Counted from the stretch's first letter, positions 1 to 64,000 are shown. The stretch: 64,000 nt of DNA from Candidatus Micrarchaeota archaeon (GCA_016207165.1 JACQQD010000009.1:96001-160000); one strand, 5' to 3'. Program-made: numbers and translations. Notes: generated by a model from the sequence alone, not told the origin.

Positions 1-2
1 CG

Positions 3-347
3 GCCTACCGGGCCGTGGGCCAGCCCGTCATCATTCCGGGATCCATGAACACGTCGTCGTACGTGTTGGGTGGCTTGCCGGGCGCGTCCAAGACTTTCGG
101 CTCGTCTTGCCACGGCGCCGGTCGGAGAATGTCTCGGCATGCCGCCATTGAACGATTCGATAGCCGCCAAATCGAGGCGGAAATGAAGGCCAAAGGGCAA
201 TTCATCCGCGCCACCAAACCCAGGCTTTTAAGCGAAGAAGCCGGTGGAGCCTACAAGGACGTCGACGACGTCGTGGGCGCGGTTCAGAACGCCAGCATTT
301 CAAACATCGTCGCCAAAATGGTTCCGCTTGGAATTGTCAAGGGTTAG
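3..347 (+). CDS. rtcB: RNA-splicing ligase RtcB, 3' part (truncated by window edge)
   Basis: GQPVIIPGSM, SSCHGAGRRMSR, EEAGGAYKDVDDVV and C-terminal PLGIVKG are RtcB motifs. Confidence 0.93.
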   Translation, partial: AYRAVGQPVIIPGSMNTSSYVLGGLPGASKTFGSSCHGAGRRMSRHAAIERFDSRQIEAEMKAKGQFIRATKPRLLSEEAGGAYKDVDDVVGAVQNASISNIVAKMVPLGIVKG

Positions 348-398
348 GAGTAAAACGGACTTACCGACCAAAGATCAAGTCGGCCGCTGGGTTGTGGC

Positions 399-743
399 TT
401 ATTGTCCCGGCAACGGCAGGCATTCGTAGACTTCGACTTGGCAGCCTTCCGCCCAACCCAGGTGCGGGTGGCCTTCCAAGAGTTTTTTGGCTTCGTCCAT
501 GTTCTCGGCTTGAAGGACCGAGTAGCCCACGACGTCTTTTTGGCTGGGGCCGGACCCGTCTTTTTGTATGGCTTGCCCGTTTCCCAGCGGTGTTCCCATG
601 TCAACCAAGTGGTCGCCGCATTTTCCAGCCCAATCCATGCAGGCCTTCATGCCTTCGGCTTGTTTTTCCGGGGGCGTATTTTGCGCTTGCGCTGCCGCCT
701 CGGCGTTCATGTAGTACAATACTACAAATTTTGTCATGTTCAT
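399..743 (-). CDS. YciI/DGPF-family protein
   Basis: KFVVLY start, W...LVDMGTPL, GYSVLQAENMDEA..LL..HPHL...VEVYE pattern. Confidence 0.75.
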   Translation of the reverse strand: MNMTKFVVLYYMNAEAAAQAQNTPPEKQAEGMKACMDWAGKCGDHLVDMGTPLGNGQAIQKDGSGPSQKDVVGYSVLQAENMDEAKKLLEGHPHLGWAEGCQVEVYECLPLPGQ

Positions 744-868
744 GCACCTCGTCTGCTGTCATGCCCTGAATGCCATTTAACCGTTGGGGCGCCGCGCCTG
801 TCGAGCTACCATTTTTTTTGCCTCGCGGCCCGTGGCGTTTTTATAGCGGGACGGCGTTGGTTTTGGTT

Positions 869-1228
869 ATGGTGGACGTCTGGGGCCGCAACCGGCACTT
901 GATGGTGGAATTAGCCAAAGTCGGCATGGCGTTGCGCAACGCCACTACGCCGGACCAAAAACAGGGGATGGAGGACCTCATGGTGTACCTTGCCTTGGAG
1001 TTGGAGAAGCGCGCGCGGTTTTCGCATTACTTTGACGCGGAAACCAATAAAGGCAAGCCGGTGAGTTGGTGGACGCGGGCGGCGCTCCAGTTTAAAATCG
1101 GCCACAAGGTGGCGCGGGAGATGCGGGCCGGACGCGCGGACGAGCACTGGATCAAGCAGCGCGTCGAATTCTGGTTGGAAAAAGCCATGCATTACTACGT
1201 CAACGGCAAGATTCCGGTCTTTGATTAG
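869..1228 (+). CDS. hypothetical protein (119 aa)
   Basis: ATG at 869 lies about 25 nt after a TTTTATA box; normal composition; stop overlaps the nadD stop by 4 bp. Confidence 0.6.
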   Translation: MVDVWGRNRHLMVELAKVGMALRNATTPDQKQGMEDLMVYLALELEKRARFSHYFDAETNKGKPVSWWTRAALQFKIGHKVAREMRAGRADEHWIKQRVEFWLEKAMHYYVNGKIPVFD

Positions 1229-1803
1229 CCGTACAACTTGTTCTTGCGAATGTATTGGCTTACAGCATTGGGTAGCCTTGCCTTGGCGTTTTCCATTTTG
1301 GATTCGTGGATCCATTGCCGTATTTGGGTGCTGGACGCATCCACGCCGCTTGCATCCGCCATGATTTGAATGTGAGAAAATCCGCGCAGTGCCTTGGCTT
1401 TGATGGGGTAGCCCGGCCGTGAAACCACGGCAAAACGCGCGCGTTGGGCCAAGGCTGCAGAGTCCTTCCACCGCGGAAAGTCTGAAAGCAGGTCGGCGCC
1501 GATGACCCACGTGAACGCGTGTTCGGAGTGCGAGTCGGAAAGTTCCTTGAGCGTATCCGTGGTGTACGACGTGCCGCCGCGGCGGATTTCCACGTCGCTG
1601 ACTTTCGCGTTTGGAATGGAGGCTACGGCCAGCTTCGCCATGGCGAGTCGGTGTTGGGGGTTGACGTAGGGCTTTTCTTTTTTGTTGGGGTCGTTGGCCA
1701 CCACCAGCCACACTTCGTCAAACCGCTTGGACAAACGCGTTGCGACGTGGACGTGGCCCATGTGCGGCGGGTTGAACGTGCCACCCAATAGGGCGATGTG
1801 CAT
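1225..1803 (-). CDS. nadD: nicotinate-nucleotide adenylyltransferase, bacterial NadD type
   Basis: GGTFNPPHMGH, SYTTDT, WVIGAD..FPRWK, SSTQIR, YIRKNKLY; start re-assigned to ATG 1803. Confidence 0.93.
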   Translation of the reverse strand: MHIALLGGTFNPPHMGHVHVATRLSKRFDEVWLVVANDPNKKEKPYVNPQHRLAMAKLAVASIPNAKVSDVEIRRGGTSYTTDTLKELSDSHSEHAFTWVIGADLLSDFPRWKDSAALAQRARFAVVSRPGYPIKAKALRGFSHIQIMADASGVDASSTQIRQWIHESKMENAKARLPNAVSQYIRKNKLYG

Positions 1804-1875
1804 GAGCGGTTTTTGCCGGTAAAGCTTTAAACCGCTTCGAAAGGCGGTCGAAGGGGCGTGGGGGCTTGGCGTCAC

Positions 1876-2011
1876 TGGACGATGTGGTCCAGGGGTTGCA
1901 TGCGGTAGTTTTCGCTTGGTCGCCCCGGGGAACCCAGGTTCCCCTGGCCCGCCCTGGGCCTCGCCCCTCCTATTGGACGATGTGGTCCAGGGGTTGCATG
2001 CGGTAGTTTTC
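1876..2011. repeat. 38-bp perfect direct repeat (1876-1913 and 1974-2011) duplicating the 3' end of the Lrp gene
   Basis: TGGACGATGTGGTCCAGGGGTTGCATGCGGTAGTTTTC occurs twice, 98 bp apart. Confidence 0.97.
1922..1967 (+). repeat. 46-bp GC-rich hairpin element, copy A
   Basis: GCCCC-GGGGAAC-ccag-GTTCCCC-TGGC-N9-GCCTCGCCCC; 33/46 identical to 4026-4071 without gaps. Confidence 0.85.
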
Positions 2012-2449
2012 TTTGATGACGTTGAGAACGACTTGCGTGTTGGAGCGCTCCACGTTGTCCAGTTTCAGGATTCTCTTGACGATGCGCGACAAGTCGCCTC
2101 GGTGCTTTACTCGGACAATGACCAGCGAATCCGCATCCCCGGTCACGTCGTAGACGGAAACGACTTCCGGAATCTTGGCGATTTCCTTCTGCACGCTCAA
2201 AAGCGCGCCCTTGTGGATGGTCACGCGAATGATGCCCATCAAGTCGTATCCCAGCGCCGGGTAATTCAAGTCCACGCCGAATCCCTGGATGATGCCTTTT
2301 TCTTCCAAGTGCTTGATGTGCTGGATGACGCTGGCCGGCGAGACCCCCAGCGTTGAGGCGATGGATCGGAAGGACTGGCGGCTGTTGGCCTTTAGTTCCA
2401 CCAGGATGCGTTCATCCAGCGGTCTTTTCTCATTCAGTTTTGCCTTCAT
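1970..2449 (-). CDS. Lrp/AsnC family transcriptional regulator
   Basis: LDERILVELKANSRQSFRSIA HTH, LEEKGII, and RAM domain VYDVTGDAD. Confidence 0.93.
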   Translation of the reverse strand: MKAKLNEKRPLDERILVELKANSRQSFRSIASTLGVSPASVIQHIKHLEEKGIIQGFGVDLNYPALGYDLMGIIRVTIHKGALLSVQKEIAKIPEVVSVYDVTGDADSLVIVRVKHRGDLSRIVKRILKLDNVERSNTQVVLNVIKENYRMQPLDHIVQ

Positions 2450-2585
2450 TTTAGTCCAAAACTAATACATTTGTTCGTTCTTTATAACCTTTTGTAAACG
2501 TTTGTTCTTTTTTCAACCTGAACGTTTTTATAGGTTTTCGGCATCCAAAGTGCATTCAATTGCCAATGGTGGGTGGTTTTGTTAT
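2450..2585. promoter_or_regulatory. divergent lrp/glnA promoter region with a candidate operator
   Basis: AT-rich; TTTATAA and TTTTTATA boxes; palindrome TTAGT-N5-ACTAA at 2451-2465; GGTGG before the glnA ATG. Confidence 0.5.
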
Positions 2586-4025
2586 ATGAGCAAACAGGTG
2601 TTCGTGGAAGTGCCTAAACCGCAGGCGGGAATCGACGTCTTGTCCCGCATGAAGGAAGAACGCATTTCGTGGGTGGACTTGCAGTTCGTGGACCTGGTTG
2701 GCGCGCTTCAGCACATCAGCGTTCCGGCGCACACCCTGGACGAAAAAGACTTTGAAATCGGTGTCGGGAAGCTGGACGGCTCGTCGATCAAGGGTTTCAA
2801 GGAAATTTTTGAATCCGACATGCTTCTGTTGCCCATTGCCGAGACGTACCGCAAGATTCCGTGGGAACAGGATACGGCTAGAATTTTTTGTGGCGTCAAG
2901 GAAGTCTCCGGCTCCCGTTTTTCCAAGGACTCGCGGCATACGGCCGAGAACGCGGAAAAAGTGTTGGCTCAGAACGGGTTTGACACCAGTTACTGGGGTC
3001 CGGAAGCCGAGTTTTTCGTTTTCGACGAGGTGCACTACGACACGACGAACCCCCATCGGGGCCAAGGCTATTCCGTGGGCTCCATTGAGGCCGCGTGGAA
3101 TCCCACCGGAAAAGGGTACCCCATTGGGTTCAAGGGCGGCTATTACCCGGTGCCGCCGGCGGACACGTTGCAGGACCTCCGCCGCCGCATTTCCGACTCC
3201 CTGCAGAATGATTTCGGCATCCGGGTGGAAGCACACCACCACGAGGTCGCCACGGCCGGCCAATGCGAGATCAACATGCGGTTTGACAAGCTCACCTGCA
3301 TGGCCGACAATTTGTTGACGTTCAAGTACGTGGTGAAAAACCTGGCATACCAATCCGGCAAGATTGCCACGTTCATGCCCAAACCCATGTTCGGCGACAA
3401 CGGAAGTGGGATGCACACCAACCAAAGCATGTGGAACGCCGGCAGGAACCAATTCTACGACGCCAACGAGACGTACGCGCAATTGTCGCAGAACGCCATT
3501 TACTACATCGGCGGCCTCGTCGAGCACGGCCGCTCGCTGGCGGCGTTCTGCAATCCCACGACGAACTCGTACCGGAGACTGGTTCCCGGATACGAGGCGC
3601 CCGTGTACTTGGCGTACTCCAAGAGCAACCGGTCGGCATGCATCCGCATTCCGTACTACTTCTCCAACGAAGTCTCCAAACGCTTGGAGTACCGGGCCCC
3701 CGACCCCACGGCCAACCCGTATCTGGCGTTTGCGGCACTGGCGGCCGCGGGCTTGGACGGCATTAAGAAGAAAATCATGCCTCCCGCGCCTGTGGACGCC
3801 AACATTTACCACATGACGGTGGCGGAGCGCCGCCAGCACGGCATCAAGGAACTGCCTGGCGCCTTATTGGAGTCGCTGCACGAATTGGAGTCGGACCGCG
3901 ACTTTTTGAAGCCGATTTTCGCGGACGACTTGGTGGATTCGTACTTGACGCTCAAGTACGCGGAAGCCAACGCCGTTGGAACCCGGCCGCACCCGTATGA
4001 GTTTGACTTGTACTTGAACTCGTAA
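2586..4025 (+). CDS. glnA: glutamine synthetase type I
   Basis: DGSSIKGF, GPEAEFF, HHHEVA, TFMPKP..GDNGSGMH, RLVPGYEAP, NRSACIRIP, RLEYRAPDP. Confidence 0.97.
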   Translation: MSKQVFVEVPKPQAGIDVLSRMKEERISWVDLQFVDLVGALQHISVPAHTLDEKDFEIGVGKLDGSSIKGFKEIFESDMLLLPIAETYRKIPWEQDTARIFCGVKEVSGSRFSKDSRHTAENAEKVLAQNGFDTSYWGPEAEFFVFDEVHYDTTNPHRGQGYSVGSIEAAWNPTGKGYPIGFKGGYYPVPPADTLQDLRRRISDSLQNDFGIRVEAHHHEVATAGQCEINMRFDKLTCMADNLLTFKYVVKNLAYQSGKIATFMPKPMFGDNGSGMHTNQSMWNAGRNQFYDANETYAQLSQNAIYYIGGLVEHGRSLAAFCNPTTNSYRRLVPGYEAPVYLAYSKSNRSACIRIPYYFSNEVSKRLEYRAPDPTANPYLAFAALAAAGLDGIKKKIMPPAPVDANIYHMTVAERRQHGIKELPGALLESLHELESDRDFLKPIFADDLVDSYLTLKYAEANAVGTRPHPYEFDLYLNS

Positions 4026-4091
4026 GCCCCGGGGGAAAGCGTTCCCCCTGGCGCTTACTCCGCCTCGCCCCCTTCGGTTGGGCGTGGCGGA
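4026..4091 (+). repeat. 46-bp hairpin element copy B (4026-4071), running into a second stem-loop (4059-4091)
   Basis: GCCCC-GGGGGAA-agcg-TTCCCCC-TGGC-N9-GCCTCGCCCC; TCCGCCtCGCCC pairs with GGGCGtGGCGGA around cTTCGg. Confidence 0.85.
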
Positions 4092-4142
4092 TTCAAGGCG
4101 GCCGTGAACGCTTTAAACCGCAACACCCAAAGGAAGGCAATT

Positions 4143-4187
4143 CGGGCCGGTTCTGCGAAAGCGGGCCGGCTCGTTTATTTCTTATTT
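4143..4187 (+). terminator. GC-rich hairpin with GAAA loop followed by a T-rich tract, between convergent glnA and nadE
   Basis: CGGGCCGGTTCTGC-GAAA-GCGGGCCGGCTCG followed by TTTATTTCTTATTT. Confidence 0.55.
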
Positions 4188-4213
4188 GCAGAGACGAATC
4201 GTTTCCGCGTGAA

Positions 4214-4927
4214 TTATAGGACCGACGGCAAGTCGAGTTTGTGACGGTTTTGCTCCATGCGGTCCAGAACTTTTTTCACTTTTTCTTCCCCGAATTTTTG
4301 GAGGGCTTCGTTGGGCTTCGTGTCAAGAAGCTGGAGGATGGCGTCCAATTCTTGGTACGTCATTTCCAGTTCGTGTTCGTCGGTTTGGTCCGGCCACAAG
4401 CCGGCGGAGGGCGGTTTGTCGATAAAGTATTTTGGGATTCCGGCGTTTTTGGCCATTTGCCAGACTTGCGTTTTGTAAAGCGACCCAATGGGCAAAACGT
4501 CCACGCCGCCGTCGCCAAATTTCGTGAAGTAGCCCACGGAAAGCTCGCTTTTGTTTCCGGTGCCCACCACCAAGGCGTTGTGTTGTCGGGCTTTGGAGTA
4601 CAAGAAATTCATGCGGGTGCGGGCCATGATGTTACCCTTGTCCACCGGGTCAATGGCCTGAGATGCGTTCATGACGGCGTCGGCGGCGGCCCGAATGGAG
4701 GCGGCTTGGTAGTGTACGCCCAAGGATTGGGCAAACGCATTGGTTTGCTTCGTGTCGTCGGGGTGGTCCACGTAAGGCAGAAAGTAGGCGTACACGTTTT
4801 TGGGGCCGAGGGCCTGCGCGCACAGCCACACGGTCAACGCCGAGTCGATGCCGCCGGAGATGCCGACCACGGCATTGGTTTTTCCGGATTTTTCAAAAAA
4901 GCGTTTCAGTTTTTCAACAAGCGGCAT
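4214..4927 (-). CDS. nadE: NH3-dependent NAD+ synthetase
   Basis: GISGGIDS, GNIMARTRM, GTGNKSE, GYFTKFGDG, PPSAGLW..QTDE. Confidence 0.96.
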   Translation of the reverse strand: MPLVEKLKRFFEKSGKTNAVVGISGGIDSALTVWLCAQALGPKNVYAYFLPYVDHPDDTKQTNAFAQSLGVHYQAASIRAAADAVMNASQAIDPVDKGNIMARTRMNFLYSKARQHNALVVGTGNKSELSVGYFTKFGDGGVDVLPIGSLYKTQVWQMAKNAGIPKYFIDKPPSAGLWPDQTDEHELEMTYQELDAILQLLDTKPNEALQKFGEEKVKKVLDRMEQNRHKLDLPSVL

Positions 4928-4928
4928 G

Positions 4929-5747
4929 TCAGGGCACCAGGTCCAGGGAAAAGTCCAGGGTTTTGGCGTGTTTGGTCAATGCCCCCATGGAAATATAATC
5001 CGGTTGCAGGACGGCGTAGTCCGCCAGGTTTTGTTTCTGGATGGCGCCGGAGACCTCGATTTTTACGTCCGGTGCATTTTGCCTCAGCCACCTGATAGCG
5101 GTTGCGGCGTCTTCAAGGATAAAATTGTCCAACATGATCAGGTCGGGTTTGGCTGTTGCCGCGTTTTTGACTTGGTCGACGCTTTCGCACTCGATTTCCA
5201 CGAATTTCCCGGTTTTTTTTCCGGCCGCCACCGCGTCGGCGGGGGAAGCAAAAAAGCGTAGGTGGTTTTCTTTGATTAGCACGGCTTCTTCCAGGTGGAG
5301 GCGGTGCGGCCAGATGCCCGCGATGTGCGCGGCTTTCTTGTCAAACGCGCCGAATCCCGGCATGGTTTTTCGCGTCAAAGCCATTTTTGTGTGGTCGTTC
5401 ACCACGTCCTGCATCCCTTTGCAGGCGGTGGCCACGCCGGACATGCGACCCAATACGTTGAGCGCCGTTCGCTCGACGCGCAAAATGTCGCGGTTGTTTC
5501 CGTGAATCTCTAGCACGGGTTGGTTGGATTCAAGGTGCGTGCCGTCTTGGGCCAGATTTTTTGCGTTCAGGCCGACGTGCTCGAAAAGAAATTGGGCTTC
5601 CTCCAAGCCGGCCAACACGCCTGGCTCTCGGGCGACGATGACCGCTTTGGCCGTTCTTTCAGGGGTGGCGTTGGACGTGACGTCGTTTTGGTAGTGGTCG
5701 TCTTGAAGAAAGCCGATGAGTTTTTTTTGGAGGTCTTGCGGCAACAT
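4929..5747 (-). CDS. nadC: quinolinate phosphoribosyltransferase
   Basis: ERTALN..RMSGVAT, TRKTMPG, LIKENH, IMLDNF, EVSG, ISMGALT. Confidence 0.95.
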   Translation of the reverse strand: MLPQDLQKKLIGFLQDDHYQNDVTSNATPERTAKAVIVAREPGVLAGLEEAQFLFEHVGLNAKNLAQDGTHLESNQPVLEIHGNNRDILRVERTALNVLGRMSGVATACKGMQDVVNDHTKMALTRKTMPGFGAFDKKAAHIAGIWPHRLHLEEAVLIKENHLRFFASPADAVAAGKKTGKFVEIECESVDQVKNAATAKPDLIMLDNFILEDAATAIRWLRQNAPDVKIEVSGAIQKQNLADYAVLQPDYISMGALTKHAKTLDFSLDLVP

Positions 5748-5751
5748 GGTT

Positions 5752-6495
5752 TCAGCCTATTTGGATGCGCGCATCTTTCCGCTGGATGGCCCAGAGCGCG
5801 GAGTACGCCGCCAAGGCACTGGTCTTCGAGTTTTCGACCAAAGGCGTGTTTTCAAATGTGAACGCGTACTTGCCGGTTTCGCCTTCAATTCGGATGGTGT
5901 GCGTGTTTTTCGTGGTTTTCGGATCCGAAATGACGCGCACGCGCGTCTGGTCAAACCCGATGCCAGCCAGGCTCAACGTGGCGGCGACGTTGACGTTTTT
6001 CGGGAATTCTCGGCAGGCATCGCGCGCCGAACCGTCAAAGACCACGGTTTCTTTTTCGTCGCTTCGGTCCAGGCTTTGGGGGTTTTTGCGGGTTTCAAGG
6101 GTTACGGTTTGTGGCCGGCAGGCTTGTAGCACGTCCAATCCGCCGATGGCGCCGGACGGAATAAAGAGCATGTGCCCGCTTTTTTCCGCGGCGTCTATCA
6201 GGAGGTTCAGCACGTAGTCGTCGGTGAATGCACCAACGGACATGACCAGCACGTCGCTTTGACGCAAACCATGCGTGAGGTAGGGCACGACTTCCTGGGA
6301 TGCGGCTTCCACGACGAGGTCCACGTCCGTGATGTCCTCCATCCGCGTGACAAGTTTCACGTTCTTGAACTTTTTTTCTTGGACCGTTTTTTCGGCTTTG
6401 GCGCGGTCGGCGTCCCAAACCAAGAACGCGTGTTCGGGCAAGTGCTGGACGAGAAACGATCCGATGGCGCCCAAACCAATCAATCCGATGCGCAT
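5752..6495 (-). CDS. nadX: L-aspartate dehydrogenase
   Basis: GLGAIG, VVEAASQ, PSGAIGGLD, FPKNVNVAA, KTSALAAYS; lies within the nad operon. Confidence 0.93.
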   Translation of the reverse strand: MRIGLIGLGAIGSFLVQHLPEHAFLVWDADRAKAEKTVQEKKFKNVKLVTRMEDITDVDLVVEAASQEVVPYLTHGLRQSDVLVMSVGAFTDDYVLNLLIDAAEKSGHMLFIPSGAIGGLDVLQACRPQTVTLETRKNPQSLDRSDEKETVVFDGSARDACREFPKNVNVAATLSLAGIGFDQTRVRVISDPKTTKNTHTIRIEGETGKYAFTFENTPLVENSKTSALAAYSALWAIQRKDARIQIG

Positions 6496-6504
6496 AGCCT
6501 GTTT

Positions 6505-7518
6505 TCACGACAATTCGAACATGCGGTCCAACGCCTTTTTGGCTTTACGCCGCACGGTTTCGTCCACGTCAATGACTTGGTCTTCCGACGGGTTCTTCAG
6601 CGCGGAAAGCACGTTGATGAGGTTGTTCTTTTTCATGTAGGGGCAGAGCGAGCAGGTTCCGACGATTTGCTTTTTTGGGAACTCGGCGCGCATGCGGTCG
6701 CCCAACCCGCATTCCGTGACCAGCATGAACGTGGACGCGTCGGAGGTCTTCACGTAGCGGATCATGTCGGAGGTGCCGCCCATGCCATCCACTTCGGAGA
6801 TGACTTCGGGCCGACATTCCGAGTGGGCCACGATTTTCACGCCCGGATAGGCTTTTCGAACGGCCTTGACGCTTTCCGCGTCAAACTCGTCGTGCACAAT
6901 GCATTTTCCGTGCCAGCCAATGATTTTCTTGTCTGTGAGCTTCGCGAGGTTTTGGGCCATGAATTGGTCCGGCAGGAAAATGATTTTTTCGTCAGGCAAG
7001 TGGTTGATGATTTTCAGGGCGTTGGCGGACGTGCAGCACACGTCGGCTTCGGCTTTGACGTCCGCGGAGGTGTTGACGTACATGACCACCGGCGCGCCGG
7101 GATGCTTTTTCTTGAGGTCGCGTACGTCTTGGGCGGTGATGGATTCGGAAAGAGAGCAACCGGCGTCGGGAGCGGGGAGCAGGACGGTCTTTTCGGGCGA
7201 CAAAATCTTGGCGGTTTCGGCCATGAAGCGGACCCCGCAGAAAACGATGGTGTCGGCGTTGGTTTCCGACGCTTTTTTGGAGAGTTCAAACGAGTCGCCG
7301 ACGAAATCCGAGATGCCGTAAATGATGTCTGGAGTTTGGTACGAGTGGCCCAAGACAATCGCGTTTCTTTGTTTTTTGAGTTGGTTGATTTCCAAGGTCA
7401 GTGGGGCGTAAAGCTGGCATTCCTGCATGGTCCAGCCTAGGTGGCGGAGTTTTCCGTAGAGGCGTTCGGCTTCCTCTTGAACGGCCGGCAACGCGTGGCT
7501 GAGGGCCGCGTGTTCCAT
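6505..7518 (-). CDS. nadA: quinolinate synthase
   Basis: HSYQ, FCGVRFMAETAKIL, AGCSL, YVNTSA, CIVH, AHSEC, CPYMKK. Confidence 0.96.
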   Translation of the reverse strand: MEHAALSHALPAVQEEAERLYGKLRHLGWTMQECQLYAPLTLEINQLKKQRNAIVLGHSYQTPDIIYGISDFVGDSFELSKKASETNADTIVFCGVRFMAETAKILSPEKTVLLPAPDAGCSLSESITAQDVRDLKKKHPGAPVVMYVNTSADVKAEADVCCTSANALKIINHLPDEKIIFLPDQFMAQNLAKLTDKKIIGWHGKCIVHDEFDAESVKAVRKAYPGVKIVAHSECRPEVISEVDGMGGTSDMIRYVKTSDASTFMLVTECGLGDRMRAEFPKKQIVGTCSLCPYMKKNNLINVLSALKNPSEDQVIDVDETVRRKAKKALDRMFELS

Positions 7519-7630
7519 ACGCTAAAACCATTTTGTTCTTCATTTATAGCCGTATGGATGCTCGTCAAACAACGGGCTTGCCGGGTTGCGGAATATAGCC
7601 TTTTTATCCATCCGTTGCGCCTGTTTCTCA

Positions 7631-9442
7631 ATGGCGGTGAAGTTTTCCCCGAATAAGTTGTCATCGGTTGCCGAACAGATTCCTTGGAGCCGCGAGTCGC
7701 GGTTCTTCGGTTCCGCAACCGACGTGCACCGTTTTCGGCTGATTCCATCCGAGATTGACCCCAATCCCGAGTATCATTTGCAGGAAATTCTCCGTCAGTT
7801 TTCCGTTTGGCATCGGGTTCCCTTGAGCGCCCCCAAGGCCATGGAGCCACCGCGCGAGGTTCTCCAGCGCATTCAAGGAAAAATCAAGGCGGCGTTTCGG
7901 GTCATGCACCAAGCCCACGAGGGTCAGACGCGGCAGGCTTCCGGAGAACCGTATTGGACGCATCCCGTGCATACCGCGATTTGGGCGGCGCAAACCGCCA
8001 TGTCGTGGGAAGCCGTGTGCGCGGCGTTGCTTCACGACACCGTGGAGGATGGAAAAGTCAAATTGTCCGACATTCAACGGCAATTCGGCGACAACGTGGC
8101 TTACCTTGTTTACCGGTTGTCCAACTTTCGTTTCCGCAACGGCAAAGTCGTGAACGCTTGGAGCGACGATTACCACGCGGAACCCACCGAAAAAGACGTT
8201 CTCTTGGAAAAAAAGCATAAACTGGGGTTGGCGGCCCGAAAGCGCATGACGTTTCTCCGTGGACGCAATTATTCGGCGCGTTGGGAGCCCGTGGAAGTCC
8301 AAAACATGTTGAAGCGCTTTGAGCGGCAGGGCTACGCGCCGGAGTTTCTCAATCCCTTGGACATTCAAGCCATGATGATCAAGGGTTTGGACGTCGTCCA
8401 CAACGAGAACACGCAGTCGGGGTTGCCGGAGGAAAAAAGGCGGCGGTACGTGGAAAAACAGCAGGCGCTGGCGTTGGTGCACTTTTTGGAGGCGTTCAGC
8501 CCGGCGTACTTGGACTCGATTCCGTCGGAGCGGGCCGCACAATACCGCCAACCCGCCAACACGCAGGGGCCGTTTGGGTTTTACACGCGGCTGGCGGGAA
8601 GAAAGAAGCTGAATTTGGAGCGCCTTTCCCGTTTGCCGCCGGCGCACGCGCCCACCATCAACGTGCACGACAACGAGGATGGTTCGTACGACGTGCTTTT
8701 TCCGTATGCGGGGTTCGGTGGCGACAAGGCCGTCAATGACCAATTGTTTCTGGAACTCGTCAAGCAAATCCACCGGCGGCTGAATCCAGAAGGGGAAGTC
8801 ATTCACGATGAAAGCTTTTTGCCGCAGGGTTTTCCCCGTTTCCACGCCTTCCGCGTGCGTTTGGGAAACTTGGCTTTTGCGGATCTTGAAAGCGCGTTGC
8901 GGCACACGTACTTGAAGTATGCCGGGACGGCGTTTGAAACGGATGCCCACCAAGCCGATGCGGCCGGACTCTTTGCGGCGTACGAAGACCCAATGAAAAA
9001 AAGGGTGAGCATTTTCATTCCTGGAAGCGAATTTACGTTCGGAATCCGACCTGACCCGCACGAACATCCGGTTGAGTCGTTGGACCAGCTTCCCCACGCG
9101 ATTCGCGCGTTTTACCGGCACCGACACCCGGAGTTGGCGCAAGGCATTCACGTTGATGTCCCGGTTTCGCATCCATTCAATTCCACCATTTCCTTGCCCG
9201 TCAAATCGCCGCTGGACACCGTCGAGGGCTTGGAGCACCACTTGAAGCAGTTGGGTCACTACCTGGAGAACCTGAAGTTGCCGGATGCGGCGCCGGTTCC
9301 GCCAACGGACGAGGACCCCGATTCGGTTGATGCAAATGTTCGCGTCTCAAAGAAGTTCAAGCGGTACCGTTTTCAACGAAAAGGACCCAAGGGCAAAAGC
9401 GCGCCGCATGACCCATTCCAGCGTCCCAGAGACAAGGACTGA
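7631..9442 (+). CDS. RelA/SpoT-type HD hydrolase domain protein with a long unknown C-terminus
   Basis: AHEGQTRQASGEPYWTHP, AALLHDTVED, FGDNVAYLV; no recognisable synthetase, TGS or ACT domain; ATG 7631 follows a TTTTTAT box. Confidence 0.8.
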   Translation: MAVKFSPNKLSSVAEQIPWSRESRFFGSATDVHRFRLIPSEIDPNPEYHLQEILRQFSVWHRVPLSAPKAMEPPREVLQRIQGKIKAAFRVMHQAHEGQTRQASGEPYWTHPVHTAIWAAQTAMSWEAVCAALLHDTVEDGKVKLSDIQRQFGDNVAYLVYRLSNFRFRNGKVVNAWSDDYHAEPTEKDVLLEKKHKLGLAARKRMTFLRGRNYSARWEPVEVQNMLKRFERQGYAPEFLNPLDIQAMMIKGLDVVHNENTQSGLPEEKRRRYVEKQQALALVHFLEAFSPAYLDSIPSERAAQYRQPANTQGPFGFYTRLAGRKKLNLERLSRLPPAHAPTINVHDNEDGSYDVLFPYAGFGGDKAVNDQLFLELVKQIHRRLNPEGEVIHDESFLPQGFPRFHAFRVRLGNLAFADLESALRHTYLKYAGTAFETDAHQADAAGLFAAYEDPMKKRVSIFIPGSEFTFGIRPDPHEHPVESLDQLPHAIRAFYRHRHPELAQGIHVDVPVSHPFNSTISLPVKSPLDTVEGLEHHLKQLGHYLENLKLPDAAPVPPTDEDPDSVDANVRVSKKFKRYRFQRKGPKGKSAPHDPFQRPRDKD

Positions 9443-9447
9443 CTGGT

Positions 9448-10413
9448 TCAGGGTTTCTCTTTGAAGGTGACGTGGATGAGGCGGAGGCCGGCATGGCTGA
9501 CTTCCGCGTGCAGGGGGCTTCCGGCGGAGCGGCTTTCCTTTTCGACGTTTTCCGCGTGGGTTTGGACGGCGTGGATGAATCGCCGGAATTCCGTGTTTGC
9601 CACGCCCATCGGCAATTCGATGCTGACGACGTGGCCTTCTCGGGTTTTCGTCGTGGCCGTCATGGCCGGTACGGATTGGCTTTTCTCCCGGTCGTAGAAG
9701 TTCAGGCCTTGCATGCGGTCTTGGACGTTTTGGGCGGCGTCCTCTGGCGTGATGGGCAGCGGCCCGTAGTCCATGATGACCAGGCCCCCGCGTCCGGACA
9801 AGTTCGGCGAGTGGGGGCGGCCGCCCGGCACGATTTTCTTGACGCGCGCGCCCAGGACGTGGTGGTGTCCGAAAATCACGCTATCGGTTCCTTCATCCAG
9901 GTGGGCTTGGACTTCTTCGAGGGTGGCGGGTTTGCCGGATGGATCGGGTTTCAAATCCGCGGGCGTGCTGGCGGCCCATAAATGGGGGATTTTCTGTTGG
10001 ACCCGCATTTGGGCGACTTTCTTGATGATGAGGGCCCCAATGGTTTTTTTCTCGACGCCGTCCAACAAGGCGTGGGCGTCTAGTTCCCTTTGGATGGCTT
10101 CACGGAACTCCCTGGGCATCTTGGTGGAAAGGATGAAACATGCCTGGGTGTCGCCGTCGGGCTTGGTTTTCATGCGAATGTCTTCATACGACGGGTTTCG
10201 TGGAAGCTGGGCTTGATCGAATCGCGCGGTGGTCACCACGCCAATGAGTTTTCCCTTAAAGAACGCGCCGATTTGGAATTCGGGGTTGGCTTTCATGTGG
10301 CGTTGGATGGTTTTGTCGTCGATGACGAGGTGGTGGTCGGGCTTCCATTTTTGTTGGTGGAGTTCCAAGGCGGCGTGGATTTCTTCGGGTTTAATGGCTC
10401 GGACTTCCAGCAT
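9448..10413 (-). CDS. GNAT-like acetyltransferase-fold protein
   Basis: N-terminal VRAIKPEEI..ALEL, IGAFFKGKLIG, IGALII, HHVLGARVKKIVPG.RP, VIMDY. Confidence 0.55.
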   Translation of the reverse strand: MLEVRAIKPEEIHAALELHQQKWKPDHHLVIDDKTIQRHMKANPEFQIGAFFKGKLIGVVTTARFDQAQLPRNPSYEDIRMKTKPDGDTQACFILSTKMPREFREAIQRELDAHALLDGVEKKTIGALIIKKVAQMRVQQKIPHLWAASTPADLKPDPSGKPATLEEVQAHLDEGTDSVIFGHHHVLGARVKKIVPGGRPHSPNLSGRGGLVIMDYGPLPITPEDAAQNVQDRMQGLNFYDREKSQSVPAMTATTKTREGHVVSIELPMGVANTEFRRFIHAVQTHAENVEKESRSAGSPLHAEVSHAGLRLIHVTFKEKP

Positions 10414-10419
10414 AGTTCG

Positions 10420-10881
10420 TTAAAGCCCTTGGTCGTCTTTTTTCAGCTTTTCGGCTTTCTTTTTGAGGTAGCCGGCGACTTTTTTCCGTAGGGCCAAGTC
10501 GTTCACGGCCAGGATTTTGGCGGCGTACACGGCCGCGTTTTCGGCTCCCAGGATCGTGCCGTGCGAAACGCCGGGCGGCATGCGAAGCGAAGACCACACG
10601 TCAACCGCTTCGGTGCCCGGTGGGCAGGTGATGACGGGCCAGAACGTGGCGCATGCCAGCATTCCGGATAAGGCGTTGGAGAGGCCTGCGACGGCGACAA
10701 AAACGGTGGGCTCTTTGGATTGGTTGGCCGTTTCGGCCAATTCCAAAACTTTTTTCGGGGTTCGGTGGGCGGAAGCAATCCGGTATTCAACGGATACGCC
10801 GAATTCTTTTGCCGCGGAGCCGATTTGTTGGGCGAACGGCAAGTCGCTTTTGGAGCCCATGGCGATGATGATCTTACCCAT
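10420..10881 (-). CDS. purE: AIR carboxylase PurE (class II-like)
   Basis: MGSKSD, SAHRTP, AVAGLSNAL, PVITCPP, DVWSSLRMPPG. Confidence 0.92.
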   Translation of the reverse strand: MGKIIIAMGSKSDLPFAQQIGSAAKEFGVSVEYRIASAHRTPKKVLELAETANQSKEPTVFVAVAGLSNALSGMLACATFWPVITCPPGTEAVDVWSSLRMPPGVSHGTILGAENAAVYAAKILAVNDLALRKKVAGYLKKKAEKLKKDDQGL

Positions 10882-10887
10882 GTCCAA

Positions 10888-11793
10888 TCACCTGAATTTC
10901 TCTCCGGTCAACTGTTCGAACAATTCAATGTAGAGCCGGCTGGTTTCTTCAATCTTTTCTTTGGGAAGCGGGGGGATGTCTGGTTCCGCTTTTCCGGCTT
11001 TTCGGGCGGCGTACAAGGCTTCGTGGTACCCGGTTTCCCTGTAGTGGCTTCGAACAAACTCCTTGCTTTTCTCGACGTGGTTTCCTTTCTCAAATTCGGC
11101 GGCGTCCCAGAAGCGGTCCTCGTCGGCGGTGCCGAACGTGTCCACCACTATGAGTTCCCGGTTCTCGTCCAACGCGAACTCTTTTTTGCCGTCAACGTGG
11201 ATGAGTCCGCGTTTCTTGACGTGGTCGTTGATTTGCTCGTCGATGCGCAGCGTGGCTTCCCTCAGTTCATTCCACTGGTCGATGGATAACGCGGAAATTT
11301 TCATGGCTTCTTCTTTCGTCAGCGGCCGGTCGGTCTTCTCCAGTTTCGTGGTGACTTCAAAAAAGGGCTCCGGCAGCGTCTCGCCTTTTTTCACGGCGTG
11401 GCCCTCCGGGAAACCGATGTCCTCGGCTTTGACTTTTTCGTCCTGGAGGCGGTCGAAAAGCGAGCCGTAGGCGAAATAGCGGACGATGACTTCCAACGGA
11501 ATGAGGTAGTTGGTGGTTTTGGGAGTGATTTGGGAGTAGTCGTAAATCACGTTCACGCGCTTGACTTGCATCTGATTGGGGCCGGTGGTTTTGAGGTAAT
11601 GGCTTGGGATTTTGGCTTTCCGGCAGACGTCAAACCAGTACGCCGACGTGCGGCAGAGCGTTTCGCCTTTGAAGGGGATGTCAGAGGGAATGATTTTGTC
11701 GAACACGGACACTCGGTTGGAGAACTCAAATTCCAGGGTGTGCTCGTCGACTTCGTACACGTTTTTTACTTTTCCTTTGTGAAGCAGTTTCAC
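10888..11793 (-). CDS. purC: SAICAR synthetase
   Basis: GKVKNVY, RVSVFD, IPLEVIVR, VDGKKEF, DEDRFW, KEFVR. Confidence 0.95.
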   Translation of the reverse strand: MKLLHKGKVKNVYEVDEHTLEFEFSNRVSVFDKIIPSDIPFKGETLCRTSAYWFDVCRKAKIPSHYLKTTGPNQMQVKRVNVIYDYSQITPKTTNYLIPLEVIVRYFAYGSLFDRLQDEKVKAEDIGFPEGHAVKKGETLPEPFFEVTTKLEKTDRPLTKEEAMKISALSIDQWNELREATLRIDEQINDHVKKRGLIHVDGKKEFALDENRELIVVDTFGTADEDRFWDAAEFEKGNHVEKSKEFVRSHYRETGYHEALYAARKAGKAEPDIPPLPKEKIEETSRLYIELFEQLTGEKFR

Positions 11794-13097
11794 GGCTCGG
11801 ATTCCCTCCGGACGATGATGTCTTCGCGGTTGGGTCCCACGGACACGGAAAGCACGGGCACGCCAGCGTGCTTTTCCATGAAGGCCACGTATTTTTTGGC
11901 TTGAAGGGGCAACGCGTCAAAGCCTTTTGATTTTCCTTCGCGGCACACGGCGTTCCAGTCGGCGTCCTTGAAGCCGCTCAGGGTCTCGTACACGGGTTTT
12001 GCTTTTTCCAAAACAGAGTGGCGGGTTGGAAAATAGTCGTAGGTTTTTCCGCCGGATTGGTAGGCGGTGCACACCGGCAATTCGTCTAAATCCGAGAGGA
12101 TGTCCAGTTTCGTCACGTGCATGCCGTCGTAGCCGTTGAGTCGGTTTCCCAACCGGATGATGGTTAAATCCAGCCACCCGACGCGCCGCGGCCTGCCTGT
12201 CACGGTTCCGAATTCCTTGCCTTTGTCGCGAAGCGTTTCCCCGGCGTTTCCCTGGATTTCCGTGGGAAACGGTCCGGCGCCCACGCGCGTGGTGTACGCC
12301 TTGACCACGGTTTCCACGCGCTTTATTTTCTTTGGGGAGACGCCGGTGGACGCCGACGCGTTGCCGGCAACGGGTTGCGAGGAGGTGACGTAGGGGTAGG
12401 TGCCGAAGTTGTTGTCCAGCATGACGCCTTGCGCGCCCTCGAACAAGACGTTTTTTCCGGCGTCAAGCGCGCCATCGACTTCCTGGGACGCGTCGCAAAG
12501 ATAGGGTTCCAGTTGTCTTCCAAGTTCCGCGTATTCCTGGAACGTTTTTTCTTTTGAGGGCAATTGTTGGACGTTGAAGATTTCCTTCAAGGTTTTGGCG
12601 TGAACCGGATAGGATTTGTCCAACGCGGCTTCAAGTTGGACGGGGTTGACCAGGTCCTCCATGCGGATGCCCCACCGCGCGGCCTTGGACTCGTAGACCG
12701 GTCCAATGCCTCTTCCCGTCGTACCGATTTTGTGGGACCCGCTTTCTCGGGCCGCGTCCCAGTACAAGTGCCAGGGCATGATGACGTGCGCCCGAAAGTC
12801 CACGCCCAACAGGCTGGGGCCGATGCTTAACCCCATTTTTTCAAGGGTGTCCAACTCCTTTTTCAGCACCTTGGGGTCCACGACCACGCCGGAGGCAATG
12901 AGGCTCCGTTTTTTTCGGATGACGCCGGAGGGCATGAGCTGCAGTTTGAAGACTTGGCCGCCGGCGTGCACGGTGTGTCCCGCGTTGTTGCCGCCCTGGT
13001 AGCGGACCACGACATCGTATTCCTTACAAAGGTAGTCGACGATTTTTCCTTTGCCTTCATCGCCCCACTGGGCGCCAATGATGACCGTGCTTTTCAT
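11790..13097 (-). CDS. purA: adenylosuccinate synthetase
   Basis: QWGDEGKGK, GGNNAGHT, IGTTGRGIGP, FEGAQG, GTYPYVTSS, EFGTVTGRPRR. Confidence 0.98.
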   Translation of the reverse strand: MKSTVIIGAQWGDEGKGKIVDYLCKEYDVVVRYQGGNNAGHTVHAGGQVFKLQLMPSGVIRKKRSLIASGVVVDPKVLKKELDTLEKMGLSIGPSLLGVDFRAHVIMPWHLYWDAARESGSHKIGTTGRGIGPVYESKAARWGIRMEDLVNPVQLEAALDKSYPVHAKTLKEIFNVQQLPSKEKTFQEYAELGRQLEPYLCDASQEVDGALDAGKNVLFEGAQGVMLDNNFGTYPYVTSSQPVAGNASASTGVSPKKIKRVETVVKAYTTRVGAGPFPTEIQGNAGETLRDKGKEFGTVTGRPRRVGWLDLTIIRLGNRLNGYDGMHVTKLDILSDLDELPVCTAYQSGGKTYDYFPTRHSVLEKAKPVYETLSGFKDADWNAVCREGKSKGFDALPLQAKKYVAFMEKHAGVPVLSVSVGPNREDIIVRRESEP

Positions 13098-13107
13098 GGG
13101 CGTCAAC

Positions 13108-14496
13108 CTAGAATTTCGCGTCGACCGTGGACTCCTTGTAGTCGGACAGCTTTTGTTTCAGCCTGGCGGCCAAGCGCTTCGCTTTTTTCGCGGACAAGCC
13201 GACGTGTTTTTTGATGTCCACGTGCGACACCCTCTTTCTGAGCGGATTGTCTTTTCCTTGAAGGACTTGTTCCCAGGCGGCCATGCTTTCCTCGCGGAGT
13301 TTTTCGTGGGCCACTTGCCGGGACGCGCCTTTTTTTACGTAGTCCATGAGGAGCACTTCCGTCAAGGCAAACGGCGCGTGCACGTCGAGGTGTTTTCGCA
13401 CGACGGCGTCGTTGACTTGCAGTCCGTTTAGAATACGGTGGGACAAAAGCAGCATTTCGTCAAGCGCAAGGAAATCCTGTTCCATCCAAATGCGGCGGTT
13501 GGCGGAATCATCCAGCGTCCGCTCCAATGCGTTGTTTGCCGCATTCTCCCACGCGATGATGGGTGAGGCTGCAACGAGGCGCGCAAGTGAACACATTCGT
13601 TCCGAAGCCATGGGGTTGCGTTTGAACGGCATGGCGCTGGAACCCACTTGCTTTTTGTCGAAGGGTTCCTGGAGTTCCTGCTGCATTTGCAGGAGTCGCA
13701 CGTCCAAACCGATTTTGTGGAGCGTCTGCGCCAATCCGGCCAGGCAATCGGCCAGGATCAAGTCTTGTTTGCGGGGATAGGTTTGCGTGGCCACGTCAAA
13801 GGCTTGCAATCCCAGTTTTTCCAGGAAATCGGATTCCAGTTTCTCGACTTTTTTTTCGTCTTTCAAGAGTTCAAGAAAGCTCGCCGACGTGCCGACGGCG
13901 CCTTTCAGGCCCTTCGATTGCAAAACCAAAAGCAGCCATTCCAGGGTTAAAAGGTCGGCAAGCAGGTCTTGGGCCCAGACGGCAAAGCGGTATCCGAGGG
14001 TCGTGGGTTCGGCGGCTTGCAAGTGCGTGTACGCCACGCACGGCGTGTCCGCGTACTTCTCGATGAGCCGGTGAAGGGCGAAAAGCGTGGAAGCCGTGCG
14101 TTGGGCCAAGAGTTGGATGGCTTGCTTTTGGCGGAGCACGTCGGCGTTGTCCTGGATGTCCATGGACGTGGCGCCTACATGCAGTTTTCCGCCGCCGGTT
14201 TTGCATTGGGATGCAAACGTTTTCAGTTCAGCGACCATGTCGTGGCGGATTTGTTTTTCCAATTCAAGGGCTTTTTCCACGTCAACGTCGGGTACGTGTT
14301 TTTCGATGTCTTGGTACTCGGCTTTGGTCACCATTCCGGCTTGCATTTGCGCGTATGCGAGGGCTTGCCAGGTCTTGCGCCACGTCAGGCGCTTGTGGTG
14401 TTCCGAGAAAATCGACCGCATGGCCTCCGAGCCATACCGCCACGAAAAGGGCGACAAATAGTCGTTAAACCCGAAGGAGGCCACGGTTTTTCCCAC
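13108..14496 (-). CDS. purB: adenylosuccinate lyase
   Basis: H.GATSMD, THLQAAEPTTLG, GSSAMPFKRNP, ERTLDDSANRR. Confidence 0.96.
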   Translation of the reverse strand: MGKTVASFGFNDYLSPFSWRYGSEAMRSIFSEHHKRLTWRKTWQALAYAQMQAGMVTKAEYQDIEKHVPDVDVEKALELEKQIRHDMVAELKTFASQCKTGGGKLHVGATSMDIQDNADVLRQKQAIQLLAQRTASTLFALHRLIEKYADTPCVAYTHLQAAEPTTLGYRFAVWAQDLLADLLTLEWLLLVLQSKGLKGAVGTSASFLELLKDEKKVEKLESDFLEKLGLQAFDVATQTYPRKQDLILADCLAGLAQTLHKIGLDVRLLQMQQELQEPFDKKQVGSSAMPFKRNPMASERMCSLARLVAASPIIAWENAANNALERTLDDSANRRIWMEQDFLALDEMLLLSHRILNGLQVNDAVVRKHLDVHAPFALTEVLLMDYVKKGASRQVAHEKLREESMAAWEQVLQGKDNPLRKRVSHVDIKKHVGLSAKKAKRLAARLKQKLSDYKESTVDAKF

Positions 14497-14505
14497 CGTA
14501 TGCCA

Positions 14506-15231
14506 TCAATGGTTTTTTTGCTTATTAAAGCGTCCGTTGGTTGACGGACGCAGCGTGCCGTCGGCAATGCCTTTGAGGGTTTGCGGAAAAATGACGAAGT
14601 CGCCGGCTTTTTTGAGGCGTTCTTGGTGTTGGAGGGCGACTTTTTCGACTTGCGTTTTGTTTTGCGGGTCGAATCCTTTCGGGAGTTTCACGGCCACGGG
14701 ATTGGAGCGCATCAGAATGGGGCCCCCGTCAACTTCTTCAGACACCACGTGCGTGGTGGCGCGAAGCTGTTTTTCGCCGGCCAAAATCGCGTCGCGTACC
14801 GCGTGCGCGCCGGCGTATTTGCGTTTGCCGGTTTCGTTTGCAATGGATAAGTCGGCGGGGTGTACGTTGATGCCCAAAAACGCGTTGACCAACACCGTGG
14901 AGGCGATGGCCATGTACCCCGCAAAGGCCAGCACGTCGGGGTCGTGTCTCCGGAGTTTTCGGATGGTGATGCTGTCAAATTCGGCGCGAAGCGACAAGTC
15001 GGACTTCGGCTTGCCTTTTTTTTTGTAGAAGGCGACCAAATCGTTTTCCTCGCAGGGAATTTTGAACTTTTTGGCAAGCGCTTTGGCATTGGATTTTGGG
15101 TTGTCGGTGAAAATACAGACCACTTGATACGAGCGGCCGTTTTCTTCGCTTTCCAGAATGGATTTCGCCACCGACCCTTTGCCGCTCATGAGGATGGCCA
15201 CGCGCAGGGGTTTGGGAGGGGCTGGAGGCAT
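14506..15231 (-). CDS. purN: phosphoribosylglycinamide formyltransferase
   Basis: AILMSGKGS, FAGYM, INVHPAD, THVVSEEVDGGPI. Confidence 0.88.
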   Translation of the reverse strand: MPPAPPKPLRVAILMSGKGSVAKSILESEENGRSYQVVCIFTDNPKSNAKALAKKFKIPCEENDLVAFYKKKGKPKSDLSLRAEFDSITIRKLRRHDPDVLAFAGYMAIASTVLVNAFLGINVHPADLSIANETGKRKYAGAHAVRDAILAGEKQLRATTHVVSEEVDGGPILMRSNPVAVKLPKGFDPQNKTQVEKVALQHQERLKKAGDFVIFPQTLKGIADGTLRPSTNGRFNKQKNH

Positions 15232-15268
15232 AAAGCCTAATATGGGTTTCGTGCATTAATGGCTTTTC

Positions 15269-16159
15269 ATGGCCGCCACGATTTTGAAGGGCAAACCCGT
15301 TGCCGAGAAGATCCGCGAGGACTTGGCGCAGAAAGCCGCGGAACTGGCCAAAAAAGTCGGCCGGCCGCCCGGCTTGGCCGCGATTTTAGTGGGTGAGGAC
15401 CCTGCGTCGCAGGTTTACGTGTCCATGAAGCACAAGGCTTGCCAGGAAGCCGGCTTTCATTCGGAACTCATTCAATTGGAGGAATCCATTCCGCAGGAGG
15501 AATTGCTCAAGAAAATACGGGAACTCAACCGCCAAACCACCGTGGACGGCATCCTGGTGCAACTGCCTTTGCCCAAGCACCTCAACGAGGAAGTAGTGCT
15601 TGAAGCGGTAGCGCCGGAAAAGGACGTGGATGGGTTCCACCCTCAAAACCAGGGAAAGCTTTTGCTGGGTTTGGAGGGTTTTGTGCCGGCCACGCCCAAG
15701 GGAGTGATGCGGATGCTGTCGGAAGCCGGCGTCGCGCTCAAAGGAAAGCACGCCGTGGTAGTGGGCCGGAGCAACATCGTGGGAAAGCCGTTGGCGCTTT
15801 TGTTGTTGCGGGAGGACGCGACGGTGACGATTTGCCACTCCAAGACCAAGAAACTGGAGGAAATCACGCGGCAAGCCGACGTCTTGGTGGCGGCGGTGGG
15901 CAAAGCCGGTCTGATCACTGAAAAGCACGTCAAGGACGGGGCCGTGGTCATCGATGTGGGCACCACCCGGGAAAAGGGAAGGCTTCGCGGGGACGTGGAC
16001 TTTGACTCCGTGGTAAAAATTGCCTCGTTGTTGACGCCGGTTCCTGGCGGAGTCGGGCCCATGACCATCGCATTGCTTTTAGAGAACACGTTTTGGGCGT
16101 ACCAAAAGCGGAATGGCTTGCAGGCTGGAACGAATGAGAATTCAATAAGGCAAGGATAA
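15269..16159 (+). CDS. folD: methylene-THF dehydrogenase/cyclohydrolase
   Basis: GEDPASQVYV, GILVQLPLP, EKDVDGFHP, GRSNIVGKP, TPVPGGVGPMT. Confidence 0.97.
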   Translation: MAATILKGKPVAEKIREDLAQKAAELAKKVGRPPGLAAILVGEDPASQVYVSMKHKACQEAGFHSELIQLEESIPQEELLKKIRELNRQTTVDGILVQLPLPKHLNEEVVLEAVAPEKDVDGFHPQNQGKLLLGLEGFVPATPKGVMRMLSEAGVALKGKHAVVVGRSNIVGKPLALLLLREDATVTICHSKTKKLEEITRQADVLVAAVGKAGLITEKHVKDGAVVIDVGTTREKGRLRGDVDFDSVVKIASLLTPVPGGVGPMTIALLLENTFWAYQKRNGLQAGTNENSIRQG

Positions 16160-16175
16160 CGCAAGGCTACGAAGA

Positions 16176-16964
16176 ATGACCAAGTTGGTTTTTACGGTGG
16201 ATGTGGACCGCGATGTGGCGTGGCCCATAAACGGTTCGCATGTGGGCGGCTCAAAGCACCACTTCGAGCCGTCGTTTGAGTCTTCCCAGAAAGGCTTTTT
16301 CGCTCTCCTGGAGTTGGTCAACGAACTTTCGGTGCCTACCACTTTTTTTTTCGAGGCCGCCACGGCCAAACGCATTGGCCCCGTGTGGTTGGGCCACGAA
16401 GTGGCGTGCCACGGGTTTGACCACGAGGATTTCACCGGCAAAAAAACGGGCCGTCCATTGCCTGCGGTAAAGCGCCGCGTCATCCTTCAAAAGGCCAAGA
16501 CGGAGTTGGAGGAGTTGTTTGAAAGCCGGGTTTACGGGTTCCGGGCGCCGTACCTGCATTGGGACGTGGCGTTGTTGGAGATGCTTGGCCAGAACGGTTT
16601 CGCGTACGATTCCTCCGTCGTGGCCGGCGAGTTGGAAAAACCGCCGTTGCCGGAATTGTTTTTGCCGAGTTGGAGGGACCAAAACGCAAAGGCGTTGTCG
16701 GGATACTTGTGGCCGCTCATGGAGGGAAAAAGAGCGGTGGAGGACTACGTGTTGGCCGTGAAACAAGCGGTTTCCCAAAACGAGCCTTACGTGGTGTTGG
16801 CCACGCATTCCTGGCACACGCACGCCTCCGTCGAAAAAGGCGTTTTAAGCGAAGGCCAGGCCAACCGAAACGTGGGCCGCGTCCGCGAACTCTTGGACGC
16901 ATTTTTGGGCTTGGACGGCCTGGAATTCGTTTTGGGAAAGGAGGCCGTGCAGGCAAAGCTTTAA
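16176..16964 (+). CDS. polysaccharide deacetylase (NodB/CE4) family protein
   Basis: FTVDVD, GHEVACHGFDH, GFRAPYL, YDSS, THSW. Confidence 0.85.
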   Translation: MTKLVFTVDVDRDVAWPINGSHVGGSKHHFEPSFESSQKGFFALLELVNELSVPTTFFFEAATAKRIGPVWLGHEVACHGFDHEDFTGKKTGRPLPAVKRRVILQKAKTELEELFESRVYGFRAPYLHWDVALLEMLGQNGFAYDSSVVAGELEKPPLPELFLPSWRDQNAKALSGYLWPLMEGKRAVEDYVLAVKQAVSQNEPYVVLATHSWHTHASVEKGVLSEGQANRNVGRVRELLDAFLGLDGLEFVLGKEAVQAKL

Positions 16965-16994
16965 GCGGTTTTGCGACCAAATCGGCTATTGCGT

Positions 16995-18542
16995 ATGTTT
17001 GAAAAACAAATCGACGTCAAGCGGGCGCTCATCAGCGTTTACAACAAGGATGGCGTCGGCGAATTCGCCTCGTTTTTGCACGGCTTGGGCGTGCAAATCA
17101 TTTCCACGGGTGGAACCGCGGCACTCATCAAGAAGCACGGCGTGCCGGTGGTGGACGTATCCGATTACACGGGTTTTCCAGAAATGCTTTCCGGCCGCGT
17201 CAAGACGCTTCACCCCAAGGTGCACGCCGGCATACTGTACCGACGCCAGTTAAGCCAGGACGTTTCCGCCATTGAAAAGCACGGCGTGTCCGGCATTGAC
17301 TTGGTCGTCGTCAACTTGTATCCCTTCCAGGAAACCGTTTCCAAAAAAGGCGTGACGCGCGAGGACGTCATCGAGAACATCGACATCGGCGGCCCCGCGT
17401 TGCTTCGCGCTTCGGCCAAGAACTTTGAGCATGTGGCCGTGGTGTGCGACCCGAACGACTACTCGGCTTTGGAAAAGGAATTGTCGGAGTTCAATGGCCG
17501 CCTTTCGTTTGAAACCAGGGAAAAACTTATGGTCAAGGCCTTTGAGCACACGGCGGCGTATGACGCCGCGATTTGCACGCAATTCCAAAACGAGCAGGAC
17601 GTGGACTTCCCTTCGTCGGCCACTCGTCACCTCAGGAAAGTCGCCGACTTGCGTTACGGAGAGAACCCCCACCAGAAAGCCGCGCTTTACTCCTGGAAGA
17701 CGGGACTGGCCCAAGCGGAACTTTTGTCCGGAAAACCCATGTCGTACAATAATTGGCTTGACGCGTATTCCGCGTACCGCATCGCCCGGGAATTTGAGGA
17801 CCCGGTGGCGGTGGTAGTCAAGCACAACAACCCGTGCGGCGGGGCGCAGGACGAAAACCTCGCGTCGGCCTTGAAAAAAGCGTTGAAGGCGGATCCCGTT
17901 TCGGCATTCGGCGGCGTGTACGCCTTCAATGGCCGCGTGGACGCCGAAACCGCTGAAGTACTCAAGGACTGGTTCGTGGAAGTCATCGTGGCAAAAGACT
18001 TTGACCAAACCGCCTTGGAAATTTTAGTCCAGAAACCCAACCGCCGGCTCTTGGATGCGTCGAATGTCTGGGATGCGCCGCTTCCACGGGAACTGCGCTC
18101 CATTGGGGGCTCGATTTTGTTCCAGGAAACCGATGACCAGCTTTACCAGGAAGTTCGGACGGTGTCCAAACGGCTTCCCAGCGCTTCGGAAAAAGACGAC
18201 TTGGATTTCGCGTGGCGGTTCTGCAAGCACGCCAAATCCAACGCCATCGTTTTTGCGAAAGACCGCCAAATCGTGGGAGTGGGAGCCGGTCAGATGAGCC
18301 GAGTGGATTCGGTAAAAATCGCCGTAATGAAAGCCGGAGAGGCCAAACTGTCCCTGCAAGGCGCCGTGATGGCTTCCGACGCGTTTTTTCCTTTTCCCGA
18401 CGGCATCCAACTGGCGGCCAAGGCCGGCATCACGGCCGTCATGCACCCCGGTGGCTCGCTGAAGGACCAGAACGTCATTGCCGAAGCCGACAAACTGGGC
18501 CTGGCTATGGTGTTCACGGGAATGCGGCACTTCCGCCATTAA
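16995..18542 (+). CDS. purH: bifunctional AICAR transformylase/IMP cyclohydrolase
   Basis: ALISVYNK, GRVKTLHP, IDIGGP, LRYGENPHQ, KHNNPCG, GAGQMSRVDS, SDAFFPF, RHFRH. Confidence 0.97.
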   Translation: MFEKQIDVKRALISVYNKDGVGEFASFLHGLGVQIISTGGTAALIKKHGVPVVDVSDYTGFPEMLSGRVKTLHPKVHAGILYRRQLSQDVSAIEKHGVSGIDLVVVNLYPFQETVSKKGVTREDVIENIDIGGPALLRASAKNFEHVAVVCDPNDYSALEKELSEFNGRLSFETREKLMVKAFEHTAAYDAAICTQFQNEQDVDFPSSATRHLRKVADLRYGENPHQKAALYSWKTGLAQAELLSGKPMSYNNWLDAYSAYRIAREFEDPVAVVVKHNNPCGGAQDENLASALKKALKADPVSAFGGVYAFNGRVDAETAEVLKDWFVEVIVAKDFDQTALEILVQKPNRRLLDASNVWDAPLPRELRSIGGSILFQETDDQLYQEVRTVSKRLPSASEKDDLDFAWRFCKHAKSNAIVFAKDRQIVGVGAGQMSRVDSVKIAVMKAGEAKLSLQGAVMASDAFFPFPDGIQLAAKAGITAVMHPGGSLKDQNVIAEADKLGLAMVFTGMRHFRH

Positions 18543-18624
18543 ACCGGTTTAGAGTTTCGTGGGTTTTCACGGATTGCTATAAAAGGGTTTGCCGCCTTAG
18601 ATACAACTGGGTGGGACGCCTTCC

Positions 18625-20043
18625 GTGTGCGGCATCGTAGGAGTCATCGGCCAGGACAACGTCGCCTTGGACATTTACCAGGGCCTATTGGCCGTTCAGC
18701 ACCGGGGCCAGGATTCCGCGGGAATCGCGTGTTTTGACAAGGTCCGAATTAATTTAAAAAAGGGTTTGGGACTGGTTTCCGAGGTTTTCACCGAGGACAA
18801 CCTCTCGCGTTTAAGTGGGAAAGCGGGTATCGGGCACGTGCGGTATGCCACCGCGGGAAGCACTCCTTTGTTGGACATGTCGCCGTTTGTCGTCGACATT
18901 CCGCACGCCATCGCTTTCGCGCATAACGGCAACACGGTCAATTACCTGGATTGGGAGCAGGTTTTTCGGGAGCGCATCCAGTCGTGCTGTGACTCCGAGA
19001 TTTTGTTGCACTTGTTTTCCGATAAGTTAAGCCAGGACAAGCACTTGGACGTGGCATCCGTTTTTGACGCGGTTTTGTCGTTCATGAAGGACGTCAACGG
19101 CTCGTACTCCATTGTCGCCGTGGTCGAACGACTCGGGCTTTTGGCTTTCCGGGACCCCCACGCCAACCGCCCTTTGGTCATGGGAAAGCGCGGCAACGAC
19201 GTGGCGTTTGCTTCCGAGTCCGCGGCACTGGATGCCATGGGCTTTGAGTTGGTGCGTGATTTGTTGCCCGGCGAAGCCGTGTTCGTGGAACCCGGAGGCA
19301 TCATTCACGAGAAAGTGCTTCTCCCCAAAGCGCCGAGGCACTGCATGTTTGAGTGGGTGTACTTTTCGCGTCCGGACTCCGTTTTGGAGGGTAAAAGCGT
19401 GTACGAAACCCGCATCGCTCTTGGAAAACAATTGGCCAAGGCCATTGAGCGAAGCGATGCGGACTTGGTCATGGCGGTTCCAGACACGTCGCGTCCGGCG
19501 GCCGCCGGATTGGCTGAAGAATTGGGCAAGCCTTTGGCGGAAGGCATGATCAAGAACCGCTACATTGGCCGGACGTTCATCATGCCGACTCAGGAAGGCC
19601 GCGAACGCGCCATGCGCGTGAAGCTCAACACCGTCAAAAGCGTGGTGAAAGGAAAGCACGTGTTGATGGTGGATGACTCCATTGTGCGGGGCACCACGGC
19701 CCGGCGCATCGTCAAACTCGTCAAGAAGGATGCCAAAACCCTGCATTTGGCGTCCACGTGTCCGCCCATCAAGTACCCTTGCTTTTACGGCATTGATTTT
19801 CCGATTCCATCGGAACTGGTGGCCGCCACGGAAAAAGACGAGGATGGCGTCCGAAAGAAGCTGGGCGCCGACGCGTTGACGTACCAGTCCCTGGACGGGC
19901 TGAAAAAAGCGTTGGGCGTGAAAGGACTTTGCACGGCGTGCCTGGATGGGGATTACCCCACGGAGATTCCGGTGGACGTGCGCAAGAAGTTGGAGGCTGT
20001 TCGCGCCAACGAGCGCAAAAAGGTGGGAAGCGCGTATGTCTAA
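18625..20043 (+). CDS. purF: amidophosphoribosyltransferase
   Basis: N-terminal CGIVG (GTG start), QHRGQD, GHVRY, HNGN, VDDSIVRGTT, PCFYGID, CTAC. Confidence 0.97.
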   Translation: MCGIVGVIGQDNVALDIYQGLLAVQHRGQDSAGIACFDKVRINLKKGLGLVSEVFTEDNLSRLSGKAGIGHVRYATAGSTPLLDMSPFVVDIPHAIAFAHNGNTVNYLDWEQVFRERIQSCCDSEILLHLFSDKLSQDKHLDVASVFDAVLSFMKDVNGSYSIVAVVERLGLLAFRDPHANRPLVMGKRGNDVAFASESAALDAMGFELVRDLLPGEAVFVEPGGIIHEKVLLPKAPRHCMFEWVYFSRPDSVLEGKSVYETRIALGKQLAKAIERSDADLVMAVPDTSRPAAAGLAEELGKPLAEGMIKNRYIGRTFIMPTQEGRERAMRVKLNTVKSVVKGKHVLMVDDSIVRGTTARRIVKLVKKDAKTLHLASTCPPIKYPCFYGIDFPIPSELVAATEKDEDGVRKKLGADALTYQSLDGLKKALGVKGLCTACLDGDYPTEIPVDVRKKLEAVRANERKKVGSAYV

Positions 20044-21403
20044 GGTACTGCTTGTGGCCGCCATCGGACGGGGCCACGCGTTGGCTAAAAAATTTCATCA
20101 AAGCGGGGTGGAAGTCTACAGCCTCATTCCGTTTGCCAATCCAGGCATCATTTCCTGTTCCAAAGAGCACCACGTGGTGGACATCACCAATGCACAGACC
20201 GTGGCCAAACACGCCGAACGCATCGACCCGGACTATGTGTGGGTGGCGGGCGACGAATCCATTGCCGCGGGGGTGGCGGACGCCGTTCAGGAAGTGGGTG
20301 TGCCAGCCATTGCTCCGCTTAAGACCGTGGCGAGGCTGGAAAGCGACAAGGCGTTTGCCCGCGAATTCATGAAAGAGTACGTGGGGCATGCCTGTCCGCG
20401 GTTTGAATGCTTTACCGACGCGGAGTCCGCCAAAAACCACATTGACGTCGTTCCATACGATTTCGTCATCAAACCCATGGGGTTGACCGGCGGAAAAGGC
20501 GTGAAAGTCTTGGGCAGCCAACTGAAAGACCGCGAGGAAGCCAAAGCGTACGCCGAGGAGGCCATCGCCGCCGACCGAATCGGAGGAATCGTGATTGAGG
20601 AAAAGCTGGAAGGCGAAGAATTTTCGCTTCAGTGCTTCGTGGACGGCGAGTCTTTTGCGGCCATGCCGTTGTGCCAGGACCACAAGCCCGCATATGACGG
20701 CGATTTGGGGCCCATGACGGGCGGCATGGGCACGTACACGTGCGAGGATGGACGGCTTCCCTTTGTCTCCGATGAGGAGTACGACGCGGCGTTAAACGTA
20801 GTTGAAAAAACGGTGTCCGGCGTGAAAGCAAAGACGGGCGAGGCCTTCAAAGGCGTTTTGTACGCGCAATTCATGTTGACGAGAAACGGGCCGTTTGTCA
20901 TCGAGTACAACGCGCGCCTTGGGGATCCGGAAGCCATGAACGTCTTGCCGCTGATGAAAACCAATTTCCATGACGTGTGCAAAGCCATCGTGGACGTGGA
21001 ACTCGAGCGCTTCAAAGTGGAATTCGAGCCGCAAGCCTCGGTGTGCAAGTACGTGGTGCCGGAAGGCTATCCGGAACGCAAAGACCAATTCGAGTTTTCC
21101 TTGGATGAATCCAAGCTTTCCGACGTGGAGTTGTTCTATTCCGGCGTGGAACAAAAAAACGGAAAACGCTTCACCACCGGCTCGCGGGGATTTGGCTTGA
21201 CCGCCCTGGGAGCCAACGTGGCTGAAGCGTACCAGAAGGCCGAGAACGCCTTAAGCCAATTGGACCTCAAGGGATTCCGCTACCGCAAAGACATTGCGTC
21301 CGAGGCAAGCATTGCGGCCAAGATCCAGCACATGGAATTGATTCGCGGAAGGCCGGCCACCGTGGTTCCAGCCCCTCCGGCGTCCACCATTGAGACGGTG
21401 TAA
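20036..21403 (+). CDS. purD: phosphoribosylamine-glycine ligase
   Basis: LESDKAFA, GLTGGKGV, EEKLEGEEFS, QDHK...GPMTGGMG, EYNARLGDPE, YRKDI. Confidence 0.95.
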   Translation: MSKVLLVAAIGRGHALAKKFHQSGVEVYSLIPFANPGIISCSKEHHVVDITNAQTVAKHAERIDPDYVWVAGDESIAAGVADAVQEVGVPAIAPLKTVARLESDKAFAREFMKEYVGHACPRFECFTDAESAKNHIDVVPYDFVIKPMGLTGGKGVKVLGSQLKDREEAKAYAEEAIAADRIGGIVIEEKLEGEEFSLQCFVDGESFAAMPLCQDHKPAYDGDLGPMTGGMGTYTCEDGRLPFVSDEEYDAALNVVEKTVSGVKAKTGEAFKGVLYAQFMLTRNGPFVIEYNARLGDPEAMNVLPLMKTNFHDVCKAIVDVELERFKVEFEPQASVCKYVVPEGYPERKDQFEFSLDESKLSDVELFYSGVEQKNGKRFTTGSRGFGLTALGANVAEAYQKAENALSQLDLKGFRYRKDIASEASIAAKIQHMELIRGRPATVVPAPPASTIETV

Positions 21404-21416
21404 ACCGATTGGCCTT

Positions 21417-21812
21417 TCACGCTTGGGCGAAGTACTCCTTCATGGGCTCGAAATAGTGGTCCTTCCAACCCGCGTCGTAACTTTTCCCTTGGCCTTTGGG
21501 AATGTTCGTGTGGTCCAAAGTCACTTGGCATCCATTCGCCGTCTTTTTGATCGTGAAGACGAGCTGGGAGTCCGGCGCGTCGTCCGGAAACTCGGAGGTT
21601 CTCCACGTCTGAACGATTTTGTTTCCCGAAACCAGCTCTGTAAAGTTTCCCCAGATGTAGCCGTCCCACGCCGTCATCTTGCCGCCGACTTTCGCGTCGA
21701 TTTTCGCGGTGCCGCCCGTTGACTGGGTGTGGCCGTTGGACGTCATGTACGCGTCGTACCACTGTTTTGGCGAAACGCCTTCAAATTCAACGGTTTGGTG
21801 CACTTCATCCAT
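21417..21812 (-). CDS. SRPBCC/AHSA1-like domain protein
   Basis: VGGKMTAWDG.I.G, KIVQTWR..EFP, GWKDHYFEPMK. Confidence 0.85.
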   Translation of the reverse strand: MDEVHQTVEFEGVSPKQWYDAYMTSNGHTQSTGGTAKIDAKVGGKMTAWDGYIWGNFTELVSGNKIVQTWRTSEFPDDAPDSQLVFTIKKTANGCQVTLDHTNIPKGQGKSYDAGWKDHYFEPMKEYFAQA

Positions 21813-22218
21813 TTTTTTCAGCCTCCGGTTTTTTCCGCCGTCTGGCGTTGACGTTGGTTTCAATCAAGTCCGCAAGCAGGTCAGGGGTGATGCGGCCGTG
21901 CGTCGTGGTTTCCAATGGCGCCAACGTGAGCCAAAGAAATGGGCCTTGTTCTTCCTTTTGTAAATCAACAAGGCCTCCGCTTTTGCCTATTTTCGCTTCA
22001 TAATCTGCCTTGAGGCGGCTTAAGTCAGCGTGAACTTGGTTGCGGTGGCTGACCGTGGAATGCTCTAGAAGCACTCGAACCGGCATGCCGGCTTGGGCGT
22101 TGGCTGATTTGATTAGTCCGTTTGAAGCGTGCTGGCTTAAGAGCCCAATGAGGTCCTCGCGAAAGTTGCTGATGCTGGTTCGCTCCGTCCTGCGGGCACG
22201 GTACGATTTTGGCCTCAT
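21805..22218 (-). CDS. hypothetical protein
   Basis: ORF fills the gap in a co-oriented run; Arg-rich N-terminus; no motif recognised. Confidence 0.5.
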   Translation of the reverse strand: MRPKSYRARRTERTSISNFREDLIGLLSQHASNGLIKSANAQAGMPVRVLLEHSTVSHRNQVHADLSRLKADYEAKIGKSGGLVDLQKEEQGPFLWLTLAPLETTTHGRITPDLLADLIETNVNARRRKKPEAEKNG

Positions 22219-22262
22219 TTTTTTTGTTTCCTCAACTCAGTTTTTTCTTGTCTTGGTTGTTT

Positions 22263-22673
22263 TCAGATTTCACGCCTTAATTGGGTAAGAATCATAGTCC
22301 CGTCTGGATTGTCTTTTCCGGCCAGAATGTAGCCGATGCTGGCGCTTCGATGATACGTTGGCGTGTCCTCCGTTCTGACTGGGCAGACACCAAGCATTTG
22401 CCGGAGGCTTTGGCCCGTGGACGAGAGGTGTCGTATGGCTTTTCGATGCCGACTGAATGCGTTTTCGTGCGCGCTTTGAATGGCATGTACCGCATGTCCA
22501 AGACGCATCTGAATTTCATGTTCAGTAACCTTCTCGTCGTTCACCGGAACGTGCACGAACACACCCGTTTCTTCATTGCCCACGACGTGGGCGCTTAATC
22601 CTTGTTCGCGCACTTCCTGCGCTACTTCTTGCGCAAAATTTCTTGCAGTAAAAAGACGTCGTTCCATGGTCAT
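22263..22673 (-). CDS. hypothetical protein
   Basis: ORF overlaps the purM stop (ATGA); no motif recognised. Confidence 0.55.
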   Translation of the reverse strand: MTMERRLFTARNFAQEVAQEVREQGLSAHVVGNEETGVFVHVPVNDEKVTEHEIQMRLGHAVHAIQSAHENAFSRHRKAIRHLSSTGQSLRQMLGVCPVRTEDTPTYHRSASIGYILAGKDNPDGTMILTQLRREI

Positions 22674-23704
22674 TCTTTTCCGTTGATGTGGACCGCGGGT
22701 GTCTTGGTGACGTGGCCAACGGTCTTGGCTTCCAGCTTGAATTTCTTGGCTTGTTTCAGCACGGCATCCGGTTCATCCGTTACCACGAGAAATCCGTTGC
22801 CCATGTTCCACGCCTTGTAGGCTTCCGATTCGGCAACGCCGCCCATTTCAATCAGGGTCTTCATGGCGTTGCAGGGCTCAAAAAGATCGGAAAGTTCTGC
22901 TCCAAGGCCGCCGGATGGCTTGAGTGCCCGCCCGAGTTTGCCGGGAATTCCTCCGCCGGTGACATGCGCCATGGCGGAGACGTGTGCCGCGGGTTGGCCG
23001 TCCACGCCGCCAAACAGGGACACGGCAAACCGCGTGTACAGCTTGGAGGGTGAAAGGATTTGTTCGGCGAGTTTGCGGTCTTCTTCGTGCCAGTTTTTTC
23101 CAAAGTGTTTTTCCATTATTTTGCGGGCCAAACTCAAGCCGTTCGAGCGGAAGCTGTCTTCTTTCAAGGCGACGATGGCGTGGCCGGCTTTCACGGCTTT
23201 CCCGGAAATGAGGCGCTCTTTTTTTGCAAACCAGGTGCAGGAGCTGGTCCAGTTCAAGCAAAAGGATCCGAATCCGCCGACTTTGGTTCCCAGTTCCGCG
23301 ATTTCGCCGTTGACCACGGCAACGCCGGCTTCAATGGCCGCCGCTTCCAGGCCTTGGGCCAACTGCAAAAGCGGTTTGGATTGGATTTGGTTGACGTCCA
23401 ACACGTTGGTGACGTAAAACGGCTCGCCGCCGCGCACCACGGCGTCGTCGCACACCATGGCCAGCAAGTCAAAGCCGAGGGTGTCGAATTTTCCGAGGCG
23501 TTCGGCGACTTCCGTTTTGGTTCCAACCCCATCGACGTTCTCGCCCATGACGCAGCCCACAGGAGGTTGAACGTAACGGAGGCCTGAAAAGTCGTCGAAA
23601 CCGGTTTGCACGCGGTTTTTCCACGTGCGTTTGGCGGCGGCATAGAAGGCTTTGGAGGCTTGGTCCCCCGCTTCCACGTTCACGCCGGCATCCGAGTATT
23701 TCAT
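22670..23704 (-). CDS. purM: AIR synthase
   Basis: MKYSDAGV, DGVGTK, GEIAEL, RSNGLSL, AHVTGGG, WNMGNG. Confidence 0.94.
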   Translation of the reverse strand: MKYSDAGVNVEAGDQASKAFYAAAKRTWKNRVQTGFDDFSGLRYVQPPVGCVMGENVDGVGTKTEVAERLGKFDTLGFDLLAMVCDDAVVRGGEPFYVTNVLDVNQIQSKPLLQLAQGLEAAAIEAGVAVVNGEIAELGTKVGGFGSFCLNWTSSCTWFAKKERLISGKAVKAGHAIVALKEDSFRSNGLSLARKIMEKHFGKNWHEEDRKLAEQILSPSKLYTRFAVSLFGGVDGQPAAHVSAMAHVTGGGIPGKLGRALKPSGGLGAELSDLFEPCNAMKTLIEMGGVAESEAYKAWNMGNGFLVVTDEPDAVLKQAKKFKLEAKTVGHVTKTPAVHINGKE

Positions 23705-23763
23705 GCCAAATTCCTTAGTCGATTGGATATGTAAATAAAAAGCGTCCAAGGCAATATAAGCGC

Positions 23764-26679
23764 ATGGTGGCGCATCGCATTGAAGTGGCCTACCGGTTGG
23801 ATTCCCGCATCGCCCAGCGCACTGCTGGCTTGAAGGCGTTGGGTTTCAAGGTCGAAAACGTTCGGTTGGTGGACGTGTACACGCTTTCCCGCGACTTTTC
23901 GAGAAAGCAACTGGGGAAAATCGGCTCGATTCTGGCCAACCCCGTTTTTCAGGACTTCACCGTGGACAAGGCCACGCAAACGGATTTTGATTTTGCCGTT
24001 GAAGTCGGTTTTTTGCCGGGAGTGACGGACAACGTGGGCACTACCGCCCAGGAAATGATTGAGGACGCGTTGAAGGCCAAGTTCAAGCCCGGCGAAGCAG
24101 TGCACAGCTCGCAATTGTTCTTGTTTGACGGCGACTCCAAACAGGCCAAGGCTATTGGATTGGAGTTGGCCAATCCGCTCATCCAGCGCATCCACGCCAA
24201 GACGCGGCAAGGGTACGGTCAAGCGGGCATGGACGTGGTGGTGCCGAAAGTCAAACTCGACGAGTTGCTCAAAGCGGAACGCGTTGACTTGGAATTGGAT
24301 GACGAAGCCCTGGCGGAATTGGGCAAGAAAGGCATTTTAGACCCTAAAACAGGGGTGCGCCGCGGGCCCTTGGCGCTGGATTTGCCGTACTTGCATGCCA
24401 TCCGCGATTACTTTCTTAAACAGGGGCGCAAGCCCACGGACGTGGAACTGGAGTCCTTGGCTCAGACGTGGAGCGAGCACTGCAAGCACACCATTTTCGC
24501 GGCCGCCATGGACGACGACGTGCCAGAGGGGTTGTACAAGACGTACATTCAGGGGGCCACCCGCGCCGTGCGGAAAAAGAAGGGAAAAAACGATTTTTGC
24601 GTGTCGGTGTTTTCAGACAACTCCGGCGCCATTGTGTTTGACGAGGAATTTCTCGTCACGCACAAAGTGGAAACCCATAACTCTCCGTCTGCCCTGGATC
24701 CCTTTGGCGGGGCCATTACCGGCATCGTGGGCGTGAACCGGGACACCATTGGCTTTGGTTTGGGCGCCAAGCCGGCCATTAACGTCTACGGTTTTTGTTT
24801 TGGGAATCCGCAATCCAAGCCGCAGCTGTACCGGGGCAAGAACAAGGCCGACCCCGCCATTGCGCCGCGGCGCGTCATGGAAGGCGTGGTGCGGGGCGTG
24901 AACGCGGGAGGCAACCAATCCGGCATTCCCACGCCCCAAGGATTTTGTTATTTTGACGACCGGTACGCCGGAAAGCCGCTGGTGTTCGTTGGAACGGTGG
25001 GCGTCATGCCTTGCAAGATAAACGGCAGGAAGCTCTACGTGAAAAAAGCGGAGCCCGGCGATGTCATCGTCATGGTCGGCGGACGCGTTGGAAAAGACGG
25101 CATTCACGGCGCCACGTTTTCTTCCGAGGCAATGGATTTTGGCAGTCCGGCAACCTCGGTGCAGATTGGCGACCCCATCACCCAGAAAAAGCTTTCCGAT
25201 GCCTTGGTCAAGGAGGCTCGCGACTTGGGGTTGTACCACAGCATCACGGACAACGGAGCAGGCGGCTTATCGTGTTCGGTGGCGGAAATGGCCAAGGAAT
25301 GCAACGGGTGTTTCGTGGAATTGGACAAGGTGCCGTTGAAGTACCCCGGCATGGCTCCGTGGGAAATCTGGATTTCCGAGTCCCAGGAGCGGATGACGGT
25401 CGCGGTGCCACAAGAAAAACTCGAGGCGTTCATGGACTTGATGCAGCGGCGGGGCGTGGAGGCCACCGCCATTGGGTCGTTCACCAATTCCGGGCGGTGC
25501 GTGGTGGCGTACCACGGTGAAACCGTGATGGATGTTGGGTTAGGGTTTTTGCACGATGGATTGCCCAAAAAACACTTGCATTCCACGTTCAAGCCACTCA
25601 AGCACCCCGAGCCCAAGCCTTCAGCGAAAAAGGACTTCGGGAAAACGCTTTTGTCGATGCTCTCGCGCAAGAACATCGCGTCCACGGAATTTGTTTCAAC
25701 CCAGTACGACCACGCCGTTCAAGGAGGTCTTGTGGTTGGACCCCTCCAAGGAAAAGGCCGGGTACAGGGTCAGGCGAGTTTGACGAAAGTGGTGCTGGGC
25801 TCGAAAAAAGCGGTGGCGTTGTCCCAGGCCACTTACCCGCGGTACTCCGACATTGACGCATACCACATGGCCTGCGCGGGCATTGATTCGGCTATTCGGA
25901 ATTTGGTGGCGTTGGGCGCTGACCCCGAAAAAATCGCGTTGCTTGACAACTTCTGCTGGTGTTCGTCAAATGAACCGACTAGGCTTGGGCAACTCAAGCG
26001 CGCGGTGAAGGCCTGTTACGACGCGGCCACCGCGTTTGAAGCGCCGTTCATCTCCGGAAAGGACAGCATGTTCAACGATTTTTTGGGTTTTGACGGAAAA
26101 AACAATCCCGTGAAAATCTCGATTCCCCCGACTCTGCTTGTGTCCTCCATGGCGGTCGTGGATGACGCGGAAAAAGCGGTGACTTTGGACTCCAAAGTGG
26201 ATGGGGATACCGTGTACGTGGTGGGGCCCACGAAAAACGAGACGGGGGGTTCGGAGTACTTTGCGTGGCTGGGCTACTTGGGAAACCGGGTTCCAGAAGT
26301 GGATTTTGCCGCCAACAAGAAGCGTTATGAACGGTTCCATCAAGCCGTCCAAAAAGGCTTGGTCGCTTCGGCGTACCCCTTGGGCTTGGGGGGATTGGGC
26401 GTGGCGTTGGCCAAGACGGCCATCGCCGGAAAGTTGGGTTTGGACCTTGACGTCCAAACAGGCTTGAAACCCGACGAGTGGCTGTTCTCGGAGTCGCAAG
26501 GCCGTTTGCTGGTGACTTTGGACCCCAAAAACGTTGAAGCGTTTGAAAAGATCATGGGTTCCGACGCCGTGAAAATCGGGAAAGTCGGCGGCACGCGGTT
26601 GAGGGTCAACGACTGGCTGGACGTGGGCGTGGACGCGTTGGAGTCCGCGTACAAACAGGTGTTCTCCCATGGTGGATAA
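23764..26679 (+). CDS. purL: FGAM synthase PurL with an N-terminal PurS-like extension
   Basis: LPGVTDNVG, TWSEHCKH, KVETHNSPS, DGIHGATFSS, DNGAGGLS, SESQERM, SGKDSM. Confidence 0.96.
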   Translation: MVAHRIEVAYRLDSRIAQRTAGLKALGFKVENVRLVDVYTLSRDFSRKQLGKIGSILANPVFQDFTVDKATQTDFDFAVEVGFLPGVTDNVGTTAQEMIEDALKAKFKPGEAVHSSQLFLFDGDSKQAKAIGLELANPLIQRIHAKTRQGYGQAGMDVVVPKVKLDELLKAERVDLELDDEALAELGKKGILDPKTGVRRGPLALDLPYLHAIRDYFLKQGRKPTDVELESLAQTWSEHCKHTIFAAAMDDDVPEGLYKTYIQGATRAVRKKKGKNDFCVSVFSDNSGAIVFDEEFLVTHKVETHNSPSALDPFGGAITGIVGVNRDTIGFGLGAKPAINVYGFCFGNPQSKPQLYRGKNKADPAIAPRRVMEGVVRGVNAGGNQSGIPTPQGFCYFDDRYAGKPLVFVGTVGVMPCKINGRKLYVKKAEPGDVIVMVGGRVGKDGIHGATFSSEAMDFGSPATSVQIGDPITQKKLSDALVKEARDLGLYHSITDNGAGGLSCSVAEMAKECNGCFVELDKVPLKYPGMAPWEIWISESQERMTVAVPQEKLEAFMDLMQRRGVEATAIGSFTNSGRCVVAYHGETVMDVGLGFLHDGLPKKHLHSTFKPLKHPEPKPSAKKDFGKTLLSMLSRKNIASTEFVSTQYDHAVQGGLVVGPLQGKGRVQGQASLTKVVLGSKKAVALSQATYPRYSDIDAYHMACAGIDSAIRNLVALGADPEKIALLDNFCWCSSNEPTRLGQLKRAVKACYDAATAFEAPFISGKDSMFNDFLGFDGKNNPVKISIPPTLLVSSMAVVDDAEKAVTLDSKVDGDTVYVVGPTKNETGGSEYFAWLGYLGNRVPEVDFAANKKRYERFHQAVQKGLVASAYPLGLGGLGVALAKTAIAGKLGLDLDVQTGLKPDEWLFSESQGRLLVTLDPKNVEAFEKIMGSDAVKIGKVGGTRLRVNDWLDVGVDALESAYKQVFSHGG

Positions 26680-27466
26680 GGCGCTGATTTTCAGCGGGTA
26701 CGGCGTGAACTCCGAAATGGAGTCCGCCGTTGCCCTCCAGCGCGCGGGAATGGCGTCGGACGTCGTGCACGTCAACGACGTGATTGCAAAGCGCGTCAAG
26801 CTCAACGATTACCGGATGCTGGTGTTGCCCGGCGGTTTCTCGTACGGCGACGACACGGGGTCCGGCAACGCGTACGCCTGGCGGCTGCGCAACAACGTGT
26901 GGGACGAACTGCTTGAGTTTCTCGACGGCGACAACCTGGTCTTGGGCATCTGCAACGGGTTTCAAATCCTTGTAAACTTGGGGTTGCTGCCGGCGTTTGG
27001 CAAGAAGCGCGAGCGGACCGCCGCGCTCATGCCCAATCAAAGCGGCGTGTTCCAGTGCCGTCCAGTAACCCTCAAACCCGCGTCCGAATCGTTCTGGACC
27101 CGCGGAATTGAGCGCGTGGATTGCCCGGTGGCGCACGGCGAAGGCAACTTCTATTGTTCTGCCGGGGATTTGAAGCGTTTGGAAGAAAAAAAGTTGGTGG
27201 CGTTCCGGTACGTCAAGCCGGACTTGACTTTGGCCAACCGCGAGTTTCCGTTCAACCCCAACGGCGCGCTTTCTGACATTGCCGGAATTTTGTCGGAGGA
27301 CCGAAAAGTCTTGGGTTTGATGCCGCACCCCGAGCGCGCCATGGAATCCATTCAGTTGCGCGACGGTTTTCTGCAAAAAGAGTTGGCGCGTCGCGCGGGA
27401 AAGCGCCTTTCCATGGAATCCCACAACCTGCAGTTGTTCCGCAACGCCGTGAACTACTTCAAGTAG
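26669..27466 (+). CDS. purQ: FGAM synthase glutaminase subunit
   Basis: PGGFSYGD, GICNGFQ, AHGEG, NPNG, GLMPHPER. Confidence 0.96.
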   Translation: MVDKALIFSGYGVNSEMESAVALQRAGMASDVVHVNDVIAKRVKLNDYRMLVLPGGFSYGDDTGSGNAYAWRLRNNVWDELLEFLDGDNLVLGICNGFQILVNLGLLPAFGKKRERTAALMPNQSGVFQCRPVTLKPASESFWTRGIERVDCPVAHGEGNFYCSAGDLKRLEEKKLVAFRYVKPDLTLANREFPFNPNGALSDIAGILSEDRKVLGLMPHPERAMESIQLRDGFLQKELARRAGKRLSMESHNLQLFRNAVNYFK

Positions 27467-27469
27467 GCG

Positions 27470-27982
27470 TCAGTCGCCGGGCCGGCCCACGCCGTGAAGT
27501 TCGACGCGGTGGCCGAGTTTTTCCAAGAACTCTTTCAACCAGGTGGCCGTGGCTTTAGCCAAGCCGGGGTCTTGAGGGAATTTTTTCGTCAATGCGTACT
27601 CGGATTCCCGTGCGGCTCGGTCCAGGATCAACGTTTCCAGTAGCGCGACGTTGCCCGCAATTTTTTGAGGGGACGCGGCGTTTTTTTGTTGTTCTTTGAG
27701 CCGTGAAACAATGTTTTCAGTTTCAATGCGGCTGTTGAGTGCATCCAGCGAGGGGTACCGCTTAGTGGTTTGGCTTGTTCTCTCGGTCGTGAACTGTTGG
27801 TGGGGTTCCAGTAACCCATTGATGGCCTCTTTTAGCACCTCGGCATTGGCTTCATCCAAGGCGTCCGCGCCGTGGCCGACTACTTTTACTTCGTAGTCAC
27901 CTGCTCTCCAAGAATTTCTGGACTGGCTTTGGGCTGGCTTGAGCCGTGCCAGTTCGTTGACTTCCACGTGAAAAAAAGCCAT
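27470..27982 (-). CDS. hypothetical protein
   Basis: fills the gap between purQ and the ACT protein; no motif recognised. Confidence 0.55.
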   Translation of the reverse strand: MAFFHVEVNELARLKPAQSQSRNSWRAGDYEVKVVGHGADALDEANAEVLKEAINGLLEPHQQFTTERTSQTTKRYPSLDALNSRIETENIVSRLKEQQKNAASPQKIAGNVALLETLILDRAARESEYALTKKFPQDPGLAKATATWLKEFLEKLGHRVELHGVGRPGD

Positions 27983-27990
27983 TACTTTTT

Positions 27991-28659
27991 TTACTCCGGT
28001 TTGGACGTTCTTTTTTCAGGGTGGCACAATTCAAAAAGAACGCGGTACGCGTTCAGGACGTCTTTTTCTTCTACAAAGAGAAGCATTTCCGGCACGCAAC
28101 TCATCAACTCGTACATGTTGATGTGGTTTCGAGCCAGTTCCATGCAAAGCACGTACATGATGCCCGGCGTGGTCACGGCGTCCGGATGCAAATGCATGTT
28201 GATTTCCGCGAGGCCGCGTTGCACCTTCAAGACGTTTTTCCGGGGGATGAGGTCCAGCATTTTTTCCGCGTTTTTCTCGTCCACCAACAGCTTGATGGAT
28301 TCTTCGCCTTGCACGATGCGCAACGTCTCGCCCCGCTCGTACTGCACCAAGGAGAACAACTTGGGCAAGACTTTCTGGGTTTCCTCGCCTTTAGTCAGTG
28401 CGATGTTGACGATGTGGCTTTTCGTGGAAATGTTGGAGTGGCGGATGACGTTTCGGGCGTTGTCCTGCCACTGCGGCGTCTTGCTTTGCTTGGGGTAGCG
28501 GCGGATGGCGGAAATCAGGGCGTCCTCGTTGCCGGCGATGCCGTTTTTTTGGCAGTGCCGCGCCAGGGCCCGCATGTTGACTAAGCCCCGCGACAAGTCC
28601 AATTGGATGGAGGGGTCTGCGTCGATGAGCTTCCACACCGAATCCCTAATATTTGTCAT
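27991..28659 (-). CDS. ACT-domain-containing putative regulator (archaeal type)
   Basis: N-terminal LSRGLVNMRALAR...ISAIRRY helical domain; C-terminal TPGI...LARNHINMYELMSC ACT-like domain; divergent from leuA. Confidence 0.7.
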   Translation of the reverse strand: MTNIRDSVWKLIDADPSIQLDLSRGLVNMRALARHCQKNGIAGNEDALISAIRRYPKQSKTPQWQDNARNVIRHSNISTKSHIVNIALTKGEETQKVLPKLFSLVQYERGETLRIVQGEESIKLLVDEKNAEKMLDLIPRKNVLKVQRGLAEINMHLHPDAVTTPGIMYVLCMELARNHINMYELMSCVPEMLLFVEEKDVLNAYRVLFELCHPEKRTSKPE

Positions 28660-28745
28660 TTTGATGTCTAATGTGTCACTTATTTATATTTTTTGCCTTT
28701 TTTGTCACAATTTATAAATAGGGGTGGGCCGCCAGAAAAAAGGGT

Positions 28746-30344
28746 ATGGGCGTCAGCGTATCTTCGGTTCCAGTCCACGTTTTCGACACGACGCTTCGGG
28801 ACGGCGAGCAGTCGCCGGGCTGTTCCATGACCGCTGAAGAAAAGCTCATCATCGCCCGCCAATTGGTTCGGCTGAACGTGGACGTCATTGAAGCGGGGTT
28901 TCCCGTTGCCTCCAATGACGATTTTGATGCCGTCAAGCGCATTGCCGAGGAAATTCGGGTCCCCACAATAGCCGCGCTTTGCCGGGCCCAGCCCGAGGAC
29001 ATCACCCGCGGTGCCAAAGCCATTGAACCGGCGGCCAAGCCCCGCATCCACACGTTTATTGCCACGTCCGACATCCACCTCCAGCACAAGCTGAAGATGA
29101 CGAAACCCGAGGTGCTGGCACGCGTCAAGGAAATGGTGGGGCTGGCAAAAAGCCACGTTTCGGATGTGGAGTTTTCCTCCGAGGACGCGTCTCGAAGCGA
29201 TGTTTCATTTCTCAAGCAAGTCGTCCGCACCGCCGTGGACGCGGGGGCCACCACCATCAACTTGCCGGATACGGTGGGCTACGCGCAGCCGGCTGAATAC
29301 GGCGCCATGGTCCGGCAAATTGCGGACATGCCGGAATGTGCGGGGGTCACTATTTCGGTTCACTGCCACGACGACTTGGGCCTGGCCGTAGCCAATTCGC
29401 TTTCCGGAATTCAGAATGGAGCGCGGCAGGTGGAGTGTACCGTGAACGGCATTGGCGAGCGGGCCGGCAATGCATCCTTGGAAGAAGTCGTGATGAACCT
29501 CAAAACCCGGCCGCGCCTTTTTCATGCGCACACCAACGTGGTTTCCCAGGAGCTTTTCCGTACCAGCCGCCTCGTTGCGGAATTGACGGGTTCGCCCGTC
29601 CAGCGGAACAAAGCCATTGTGGGAGCCAACGCGTTTGCGCATGAGGCCGGCATCCACCAGCACGGGGTCCTTGCCAACCGCATGACGTACGAAATCATGG
29701 CGGCCGGGGACGTGGGATGGAAAGGCGAGGACTTGGTCATTGGCAAGCATTCGGGCAAGCATGCCATTCACGCGGTCTTGTCCGGCATCGGCATCGAATT
29801 GGCGCCGGACCAACTGCGGGAAGTCGTGGAGAAAGTCAAGGAGCTGGGTGACAAGCAAAAAGACGTAGGGTCCGATGACGTCATCGGCATTGCCGAGGAC
29901 GTCATGCAACGCGGACTGACGCCGGCGTTCTCGGTCCTGGATTACGTCGCCGTAACAGGCGACAAGGTGCCGGCCACGGCGACCATCAAGCTTTTCAAGG
30001 ATGGAACCGAAGTCACGACTACCGCGCACGGCATTGGCGTGGTGGACGCCACGTTTTCGGCGCTCACCAAAGTCCTGCCAATTCAGGCCCGGCTTCAGCG
30101 GTACTCCCTTGAGGCCATTACAGGCGGCTCCAACGCCCTGGCCGCGATTACGGTGGTCTTGGAGGACGAGTCGGGACGCAAATTCCGTTCAAGGGCGGTG
30201 CACGAGGACATCGTCTTGGCGTCGCTGAAAGCGTTGGTCAATGGATACAACAAAGTACTTGTGTCAGGTGAAAAAAATGGGCGAAACAGTGTTTCTCAAC
30301 GGCAAACCCTTCACCCCGCATCAAATGCCAGTCAGCGCGTTTGA
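28746..30344 (+). CDS. leuA: 2-isopropylmalate synthase
   Basis: DTTLRDGEQ, EAGFP, PDTVG, HCHDDLG, GERAGNA, HEAGIHQHG, C-terminal regulatory domain. Confidence 0.93.
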   Translation: MGVSVSSVPVHVFDTTLRDGEQSPGCSMTAEEKLIIARQLVRLNVDVIEAGFPVASNDDFDAVKRIAEEIRVPTIAALCRAQPEDITRGAKAIEPAAKPRIHTFIATSDIHLQHKLKMTKPEVLARVKEMVGLAKSHVSDVEFSSEDASRSDVSFLKQVVRTAVDAGATTINLPDTVGYAQPAEYGAMVRQIADMPECAGVTISVHCHDDLGLAVANSLSGIQNGARQVECTVNGIGERAGNASLEEVVMNLKTRPRLFHAHTNVVSQELFRTSRLVAELTGSPVQRNKAIVGANAFAHEAGIHQHGVLANRMTYEIMAAGDVGWKGEDLVIGKHSGKHAIHAVLSGIGIELAPDQLREVVEKVKELGDKQKDVGSDDVIGIAEDVMQRGLTPAFSVLDYVAVTGDKVPATATIKLFKDGTEVTTTAHGIGVVDATFSALTKVLPIQARLQRYSLEAITGGSNALAAITVVLEDESGRKFRSRAVHEDIVLASLKALVNGYNKVLVSGEKNGRNSVSQRQTLHPASNASQRV

Positions 30345-31176
30345 CCACGGGTTGTTGTACGGAGACGGAGTGTTTGAAGGCATCCGCTTCCAAGAAAAAG
30401 GGTTGCTTTTGTTGGATGAACACGTACAGCGCCTCTACGACTCGGCTCGCATGATCCAATTGCGCATAGCCCAGAACCCGGACGAAATGCGGCGCATGGT
30501 CATCGAAGCGGTTCGGCATTGCGGCATGGAAAACGGGTACGTGCGGTTGGTCGTCACCCGGGGAGTGGGGGATTTGGGCGTGAACCCAGCCAGTTGCGGG
30601 ACGCCGACGGTCATGATTTTGGTGTCCACCATTTCGCTTTACCCGGAGAAGTTCTACGAAGAAGGCCTTCGCGTCCACGTCTGCCAGACTAAAAAGCCTC
30701 CCTTGGATGTGCTTCCCTGCAACGCCAAGACGTGCAATTACCTGAACAACGGCTTGGCGGCCTTGGAGTTCACAAAAGAAGGATGCCAGGAGGGCTTGAT
30801 GCTGACAACGGAAGGCTTCGTGTCGGAAGCCACCGCGGACAACGTGTTCGGCATTCAGGGAAACGCGTTGTTCACGCCCAGTCTGGACACGAATTGTTTG
30901 CCGGGCATCACGCGCGCCAAAGTCATGGAGTTGGCCAAGGAAAAAGGATTCCAAGTCAGGGAAGGCAAGTACCTTCCAGACGAGTTCAGGGAGGCCGATG
31001 AAGTGTTTCTCACGGGCACCGGAGCGGGCATCATTGCGGTTACGACGCTTGGCGGCCAACGCATTGGAAACGGCAAGACCGGTAAAACGACGCGGGCGCT
31101 TCGCGACGCGTACGAATCAAAGTGCAGGCAATGGTTGACTTTCGTGGATGCGCATGAACGAAAACTTGTTCGATAA
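30277..31176 (+). CDS. ilvE: branched-chain amino acid aminotransferase
   Basis: [45 protein letters not shown]; GGTGA before ATG 30277. Confidence 0.93.
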
Positions 31177-32572
31177 GGTCTGGAACGCGCACGCCGTACG
31201 ACAGCTGCCCAACGGCCAGACGCAGCTGTTCGTGGGATTGCACTTGATTCACGAAGTCACGTCCCCCCAGGCCTTTGCCATGCTGGAGGAGAGCAACCTG
31301 ACGGTTCGCCATCCGGAGTTGACGGTGGCGACCTGCGACCACATTGTTCCCACGGACTCCCAGCGAAGGCCCTTTTCGGACGCGTTGGCGGAAACCATGA
31401 TGGCCCGGCTGGAGCAAAACGTCAAAAAGCACGGCATCCGCTTTTTCGGACCGGAAAGCGGTAGGCAGGGAATAGTGCACGTGATCGGCCCGGAACTGGG
31501 CTTCACCCAGCCCGGAATGGTGATTTGTTGCGGCGACTCGCACACCTCGACGCACGGCGCGTTTGGCGGCATTGCCTTTGGCATCGGCACCACGCAGGTG
31601 CGCGATGTACTGGCCACGCAAACCATTGCGGTGACTAAGCCCAAAGTTCGGCAAATCCAAGTGGACGGAAAATTGGCCCAAGGGGTGTACGCCAAGGACG
31701 TGATTTTGGCCATCATCCGCAAACTAGGAGTTAACGGAGGCATCGGGTACGCGTACGAATACGCGGGGTCCACGGTTTCCGCCATGTCCATGGAAGCCCG
31801 AATGTCGATTTGCAACATGAGCATCGAAGCTGGCGCGCGCTGCGGTTACGTCAACCCCGACGAAACCACCGTTAACTACTTGCGGGGGCGGCTGTTTGCC
31901 CCGCCAAGCGATGCGTTTCAAGAAGCCGTAGTATTTTGGAAGACCATGGCATCGCCCGCCGACGCGGACTTTGACGACCGAGTTTCTTTGGACGCCTCCT
32001 CTTTGGAGCCCATGGTCACATGGGGCATTCATCCGGGCCAATCCATCGGGATTTCCGAGAACGTGCCCAAGGTATTCGAACTCGCTGAATCCGAGCAATC
32101 CACGGCCCGGCAAGCGCTGGCCCACATGAACTTGAAAGAAGGACAGCCCATCGCCGGCACCAGCATTGATGTCGCGTTCATCGGTTCCTGCACCAATAGC
32201 CGAATTTCCGACTTGCGGGAAGCGGCGAGCGTGGTTAAAGGCCGAACAGTCAAAGAAGGCGTGACCGCGTTGGTCGTGCCGGGTTCCCAAGCCGTGGCGG
32301 CGCAGGCAGTCGCCCAGGGTTTGGACGCCGTGTTTCGGGAAGCCGGTTTCCAGTGGCGGAATGCGGGTTGCTCCATGTGTTTGGCCATGAACCCCGACCA
32401 ATTGGTTGGAAACCAAGTGTGCGCTTCCTCTTCGAACCGCAACTTCATCGGCCGGCAAGGAAGCCCAACGGGAAGAACCCTGCTGATGAGTCCGGCCATG
32501 GTGGCCGCCGCCGCCATCGAGGGACGCGTGACGGACGTCCGCGACTACGTGAGCGAGGCCGCGGTTGCATGA
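31154..32572 (+). CDS. leuC: isopropylmalate isomerase large subunit
   Basis: [51 protein letters not shown]. Confidence 0.97.
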
Positions 32573-33189
32573 GTTCCAAAATCCAGCGCATGGCGGGAAC
32601 GGCCATCGTGGTTCGCGGTGATGACATCGACACGGACCGCATCATTCCCGCGCGCTTTTTGAAAGCCGTCACGTTTGACGAACTGGGCGGAAAAGTGTTT
32701 TACGACGAGCGGTTTGACGCAAACGGCCAAACGAAAAACCACCCCTTGAATGCCCCGCACGCCAAACAGGCCAAAATCGGTTTGGTCAACAAGAACTTCG
32801 GCTGCGGCTCGTCGCGCGAGCACGCGCCGCAAGCCATCAAACGCTTCGGAATCCAAGCCCTGGTCGGGGAAAGTTTTGCCGAGATTTTTGCATCCAATTG
32901 CCTGGCCATTGGCGTTCCGGCGGTGACGGCTTCGCACGACGACGTGAAAAAAGCCATGGATTTCGTGGAAAAAAATTCGGGCCAGCCACTTGAATTGGAC
33001 GTGGAAAGAGGCACGCTTTCAGTTGGAGGGCAATTTGTTTCCATCGCGCTTCCGGCGGCGGCAAAAAAGGCGTTGGTGGACGGCCGCTGGGATTTTCTGC
33101 AAGAACTCTTGGACGCCGGGGAGCGAATCGAGCAAACCGCTTCGAAATTGCCCTACCTTTCGTTTAACGCGTGGAGCCAAAAAAGTTGA
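32569..33189 (+). CDS. leuD: isopropylmalate isomerase small subunit
   Basis: [30 protein letters not shown]. Confidence 0.96.
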
Positions 33190-33194
33190 CGGGT

Positions 33195-34256
33195 ATGGTG
33201 AAGCACTATTCCGTGGCCGTGATTGAAGGCGACGGCATTGGTCCGGAAATCGTTTCCGCGGCCAAAAACGTGTTGGCCAAGGCCGGCCAATCCGAGGATA
33301 TTTCCTTTGAGTTTCTCGACGCGCCGGCGGGAGCCAAAACCTTCCAGCAAACCGGTACGGCGTTGCCCAAAGACACCCTGCAAGCATGCCGGGATGCGGA
33401 TGCCGTCATCAAGGGCCCGGTGGGTTTGCCTTCAGTTACCCCCGGCGTCGTCGAGCGTGACGTGGTCTTGGGTTTGCGCCAGGAACTGGATTTGTACGCC
33501 AACGTCCGGCCCACCGTTTTGTACCCTTCGTTGCTGGACCAGTCGCCGCTTCGGGCCGAAAAAGTCAAAGACGGCGTAGACATCCTATTCGTTCGGGAGA
33601 ATTCGGAGGGCCTCTACTCGCGTCAAGGATCCAAGGACCAGCACCGTGCAACGGACGTGAGCGTCTACTCGCAAAAAGGCGTGGACCGGATTCTAGCGTA
33701 CGCGTTTCAAGCCGCCGAAAACCGGAAAAAGAAGGTTACGTCCGTGGACAAGGCCAACGTATTGAAAACGAGTTTGTTTTGGCGGGAACGCTTTGAAGCC
33801 ATAGGCAAAACGCATCCGGGAATCAAGACGGAGTCCGTTTACGTGGACGCCATGTCGCAGTATCTCCTCCGCTGTCCGTCCAATTACGACGTGGTGGTCA
33901 CGGACAACTTGTTCGGCGACATCCTCACGGACGAGGCCTCGGAAATCACGGGTTCACTTGGTTTGGGTCCGGGCGCGAATTTGAATCCTGAAACCAAAAC
34001 CGGCATGTTTGAGCCGCTCCATGGTTCCGCGCCGGAAATCGGCGGGAAAAACGTGGCCAACCCCATTGGCATGATTCTGTCCATGAAGTTGTTGCTGGAG
34101 TTCCTGGGGCACCCGGAAGCGGGAAAGCGCATTGACGATGCGGTCCAACACGTACTAGAAAAAGGTTATCGGACGGCGGACATTGCGGGGAAAAATACGA
34201 TTGCCATTGGAACACGGGAAATGGGGGCAAGAATTGCATCCATGGCGGGAACCTAA
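33195..34256 (+). CDS. leuB: 3-isopropylmalate dehydrogenase
   Basis: GDGIGPE, YANVRP, VDKANV, NLFGDILTD, FEPLHGSAP, ANPIG. Confidence 0.93.
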   Translation: MVKHYSVAVIEGDGIGPEIVSAAKNVLAKAGQSEDISFEFLDAPAGAKTFQQTGTALPKDTLQACRDADAVIKGPVGLPSVTPGVVERDVVLGLRQELDLYANVRPTVLYPSLLDQSPLRAEKVKDGVDILFVRENSEGLYSRQGSKDQHRATDVSVYSQKGVDRILAYAFQAAENRKKKVTSVDKANVLKTSLFWRERFEAIGKTHPGIKTESVYVDAMSQYLLRCPSNYDVVVTDNLFGDILTDEASEITGSLGLGPGANLNPETKTGMFEPLHGSAPEIGGKNVANPIGMILSMKLLLEFLGHPEAGKRIDDAVQHVLEKGYRTADIAGKNTIAIGTREMGARIASMAGT

Positions 34257-34630
34257 GACTTCGAATCTTCTGGAAACTCCGTGCAATCGTATTGGTAGAA
34301 CGGCAACCCATTGGAAACGAAGACAGTGCGTTGGCCTCCTTCGGAAAACGGCATGCGGTCCACGGGCAAGTCCTTTTTGATGCCCAAGACGTTAAACGAA
34401 ATCACGTCGCCGTCCACGGTGATGGGTCCGGTAATGGAAACAGTTGGGGAACGGTATTTTCCGGAACCGGTAACGGAAATGAGTATGTCGACGGTGGCGT
34501 CCTCGGAAACCCAGCAACCCGCCAGGGCTTTCTTGTCTTGCGGCAAGGGCTTGCCTTCGAATGCGCCCAGGCACCCTGCCAAGAAAGCCGATAGAACGGC
34601 CAAAACGATGAACGCCAGGGGGGCCTTCAT
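34253..34630 (-). CDS. small putative lipoprotein
   Basis: hydrophobic signal peptide with LAGC lipobox. Confidence 0.65.
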   Translation of the reverse strand: MKAPLAFIVLAVLSAFLAGCLGAFEGKPLPQDKKALAGCWVSEDATVDILISVTGSGKYRSPTVSITGPITVDGDVISFNVLGIKKDLPVDRMPFSEGGQRTVFVSNGLPFYQYDCTEFPEDSKS

Positions 34631-34684
34631 GAACACCCAAACGTTGAATCGGTTATTATGCGTTTAGTTGAGGACGACGGGTTT

Positions 34685-35194
34685 TCAGCTTTCTTCGTGG
34701 GCTTGAAAGCGTGTTCGAATGGCTTGGATGCTGCGCGCCAATTTGGGTTTCCGTCCGGAGGCAATCCGCTCAAGCGTCCGCGGGGTGGCCCTCAGGATGC
34801 CTTGGTCAATTGCTTGAAGGAACAGACGGCGTAGGGCCACGGCTTCGGGGTGCTTGGGTGCGACGGACGTGAATCTTCGTCGGCCTTCACGAAAATCAAC
34901 GACGAGGTATTCATCCGTCTGGTGTCGGTAACCGACTTGAATGACTTGCTTGAATTGCGGGTCGTGAAGGGTCACGTAAAATTCGGCGTTTCTGGGTTGT
35001 TGCTGGGGAACTTGCATTTCAAATCCAATGGGGGCGGCGGGATGATCAGGCATCGCATGATAATAGTTTCCGCTTTGCAGGCCCCCTTTCTTGCCTTTGG
35101 TCCACGCATAGGGTTTTGGCATCCAGTCGGGGTGGCGGCGAACGATTTCCGAGAGCCGAAGATCCAGCATGTCTGCAAGGTGAATTGGAAGCAA
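34685..35194 (-). CDS. hypothetical protein
   Basis: co-oriented ORF after top6A; Arg-rich; start uncertain. Confidence 0.5.
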   Translation of the reverse strand: MLPIHLADMLDLRLSEIVRRHPDWMPKPYAWTKGKKGGLQSGNYYHAMPDHPAAPIGFEMQVPQQQPRNAEFYVTLHDPQFKQVIQVGYRHQTDEYLVVDFREGRRRFTSVAPKHPEAVALRRLFLQAIDQGILRATPRTLERIASGRKPKLARSIQAIRTRFQAHEES

Positions 35195-35209
35195 CGTGTT
35201 AAAGACGTT

Positions 35210-36346
35210 TTAGGGAAGGAAGTCCTTGGCCTTGATTTTCTCTGGAAGGTAGTTGTTGGAGATGTACTGCAGGTTTTTAGATGAAAGCGCCTGGATTTCG
35301 GCTTTGAGTTTCTTGTCCAAGAACAAGTTGATTTCGTGCTGCCATTCCTTGGCTTTGAACCAGTCGTAGGCCTGCATTTCCTTCGCTCTTTTGATGTCGA
35401 CGTCTTTCGCCTTGATGGTCACCGCTCTCAAGTCGTACGCCTCGATGTCGGAGGTGGACATGCCCAAAAACTTCATGTCCGGGCAACCCAGCCGCTCCGA
35501 TTCATGGGCGAGGGCCATGGAGCCGTACTTCATGGTTGAATAAATGTACCATCCGTACGGGTCCGAGTCCGTCAAGCAGTAGATGGGGACTTTGAGTTCC
35601 TCGCTGATACGCTGCAAAAGCCTTCTTGCGCCTCGGGCGGCCTGCCCGGCCGTGGTCATGAGCAGGCAGTTGTTTTTCTTCCAGTATCCGTCTTCATTGA
35701 GGCGGTCAAAAATCGCGTTTTTTTCGGCGACCAGCACGTACTCTATTTCCACGTCCTTGAACTCGATTTGTTCGACGATGCTGGGAACCGCCCACCCGCC
35801 GGAACCCATGCGTTCCAAGTCGATGGTGTCCACCTTGTCTCGGACGCGGTCAACCACCTTCATGGGTCCGGCCATGCGCCCTTTCGGTTCGGCCCGCAAA
35901 TGCAGGCGTTCGCGAAAAGAGTCCAAGGCGACTTCCAAGTCGACAATCGCGATGTCGGATTCCTTTTGTTCGTCGATGGTATCCTCCTTGGTCCCTTGGA
36001 TCGTGTGTTTTTTGGCGTAGTACAAGTCACGAAGGGTGGCGGTCAAGTCGTTGGCAAGCAAATCTTTCTTGACGTAGGAGGCTACAAGCAGTGTCTGCAT
36101 GAACCGGCGCGCATGCGCCACGTTGAACAAGTAACGGCGCGCCACTTTGTCGCCCAACCGGATTTTCTTGTCTTTTTCGTCGAAAAAGACGTTGCCGGAT
36201 CCCCGAATGGGGATGTCCAAGTGTGGGTTCTCCTCTTTTTCTATTTCCTTGATGAGTTGTTCGGCGAGTTTTTCGATGCGCTGGTTCATTTCCTCGATGC
36301 GCTTTTTCTTGTCGGCGGGAGTGGTTGGAGTTCTTTTGGCGTTCAT
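35210..36346 (-). CDS. top6A: DNA topoisomerase VI subunit A
   Basis: TLRDLYY catalytic Tyr, EQKESD, VAEK, TDSDPYG TOPRIM, KAEIQAL. Confidence 0.96.
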   Translation of the reverse strand: MNAKRTPTTPADKKKRIEEMNQRIEKLAEQLIKEIEKEENPHLDIPIRGSGNVFFDEKDKKIRLGDKVARRYLFNVAHARRFMQTLLVASYVKKDLLANDLTATLRDLYYAKKHTIQGTKEDTIDEQKESDIAIVDLEVALDSFRERLHLRAEPKGRMAGPMKVVDRVRDKVDTIDLERMGSGGWAVPSIVEQIEFKDVEIEYVLVAEKNAIFDRLNEDGYWKKNNCLLMTTAGQAARGARRLLQRISEELKVPIYCLTDSDPYGWYIYSTMKYGSMALAHESERLGCPDMKFLGMSTSDIEAYDLRAVTIKAKDVDIKRAKEMQAYDWFKAKEWQHEINLFLDKKLKAEIQALSSKNLQYISNNYLPEKIKAKDFLP

Positions 36347-36355
36347 GATGCAAGT

Positions 36356-38002
36356 TTACGCCTCCGCTTCAATTTCTTTCTCGGCTTCGTCTTCAATGGC
36401 TTCGAGTTCGTCTTCCGCTTCACTGGCTTCCTGGGATTCGAGGTACTCGGTGCGCTTCTCGGCAATGCTTTTGAGTTTGGGCATGAGCGCCGAAGCCTTG
36501 CGCCCGGAAATGTCTTCCAAGGCTTGAGCGATTTCCGTGATGTACTTGAAAAAGATCATGCGTCTTCGCTCTTGCTCTTCGGCTTTCGCCAGCGAACGCA
36601 GGTACACGGAGACGTCGCGGGCGGCCTCCATCAAAGCGAACCGGATTTCCGCCACGATTTCCTCTTCCGCTGAAATGGCGAGTTTCCCGGCGCCGGTGTA
36701 CGGCACGTACACGGACACCAAATTAACCAGAATGGTGACTGGCAGCGCCTCGAACTCCTTGAGTTCGTACCGGTTCAAGTCAATGCTCTTGAAGGCCTCC
36801 GTAATCGCGCAGTTGCCGGCGTCAAACAACAACGGCACTCGGTTGGCAAACCGCAGCAACTCGCCTTTACGCGTTTCCCCGACCAGGGAACCGGAGTTGC
36901 CTCCGTACGCGATGGCGACTTCCACGCTGAACGGAATGCCGCCGCGGAACACCTTGGGCTTTCTCTCAATGACGCGCCACTTCTCGGGCTTCAGCAGGTT
37001 CTTGAGCGATTTTTCAAGTTGGTCTTCACCAATGGGAATCAACGTGTCGGTTTCCGGCGCAATCCACTTGATTTTGGAAAACGCTTTCACGATTTCCTCG
37101 GCTTCCGCCCATTGCAAGGCTCTCGGCGACCGCTCCAAATCGATGCCCGGCAGCATGGCCTGGATTTCCTTGACTTTGTCCGCGGAAATGCGGGTGAAAT
37201 CGGAAACCAAAAACGAAGAGATTTTTCTCCCGGTGGTCACCGCGGCCATGTCCATGAGGTCCGACGTCGTCAACCCCAAGGGGTGCGGCTTGACGGCTTT
37301 GGCCTTCTTGGGCACTACATTGGTGGCCCTGGGAAAAACCGTCAACTGTTTGTCCGGTTCCAACAGCGTGATTTGGGCGTGAGGGTTGGCCAACGCCGTC
37401 CTTCGCAGGTACTCGTAGACGCCGTACTCGGAGCGGTTGTACCCGACTTCCGCGTACTCTGCTTCGATGCGCGTGCCCTGGAACTTCCCGGAATACTCCT
37501 TCTCGTTCTCGATCTTGGCCGCATTCGTCTTGATGTCGATGGAGACGTCGGCTTCGTAAATCTTGCCGTCCCCCAAACTCGTCTTGACGTGCGTGGGTTT
37601 GCCCGTCGTGATTTGCGAAAACAGCGTGGCGTACGCGGCGCCAATGCCTTGCTGGCCCCGCTTCTGGGCGCGGTGATGGAACTTGGTGCCAGCCAAGAGT
37701 TTTCCAAGCGCTTGGCCCACGTTTTTCTTGGGGATGCCGGTGCCGTTGTCTTGGACGACCACCTTGAAATGGTCTTGGGGCAACTCCGCGATCTCCACGC
37801 GGAGGTCCGGCGTGATTTTGGCGTCCTCGCACGAGTCCAAGGAATTGGTGACGAATTCGTGGACGATGGTCGTCAGGCTGCGCAGCTTGCCGGAGTACCC
37901 CAGCATCTGGCGGTTCTTCTTGAAGAACTCCGCCACCGAGTACTCTTGGAAGGCCTTCTCCAATTCCGTTCGGGTGGGTGCTTTTTCTTCCGCCAAAATC
38001 AC
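36356..38002 (-). CDS. top6B: DNA topoisomerase VI subunit B
   Basis: SVAEFF, HEFVTNSLDSCE, DNGTGI, RGQQGIG, RFANRVPLLFD. Confidence 0.97.
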   Translation of the reverse strand: MILAEEKAPTRTELEKAFQEYSVAEFFKKNRQMLGYSGKLRSLTTIVHEFVTNSLDSCEDAKITPDLRVEIAELPQDHFKVVVQDNGTGIPKKNVGQALGKLLAGTKFHHRAQKRGQQGIGAAYATLFSQITTGKPTHVKTSLGDGKIYEADVSIDIKTNAAKIENEKEYSGKFQGTRIEAEYAEVGYNRSEYGVYEYLRRTALANPHAQITLLEPDKQLTVFPRATNVVPKKAKAVKPHPLGLTTSDLMDMAAVTTGRKISSFLVSDFTRISADKVKEIQAMLPGIDLERSPRALQWAEAEEIVKAFSKIKWIAPETDTLIPIGEDQLEKSLKNLLKPEKWRVIERKPKVFRGGIPFSVEVAIAYGGNSGSLVGETRKGELLRFANRVPLLFDAGNCAITEAFKSIDLNRYELKEFEALPVTILVNLVSVYVPYTGAGKLAISAEEEIVAEIRFALMEAARDVSVYLRSLAKAEEQERRRMIFFKYITEIAQALEDISGRKASALMPKLKSIAEKRTEYLESQEASEAEDELEAIEDEAEKEIEAEA

Positions 38003-38511
38003 ATCAACTTTTTCTGCCGGTGTTTTTCCCGTTCCAGGTACGAGTACACGCCGACGTGCTCGGAGCCCTCCAGCAACCTCAATACGGCTTCCTTGGCCGC
38101 CCGCAAATCCTCGAATTCGCCAAGAATCGCAATGTGCTCCGGCCCTACGGCCAAAAAAGCGCCGGAAAGTTCCTGCAACTTTTTCTTCGCGGCGCCTTGT
38201 TGCCCAATGATTCGGGCCTTGTAGCGCCGCATCTTCTTCTCGTTGCCGTGAAACGCGTTTCTCAGGTCAATGGCTTCCAGAAAGTAATCATCGGAGAACA
38301 GCTTGAAGGCTTGACGCGGTTGGAACCCGTACGCCAACGCCTTCAACACTTGTTCGACGATCCACTCCGTTCCTCCTTCGCCTTCAATGGCGACGTCGCT
38401 GTCGTTGATCGCCAAGTCCACTCCGCCTCGCTCAGCGACGTCCTTGAAGATCTTGCCCCCGTCTTTCTTGAGCAAATTCAGGGTTTTCTTGGGTAACGAC
38501 AGCAACCGCAT
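37999..38511 (-). CDS. KH-domain RNA-processing protein (Dim2/Pno1-like)
   Basis: ALAYGF, KARIIGQQG, LLEGSEH..VY.YLE; upstream of top6B as in many archaea. Confidence 0.88.
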   Translation of the reverse strand: MRLLSLPKKTLNLLKKDGGKIFKDVAERGGVDLAINDSDVAIEGEGGTEWIVEQVLKALAYGFQPRQAFKLFSDDYFLEAIDLRNAFHGNEKKMRRYKARIIGQQGAAKKKLQELSGAFLAVGPEHIAILGEFEDLRAAKEAVLRLLEGSEHVGVYSYLEREKHRQKKLM

Positions 38512-38579
38512 TAAACTTCAATTCCTTATTCCGGCGGGTTCTCGTACCGGATGACTTAACCCCTCTTGCTTAAAATACG

Positions 38580-39098
38580 TTATTGTTGTTTTTCGCCGAA
38601 CGCCTCCTGCAAGACGGCTTCAAGCTCTTCTTGCGTGAACGGCTTGGCGAGGGTATACACCTTCCGTCCATGCACCCTCTTTGCATTGCGCATTTCGTCC
38701 TGGTGCTGGCCGCTCATGACCACGATGGGAGTCTCCTGGTGTTCGCTTCGGCTTTTGAGATTCTGGATGAGTTCCAACCCGCCCAAACCAGTATGAATTC
38801 CACGGTAGTGAACATCGGTGAACACGCCGTGGATGACGTCACCGACCGCGTTGGCGTTTTCCAAGTGTGCTAATGCCTCTTTCAAGTCTTCCGCTTGAAG
38901 CACGCGGTGGCCCAGGCGCGTCAAACTGCGGGAGACGACTTTTCGGGGAACCGCTTCGTCGTCCACGACCAAAAACGTGAGTTTTCGTGGTTCACCGGGC
39001 TTTTCAACCAAAGTCGGAGTCGGTCTTCGTCCAAAGGGTTTGGTCAACCACCCCAACCACCGGGAAACCGTTTTCCGGAAACCTCCTTCGCGTTGCAT
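38580..39098 (-). CDS. stand-alone response regulator receiver (REC) protein
   Basis: FLVVDDE, VFTD, GLELI, VVMSG, LAKPF. Confidence 0.85.
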   Translation of the reverse strand: MQREGGFRKTVSRWLGWLTKPFGRRPTPTLVEKPGEPRKLTFLVVDDEAVPRKVVSRSLTRLGHRVLQAEDLKEALAHLENANAVGDVIHGVFTDVHYRGIHTGLGGLELIQNLKSRSEHQETPIVVMSGQHQDEMRNAKRVHGRKVYTLAKPFTQEELEAVLQEAFGEKQQ

Positions 39099-39187
39099 AC
39101 CACAATACGATTTTTGGCCGCTTTAAAGTTTTCCGACCGCCCTCCTTCTCCAAAAGCCGCTTAAACAATGGCCAGCCCATGCTTTGC

Positions 39188-40102
39188 ATGGACTCCATTT
39201 CAATCCGCGCCCCAGCCACCACCGCCAATTTGGGCGCGGGATTCGACGTATGCGGCATGGCGTTAAGCGAGCCGTTCGACGAGTTTACGTTTTCCAAGTC
39301 GGATGCCTGGCACGCCGCCAACGAGACGGCGTTCATTGCGGCCACCGACGAACAAAAAAGCGTTTTTGGCTTTGTCTGGAACGCCATGAAACAAGAATTC
39401 GGTTTGCCGGGAAGCCTCCAGATTTCCGCGAAGAAAGGCATCCAGCCCTCGGCAGGAATGGGTTCGTCGGCCGCCGAGGCTTCCGCCACGGCGTTTGCAG
39501 TCAACGAATTGTTCGGCTTGAATCTTGAACGGAGCGAATTGGTTCATTGGGCGGGTTTGGGGGAAGGCTTTACCGCTGGAAACCCTCATTACGACAACGT
39601 AGCTCCTTGCGTGCTGGGCGGATTCACCATCACCTACAACACCAACCCGTTGAAAGTCAAGCGCTTGGACGCGCCAAAGGATTTGGTCTGCATGCTGGTC
39701 GTGTCGGAAGTCACCAAACCGTCGACGGCCTTTGCTCGAAGCGTCCTGCCGGAACAAGTGCCGCGGAGAGACGCATTGGTGAATTGCCAGTACTTGTCCC
39801 GGTTGCTGGTGGGCTTTTACGAGAATGACGTACAGACGATTGTTTCGGGTTTCGGCGACGCCATTGTCGAGCCGTCGCGGGCGCGCGCCGGGGGTCTCCC
39901 GAATTTTCTGCAGTTCAAGAAACTCGGCGACCAGCATGGGTTTGGAACCGCGTCTTCCGGAGCAGGACCCACCTTGATCGCGTTTGGAGCTGAAGAAAGT
40001 CCGGCGTTTAGCGACGCCGTCCTGGATTCGTTCAGCCGGAAAGGGATTCGCGCCAAAACGATTTGGACGAAACCGTCGGCTCTTGGAGTTCACGCATTAT
40101 GA
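39188..40102 (+). CDS. thrB: homoserine kinase
   Basis: PATTANLGAGFD, GMGSSAA, HYDNVAP, SGAGPT. Confidence 0.94.
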   Translation: MDSISIRAPATTANLGAGFDVCGMALSEPFDEFTFSKSDAWHAANETAFIAATDEQKSVFGFVWNAMKQEFGLPGSLQISAKKGIQPSAGMGSSAAEASATAFAVNELFGLNLERSELVHWAGLGEGFTAGNPHYDNVAPCVLGGFTITYNTNPLKVKRLDAPKDLVCMLVVSEVTKPSTAFARSVLPEQVPRRDALVNCQYLSRLLVGFYENDVQTIVSGFGDAIVEPSRARAGGLPNFLQFKKLGDQHGFGTASSGAGPTLIAFGAEESPAFSDAVLDSFSRKGIRAKTIWTKPSALGVHAL

Positions 40103-41352
40103 AAACGTGGTTGGAATGTTGCCGATGCAAAAAACGTTACGCCACGCGTCGGGAGGACACGTCGTGCACGGCATGCGGCCACTTGCTTGAAGTGCAGAGG
40201 GATGTGGAGAGCGTCGGCGTTTCACGCGATGAGTTTACGGCGCGCCAATCGAAAAGCGGGGTTTGGCGATTCAAGGAAGTCGTTCACCCTGATTTGAAGG
40301 AGGGGCAGATCGTCACGTTTTTTGAAGGCAATACGCCGCTGTACGAATCCGGGCCCGTCTCGGATTTTGCCGGGGCAAAAATCTTGCTTAAACACGAGGG
40401 CCGAAACCCCACGGGTTCGTTTAAGGATCGGGGCATGACGGTTGGAGTGAGCGAAGCCGTCCGCCGCAAAGCCAAAGCCGTGATTTGTGCGTCCACAGGC
40501 AACACGTCGGCATCGTTGGCGGCCTACGCCGCCCGTGCGGGCTTGCCGTGCGTGGTTTTGCTTCCCGAAGGCAAGATTTCCTACGGAAAATTGGCTCAAG
40601 CCATTTCGCATGGTGCCCGCGTCGTCCAAGTGCAGGGCAACTTTGACAAAGCGCTGGCGTTGGTGCGTGAACTGGCGAAGTCCGAGGGGTATTACGTATT
40701 GAATTCCGTGAACCCGTGGCGGTTGGAGGGCCAGAAAACCATTATTTGGGAGGCCTTGATGCAGAACGGCTGGAAAGTTCCAGACTTCATCGTGGCACCC
40801 GGCGGAAACCTTGGAAACACCAGTGCGTTTGGGAAAGCTTTGTTGGAAGCCAAAAGAATGGGTTGGATTGACCGGTTGCCTCGATTGGTGGTGGTTCAAG
40901 CCGAACGATCCGCTCCCCTTCACGCCACGTGGAAGCAAAAATCGGACGAACTCTTGAGAGTCGCCGACCCTGAAACGGTGGCCACCGCGATTCGAATCGG
41001 AGAACCAGTGAACTGGGCCAAGGCACTCAAATACATCGAGCGCACCAATGGCCTTGTCGAATCGGTGACGGACCAGGAACTCCTGGATGCCAAAGCCCAC
41101 ATTGACGCGTCAGGCATCGGGTGCGAGCCGGCGTCCGCGACATCCGTGGCCGGAGTCCGGAAACTGGTTCGCGCCGGAGTCATCAAACCGCATGACTCCG
41201 TGATGTGCGTCCTCACGGGCCACGGCCTGAAAGACGCGGAAACCACAATGGCCTACCATCAAGGCACTCTGGAAGGCATCAAGCCGACTCACGCGAACAA
41301 GCCCGTCGTGGTTCGGGCCACGTTAACGGACCTCAAGCGCGCCCTTTCGTGA
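40099..41352 (+). CDS. thrC: threonine synthase
   Basis: N-terminal CxxC pairs, EGNTPL, NPTGSFKDRG, ASTGNTSAS, TAIRIG, EPASA, TGHGLKD. Confidence 0.95.
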   Translation: MKTWLECCRCKKRYATRREDTSCTACGHLLEVQRDVESVGVSRDEFTARQSKSGVWRFKEVVHPDLKEGQIVTFFEGNTPLYESGPVSDFAGAKILLKHEGRNPTGSFKDRGMTVGVSEAVRRKAKAVICASTGNTSASLAAYAARAGLPCVVLLPEGKISYGKLAQAISHGARVVQVQGNFDKALALVRELAKSEGYYVLNSVNPWRLEGQKTIIWEALMQNGWKVPDFIVAPGGNLGNTSAFGKALLEAKRMGWIDRLPRLVVVQAERSAPLHATWKQKSDELLRVADPETVATAIRIGEPVNWAKALKYIERTNGLVESVTDQELLDAKAHIDASGIGCEPASATSVAGVRKLVRAGVIKPHDSVMCVLTGHGLKDAETTMAYHQGTLEGIKPTHANKPVVVRATLTDLKRALS

Positions 41353-42228
41353 AAAGTATTTCGCGGCAAAGCCGAACATGGCTTGCATGGCGATCAGTTG
41401 CGCCACGGCGACCACGCCGGCCACGGGATTAAACACGGTGGTCAGGACGGTGAGAGCAATGGTGCCGTTTTTCATGTGGACGTCTTCGGCAAACGAAATT
41501 CGGTCTTTTCGGTTTCGCCCCAAGTGCAGTCCCACGAAAAACAGAATCAAGGAAATGACGAGGAAGGCGGCAACCAGTGCCAGGGCGGTGGCGGCGTGGT
41601 CGTAAAAGTAGTCTGCGTTTTGCGCGACTTGCGCGCCAATCAAAAGCAGGAGCAACACGAGGCTGAGCGCCCGGCGGTACGGCGAAATCGCTTCGGGAAC
41701 CGGGGTGTGGCGCAAGGCCATCACCACGACAAACGGAATGAGGATGTACAGGGCGACGGCGTGAAACAAGGCCGTCACGTCGATGACGGAGTTGGCGGAC
41801 CCCAAAAGCAGGATCAAACCCGGCATGACCAACGGCGACAAGGCGTAGGATACGGTGGTCATGGAGAATGTTCTGCCGACGTTTCCGTGGTACAAGTCCA
41901 CCATGGCGTTGGCGGAAACTGACGCCGGAGCAGCACCCACGACGACGAAGCCAATGAAGAGTTCCGGCGGGAAAAACCAGGCCGCGGCAAGACAGAGTGC
42001 GGTGAACAAGCCGTAGTTGGCCGCCACGGCCGCCAAATTCTCTTTTTCCAGGCCATGCCGAAGGCTTTCAAGCAAGGGACAGGGAAGCAGGCTCAAAATC
42101 ATGACGAAAATGAGCATGGGGCCCGCGTAAGGAAAAAACGGAAGCAGGACGCCTGGAAACGCGAGGCCGATGCCGATGGGCAACAACAGAAACGCCCAGA
42201 GGTACTCGTCCAAAAACGCGATGTACAT
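41323..42228 (-). CDS. bile acid:Na+ symporter (BASS) family transporter
   Basis: many TM helices; GAAPASV, GNV, MKNGTIA. Confidence 0.72.
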   Translation of the reverse strand: MYIAFLDEYLWAFLLLPIGIGLAFPGVLLPFFPYAGPMLIFVMILSLLPCPLLESLRHGLEKENLAAVAANYGLFTALCLAAAWFFPPELFIGFVVVGAAPASVSANAMVDLYHGNVGRTFSMTTVSYALSPLVMPGLILLLGSANSVIDVTALFHAVALYILIPFVVVMALRHTPVPEAISPYRRALSLVLLLLLIGAQVAQNADYFYDHAATALALVAAFLVISLILFFVGLHLGRNRKDRISFAEDVHMKNGTIALTVLTTVFNPVAGVVAVAQLIAMQAMFGFAAKYFSRKGALEVR

Positions 42229-42266
42229 GATCGCGTCAAGGAAGGCGGGAAATAAAAGGCGGCCGT

Positions 42267-43145
42267 CTAGCGGAAGCGCCGGGCCATGTAGACGAACATG
42301 ACTTGGCTGGAAATGATGTGGGCCACCGCGACCGCGGCGGCCGCCGGAGTGAACAAGGTCGTCAAGAGCGTCAACGCGAGGGTGCCGTTTTTGTGGTAGG
42401 CCAACTGCGCAAACGCGATTTCATCTTTCTTGTTCTTGGCCAGTTGGGTTCCAAGAAAGAGCTTGACGAAGGACAACAAGACCAGCACCAAGAGGATGAG
42501 GCCGAAAGTAAGCGGTTGGCTGTAAAAAAAGGAGGAACTTTCCGCCACCTGGCCGCTGACCAGCACCAAGAGCAACGCCACGCTTAACGGGCGTTTGACG
42601 TTGGCCAAAGGCTTTGCCGCCGGAGTTTTTCTCAGGACAATGACCAGCACCAAGGGAATGACGATATACAAAATCACGCTTTGGAAAAGCGTTGCCGCGT
42701 CAATGGCCACGGACTGGCCGGCCAACACCAACACCAGCACGGGCGTGGCAATGGGAGCCACGGCGTAGGCCACGGTGGTAACGGCAAAGGCTTTCCCGGT
42801 GTTGCCTTTGAAGACGGAGACCAACGCCGGAGCGGAAATGCCGGAGGGCACCACGCCCATGACGACGAATCCAATCAACAATGCCGGGTCGAAGAACTGC
42901 GCGGCGGCAAGGGCTAACAACCCGGACACGACGTATTGGATGAAAACAATGCCGGTGGTTTGCGCGTTCAAGCCGGAACGAAAGCTCTCCACAAGGGGCA
43001 CGTCCAGCAAACTCAACACCATGACGGCGAACAGAAGGGGGACGGCGTAGGGAGCGAAGACCGAAAAATAGGCTGGGAAGAATAGACCCAGGAGGGTGGG
43101 CACGATGAGGACCGCCCACAAGTGGCGGTTGAAGAATTCAAGCAT
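42267..43145 (-). CDS. BASS family transporter, tandem paralogue
   Basis: many TM helices; VPSGISA, KGN, HKNGTLA; clearly similar to its neighbour. Confidence 0.72.
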   Translation of the reverse strand: MLEFFNRHLWAVLIVPTLLGLFFPAYFSVFAPYAVPLLFAVMVLSLLDVPLVESFRSGLNAQTTGIVFIQYVVSGLLALAAAQFFDPALLIGFVVMGVVPSGISAPALVSVFKGNTGKAFAVTTVAYAVAPIATPVLVLVLAGQSVAIDAATLFQSVILYIVIPLVLVIVLRKTPAAKPLANVKRPLSVALLLVLVSGQVAESSSFFYSQPLTFGLILLVLVLLSFVKLFLGTQLAKNKKDEIAFAQLAYHKNGTLALTLLTTLFTPAAAAVAVAHIISSQVMFVYMARRFR

Positions 43146-43201
43146 TTTCCAAGGGGTTTAAACGGGGTTGGATGTTTTAAAGGATTCTTGGTTCGACAAT
43201 C

Positions 43202-44239
43202 TCACACCAATCCTTTGTGTTTGAGCAGTTCCGCGTGCAAAATGCCGTTGCCGGCGGCCCCGCGGATGGTGTTGTGGGAGAGAAGCGTGAACTTGACGCG
43301 CCGGGGGCCATCCTCGCGGAGCCGTCCGATGGTCGTCGTCATGCCGTTGCCCGCCATGACGTCGAGGCGGTGTTGCGGCCGGTTTTCTTGTTCCAGGTAT
43401 TGGATCGGTTTTTGGGCGGAGGGCAGTTTGGGGTGGTGCATGTGATCGAAAGTAGCCCAATCCTTTTTGATTTGGTTCACGGATACCTCGGATTGAAATT
43501 CCACGAACACGTTTTCCATGTGGCCTTCTACAACAGGCACCCGGTTGCAGGACGCGGAGACCTCGATGCCAGCGGTTTGGATGGAGTCGCCGTTCAACGT
43601 GCCTAGCAACTTGACGCACTCGGTTTGGACTTTTTCTTCCTCTCCCGCAATAAAGGGGACGACGTTGCCCAACGCGTCCAGGGAGGCGACGCCCGGATAT
43701 CCCGCTCCTGAAAGTCCTTGCAGGGTGGCCACGTGCACGCGCTGGACGTCGTATTTCATCAAGGGCTTCAACGCCATGGCCAACGGCACAGTTGAACAAT
43801 TGGGGTCCGTGGAAATGAAGCCCGCCCAACCGCGTCTTTCTTGCTGGACGCCGATGAGGGCAAGGTGTCCGGGGTTGACTTCAGGTACGATGAGAGGCAC
43901 GTCATCCTCCATGCGGTGGGCGGACGCTTTGGAAACGATTTTCAGCCCTTTCTGGGCGAGCTTGGCTTCCAGGGGCCCGGCCAGGTTCCCCGGCAACGCG
44001 GAGAAAACCAAGTCGACGTCCCGGATTTTTTCCGGAGAACATTCAACCACGGGCAAGTCCTTTAGGGCATCCGGCATGGGGGAATCCAAAAGCCAGTGGC
44101 ATGCTTCCGCGTAGGGTTTGCCCGCCGAGCGTTCGGAGGCCCCAAGCAAAGTCACTTCAAACCATGGGTGGGTCTCCAGCAATTGCACAAACCGCTGGCC
44201 GACAAATCCGGTTGCCCCCAACACCGCGGTTTTGATCAT
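43202..44239 (-). CDS. asd: aspartate-semialdehyde dehydrogenase
   Basis: LGATGFVGQRF, VPLIVPEVN, PNCST, SGAGYPG, CNRVPV..GH, HNTIRGAAG. Confidence 0.96.
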   Translation of the reverse strand: MIKTAVLGATGFVGQRFVQLLETHPWFEVTLLGASERSAGKPYAEACHWLLDSPMPDALKDLPVVECSPEKIRDVDLVFSALPGNLAGPLEAKLAQKGLKIVSKASAHRMEDDVPLIVPEVNPGHLALIGVQQERRGWAGFISTDPNCSTVPLAMALKPLMKYDVQRVHVATLQGLSGAGYPGVASLDALGNVVPFIAGEEEKVQTECVKLLGTLNGDSIQTAGIEVSASCNRVPVVEGHMENVFVEFQSEVSVNQIKKDWATFDHMHHPKLPSAQKPIQYLEQENRPQHRLDVMAGNGMTTTIGRLREDGPRRVKFTLLSHNTIRGAAGNGILHAELLKHKGLV

Positions 44240-44320
44240 GCTTTCTGCCACGAAGAGGCGCGATGACGCCGAACGTTTCTTACGTTATTGGGTCTTGACT
44301 GTACTTTAATGGACGGGGTC

Positions 44321-45706
44321 CTATGCAAGGGAAGCTTCCCCCTCAATGAATTCGGCGTGAACGGATTTCAGCGCCTTGTCGACGTCGGACTTGGATATGG
44401 CGACGGTGATGTTGATTTCCGAGGCGCCTTGGGAAATCATGCGGATGTTGACCTTGGATTGCGCCAGGCAGGAAAACAGCCGGGCGGACACGCCGATGGT
44501 GTGCCGCATGCCTTCGCCGACCAACCCCAGCAAGGAAACGTCTTTTTCGATGGCGACATCGGAAACCGGAATGCGGGCGTGGCCCAAGGCGCGTTGAAGC
44601 TCGTGTAAGTACTTTTCTTCCAGGCACAACGATAAATCGGATTGCGACGTGGAAATGGCGTCAATGGGCAAATCGTGTTTTTGCAGTTCCTCAAACAAGG
44701 GGTAGGCAATGCTGGATACATCCAAGAGTGATCCGCCGTGAAGAGTCACGATGCACGCGTTTTTCTTGACGGCCACGGATTTGGCCACGCTTTTGGCTTG
44801 GTGGCCGTTGCCGGAAATCACGGTACCTGTTTTTTGCGGGTCAAAAACGCTTTTGATTTCCACGGCAATGCCTTTCTCTTGAAGCGGAGCCATGGTTTTG
44901 GGGTGGAGGATTTTGGCGCCGAAAAACCCGAGTTCCTCGGCTTCCTTGTAGGTCAAGGAAGGAATCAGGCGCGCGTTCGGCACGGTTTTGGGGTCGGCGG
45001 ACATGAATCCTTCCACATCTTTCCACACCAAAAGTTTTTTTGCGTCCAAGGCGTTGGCGACCACGCCCGCCGAGTAATCCGATCCGCCGCGTCCCAACGT
45101 CAGCACGTGGCCGTCGGCGTTTTTGCCGAAATAGCCGGTCAGAACGACGAGGCCTTCCTGCACGTCGGGCCGAATGGTTTTCTGGAAATTCTGGGCGGTT
45201 TGCGTCAAGTCAACGGTGCCGTTGCTGAAGCGGCCTTCCACGATGAGTCCCGCGTCGTCGGACATCCACGCCTTGGATCGCACGCCACGGTCCTTGAGGT
45301 ACGCATCCAGAATCACGGCGGAAAGCCGTTCGCCGAAGCTGTGGACCAACTCGACGGTGCGCGGCGTGAGCTCCTGGAGAAGGAAAGCGCCGAAAAGCAC
45401 TTTGTTCAAACGGGAGACCAGCTCCAAGACGCGCTTGGATGCCTCTTTTTGTATGGTGGAATCGGAGACGTCTTCCAATGCGTGCAAGTGGTCTTCCAAG
45501 AGTTTTTGGCTAAACGCGTCCACGTCCCCGCTGTTTGGGGAGAGGTTGGCCAGGATGCCAGCGAGTTGGTCGGTGACGCCAAACTTTGCGGACACCACGA
45601 CGACGTTTCCAGGCCCAAATCCATTCAAAATGGTGGCGGCACGCTGGTAGTCCTGCGCGGTTTTCAGGATGCCGCCGCCGAATTTGTGGACGGTGACGTC
45701 AGCCAT
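44321..45706 (-). CDS. lysC: aspartate kinase
   Basis: HKFGG, SFGERLS, LGRGGSDYSA, ADPK, GAKILHP, two ACT domains. Confidence 0.95.
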   Translation of the reverse strand: MADVTVHKFGGGILKTAQDYQRAATILNGFGPGNVVVVSAKFGVTDQLAGILANLSPNSGDVDAFSQKLLEDHLHALEDVSDSTIQKEASKRVLELVSRLNKVLFGAFLLQELTPRTVELVHSFGERLSAVILDAYLKDRGVRSKAWMSDDAGLIVEGRFSNGTVDLTQTAQNFQKTIRPDVQEGLVVLTGYFGKNADGHVLTLGRGGSDYSAGVVANALDAKKLLVWKDVEGFMSADPKTVPNARLIPSLTYKEAEELGFFGAKILHPKTMAPLQEKGIAVEIKSVFDPQKTGTVISGNGHQAKSVAKSVAVKKNACIVTLHGGSLLDVSSIAYPLFEELQKHDLPIDAISTSQSDLSLCLEEKYLHELQRALGHARIPVSDVAIEKDVSLLGLVGEGMRHTIGVSARLFSCLAQSKVNIRMISQGASEINITVAISKSDVDKALKSVHAEFIEGEASLA

Positions 45707-46652
45707 GCAATTCCCACAAGTCGTTGAGCACGGAGGAAGCCGTCGGCAAGCCCCCAGCGCCCCGACCCTTGACCGTCACCGCGTCAGCGTGCCGCGTGTA
45801 AAACGTCAACGCGTTCCAGGCATCGCCGATGTTGGCCAACGCATGGGTCTTCGGAATTTGCTGGGGCTTCACGGAAAGCGTGGACTCGTCCACGGTGGCA
45901 ATCAATTTGAAGCATTCGCCTCGCTTGGAAGCCGCCGAAATGTCCTCCACCGTGATTTCGGTGATGCCTTGGGGCATGTGGTCGGCGTATCGAGTGTCTT
46001 GGTTGAACAAGGCGTTCGCCAAAATCACGGCTTTGCCCAAGGCGTCAAAACCTTGCACGTCGTTGGCGGGGTCGCTTTCCGCATACCCTTTTTGCTGGGC
46101 TTCCAAAAGCGCTTCGGCATAGGTTTTACCGGACTCCATTTGCGTCAGCATGTAGTTGGTGGTTCCGTTGAGAATGCCTTCCGCGGAAACGATTTCCGCG
46201 CCCTTGAGGCAGTGGCGGGCGAAAGAGAAAACGGGTGTGCCGCCGGCCACCGTGGCTTCAAAAAGCAAGCGCACGCCGTTTTCCTCGGCGGCCGACGTCA
46301 CGTCCCCGTAATGCAGCGCCAAAGGACCCTTGTTGGCGGTGACCACGTGCTTTTTGCGTTCAAAGGCGGTCCGCCAATAGGTAGTGGAAGGCTGCGCGTC
46401 CGAAAAATTCGTGGGCGTGAGGTCTACCAACACGTCGTATTCAAGGTTTTGAACGGCGTCCAAGGGGTCCATGGCGGCAAACGCGCGGCTGTGGCTTAAA
46501 TGCCGGTTGTCGGTTTCCGCCAACAGCTCATCGAGAACGGGGTTCAAGACCGCTCCGTTGCGGGTGCAAATGGCGGCCGCCTCGATGGCGTCCGGCAGGA
46601 TGCCAGCCAAGGCTTTTCCAACGTGACCGAAACCCAACACCAGCGCCTTCAT
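45699..46652 (-). CDS. hom: homoserine dehydrogenase
   Basis: GFGHVG, VVTANKGP, EATVAGGTP, GILNGTTNY, GYAESDP..D. Confidence 0.95.
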   Translation of the reverse strand: MKALVLGFGHVGKALAGILPDAIEAAAICTRNGAVLNPVLDELLAETDNRHLSHSRAFAAMDPLDAVQNLEYDVLVDLTPTNFSDAQPSTTYWRTAFERKKHVVTANKGPLALHYGDVTSAAEENGVRLLFEATVAGGTPVFSFARHCLKGAEIVSAEGILNGTTNYMLTQMESGKTYAEALLEAQQKGYAESDPANDVQGFDALGKAVILANALFNQDTRYADHMPQGITEITVEDISAASKRGECFKLIATVDESTLSVKPQQIPKTHALANIGDAWNALTFYTRHADAVTVKGRGAGGLPTASSVLNDLWELHG

Positions 46653-46718
46653 CGCCTTGAACACCACCGTCTTTTAAATCCGTGCGAATTATAGCCTTTA
46701 AAGGTGAGTGCAACGCGT

Positions 46719-48362
46719 ATGGACGTAAAACTTTTGGGTTTGTTCTTGATTGGCGCATTGTTCATTGCCGGGTGCGTTACGACCCCCGATGGCCGACCGG
46801 CTCCGGAGGGCGTGCAAGTCACAAGCTCGCCCGCGTCACCGACGCCCAGCGGTTCAAGCAACGGCAACGCCCAAGTGCAGACCCGAAGCGCCCTGCGGGT
46901 TCCCCTGAACAACGACGGATCCCCCACGTTGGCGCAAAGCACGGTTCAAGTCCAGGGACAAGCCTTGGTGGAGTTCCGCGACGAGCAAAACGGGTACCGC
47001 ATCATGAAGCCCGGCGGCTGGCAAGCCGACATTTACGAGGACGCGTATTTGCTGGTCAGCCGGGACGCGGACACGGACGTCTTGGTTTGGCCCATCAAAC
47101 TCCAGGGCCAATACAAGAGCATGACGGGCGAGGGCTTGGGCAACTACTTGATTGGTTTGATCAAGCAGCAGTTCACCGACTTCACTCCGGAAAGCATCAG
47201 CGTCTCGCCGGACAAGTCCAGCATGCAAGTCATCGCGACGGTGAGCGTGGAAGGCACGAAACTGAAAGTCCAAATGAGCACGTTTGTGGACGAAAACGGA
47301 AACGGCATTCTGTCCGGGTATGAAGCCCGCGAAGAAGAATTCATCGCATTGGAGCCTTTGTTGCGCAGCATTGCCACTTCGTATCAACCCATCGTTACGT
47401 CGGCCACAAAAGCCGCTGTCGGTCCGGCGCCCACTCAACCCAGTGGGTTCGGCGGTGTCACCGGAGTCCAACTGGTTCCATTTACTTCCGGAGACGGTGC
47501 ATTTTCGTTCCAGTCGCCGGCTGGCTGGAAAGTGGAATCCCTGGGGCAATGCTCCACGAAATCCATGGCGGCCTACGACCCCCAAAACCCGGTTCGCCGC
47601 GTGTTTGCCATCGCATCCAACACGTACTCGTTGCCCGTTGACGGCGCCACGGCGGAAGGGGTGGCCACCGGAGGCCTGCCCGCCTTATCCCAATACGTGC
47701 CCGCTTTTGGAACAATGACCAACGTTCAAGTCACAGCAGGCACGAGGCAAGCCTATCCGGCCACGCAGGGAGTGCCGGGGATTGTCGACGCGGCCGTGTT
47801 TGAAGTCACCATGACCATCGATGGAAAGCCGGCCCGCGGACGCGTGGGCACGTACTTGCTGGATCCTTCAGGCGGATACTTCGGGTCAAGCGGGGTATAC
47901 TATTTGAGTTTGGCTGGCTCGTTTGCCGAACCCGAGGCCTTTGATTCCCTCATTGGCGTGGTTGACCCCTTGGAATCGCGTGGACCACTTGGGAAATCCG
48001 TGGGCACGTTTGAAATCAGCCAATCGTATGCCAACGCGTGCACGGCGTCCGGCCAAGCCGACATTTCGGCGCGAACCGGCGACATTTCCCGCACGCTTTC
48101 GGAAACCTCGGACATCATCACCGGAGGATACAACGAGCGTTCGCAGGTAACGGACCGCGTGGCGCAAAAGTGGTCGGACACCACGCTGGGCGTGGACCGC
48201 GTGTACAACCCGGACCGCGACGAAGTCTACCAGGTGCCCAACAACTTCTACGACGCGTACGACATCAACCGGCAGAAATTCGAGCAGCAAAACCTCCAGC
48301 CGCTCACCCCAGAGCAGTGGAACACGTACGCGCCCCTGGACGGGGCCCTGAACATTCGTTAA
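46719..48362 (+). CDS. large putative lipoprotein with PsbP-like repeats
   Basis: signal peptide plus IAGC lipobox, S/P linker, two F..D/S..G..I/F..P.GW motifs. Confidence 0.7.
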   Translation: MDVKLLGLFLIGALFIAGCVTTPDGRPAPEGVQVTSSPASPTPSGSSNGNAQVQTRSALRVPLNNDGSPTLAQSTVQVQGQALVEFRDEQNGYRIMKPGGWQADIYEDAYLLVSRDADTDVLVWPIKLQGQYKSMTGEGLGNYLIGLIKQQFTDFTPESISVSPDKSSMQVIATVSVEGTKLKVQMSTFVDENGNGILSGYEAREEEFIALEPLLRSIATSYQPIVTSATKAAVGPAPTQPSGFGGVTGVQLVPFTSGDGAFSFQSPAGWKVESLGQCSTKSMAAYDPQNPVRRVFAIASNTYSLPVDGATAEGVATGGLPALSQYVPAFGTMTNVQVTAGTRQAYPATQGVPGIVDAAVFEVTMTIDGKPARGRVGTYLLDPSGGYFGSSGVYYLSLAGSFAEPEAFDSLIGVVDPLESRGPLGKSVGTFEISQSYANACTASGQADISARTGDISRTLSETSDIITGGYNERSQVTDRVAQKWSDTTLGVDRVYNPDRDEVYQVPNNFYDAYDINRQKFEQQNLQPLTPEQWNTYAPLDGALNIR

Positions 48363-48392
48363 GGCGTCGTGTGAAGCAAAATGGGTTGGCCA

Positions 48393-48734
48393 ATGGTTAG
48401 TAATGAAAAGAGATCTGCTGGTCAGAACTTCGATGCCGAATTAAAGCTCCTTCGATACCTTGCCGAGAATTCCACTACACAACTCACTGAAGAGTTAATT
48501 TACGCTCATTGCGACAACCGAGCGGATGTAGAAGAGCTGATAATTCGGGGACTAATCATCGAGAAACCGGTACGGTACGATGATAAAGTAAAAAAGTACT
48601 ACAAAATCAGTTCAGAAGGATATCGATTCGTAAAAGAAGAAGAGAACCGCGAACAAAATAAACGCATACTCATTATCGCAGGACTCACACTGCTTGTTTC
48701 AATTCTTGGATTGATTGTTGCCGCGCTTAAGTAA
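48393..48734 (+). CDS. small AT-rich protein, winged-helix-like with C-terminal TM
   Basis: LIIRGLI...YYKISSEGYRFV, then hydrophobic ILIIAGLTLLVSILGLIVAAL. Confidence 0.6.
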   Translation: MVSNEKRSAGQNFDAELKLLRYLAENSTTQLTEELIYAHCDNRADVEELIIRGLIIEKPVRYDDKVKKYYKISSEGYRFVKEEENREQNKRILIIAGLTLLVSILGLIVAALK

Positions 48735-48739
48735 CAAGT

Positions 48740-50161
48740 TTACTCAATTCTCCGAATGATTCCCTTCTCGGCGTCGACTTCCACGAGGTCGCCGGTCTTA
48801 AACACGCGAGTAGCCATTTTGGCGCCCACGATGCAGGGCTTGCCGAATTCGCGGGCAATCACGGAGGCGTGGCTGGACACGCCGCCTTCGTCAGCCACCA
48901 CCGCCGCCGCGCGTTGGACCAAGGCCGCGTGACCGGGTTGCGTCATGGTCGTGATGAGTACGTCGCCGTCTTGAAACGCCGACTCGTCCTTGATGAGTTG
49001 TTCCATGCCCGCCACGTGAAGCACGTACGCCTTGCCGCGGGCCATGCCGGGGTTGGCCACGAATCCGGATACTTCGGAAACCGTCAAAACCGCGTCCAAA
49101 CCCATTTTGTTTCGCAACGCGTCAGCGGACTCACCGGTCAACAACTGGGTTTGGCCGTCGCGCCGCCAAACCGCGTACCCTTGTTTTCGTTCACGGATGA
49201 CGGTAGCATCCGGAATCTTGTTTTCCAACAAGGCCGACCGAAAGTCGTCGAGTGTGTACGCGTACAACAAGTCGTTCAACGGAGTCGTGGTGCGCCGCGC
49301 GATTTCAGCGTATAGGGATTGGAAACGCCATTCCGCACCCGCCCACGCGTTTTTTAGGGCCAAGCGCTCGTGGCCGAGGCGTTGGAGGAGCTTAAGGACG
49401 TCCACGGTTTGAGAATCCAGTTGCGCGAAGGCGTTCGCCTGTTTTTCCTTCAATTCGTTTCGATGCGCTTGGATTTGGTCCAACTGCGTTTGTAGGGTTT
49501 GCGTGTCTTGTTCTTGGCGGACGCGGGCGTGAAGCGATTCCAGCACTTTTCCGCGGGCAAACGTCTGGTAGAACATCCACGCGTGCTTTTGCGCGTGGGC
49601 TTCCAATTGCGCGTCGGAGGCAACTTGTTTCGCCAGGGAAATAATGTCCGAAAGTTCGTCGTCCACGATGTCGGGTTGCGTGGGGCTAGTCAGTTCGGAG
49701 AAGGATTTCTCGGAGTCAAACGCGGTGCCTTTCAATCCCGCTTTGGCTTTCTTGACCAAGGCGTGGGTGCCGGCTTCCTGGGTGGCGGAGAAAATCGTGC
49801 CGATTCGGCGGATGTGGCGGCACATGCCGTCCAGCGTTTCCCAAAGAAAAGCGTTGGAGGCGTCCGAAAGCGGTTGTTCTTTAAACGCGTTGGAAAGCTC
49901 GGCCAAGTCCTGGCACGCGGACGCGGATTCACTTAAAATGCGTTCTTGGACGCCCGGCTGCAACCATGTTGAGCTCATGGCCTGCCATTCCGAAAGCATG
50001 GCGCTTGACGCGTAGGCGGCCACGGTCTGGGGGTTGCCGAACACGACGTAGTCCACGCGTTGGGGTTGACCAAACGCGTAGGGACCGTAAGTCAAAACCG
50101 AGCGGTCGTGGATGGAGAAAAACGTGTGGGCTTCCGACCACTGGAATTCGTAGGGTTCCAT
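48740..50161 (-). CDS. PEP-utilising-enzyme mobile (phospho-His) domain protein
   Basis: C-terminal GDVLITTMT, DEGGVSSHASVIAREFGKPCIVG, VEVDAEKG; start re-assigned to ATG 50161 because the longer ORF overlaps the tRNA. Confidence 0.85.
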   Translation of the reverse strand: MEPYEFQWSEAHTFFSIHDRSVLTYGPYAFGQPQRVDYVVFGNPQTVAAYASSAMLSEWQAMSSTWLQPGVQERILSESASACQDLAELSNAFKEQPLSDASNAFLWETLDGMCRHIRRIGTIFSATQEAGTHALVKKAKAGLKGTAFDSEKSFSELTSPTQPDIVDDELSDIISLAKQVASDAQLEAHAQKHAWMFYQTFARGKVLESLHARVRQEQDTQTLQTQLDQIQAHRNELKEKQANAFAQLDSQTVDVLKLLQRLGHERLALKNAWAGAEWRFQSLYAEIARRTTTPLNDLLYAYTLDDFRSALLENKIPDATVIRERKQGYAVWRRDGQTQLLTGESADALRNKMGLDAVLTVSEVSGFVANPGMARGKAYVLHVAGMEQLIKDESAFQDGDVLITTMTQPGHAALVQRAAAVVADEGGVSSHASVIAREFGKPCIVGAKMATRVFKTGDLVEVDAEKGIIRRIE

Positions 50162-50224
50162 CCTGGCCTGAAAAGGAAGTTCGGGCTTGATATGGGTTTT
50201 GGAATATTGCCCGGGGTGGATGAG

Positions 50225-50350
50225 GACGAGGGCGGGGATTTGAACCCCGGTCTGCGGATTTCCGTTCCGAACCCGTCGCCGTTGGCAGGCAACGGCGACT
50301 TCGCTCAGAACCACAGTCCACTATCCTGACCAAGCTAGACGACCCTCGTC
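50225..50350 (-). tRNA. tRNA-His(GUG) with encoded G-1 and a 51-nt intron (50260-50310) at position 37/38
   Basis: G-ACGAGGG/CCCTCGT-C acceptor stem, GTGGA/TCCGC anticodon stem, CT-GTG-GA loop, CGGGG-TTCAAAT-CCCCG T-arm, BHB motif. Confidence 0.93.
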
Positions 50351-50400
50351 ACAAAGAGAAAATGATTTTGGGTGAGTCCATTTTTCAAGCTTTGGTTTTC

Positions 50401-52176
50401 TTATTCTTTCGCTTCTTTGTTCAGGCCGCGTTCGTCGTCATCGAATTCGATGAGGTCAACTGGTTTTTTCCGGAAGCCTTTGCGGGAGAACCACTCGGTG
50501 GCAAACAACAACGCCAAAAGCGCGATGACGCCCAAAGGCAGAAGAATCGGGTTGTCGGGAAATGCCACCAAGCCCGTGATGGGCACCTGGGTGGTGTTCG
50601 AGGATTCAGGCGTTGCCGTTGTTACGGGTAGGGATGGAAGGGGAGCCGGAGTGGCGATTGGAGTGGATGTGCTGGATCCGACCAGTGTCCCCAAGCGTTG
50701 CATGATCGCGTCAATGGACAGGTCGGCTTGGCTGGAAGCGGCTGGCTGGGAGGACGCCTGCGTCGGCTCCGGTTGCGTGGACACGTCTTGAAGCCGGACG
50801 TCGATGGACAACTCGAAAATCGGGGTTTGGACCGTGGTTTGCGCGTTGGCGTCCGCGCCGGTGGCTTGGAAGTAGGCTTTGCAGTTTGCGGCGTACGGTG
50901 GCGACTGGATGACCCAGTCGGTGACGGAGGGCGCGTCCGCCAACCGGCCGACGAATTGGCTGGACAAGCCAATCAATTCACAGCCCTCGCTGACATCCAG
51001 TAAAGCCACGGTGGTGTTTTGGGACGCGGCTTGCCCGTCGTTGAAAAGGAATAATTCCACGCGCTTGGATTGGGAGGCGTCCAGTTGCAAGGGTTCGGCT
51101 TGCAGGCGCAGGGTTGCCGGTCGTTGGACGTCCACGGCCACGGGCGCGGAAATTACGTTTTGGAAGAGGCCTTGGGTTTGTTCGACGAACTTGCCCGTCA
51201 CGCGCAAGTCTTTGGTTCCTTCTGGAAGCCGTGTGGGGGCAAACAGGACCGGCTGGGTTTCGCCAGGGCCCAACGTGGTGAAGAAAGCGCTTTGGACGGG
51301 GTTCTGGCCTGCGTTGAGCGTTAAATTGACGTCGCGGGCCGAAGTCTCGCCGGTGTTCTGGACGTGGACGCCTATGGTGACGAACTCGTTGGCGGAATAC
51401 GTGGTGCGGGACGGCGGAACCAGGCGCAACGAAAGAGCGGCGGGGTTGAGGACCACTACCCGTCTGGAAATAGAGCGCGTCACGGGTTGCCCGTTGTTGG
51501 CGTCGGAGCCTAAGACGTCAAAGGCGACGTCCAAGGCGTCGGCGCGTTGCGGGGGCGTAACGTTCAGGAGAACGCGTTGGGTTTCGTTCGCGCGCAAGGT
51601 GAATGCGCCGGAGGGAGAAGCAACGAAGGGCAAAGACACGTCCACGGCATTGGAAAAGCCGCGTACTTGGAGGTGGACGTCTTGGGCAGTGGCCTGGCCG
51701 GTATTGATGACGGTGAGTTCAACGGGGTTGGAAAGTCCCGTCAGCCAGGAACCCGCGGTGTTTGATTCCACGGAAAGTTGGGACGGGTTTTGCACGTCGA
51801 AAACCACTGACGCGTTGGACGCCAAAGGCCCTTTCGGCGGGTACGCCAAAACGATGAACGAGTACGGGCCCGGCGTGGCGGGGGCGCGGGTGCTTAAACC
51901 GATAAATCCAGCGGCCAAAAAGTTGGTGCATGGAGCCGGACACGCGCAGTGCACGCGGCGCTGGGTGTCGGCGTTCTTGAACCAGTCCACGGGACAGGAA
52001 AAATCGTTGGGGCTGGCTTGCTGCCAGTTTTCGGGAAAGTACACGAAGACGCTGGAAACGGGTTGGGTGGCGGAAAAGGGAAACGAGAGGTTTGCGGCTT
52101 GTTGGGTGGTCAACGTCGAGGCGGAAACCGCGCTGGCGAAAAACACGAAGGCAAAGAGAAACGCAGGATACTTCAT
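50401..52176 (-). CDS. membrane-anchored surface protein with Ig/CARDB-like repeats
   Basis: signal peptide, repeated V.NTG...A.DV motifs, S/T/P linker, C-terminal TM and charged tail. Confidence 0.75.
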   Translation of the reverse strand: MKYPAFLFAFVFFASAVSASTLTTQQAANLSFPFSATQPVSSVFVYFPENWQQASPNDFSCPVDWFKNADTQRRVHCACPAPCTNFLAAGFIGLSTRAPATPGPYSFIVLAYPPKGPLASNASVVFDVQNPSQLSVESNTAGSWLTGLSNPVELTVINTGQATAQDVHLQVRGFSNAVDVSLPFVASPSGAFTLRANETQRVLLNVTPPQRADALDVAFDVLGSDANNGQPVTRSISRRVVVLNPAALSLRLVPPSRTTYSANEFVTIGVHVQNTGETSARDVNLTLNAGQNPVQSAFFTTLGPGETQPVLFAPTRLPEGTKDLRVTGKFVEQTQGLFQNVISAPVAVDVQRPATLRLQAEPLQLDASQSKRVELFLFNDGQAASQNTTVALLDVSEGCELIGLSSQFVGRLADAPSVTDWVIQSPPYAANCKAYFQATGADANAQTTVQTPIFELSIDVRLQDVSTQPEPTQASSQPAASSQADLSIDAIMQRLGTLVGSSTSTPIATPAPLPSLPVTTATPESSNTTQVPITGLVAFPDNPILLPLGVIALLALLFATEWFSRKGFRKKPVDLIEFDDDERGLNKEAKE

Positions 52177-52232
52177 TTCGCACAAGTAACGCCCAGGGAA
52201 GTATTTATAGCCGGTGTCGGTAAGTTTGACGC

Positions 52233-53153
52233 ATGGCGGAATGGGAGTGGCTTTGGTTCGGCGTGTCCATCGCCGTCATCGGATTTGCATTGGTTCGGTC
52301 CCTGCGCGGTTCCGGCCAGCACAACCCTTCCTTTTTTTTGTGGTCCATGCTGTTGGCCGTCTTGTTGGCTGAAGCGGGGGTCCGATTGATCGGCGCGCCG
52401 GAGTCCACGCTTCTGAACGCCTACCGCGTCGTGTTGGTGTTCGGTTTTCTCGCCATTTTTTTGACGTTTCACTACTGGAAAAGCCAGGCGGCTTGGTTGT
52501 ATGACGCCAAATCCAGTTTGCAGGGATTTTTCTCGTATTACTTGAGTCCCAAAGTCATCCAGGACTTGGTGTCCCGAGGCCACGTGCCGTTGGGCGGCAA
52601 GCGCCGGGACGTGACGGTGTTGGTCACCGACGTCCGCAATTCCACGAAGTTGGCGTTGGATTACCCGGCGGAGAAAGTCGTCAAATCACTGAATGCCTAC
52701 TTTGAGCTGGCCTCCCAGTCCGTGGCCCGCCATGGCGGGGTGGTGGACAAAATCACCGGCGACGGAGTCATGGCCGTATTCAACGCACTGAACGTTTTGC
52801 CGGACCACACCATGAAGGCGTTTTACGCCGCCGCGGAAATCCAGCAGGCCATGCCGGCGCTCAACGAGAAGCTGCGCAACCGCGGGCTTCCGGTTTTATC
52901 GGCAGGAGCCGGCATTGACGCGGGTGACGCCGTGGTCGGCAACATCGGCTCGCGGCACATGGTGCGCTTTACGGTGATTGGCGACGTGGCCAATACCGCT
53001 AACCGAGTTCAGGAAGCGGCCAAGGACGGGCAAGTGGTGTTGACGGAGGCGGCGTACCGCCGCGTGGCCGGGCACGTCAAGGGTTCGGGCCCAAAAACCG
53101 TGATGGCCAAAAACAAGGGACCGGTTTCCGTGTACGTGGTGAACGTGGTTTGA
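52233..53153 (+). CDS. membrane-bound class III adenylate/guanylate cyclase
   Basis: three N-terminal TM helices; VTVLVTDVRNST, DKITGDGVMAVF, VGNIGS, FTVIGDVANTANRVQ. Confidence 0.92.
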   Translation: MAEWEWLWFGVSIAVIGFALVRSLRGSGQHNPSFFLWSMLLAVLLAEAGVRLIGAPESTLLNAYRVVLVFGFLAIFLTFHYWKSQAAWLYDAKSSLQGFFSYYLSPKVIQDLVSRGHVPLGGKRRDVTVLVTDVRNSTKLALDYPAEKVVKSLNAYFELASQSVARHGGVVDKITGDGVMAVFNALNVLPDHTMKAFYAAAEIQQAMPALNEKLRNRGLPVLSAGAGIDAGDAVVGNIGSRHMVRFTVIGDVANTANRVQEAAKDGQVVLTEAAYRRVAGHVKGSGPKTVMAKNKGPVSVYVVNVV

Positions 53154-53155
53154 AG

Positions 53156-53920
53156 ATGACGTCCAATTCAAGGGGGCGGCTTGGACGAAAAGTAAGTTAC
53201 GCCGCCGTGTTCCGCCGCATGCGGGCCCGCTTGTCGGAAAAAGACCGGCAGGCGGACCAAGAGTATGGCCGCGTGTTTCAGGAAGCCCGGCTGAGAGTCC
53301 GCACCGACTTGAAAAACTTGGACGGCCATTTGCATTATCACAGCATGTACCACACCGAAGACGTGGTTCAAACCGCGGAAAGGCTGGCACGCCTCGCACA
53401 ACAAAAAGGGCAATTGTCGGAGCGGGACGTGTGGCTCATCAAGTTTGCCGCGCTGTTTCACGACCACGGGTTTTTGTCCGGCGTGTACCAGGACAACGAG
53501 GCGTTGGGCGCTCAGGCGGCGGAGGAACACCTCCGCGGCGCGTTATCGGATGAAGACGTCGGCATCATTAAAGCCGCCATCATGGATACGCAGCTCCGGG
53601 AGCACGGCGGGTACCCCGTGAAAGTGCAGAAACCGGCGACCCTTCACGGCAAATACTTGTGCGATGCGGACGTGGCAAGCTTAGGCCGAAATGATTACCA
53701 CCGGCTCAACATGAAATTGTACGCGGAACTCCAGGAGAAAAATCGGCTGCAGAGCCAAACGGGCCGCCAGCCATTGGAGGCCTTTTTGGAGCGAAGCATC
53801 CATTTCCTCAAGGCGCATGTGTGGCACACGGAAGCGGCGGAAAGCCAGTACGGAGTCCAGAAACTAGTCAACCTGCGCGGGGTTCAAAAGCAATTGGAGC
53901 GCCTCAAAAGCGCCGCCTGA
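53156..53920 (+). CDS. HD-domain phosphohydrolase (cyclic-nucleotide PDE-like)
   Basis: YHSMYHTEDV, AALFHDHG, NEALGA, LCDADVASLG. Confidence 0.82.
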   Translation: MTSNSRGRLGRKVSYAAVFRRMRARLSEKDRQADQEYGRVFQEARLRVRTDLKNLDGHLHYHSMYHTEDVVQTAERLARLAQQKGQLSERDVWLIKFAALFHDHGFLSGVYQDNEALGAQAAEEHLRGALSDEDVGIIKAAIMDTQLREHGGYPVKVQKPATLHGKYLCDADVASLGRNDYHRLNMKLYAELQEKNRLQSQTGRQPLEAFLERSIHFLKAHVWHTEAAESQYGVQKLVNLRGVQKQLERLKSAA

Positions 53921-53934
53921 ACGTACGGGCCACG

Positions 53935-55794
53935 CTAAGGGGCTCGCTCGAATTTGGGCTCCCTTCGCTTCGAAAGGATGAGGCCGAGGCCGGTGGTGGG
54001 GCCCGCATACCCTTTGTAGACTTCCATCAAGTGTTCGTCCTGGATTTTCATGGCCGCGGCGAACACGTCGGGATCGAAATGCCCGCCTTGAGTGAATTCG
54101 TGCATGAGGCCGCGCACGCGCTCCCAGGAAAACTGGCGCTTGCCGTATGGAACGCCCTTGACTTTCTTCATGCGGCGGATGTAGTCACGCTCCGTCAAAA
54201 ACGCGTCCATGACGTCGGCCATGGCGATGATGCGGGCCACCAACGGAATGTCGGTGCCGGCCAACCCGTCTGGGTAGCCTTTTCCGTCCCATCGCTCGTG
54301 GTGGTGCCGCGCGCCGTTGCGCACGGTTTCGCTGGGCCGGTGAAGCTTCAACTCGTTGTCGGAGTGGACGGGATGTTCCTTGATTTTCTCGAATTCCTCG
54401 TAAGCCAACAAGTCTTTTTTCCTCAGGAGTTCACCGGGTATGCTCAGCTTTCCGACGTCGTGAAGCAACGCCGCCATTTTGAACGCGTCGATGCGTCTCC
54501 GGCTGAACAACTCAACGCCGTGGCGCTCCACGTGGTCGGCGTTCATGATCCGGGCAATGAGTTCTGAGAGCGCCGCCACGCGTTCCGAGTGGCCCCGGGT
54601 GTACTCGTCGTGGTCTTCCAGGTCCTTCATACGGGAAATCAAGCCGGCGTGGCGCCCGAATCGGATTTCCATGTTCCGCCACAAGTCCAGCACGGGCCGG
54701 TTCAATCGGGCTTGGCGGGCAATCTTATGCATCTCGTCAAATGCCACCGCCGGAAGCGGCGTGTCCTTGTAGAAGTGAAATGACGCCAAATGGGGGGCCT
54801 CCGGGAGGGCGATGTCATCCTCGTATTCGTCGCGCAATTCAGGGGAAAAATGGCCGAGGTGGATGTCTCCTTCCGTGCAGGGCGTGTAACCCATGGCCTC
54901 GTCAATGAATCGCTGGCGCTGGATTTGATTCGGAAAATTCACGGTAAGGTGGGGTGCCGGCGTGCCATCGGGGTGCTGGTTTCCTTCCATGCCTAAATGC
55001 AGGCGCAAGGCGCGATACGTTCCGTGTTCGTCCAACCGCATGACCGGCAACGCGCGTACGTTTCGCCCCGTGCCGTCAATCAGGCTGACATACTTCAAAT
55101 AATCCACGCCAGGGTCGTCCTTTTGGCTGCCGACTTGATAAGGATCCGGTCGGCTGATCATGGCCAGGGTTGACGAGCCCCGGAGAGGGCCTTCACCGGG
55201 TTGTGGCGGACGCATCTTAAGATGGGGGTCGTGAAGTTCCCGTGCCGTTGGACGCCGGCCTTCCACGTAGGCGTTGTGCATGTACCAGGCCAAGGCATGC
55301 GCGGCCCGGCCTGGCGAAGCTTCACGCTCCATGGCGTGGGCCAACGCGGAAACATCGGGTTGCCGAAGCGGGGGAATCGTGTTTTCCTCGATTACGGCGG
55401 TGGCCAACTGTTTGATCTGGGGCCTGCGTCGTGCGTGAAGGGCGTACGGCTGGATGCGGTATCTCTGTAGGCCGTCGCGAATGGCTCGTTGGTCCGCGTC
55501 GGAAAATTCGCCGTGAATGATCAACGGATTTCCAAACCCGTGGCTGACGCGCTCATCCCGCTCATTTAAACCAATGGATTGCGCCATGGCCTGGTGAACG
55601 CGCTGCATGAACGCCGACATGGATTCCTCGGCTTCGCGTTGCACGTGAATGGGGTAAACGCCCAGTTGCTTGAAGACTTCCTCCGATAAAACGCCTGGAA
55701 CTTGCGTGGGCTTTTGCTCGTTGAAAACCACGGCCGAAGGGCGAACGGCAATTCGCTTGAGCCTCTGAGGCACCGGCCGAGCCTTGTAGGGCAT
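53935..55794 (-). CDS. HD-GYP domain protein with a long unknown N-terminus
   Basis: YTRGHSERVA, ALLHDVGK, HHHERWDGKGYPDGL, ARIIAMADVMDA, HFDP. Confidence 0.9.
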   Translation of the reverse strand: MPYKARPVPQRLKRIAVRPSAVVFNEQKPTQVPGVLSEEVFKQLGVYPIHVQREAEESMSAFMQRVHQAMAQSIGLNERDERVSHGFGNPLIIHGEFSDADQRAIRDGLQRYRIQPYALHARRRPQIKQLATAVIEENTIPPLRQPDVSALAHAMEREASPGRAAHALAWYMHNAYVEGRRPTARELHDPHLKMRPPQPGEGPLRGSSTLAMISRPDPYQVGSQKDDPGVDYLKYVSLIDGTGRNVRALPVMRLDEHGTYRALRLHLGMEGNQHPDGTPAPHLTVNFPNQIQRQRFIDEAMGYTPCTEGDIHLGHFSPELRDEYEDDIALPEAPHLASFHFYKDTPLPAVAFDEMHKIARQARLNRPVLDLWRNMEIRFGRHAGLISRMKDLEDHDEYTRGHSERVAALSELIARIMNADHVERHGVELFSRRRIDAFKMAALLHDVGKLSIPGELLRKKDLLAYEEFEKIKEHPVHSDNELKLHRPSETVRNGARHHHERWDGKGYPDGLAGTDIPLVARIIAMADVMDAFLTERDYIRRMKKVKGVPYGKRQFSWERVRGLMHEFTQGGHFDPDVFAAAMKIQDEHLMEVYKGYAGPTTGLGLILSKRREPKFERAP

Positions 55795-55853
55795 AGAGTA
55801 GCATTGGGGTGAAAAGGAATTTAAGTCCTTTTGCCTGTCCTATCCTTCAACAC

Positions 55854-57152
55854 ATGGACCTAACTCCTGCGAAAGGCATGCGCGACTTTCTGCCACCGGA
55901 GGCCGCGCGGCGTGAACACGTCGTGGATACCCTGAAAAAAGCGTTCAAGCGGTACGGGTTTCTGCCCTTGGAAACGCCGGTGGTGGAACGGTACGAGGTT
56001 TTGTCCAGCAAGTTTGCCGGCGGCGAAGAGATTTTGAAGGAAACCTTTCGGTTGCAGGACCAAGGAAAACGGGAGTTGGGGTTGCGGTACGACTTGACGG
56101 TGCCCATGTGCCGGGTGTTGGCAGGCAATACGTCGTTGCCCAAACCGTTTAAACGCTATCAGGTCGCGCCCGTGTACCGCGACGGACCCCTCAAGACGGG
56201 GCGTTACCGGGAATTCGTCCAATGCGATGTCGACACCGTTGGAGTCTCAGGCGTGCAAGCGGAAGCCGAGCAGTTGGCGTTGACCGCCCACGTGTTTTTT
56301 GAACTGGGTTTGAAGGTAACGATCAAGTTCAACAACCGAAAGCTTTTGAACGGCGTTTTGGAGGATGCCGGAATTTCCCAAGAAAAGCACCACGGAACGT
56401 TGTTGGCGTTGGACAAGCTGTCGAAAATCGGGGAGAACGGCGTTTTAGAGGAACTGGAAAAAGACCGGGGCCTTGAAAAAAAGGCGGCCAAACATTTGCT
56501 GGATGTTTTTATGAAGGCGGGATCCGGAGAAAAAGCGTTGAACGCGTTGAAGAAAACCGCGAAATCCGAATCCGGAAAACAAGGCCTATCGGAACTGGAG
56601 CAACTCGTGGAATCGCTCAAGGCGTACGGCGTGAAGAACGCGGTGTTCTCGCCGGAACTTTCGCGGGGTCTGAATTACTACACGGGCACCGTGTTCGAGG
56701 TGTTTGCAAAGGAAAGCGAGATTTCCTCTTCCTTGGCTGCGGGCGGGCGGTACGACGACATGATCGGCAACTTTTCCGGTAAAGAGAAAACGCCAGCCGT
56801 CGGCATCTCGTTCGGGCTGGACGTAATCGGGGAAGTGCTCAAAGAGAAAAGCGGCTCCATGCCGTCGCCCGTCCAAGTATTCGTTGTTACGGTGGGCGAC
56901 GTGCAAAACGACGCCATCCACGTGGCGGAGTCCCTCCGGAAATCCGAGGTGAACGTGTTGTTGGACTTGGCGGGCCGCGGCGTGTCCAAGAATCTTTCAT
57001 GGGCTTCCGCGCAACAAATTCCTTTTGTAGTCATCGTCGGCGAGAAAGAAGTCCGATCCGGCAAGTTTACGCTTCGGGACATGGCTTCCGGCAAAGAAAA
57101 GTCGTTGAGCTTGCAAGGCTTGGCGTTGGCTCTGGGGGCAAAAACGGATTAG
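55854..57152 (+). CDS. hisS: histidyl-tRNA synthetase
   Basis: KGMRDFLP, LRYDLTVP, GRYREFVQCD, RGLNYYTG, GGRYD. Confidence 0.97.
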   Translation: MDLTPAKGMRDFLPPEAARREHVVDTLKKAFKRYGFLPLETPVVERYEVLSSKFAGGEEILKETFRLQDQGKRELGLRYDLTVPMCRVLAGNTSLPKPFKRYQVAPVYRDGPLKTGRYREFVQCDVDTVGVSGVQAEAEQLALTAHVFFELGLKVTIKFNNRKLLNGVLEDAGISQEKHHGTLLALDKLSKIGENGVLEELEKDRGLEKKAAKHLLDVFMKAGSGEKALNALKKTAKSESGKQGLSELEQLVESLKAYGVKNAVFSPELSRGLNYYTGTVFEVFAKESEISSSLAAGGRYDDMIGNFSGKEKTPAVGISFGLDVIGEVLKEKSGSMPSPVQVFVVTVGDVQNDAIHVAESLRKSEVNVLLDLAGRGVSKNLSWASAQQIPFVVIVGEKEVRSGKFTLRDMASGKEKSLSLQGLALALGAKTD

Positions 57153-57220
57153 ATTTCAAACGCGCGTTCTCCGTGCTTTTCCTCAAGTTGGCGTCTTCGG
57201 GCCCCTGCATTCGGTCGCCG

Positions 57221-58162
57221 TTAATGCGTACGCGTCATCAAGGCCGGCACCACGCATTTTCTCCTCCAGACGACGTTGGTGCCTGTGTCGATGCGGTAAA
57301 CGGGGTTGTCTGGGCTGGGCTTTAGCCGGATCTGGGCGCTTGGGAGTCGCTTAAGGAATTGGACTTCACTGAGTTTCTTGAACAGATTCCATTCCGGGTC
57401 AATCAGGTACGGCGTGCCGTCTAATTCGGCATGCACCCAGGCATGCCTTCCGCGGCTCGTTCCGGCATTCAAGTCTCCCCGAACGTAGCGGGCATCGATT
57501 CCCGCTTCCTGGAGGCTTTGAACCAATAAAGCGGCTTTGTGCCGGCAAACGCCTTCACCGGATCGGATGATGGTTCCCGCTCCCAACACGCTGCCGGCTT
57601 CCGGTTCGCGCCCACGGGCACGTAGAGGGGCCTGGTCATGCAAGGCGTGAAGCAGCTCCCGTGCGATTTGAACTTCCGAGAACGTCGTTACGGCGAGGCG
57701 TCTGGCTCCAAGGGTGTACGGTAACGTGTTGGGTGAATCTTTATTGATTTTGAGTAACTCGCGGTCGTACGTAGCGAGGTGACCCAATTCAAACTGGGTG
57801 CCAGGAAGAATGTCGCCGTGGAACAAGTAGGAAAGTCCGGTTCGTTCCTCGTGGGTGGCGTCCGACGGCTTTTCGTCGGGCCGGACATGGGCTTCTTTCT
57901 CCACCAAGGCGTTGAGCAACGGGGCCTGCTCGTAAAAAGATTCGCGATCCGGCGCCGGAAGTCCTCGGATGAAGTCGTTCTGGCGGCGGACCATGGACAA
58001 CGGGTCCTTGAAATAGGTGGAGAGGTATTTGGCGAAGCGTTCGGCGGTCAAGTCGCCGGGTTTGACGCGTCTTGAATCCGGAACCTCCAGGACGCAGGAG
58101 GCCATGAGGCGTTTTTGGTGGCCGGAGAGTTGCTTCCACACGCGCTGAATCAATTCATTCAT
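57221..58162 (-). CDS. transglutaminase-like (Cys-His-Asp) domain protein
   Basis: GVCRHKAALL, RYVRG, HAWV, YLIDP. Confidence 0.78.
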   Translation of the reverse strand: MNELIQRVWKQLSGHQKRLMASCVLEVPDSRRVKPGDLTAERFAKYLSTYFKDPLSMVRRQNDFIRGLPAPDRESFYEQAPLLNALVEKEAHVRPDEKPSDATHEERTGLSYLFHGDILPGTQFELGHLATYDRELLKINKDSPNTLPYTLGARRLAVTTFSEVQIARELLHALHDQAPLRARGREPEAGSVLGAGTIIRSGEGVCRHKAALLVQSLQEAGIDARYVRGDLNAGTSRGRHAWVHAELDGTPYLIDPEWNLFKKLSEVQFLKRLPSAQIRLKPSPDNPVYRIDTGTNVVWRRKCVVPALMTRTH

Positions 58163-58174
58163 TACAGGACTCCC

Positions 58175-61138
58175 TCAACCGGTTTTCTCGAAGGAGAACG
58201 ACACGTCCACATCCTCGGCGTTCTCCTGGATTTTCTGTTTGGAGTCCGCCAAAGTTGCGTTGGAAGCGGAAACCGCGGACTTTAGTTCGCCCAAGTGCTT
58301 GGAAACAAAGTCGCGAAATGACGAGTCGGCCACGTGCAGGGACAGCGCGATTTGGTCCTTGACATGCAGGCCCGCCTTCTTTCGTTCGGCTTGGATTTTG
58401 CGCGTCAATTCGCGGAAGCGCGCCATGTGTTCCAGGTTATCGTCGCGTTCCGTGTTGACAAAAACGGCGCCGCCCTTGAATTCTTTGACCGCGTAGGCGC
58501 CGCCTTGCGGTTTTTCCTGGTGGTAGGACACTTCCAACGCGTTCAGTGAAGAAAGTAGGATGGATTGGAGGTTCACGACGGCGTTCTCCACGGCTGGCTC
58601 TCCGGTGACGACGACTTGGCGGACGGGCCAGCGCAGCTTGAATCCGGCGTCTTTTCGGGCGGCGTTGGTGGCCTCCGTCACATGCATGGCGGCCTGCATG
58701 GCGGCTTCCAAGTCGTTTTGAATGCGGGCTTCGTCGGGCACCGGATAGGATTCGAAATGGACGCTGTTCTTGTTTCCAAGGTGGTGCCACACGTATTCGG
58801 TGGCAAACGGCGTGATGGGCGCCAACAAAAGCGTGAGTTGGCGTAAAACGTGGTGGAGGGTATCAAAGACGTCTTCGTCGTTGCGGTCTCGCACCAGCTT
58901 GATGTACCACCTCGAAAAATCGTTGACGGCAAAGTCCACTAATTTTCGGCCCACGTGGTGGAATTCAAACGATTCGTAGTGCGCTAGGATTTCTTTCGTG
59001 ATGGTGTTCAGGCGGGAAACCAGCCACGCGTCCTCCACGGCCTTGAGAGAGGGTTCTTTGGGCATCCATGTTGCAGGCTTGTATGAATCGTAGTACAGAA
59101 AGGCGTTCCAGTAAATGTTGAGCGCCTTGTAGACTTCCTTGGCGGAGGTGAAGGAGAACTTTTGCACGTCCCAAGGCGCGATGTCCCAGCAATAATACAA
59201 ACGCATGACGTCGCCGCCCAATTCTTTGACCGCGTCCTGGGCCCAGACCACGTTGCCGACGCTTTTGCTCATTTTGTTGCCTTTCTCGTCGACCACCCAG
59301 CCCATCATGGAGACGCTGCGGTAGGCGGGTTTGTCGAAAACCGCCATGCCCGTAAACAAGAGCACGTAGAACCAGCCGCGGATTTGGTCCTGGCTTTCCG
59401 TGACCAAGTCCACCAAACAGTCGCCGGACAAGCGTTCAAAGAGTTCCTTGTTCTGGTATGGGTAACCCAACGACGCCCAGGGCGCAATGGAGGAGTCAAA
59501 CCAGACGTTGAAGATGTCCTTGATGCGCGACATTTTTTTGCCGCAGTCGCATTCAAGCTGGATGCCGTCCACGGAGTGCCTGTGCAAGTCCGAAAGTTCA
59601 CCGGGGTCCTTGGTGGCGGACGCGCGCAGCTCATCAACGGAGCCGATGACTTTCTTTCTTCCGCAAGAACATTGCCAAATGGGGATGGGAATGCCCCAGA
59701 AACGTTGTTGGGAAATGCACCAGTCTTGGGCGTCGGCGAGCCAATTGTTCATGGCTTCCCTTCCAAACTCCGGCATCCAATTCACGTTGGCGTTGGCGGA
59801 CAACAACTTTTCCTTGATGGGTTCAACGGACAGGTACCATTGCCGGGAGACGCGGAAAACCAGGGGCGACTTGCACCGCCAGCAAAGAGGGTAGCTGTGC
59901 GTGACCGTTCCGGAATGCAAGAGATTGCCTTGGCGTTCCAGGAGTTCCAAAACCGTCTTGTTGGCTTTCTTGAAGAACTGGCCCTTCAGAAATCCGACTT
60001 TCTCGCTGAATTGCCCTTGCTCGTTGACCGGCGACAAAACGGGAAGGTTGTAGTGTTTTCCAAAAAAGTGGTCGGTTTGCCCGTGACCGGGAGCGGTGTG
60101 CACCAGGCCCGTACCGTCGTCGACCGTGACGAACTGCTGGAATTCTTCTTCCACCTTGGCCTTGGTCTCGTGCTTCTTGTACTTTTTCTTGGCCATCAAG
60201 TTGATGCTCAAGTAGACTCGGTACGCGCCTTCGTTGGACGCAATCTCTTTTTGCTGCTCGCACGAAACCAGTGGTTCGTACCGGAGGCCGTCGAGTTTTT
60301 CGCCCTTGAATTCCTCGACGATTTCAAAGTCAAGTCCAATGGTTTGCTTCAAGACGTCGTCGGCGCGTTTCTTGGCCAAAATGTACGTGTCCTTGCCGGC
60401 CTTGGCCCGAACATACGTCTCGGATGCCAGAACCGCAATGGCGACGTTGCTTGGCAGAGTCCACGGCGTGGTGGTCCACACCAAGAGGTACTCGTCGGGT
60501 TTTCCTTTGACTTGGAACTTGACGTAAAGGGAGGGGTCCGTGACATCCTTGTAGGAATCCGAGACCTCGTACCCGCTTAACGCGGTTTCGCAGTGGGGAC
60601 ACCAGTGAATGGCTTTGTTGCCCTCCACGAGAAACCCTTTTTCGTGCAAGGTCTTCAGCGTCCACCACGCGCTTTCAACGTAGTACGGCTTGTACGTGAA
60701 ATACGGTTCAACGTAGGCTCTCCACGCGCCGAGTTGGTCGTAGACGGAGAGCCAGACTTTCTCGTTGTTGAGCACTTTTTGCAGGCATAGCGCGTCGAAT
60801 TTTTCGACGCCCATTTTCTCGACGTCCTGCTTGCTTTGGATGCCCAACTCTTTTTCGACCATGACTTCAACCGGCAAGCCATGGCAGTCAAAACCGGGCT
60901 GGATCTTGGCGTCAAAACCCTGCATGATTCGCAGCCGCGTCCAAATGTCTTTGCACGTGGTGGCTTTGACGTGGCCGACGTGAGGCGACGCGTTGACGTA
61001 CGGCGGACCGTCCAGCAAATAGAAGGGTCTCGCGTTTTTCCGGTGCGCAGAGAGTTTCTGGGGCACCTTTTCTTTTTTCCAGTATTGTCGCACCCATTCT
61101 TCGATGCGGTGGGGCTCAAAGCGTTGGAGTTTTTCCAT
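58175..61138 (-). CDS. ileS: isoleucyl-tRNA synthetase
   Basis: DGPPY, HVGH, GFDCHGLP, WTTTPWTLP, GTGLVH, DWCISQQR, DQIRGWF, KMSKS. Confidence 0.96.
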   Translation of the reverse strand: MEKLQRFEPHRIEEWVRQYWKKEKVPQKLSAHRKNARPFYLLDGPPYVNASPHVGHVKATTCKDIWTRLRIMQGFDAKIQPGFDCHGLPVEVMVEKELGIQSKQDVEKMGVEKFDALCLQKVLNNEKVWLSVYDQLGAWRAYVEPYFTYKPYYVESAWWTLKTLHEKGFLVEGNKAIHWCPHCETALSGYEVSDSYKDVTDPSLYVKFQVKGKPDEYLLVWTTTPWTLPSNVAIAVLASETYVRAKAGKDTYILAKKRADDVLKQTIGLDFEIVEEFKGEKLDGLRYEPLVSCEQQKEIASNEGAYRVYLSINLMAKKKYKKHETKAKVEEEFQQFVTVDDGTGLVHTAPGHGQTDHFFGKHYNLPVLSPVNEQGQFSEKVGFLKGQFFKKANKTVLELLERQGNLLHSGTVTHSYPLCWRCKSPLVFRVSRQWYLSVEPIKEKLLSANANVNWMPEFGREAMNNWLADAQDWCISQQRFWGIPIPIWQCSCGRKKVIGSVDELRASATKDPGELSDLHRHSVDGIQLECDCGKKMSRIKDIFNVWFDSSIAPWASLGYPYQNKELFERLSGDCLVDLVTESQDQIRGWFYVLLFTGMAVFDKPAYRSVSMMGWVVDEKGNKMSKSVGNVVWAQDAVKELGGDVMRLYYCWDIAPWDVQKFSFTSAKEVYKALNIYWNAFLYYDSYKPATWMPKEPSLKAVEDAWLVSRLNTITKEILAHYESFEFHHVGRKLVDFAVNDFSRWYIKLVRDRNDEDVFDTLHHVLRQLTLLLAPITPFATEYVWHHLGNKNSVHFESYPVPDEARIQNDLEAAMQAAMHVTEATNAARKDAGFKLRWPVRQVVVTGEPAVENAVVNLQSILLSSLNALEVSYHQEKPQGGAYAVKEFKGGAVFVNTERDDNLEHMARFRELTRKIQAERKKAGLHVKDQIALSLHVADSSFRDFVSKHLGELKSAVSASNATLADSKQKIQENAEDVDVSFSFEKTG

Positions 61139-61228
61139 ACAACGAAGTCACCTGTTCATCGGATCCAGGAAAAAAATTTGGGCTTGACGCTTATATTAAG
61201 GGTGGCTTCCAATTGCATTTCGAGTTTT

Positions 61229-62659
61229 ATGCCGTTGAAACATCCGAAAGCCAAGGAGTTTGCCGAGTGGTACATTGAGCTCGTCGAGAAAGCCGAGTTG
61301 ATGGATTATTCGCCCATCCAGGGCTGCATGACCATTCGGCCGCGGGCGTACGGCATTTGGGAAAAATACCAGGACATCATCAACGCGCGCATGAAATCGG
61401 ATTCCGTGCAGAACGCGTACTTTCCCATGTTCATTCCGGAATCCTTTTTGAAAAAAGAAGCCGAACACTTCGAAGGCTTTGCGCCGGAAGTGGCGTGGGT
61501 CACGCACGGCGGAAACGAAGAGCTTGCGGAAAAGCTGGCGCTGCGTCCCACGTCCGAAACCATCATGTACCACATGTTCGCCAAATGGATCCAGAGCCAC
61601 CGCGACTTGCCGTTGAAAGTCAACCAGTGGTGCAACGTCATCCGGTGGGACACCAAGACCCTCAAGCCGTTCCTGCGCACCCGCGAATTCTTGTGGCAGG
61701 AAGGCCACACGGCCCACAGCACGGAAAAAGAAGCCGAAGAAATGGTTTTGCGCGCGTTGTCCTGGTACCGGGAAGCCTGCGAGCAATACCTGGCCATTCC
61801 CGTAATGCTCGGAAAGAAATCCAAGGGAGAAACGTTTCCGGGAGCCAAGTACACCACCACCGTCGAGACGCTCATGCCGGACGGAAAGGCTTTGCAGGCC
61901 GGCACCTCACATTTGTTGGGCCAGTCCTTTGCCAAAATGTTCAACGTGACGTTCAAGGACCAAAACGAGAAAGACCAGTTCGCCTGGCAGACCAGTTGGG
62001 GCACGTCCACGAGGCTTTTGGGCGCCATGTTCATGCTGCACTCCGACGACAAGGGACTGGTGTTGCCGCCTAAAGTCGCGCCGCTTCACGTCGTCATCGT
62101 GCCCATCGCGAAAAAAGACGACGAGTCGGCCATGGCCTTGCAGGCCGCCGAACGCGTCAAGAAATCCCTGGAAGAGCAAGGGTTGCACGTGCACATCGAC
62201 AACCGAAAAGAACGCACGCCGGGTTACAAGTTCAACGACTGGGAACTCAAGGGCGTGCCGCTTCGCATGGAAATCGGCTTCAAGGAACTCTCCGAACGCA
62301 GCGTGACGGTGGCGCGACGGGACACCGGCGAAAAGGACGTCATCCCAGAGGACAAGCTGGCGCTTAAAACCGTGGCCATCCTGGATGCCATCCAAAAAAA
62401 CCTGCTGGAAAAAGCGCGCCAATTCATGAACGCCAACACGGCTCCGGCAAAAAACTTCGGGCAACTCAAAAAGACGCTGGAAGACATGCGGGGCTTCGTG
62501 GTTTCCGGCTGGTGCGGGGACCCGCGGTGCGAACAAGCCATCAAGGAGGACACCGGGGCCACCATCCGATTGATTCCATTCAACGACGAGCCAAGCGGAG
62601 TATGCGTCATGTGCGACCGGGACTCCAAGCACACGGCGTACTTTGCCAGGGCCTACTAA
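61229..62659 (+). CDS. proS: prolyl-tRNA synthetase, archaeal/eukaryotic type
   Basis: LRPTSET, FLRTREFLWQEGHT, QTSWGTSTR, C-terminal Zn cysteines and FARAY; start re-assigned to ATG 61229. Confidence 0.97.
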   Translation: MPLKHPKAKEFAEWYIELVEKAELMDYSPIQGCMTIRPRAYGIWEKYQDIINARMKSDSVQNAYFPMFIPESFLKKEAEHFEGFAPEVAWVTHGGNEELAEKLALRPTSETIMYHMFAKWIQSHRDLPLKVNQWCNVIRWDTKTLKPFLRTREFLWQEGHTAHSTEKEAEEMVLRALSWYREACEQYLAIPVMLGKKSKGETFPGAKYTTTVETLMPDGKALQAGTSHLLGQSFAKMFNVTFKDQNEKDQFAWQTSWGTSTRLLGAMFMLHSDDKGLVLPPKVAPLHVVIVPIAKKDDESAMALQAAERVKKSLEEQGLHVHIDNRKERTPGYKFNDWELKGVPLRMEIGFKELSERSVTVARRDTGEKDVIPEDKLALKTVAILDAIQKNLLEKARQFMNANTAPAKNFGQLKKTLEDMRGFVVSGWCGDPRCEQAIKEDTGATIRLIPFNDEPSGVCVMCDRDSKHTAYFARAY

Positions 62660-62672
62660 GCGAGTCACCCTC

Positions 62673-63569
62673 ATGCAGAACCACTTCCGCATGGAAGTTC
62701 CCCCACTTCGGCGCATCGTCCAGGAACGCGACGTGCGGGACGCAATCCAATCCATGCTGAAAAGCGTGTTCAGTCACCTGGGGGTTAACGGCCGGAAAGC
62801 CAATGGATTGATCCGGGAGTGCCTGCGCTTGGCTGGAGAATCCAAGACGGAAATGGAGTACGAAAACAGGGCGCATGCGTTGCTGGAGGAAGCCGGACTT
62901 GTCGCATCCATCCAAGAAAAACTCCGCGAACGCTCCGCCCTCATCCACGCGCAAATCCGGGAGCACCTGTCTGAAGGAAAAACCCTGGACGTGGGATGCG
63001 GAGACGGCCGCGTCGGCGCACTTCTTTCCAGAGACGGCCACGACGTGCATTTGGCGGACGTGTACGCGCACCCCCAAGTTCAAACCCACGGCCTGCCGTT
63101 TTCGAGGTTCCGCCAAGGCGAGGCACTGCCTTTCCGCGACCAAGAATTTGACAACGCGGTGGTGTTGACCGTCTTTCACCACGCCGAAAATCCGGAGCAC
63201 GCGTTGCGCGAAGTCCACCGCGTGCTTCGCCCTGGGGGCCGCGTGGCCGTGATTGAATCCGTGTACGGCGTTGAGGGAGATGAATTGACTCGTGATCAAA
63301 GAAAGGCGGCACGTGCCTTTGTAGACTTGTTGCCGAAACAGCAACGCTGGGCCAACGTTTTTTTCGACCATTTCTACAACCGCGTTCTGCATTACAGCGC
63401 TTCGCCGAACGGAAAAGTCAACGTGCCGTTCAACTTCAACACGCCCGCCGAGTGGAATCGATTGTTCAAAGCGCATGGATTTGACGTGGAGAAAACCATT
63501 CATTTGGGCGTGGATCAGCCCACCGTTCCGGAATACCACACGCTTCACGTCCTGCAAAGGCGGGAATGA
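62673..63569 (+). CDS. class I SAM-dependent methyltransferase
   Basis: TLDVGCGDG, LPFRDQEFD, VFHH, RVLRPGG; start uncertain. Confidence 0.88.
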   Translation: MQNHFRMEVPPLRRIVQERDVRDAIQSMLKSVFSHLGVNGRKANGLIRECLRLAGESKTEMEYENRAHALLEEAGLVASIQEKLRERSALIHAQIREHLSEGKTLDVGCGDGRVGALLSRDGHDVHLADVYAHPQVQTHGLPFSRFRQGEALPFRDQEFDNAVVLTVFHHAENPEHALREVHRVLRPGGRVAVIESVYGVEGDELTRDQRKAARAFVDLLPKQQRWANVFFDHFYNRVLHYSASPNGKVNVPFNFNTPAEWNRLFKAHGFDVEKTIHLGVDQPTVPEYHTLHVLQRRE

Positions 63570-63648
63570 ACAAGGGTGGCCCTCGGGCATTTGAGGAGTT
63601 GCACGACATGCACACTCCCATTTAAGCCGGCGACGCTCTTAGAACGCC

Positions 63649-64000
63649 ATGCTTTCATTGGACTGGTTTCAGTACGCTCTGCTGGGAGCCGTTTCGTCTT
63701 CCGCGTTTTGGATCGTGTGCCGCGCGTTCTTGAAAAACCAGGAGCACCACCGCGCGTTCGCGCTGGTCATGCAGTTTCTCCCGCTGGTTTTCCTCATTCC
63801 CGTACTGGCCGTGGAACCCTTGGCGCTTCCGCAAACGCAGGCGGGTTGGCTTTGGCTTTTTTTGGCGGGATCGGTTTGGGCCATCCAGCAAATCGTGGTG
63901 TTCAAGAGCCTGCGGTTCGTCGACGTGTCGACTCGTGAGCCGTTGTACCGAACCAAAATGGTTTGGGCCGTTGCGCTCGGAATTCTCTTCCTCGGCGAAA
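63649..64000 (+). CDS. EamA/DMT family transporter, 5' part (truncated; absent from the ORF track)
   Basis: manual translation MLSLDWFQYALLGA...VFKSLRFVDVS..EPL...LGILFLGE, open to the window end. Confidence 0.8.
   Translation, partial: MLSLDWFQYALLGAVSSSAFWIVCRAFLKNQEHHRAFALVMQFLPLVFLIPVLAVEPLALPQTQAGWLWLFLAGSVWAIQQIVVFKSLRFVDVSTREPLYRTKMVWAVALGILFLGE

Follow-up and report, generated by a model that had tools for sequence, protein, structure and literature searches.

Three genes occupy positions 52233-55794 of the window, the 64,000-nucleotide stretch of Candidatus Micrarchaeota DNA that was analysed. ORF reading identified a cyclase gene, an HD gene and a convergent HD-GYP gene (Table 1). 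The ATG of the HD gene lies 2 nt past the cyclase TGA, and an alternative start, a TTG at position 53150, overlaps the cyclase stop; the convergent stops of the HD and HD-GYP genes are 14 nt apart. A first-pass annotation had described this three-gene layout, and the ORFs lay exactly where it had placed them, with the 2-nt gap and the convergent HD-GYP gene. The spacer between the cyclase gene and a divergent CARDB gene is 47 nt long and holds a TATA-like box, which suggests a promoter for a leaderless cyclase-HD transcript. A sigma-70 promoter and terminator scan, which does not cover archaeal promoters, gave nothing above shuffled sequences. The contig, 170 kb in size, is archaeal: it is from Micrarchaeota, carries archaeal hallmark genes, has topoisomerase VI and is syntenic with other Micrarchaeota. 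The host is a tiny symbiotic archaeon.

Table 1. Features of the locus, with positions counted from the first nucleotide of the window.
Feature	Position	Strand	Description
TATA-like box TTTATA	52203..52208	+	Read directly in the sequence; 25 nt upstream of the cyclase ATG
Cyclase	52233..53153	+	306 aa; predicted membrane class IIIb adenylate cyclase
HD protein	53156..53920	+	254 aa; PDE-like HD hydrolase, putative cAMP phosphodiesterase
HD-GYP protein	53935..55794	-	619 aa
HD-GYP catalytic domain	54172..54621	-	aa 392-541 of 619; Pfam HD_5
GAF-like domain and long linker helix	54625..55371	-	aa 142-390, before the HD-GYP domain; structure match
N-terminal alpha/beta domain	55375..55755	-	aa 14-140; P-loop-kinase-like fold, clade-specific

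The cyclase matched Pfam Guanylate_cyc (PF00211) with 59.9 bits over aa 125-303, well above the cut-off of 21.9, indicating that it belongs to the class III cyclases. Kyte-Doolittle analysis identified three hydrophobic segments (aa 6-24, 32-50 and 59-77). HMMER alignments placed all six catalytic residues, D133, K173 (VDKITGDG), D177, T247 (FTVIG), N254 and R258, opposite the residues of Cya2, CyaB and OaPAC that serve metal binding, the substrate and the transition state; K173 was aligned to the K/E position of 6fht and 2w01, and T247 to the Thr of CyaB and OaPAC. A Lys/Thr substrate pair defines class IIIb cyclases. The window protein has the whole class IIIb set, comprising two metal Asp, the Lys, a Thr replacing the second substrate Asp, and Asn plus Arg, and the same D-K-D-T-N-R set was found in 18 of the 21 Micrarchaeota cyclases examined. 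The best PDB matches were Cya2 (2w01, 6e-30) and CyaB (3r5g, 6e-17). The first-pass annotation had described a three-TM cyclase with these metal Asp, Asn/Arg, Lys and Thr residues and had read Lys plus Thr as an ATP-specific class IIIb signature; every residue and all three hydrophobic segments were confirmed, and the signature held in the HMMER alignments. The residues argue strongly that the cyclase should make cAMP from ATP.

The catalytic fold, metal Asp, Lys/Thr and Asn/Arg are common to the window cyclase and the bacterial class IIIb adenylate cyclases (P. aeruginosa CyaB, 3r5g; OaPAC, 5x4t), with Synechocystis Cya2 (2w01) as its nearest solved sequence. In contrast to the bacterial enzymes, it is just 306 aa long and has a minimal three-segment anchor without HAMP, CHASE or any other sensor domain. 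This small three-segment form is common to about 14 DPANN protein clusters, which by source names come from Micrarchaeota, Norongarragalinales and Woesearchaeota.

The HD protein carries the motifs YH62...H66 (YH62SMYH66), H102-D103 and D170-A-D172, all invariant in 70 relatives. Its YHxxxH and HD motifs were aligned to those of class I PDEs (PDE4, TbrPDEB1), giving it the motif pattern of a PDE. By score, the protein stayed below every Pfam cut-off, with 16.1 bits for PDEase_I (cut-off 24.8; aa 61-105 only) and 17.1 bits for HD (cut-off 22); the HD metal motifs are present, and many relatives exceed the HD cut-off. A PDB profile search gave 2pq7 as the best match (4e-7), followed by PDEs (2e-4). 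The AF2 model (pLDDT 93.3) was compared with known structures. VIA aligned it with class I PDE catalytic domains over 206-222 residues at Z 15-17, and over 170-178 residues with 2pq7 (Z 17.9) and the NTP pyrophosphohydrolase YpgQ (Z 16.6); the top Foldseek matches were PDE10, TcrPDEC1 and PDE5 (E about 1e-3, TM 0.5-0.57). The HD protein is probably a cAMP phosphodiesterase, a putative assignment in which the model matches class I PDEs about as well as YpgQ-type hydrolases. The YHxxxH...HD...D metal site is shared with eukaryotic class I PDEs (PDE2/4/5/9/10, RhoPDE, TbrPDEB1), and the modelled overall helical fold resembles theirs, but the window protein is about 100 residues shorter and only 11-18% identical to them.

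Word-index homologue searches yielded just two proteins with the HD protein and two with the HD-GYP N-terminus; finding the HD family took a full HMMER search, which gave 1679 relatives (E<=1e-3), mostly bacterial among those whose record title gives an organism. Fusions to class III cyclases accounted for 23 of the best 149 of the 1679 relatives, and a Pfam scan of 26 relatives identified nine cyclase fusions, four GAF or GAF-kinase fusions, two kinase-receiver fusions and three PycTM fusions. The earlier description of the protein as PDE-like and akin to cyclase- and Pycsar-associated domains was borne out by these fusions to class III cyclases and PycTM. In a FastTree phylogeny, the window's HD clade fell outside the cyclase-fused clade. 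The bacterial fusions (Y_Y_Y/7TMR-DISM/PAS - Guanylate_cyc - HD) join the same HD family to a class III cyclase, whereas in the window the two are separate genes, the HD clade is a different one and the host is archaeal. Another comparison is CAPE (COMBINED AC with PDE) of Marchantia and other streptophytes, described as uniting a class III cyclase and a cAMP phosphodiesterase (PMC5159850, PMC8115329); CAPE joins them in a single chain whose PDE part is a complete class I domain, whereas the window HD protein is a separate 254-aa miniature under the PDEase_I cut-off. A full-text literature search, screened by title and abstract, found no tested member of the cyclase-associated HD family. Myxococcus PdeA and PdeB were considered as a precedent for an HD-type cAMP phosphodiesterase and dropped, since a passage of PMC4222275 puts them among the class III metallophosphoesterase PDEs.

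The HD-GYP domain matched Pfam HD_5 with 89.1 bits (cut-off 27.2), with the HD and HHERWDGKGYP motifs intact. Its best solved relatives were cGAMP and c-di-GMP phosphodiesterases, V-cGAP3 (5z7c, 3e-27) and PmGH (4mcw, 1e-17). The catalytic residues were kept in orthologues with just 30-38% overall identity, and H395, D396, H402, H445-D446, K449, H474, H498-H499, G504, G506-Y507-P508, D527 and D530 are all invariant across five orthologues. These results upheld the first-pass description of the gene as intact.

The N-terminal alpha/beta domain was found only in the window genome (G000), P0153, G147, L080/L081 and L128. In the model, this domain (pLDDT mostly 80-94) aligned with APE1195 over 113 residues (VIA Z 10.7), and no Walker A motif was read in the sequence of this domain. 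The following region gave VIA Z-scores of 8.4-10.3 across the GAF domains of PDE2A/5/6, phytochrome and PmGH, with 10.3 for PDE2A (153 residues aligned, rmsd 3.9) and 8.4 for PmGH; part of the model, aa 200-310, is of low confidence (pLDDT 46-69). At the sequence level, no GAF domain was found with Pfam at E<=0.01, hhalign against eight GAF domains gave a probability of 0.3%, equal to controls, and a PDB profile search with the N-terminal region returned no GAF, its sole match being a designed binder (E 0.096). Foldseek with the N-terminal model gave nothing at E<=1e-3, and a protein atlas search with the N-terminus gave no usable match. The modelled structure weakly suggests an N-terminus in which an alpha/beta domain is followed by a GAF-like one, and this makes the HD-GYP protein a candidate cAMP reader. 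As in the GAF-HD-GYP proteins PmGH (4mcw) and Tlr0485, a C-terminal HD-GYP domain with all motifs directly follows what is modelled as a GAF-like fold, and in Tlr0485 cAMP is described as controlling the HD-GYP domain (10.1101/2021.11.05.467447). The window protein differs from both in that its GAF likeness is structural and weak, an extra alpha/beta domain comes first, and the genome search turned up no diguanylate cyclase.

The window genome has one cyclase and one HD-GYP gene. The first-pass annotation had proposed a genome-wide search for GGDEF, DAC, CD-NTase and cNMP-binding effectors; we ran it on this genome, which is 90.2% complete, and found no GGDEF (PF00990), DAC (PF02457) or SMODS/CD-NTase (PF18144), hence no cyclic-dinucleotide synthase to supply the HD-GYP protein with substrate, and no cNMP_binding, GAF_2 or PilZ domain. 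Since the genome search found neither a known synthase for the substrates typical of HD-GYP domains nor a further cAMP receptor domain of known type, the HD-GYP protein is the best candidate for a cAMP reader. A search of G147 found no GGDEF either. In the phylum at large, 129 of the 301 genomes sampled had GGDEF and 41 had HD-GYP; 21 of the 32 genomes with HD_5 over the cut-off also had GGDEF. Active archaeal GGDEF proteins have been reported (Sidorov et al. 2026; PMC13725321). That report and the phylum counts make the earlier remark that archaea lack established c-di-GMP signalling outdated, though the search of the window genome found no GGDEF.

The three genes occur in the same order in G147 and on the metagenome contig L080. 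For orthologues of the cyclase, HD and HD-GYP proteins (86, 53 and 78% identity), the longest contig was 13,652 bp in each case, which makes a single shared contig probable. In the closest relative, the HD protein has diverged faster than its neighbours (53% identity versus 86% for the cyclase). The G147 locus has a 169-aa ORF between the cyclase and HD genes; it had no Pfam or PADLOC match and did not resemble the long 5' extension that the HD frame has in L080. The first-pass annotation had made linkage in relatives a check on its reading, and linkage was indeed found in G147 and L080, but it did not extend beyond the small clade to which the window belongs. Of the 9 genomes carrying both a cyclase and an HD-GYP, 7 have them on separate contigs. 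The HD-GYP gene adjoins the HD gene in 5/5 instances seen. In one relative, G301, orthologues of HD and HD-GYP occur along with one GGDEF, but the search for a cyclase came up empty. The flanking HisRS, IleRS and PEP-utilizer genes share the synteny of the locus, so linkage alone proves little and the co-location may be plain descent.

We propose that the locus forms a cAMP module, chromosomal and restricted to one small clade of Micrarchaeota, with the cyclase and HD protein making and breaking cAMP and the HD-GYP protein reading it; we hold the odds of this whole reading to be even. The three-segment class IIIb cyclase would, on strong sequence grounds, act as a homodimer that converts ATP to 3',5'-cAMP. 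The HD protein, a miniature PDE-like metalloenzyme, would hydrolyse cAMP to 5'-AMP with metals held by H66, H102, D103 and D170/D172 and with H62 at the general-acid place of class I PDEs. Maker and breaker would be made together, which would keep cAMP signals short or local. The intact HD-GYP protein, behind a putative clade-specific sensor of alpha/beta and GAF-like domains, may be a phosphodiesterase whose hydrolysis of a cyclic di- or mononucleotide is regulated. That the cyclase and HD protein form a cAMP make-and-break pair is likely. Of the compact make-and-break locus proposed earlier, this pair is the part made likely by the cyclase residues and the HD family fusions, while the link to HD-GYP is confined to the clade.

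The HD protein might instead be a housekeeping YpgQ/2pq7-type hydrolase (an NTP pyrophosphohydrolase or nucleotidase) that merely adjoins the cyclase, the three genes being neighbours by descent. In its favour are the lead of 2pq7 over the PDEs in the profile search, the Z-scores for 2pq7 and YpgQ, the equal synteny of the flanking housekeeping genes, and G301 with its HD orthologue and no cyclase found. Ten other Micrarchaeota HD homologues, in whose genomes no cyclase was found, adjoin NTPase_I-T (two loci), NUDIX, type I phosphodiesterase/nucleotide pyrophosphatase or ribosomal genes. However, the family is repeatedly fused to signalling domains (cyclase, GAF-kinase, kinase-receiver, PycTM), the invariant YH, which precedes the metal His by four residues, can be aligned to that of class I PDEs, the PDE alignments are longer than those with 2pq7 and YpgQ, and only 2 nt separate the gene from the cyclase stop; we consider a housekeeping role unlikely. 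The HD-GYP protein could likewise be independent of the cAMP pair, as a leftover of the phylum's c-di-GMP system that hydrolyses c-di-GMP or cGAMP from outside or from an unrecognised synthase, or that acts by protein contacts. The abundance of GGDEF in the phylum and its frequent company with HD_5, the occurrence in G301 of a GGDEF and an orthologous HD-GYP with no cyclase found, the separate contigs of cyclase and HD-GYP, and the substrates of the best solved relatives all fit such independence, which we rate as rather unlikely. Against it, neither GGDEF, DAC nor SMODS was found in the window genome, nor GGDEF in G147, whereas the catalytic residues are conserved and the gene is always seen beside the HD gene; it is also compatible with a cAMP module if the sensor reads cAMP.

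The first-pass annotation had also entertained defence or host interaction. A Pycsar-like or other cyclic-nucleotide anti-virus system would agree with the PADLOC PycC models, which match the cyclase with up to 76 bits, and with the PycTM effector domain fused to HD relatives. Such PycC matches would, however, be expected from any class III cyclase, the Lys/Thr pair at the substrate positions is the one canonical for ATP, and neither the HD nor the HD-GYP protein drew a noteworthy PADLOC match. The locus has no adjacent TM, TIR or cNMP-binding effector of the kind that accompanies a Pycsar cyclase, and its chromosomal position between housekeeping genes is conserved in diverged relatives. We therefore find defence and host interaction unsupported and regard a defence island as highly improbable.

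A bolder version of the cAMP module is a complete writer-eraser-reader circuit, possibly the first in an archaeon, in which the HD-GYP protein would read cAMP through its cryptic GAF-like sensor and hydrolyse a cyclic dinucleotide made elsewhere, for example by neighbour or host cells. We think this quite improbable. If true, the cAMP state of the archaeon itself would be coupled to the signals of its partners, and the HD protein would be a miniature ancestor-like PDE removing cAMP.

According to a passage in a 2023 review (PMC10249747), no archaeal protein making, degrading or binding cAMP had been characterised. The locus offers three short, expressible candidates for these three activities. 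A 2021 census, in its treatment of archaeal HD-GYP ORFs from MAGs, took them as possible contamination; in the window, an intact HD-GYP gene stands on a long contig with archaeal hallmark genes and so gives a clean example from an archaeon, and c-di-GMP genes in this DPANN phylum are well above 'sporadic'. Since the PDE-like HD family is large, one assay would annotate many cyclase-HD fusion proteins.

The arrangement proposed by the first-pass annotation agreed with the ORF reading. The TGA of the cyclase gene was separated from the ATG of the HD gene by 2 nt, and the HD and HD-GYP genes converged, with 14 nt between their stops. A TTTATA box lay 25 nt 5' of the cyclase ATG, within the 47 nt that separate this gene from a divergent one for a CARDB surface protein; the cyclase and HD genes are predicted to form a leaderless operon. 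The CARDB/NEW3-domain protein carried hydrophobic segments at its N- and C-termini. Its gene was missing at this position in the related Micrarchaeota genomes G147 and G301 (locus L128) and on the metagenome contig L080, and its insertion in the source genome (G000) parts the PEP-utilizer gene from the locus. In every relative seen, the PEP-utilizer gene adjoined HD/HD-GYP genes. Its product (about 470-520 aa, also in L079 of G147, L080, the metagenome contig L081 and L128) had a C-terminal PEP-utilizer mobile domain as its sole Pfam match, with none in the N-terminal 400 residues. The HD_4 ORF was 43 kb from the cyclase gene, and the receiver gene adjoined the topoisomerase VI genes.

Features of the putative cyclic-nucleotide locus and its surroundings (window positions)
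Feature	Position	Strand	Basis
618-aa ORF with HD_4 (RelA/SpoT-type) domain	7586-9439	+	
Stand-alone response-regulator receiver protein, 172 aa (Response_reg 50 bits)	38583-39098	-	
PEP-utilizer-domain protein (flank)	48740-50314	-	
CARDB/NEW3-domain protein, 594 aa	50401-52185	-	
Cyclase	52233-53153	+	ORF reading
HD protein	53156-53920	+	ORF reading
HD-GYP protein	53935-55794	-	ORF reading
HisRS (flank)			
Transglutaminase-like protein (flank)			
IleRS (flank)			

The G000 assembly comprised 1.27 Mb in 12 contigs (completeness 90.2%, contamination 0.43%). Bacterial contamination is not a reasonable explanation for the locus, because the window also held genes for topoisomerase VI subunits A and B, a Pno1/KRR1-type KH protein and aspartate dehydrogenase, the sister genome G147 had a syntenic Micrarchaeota contig, and the contig bearing the three genes was 170,659 bp long. 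In the available text of Galperin and Chou, 70 archaeal HD-GYP ORFs are listed, and MAG-derived ones are seen as possible contamination.

The cyclase matched Pfam Guanylate_cyc at 59.9 bits (cut-off 21.9). Its closest solved sequences were Synechocystis Cya2 (2w01, 6e-30), the engineered phytochrome fusion of Cya2 (6fht), P. aeruginosa CyaB (3r5g) and photoactivated adenylate cyclases. Alignment with solved cyclases confirmed the catalytic residues first claimed: the metal-binding Asp pair (D133, D177) and the Asn/Arg pair (N254, R258) were at the expected positions, K173 (VDKITGDG) fell at a position where 2w01 has E and 6fht has K, and T247 (FTVIG) aligned with the Thr of CyaB and OaPAC. Such a Lys/Thr combination is the mark of ATP-specific class IIIb cyclases. 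Judged by its sequence, the enzyme very likely makes cAMP. Three hydrophobic segments preceded the catalytic domain. PF00211 was present in 19 of the 301 Micrarchaeota genomes sampled, the same six residues were found in 18 of 21 aligned Micrarchaeota cyclases, and about 14 protein clusters from DPANN sources resembled the cyclase (288-313 aa, 37-86% identity); the small three-segment form recurs in the phylum.

At eight of nine other Micrarchaeota loci with a membrane cyclase of about 305 aa (L015-L018, L020, L021, L026, L027), a polytopic membrane protein of 142-194 aa was encoded directly 3' of it. These proteins had no Pfam match and were homologous within families. A membrane-like 169-aa ORF stood at the same place in G147 (L079:7201-7710); in G000 the HD gene directly followed the cyclase gene, without a small membrane ORF between them. 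The small membrane protein may be a conserved cyclase partner.

The HD protein remained under every Pfam cut-off (HD-CE 20.9, DUF7108 19.0, HD 17.1, PDEase_I 16.1 bits) and had no NCBIfam match. An exhaustive HMMER search retrieved 1679 relatives at E<=1e-3, of which 329 reached E<=1e-10; they were mostly bacterial and largely Bacteroidota among genome loci with a named organism. Of the 149 top-ranking representatives other than the protein itself, 23 had a fused class III cyclase domain according to a local cyclase HMM. Pfam was used to scan 26 of these 149, with nine cyclase fusions (with Y_Y_Y, 7TMR-DISM or PAS sensors), four HD-GAF(-histidine kinase), three HD-PycTM and two kinase-receiver-HD proteins among them. 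Since relatives are fused to cyclase and PycTM domains, the earlier statement that PDE-like HD domains occur with cyclases and Pycsar-type effectors is correct for the family. H62, H66, H102, D103, D170, D172 and E191 were invariant in 70 aligned relatives, and the YH62xxxH66 and HD stretches aligned with class I phosphodiesterases.

For the AlphaFold model of the HD protein (pLDDT 93.3), Foldseek ranked PDE10, TcrPDEC1 and PDE5 first (E about 1e-3, TM 0.5-0.57). VIA-align placed 2pq7 first (Z 17.9, 170 residues aligned), followed by the phosphodiesterase domain of RhoPDE (Z 17.0, 216 aligned) and by YpgQ (Z 16.6, 178 aligned); a block of class I PDEs came next (Z 15-16.4, 206-222 aligned), after which scores fell to 12.9. 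The modelled fold is a miniature PDE-like HD domain equally near YpgQ-type hydrolases, and with 2pq7 and YpgQ scoring thus against Z 15-17.0 for class I PDEs, a YpgQ-type hydrolase is by fold an equally close reading; the greater span of the class I PDE alignments is a point against it. Phylogeny weakens the simple reading of the protein: in a FastTree tree of 161 HD domains with moderate support, it formed its own clade (96) with P0002-P0005 (P0002 being the orthologue in the closest relative), sister to a large stand-alone/GAF-fused clade and outside the cyclase-fused clade. The distribution weakens it as well, since 10 of the 12 sampled genomes with homologues (12/301) held distant ones (29-38% identity) in other families of the phylum; a search of these 10 found no cyclase, and the neighbours were NTPase_I-T (two loci), NUDIX, nucleotide pyrophosphatase or ribosomal genes. 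So does divergence: P0002 shared 53% identity with the HD protein, compared with 86% for the cyclase (P0155) and 78% for the HD-GYP protein (P0153), which is unusually fast for a presumed enzyme, with the catalytic residues retained. Taken together, the domain fusions of the family, the motifs and the fold tip the balance slightly towards an HD enzyme that hydrolyses cAMP. A literature search found no tested member of this family.

The HD-GYP gene proved intact, as first described. HD_5 matched aa 392-541 at 89.1 bits, and the closest solved relatives of the domain were V. cholerae V-cGAP3 (3e-27), PmGH (1e-17) and PA4781. The domain is probably active, because in five orthologues neither the two motifs, HD and HHERWDGKGYP, nor the remaining metal ligands varied, despite overall identities of 30-38% (except the nearest). 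The first 390 residues had no Pfam match and, among all sequences compared, were found only in G000, P0153, G147, L080/L081 and L128. In a model from a 4-sequence alignment (pLDDT 74.6; weak at aa 200-310), aa 14-140 formed an alpha/beta domain with a P-loop-kinase-like fold (VIA-align Z 10.7), in which reading revealed no Walker A motif. Residues 142-390, which include the weak segment, appeared GAF-like (VIA-align: PDE2A GAF Z 10.3, 153 aligned; PDE5/PDE6 GAFs 9.6-9.9; PmGH GAF 8.4). No support for a GAF came from Foldseek, from hhalign against eight GAF domains, from PDB profiles or from the protein atlas, and this reading of the model is a lead rather than a result.

Three-gene linkage in relatives held in part. 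The order cyclase, HD and convergent HD-GYP recurred in G147, with the extra ORF after the cyclase gene, and on L080; L081 carried HD, HD-GYP, PEP-utilizer and HisRS genes. P0155, P0002 and P0153 probably share one contig, as the longest contig of each is 13,652 bp. In the MAG G301, L128 comprised PEP-utilizer, HD, AP_endonuc_2 and HD-GYP genes; the genome had one GGDEF, and no PF00211 match was found in it. Outside this clade, nine sampled genomes had both cyclase and HD-GYP over cut-off, on different contigs in seven. HisRS (66% identity) and IleRS (71%) were syntenic as well; the whole neighbourhood is conserved, so linkage is weak evidence for shared function. PADLOC, with PycC matches of a generic kind for the cyclase and no notable hit for the HD or HD-GYP proteins, and this conserved housekeeping position speak against the suggestion that the locus is a defence system, which is very unlikely.

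The genome-wide search that had been proposed was run on G000, where PF00211 and HD_5 each matched once; GGDEF, DAC, SMODS, cNMP_binding, GAF_2 and PilZ were not found in this 90% complete genome, which does not prove absence. Across the phylum sample, GGDEF was matched in 129 of 301 genomes (113 over cut-off; one of the 129, G029, is flagged unpublished) and HD_5 in 41 (32 over cut-off). GGDEF also occurred in 21 of the 32 HD-GYP genomes and was not found in the other 11, five of them from the window's own family. As domain matches, these frequencies are far above the 'sporadic' picture in print. The earlier remark that archaea have no established c-di-GMP signalling is outdated: according to the available text of Sidorov et al. 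2026 (PMC13725321), archaeal GGDEF proteins show diguanylate cyclase activity in bacterial hosts, DPANN and class II MAGs being their main sources, and the distribution is termed sporadic.

In the mechanism we propose, the cyclase would make cAMP, the presumably co-expressed HD enzyme would hydrolyse it, and the HD-GYP protein, separately transcribed, is predicted to act as a sensor-controlled phosphodiesterase whose GAF-like sensor would read cAMP. Because no known cAMP receptor and no known cyclic dinucleotide source was found in G000, this sensor is the best candidate reader, albeit an unlikely one. A precedent is the GAF-HD-GYP protein Tlr0485, described as cAMP-dependent in 10.1101/2021.11.05.467447; here, the GAF-like fold ahead of HD-GYP is seen in the model only. 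Plant CAPE (PMC5159850, PMC8115329) is the nearest characterised analogue of the cyclase and PDE-like HD pair. Each of the three catalytic domains belongs to a known kind. What is new is the archaeal setting, the split into two genes of a cyclase-HD combination that elsewhere is seen as fused bacterial proteins, and, in genomes with no GGDEF found, an intact HD-GYP that carries a clade-specific sensor.
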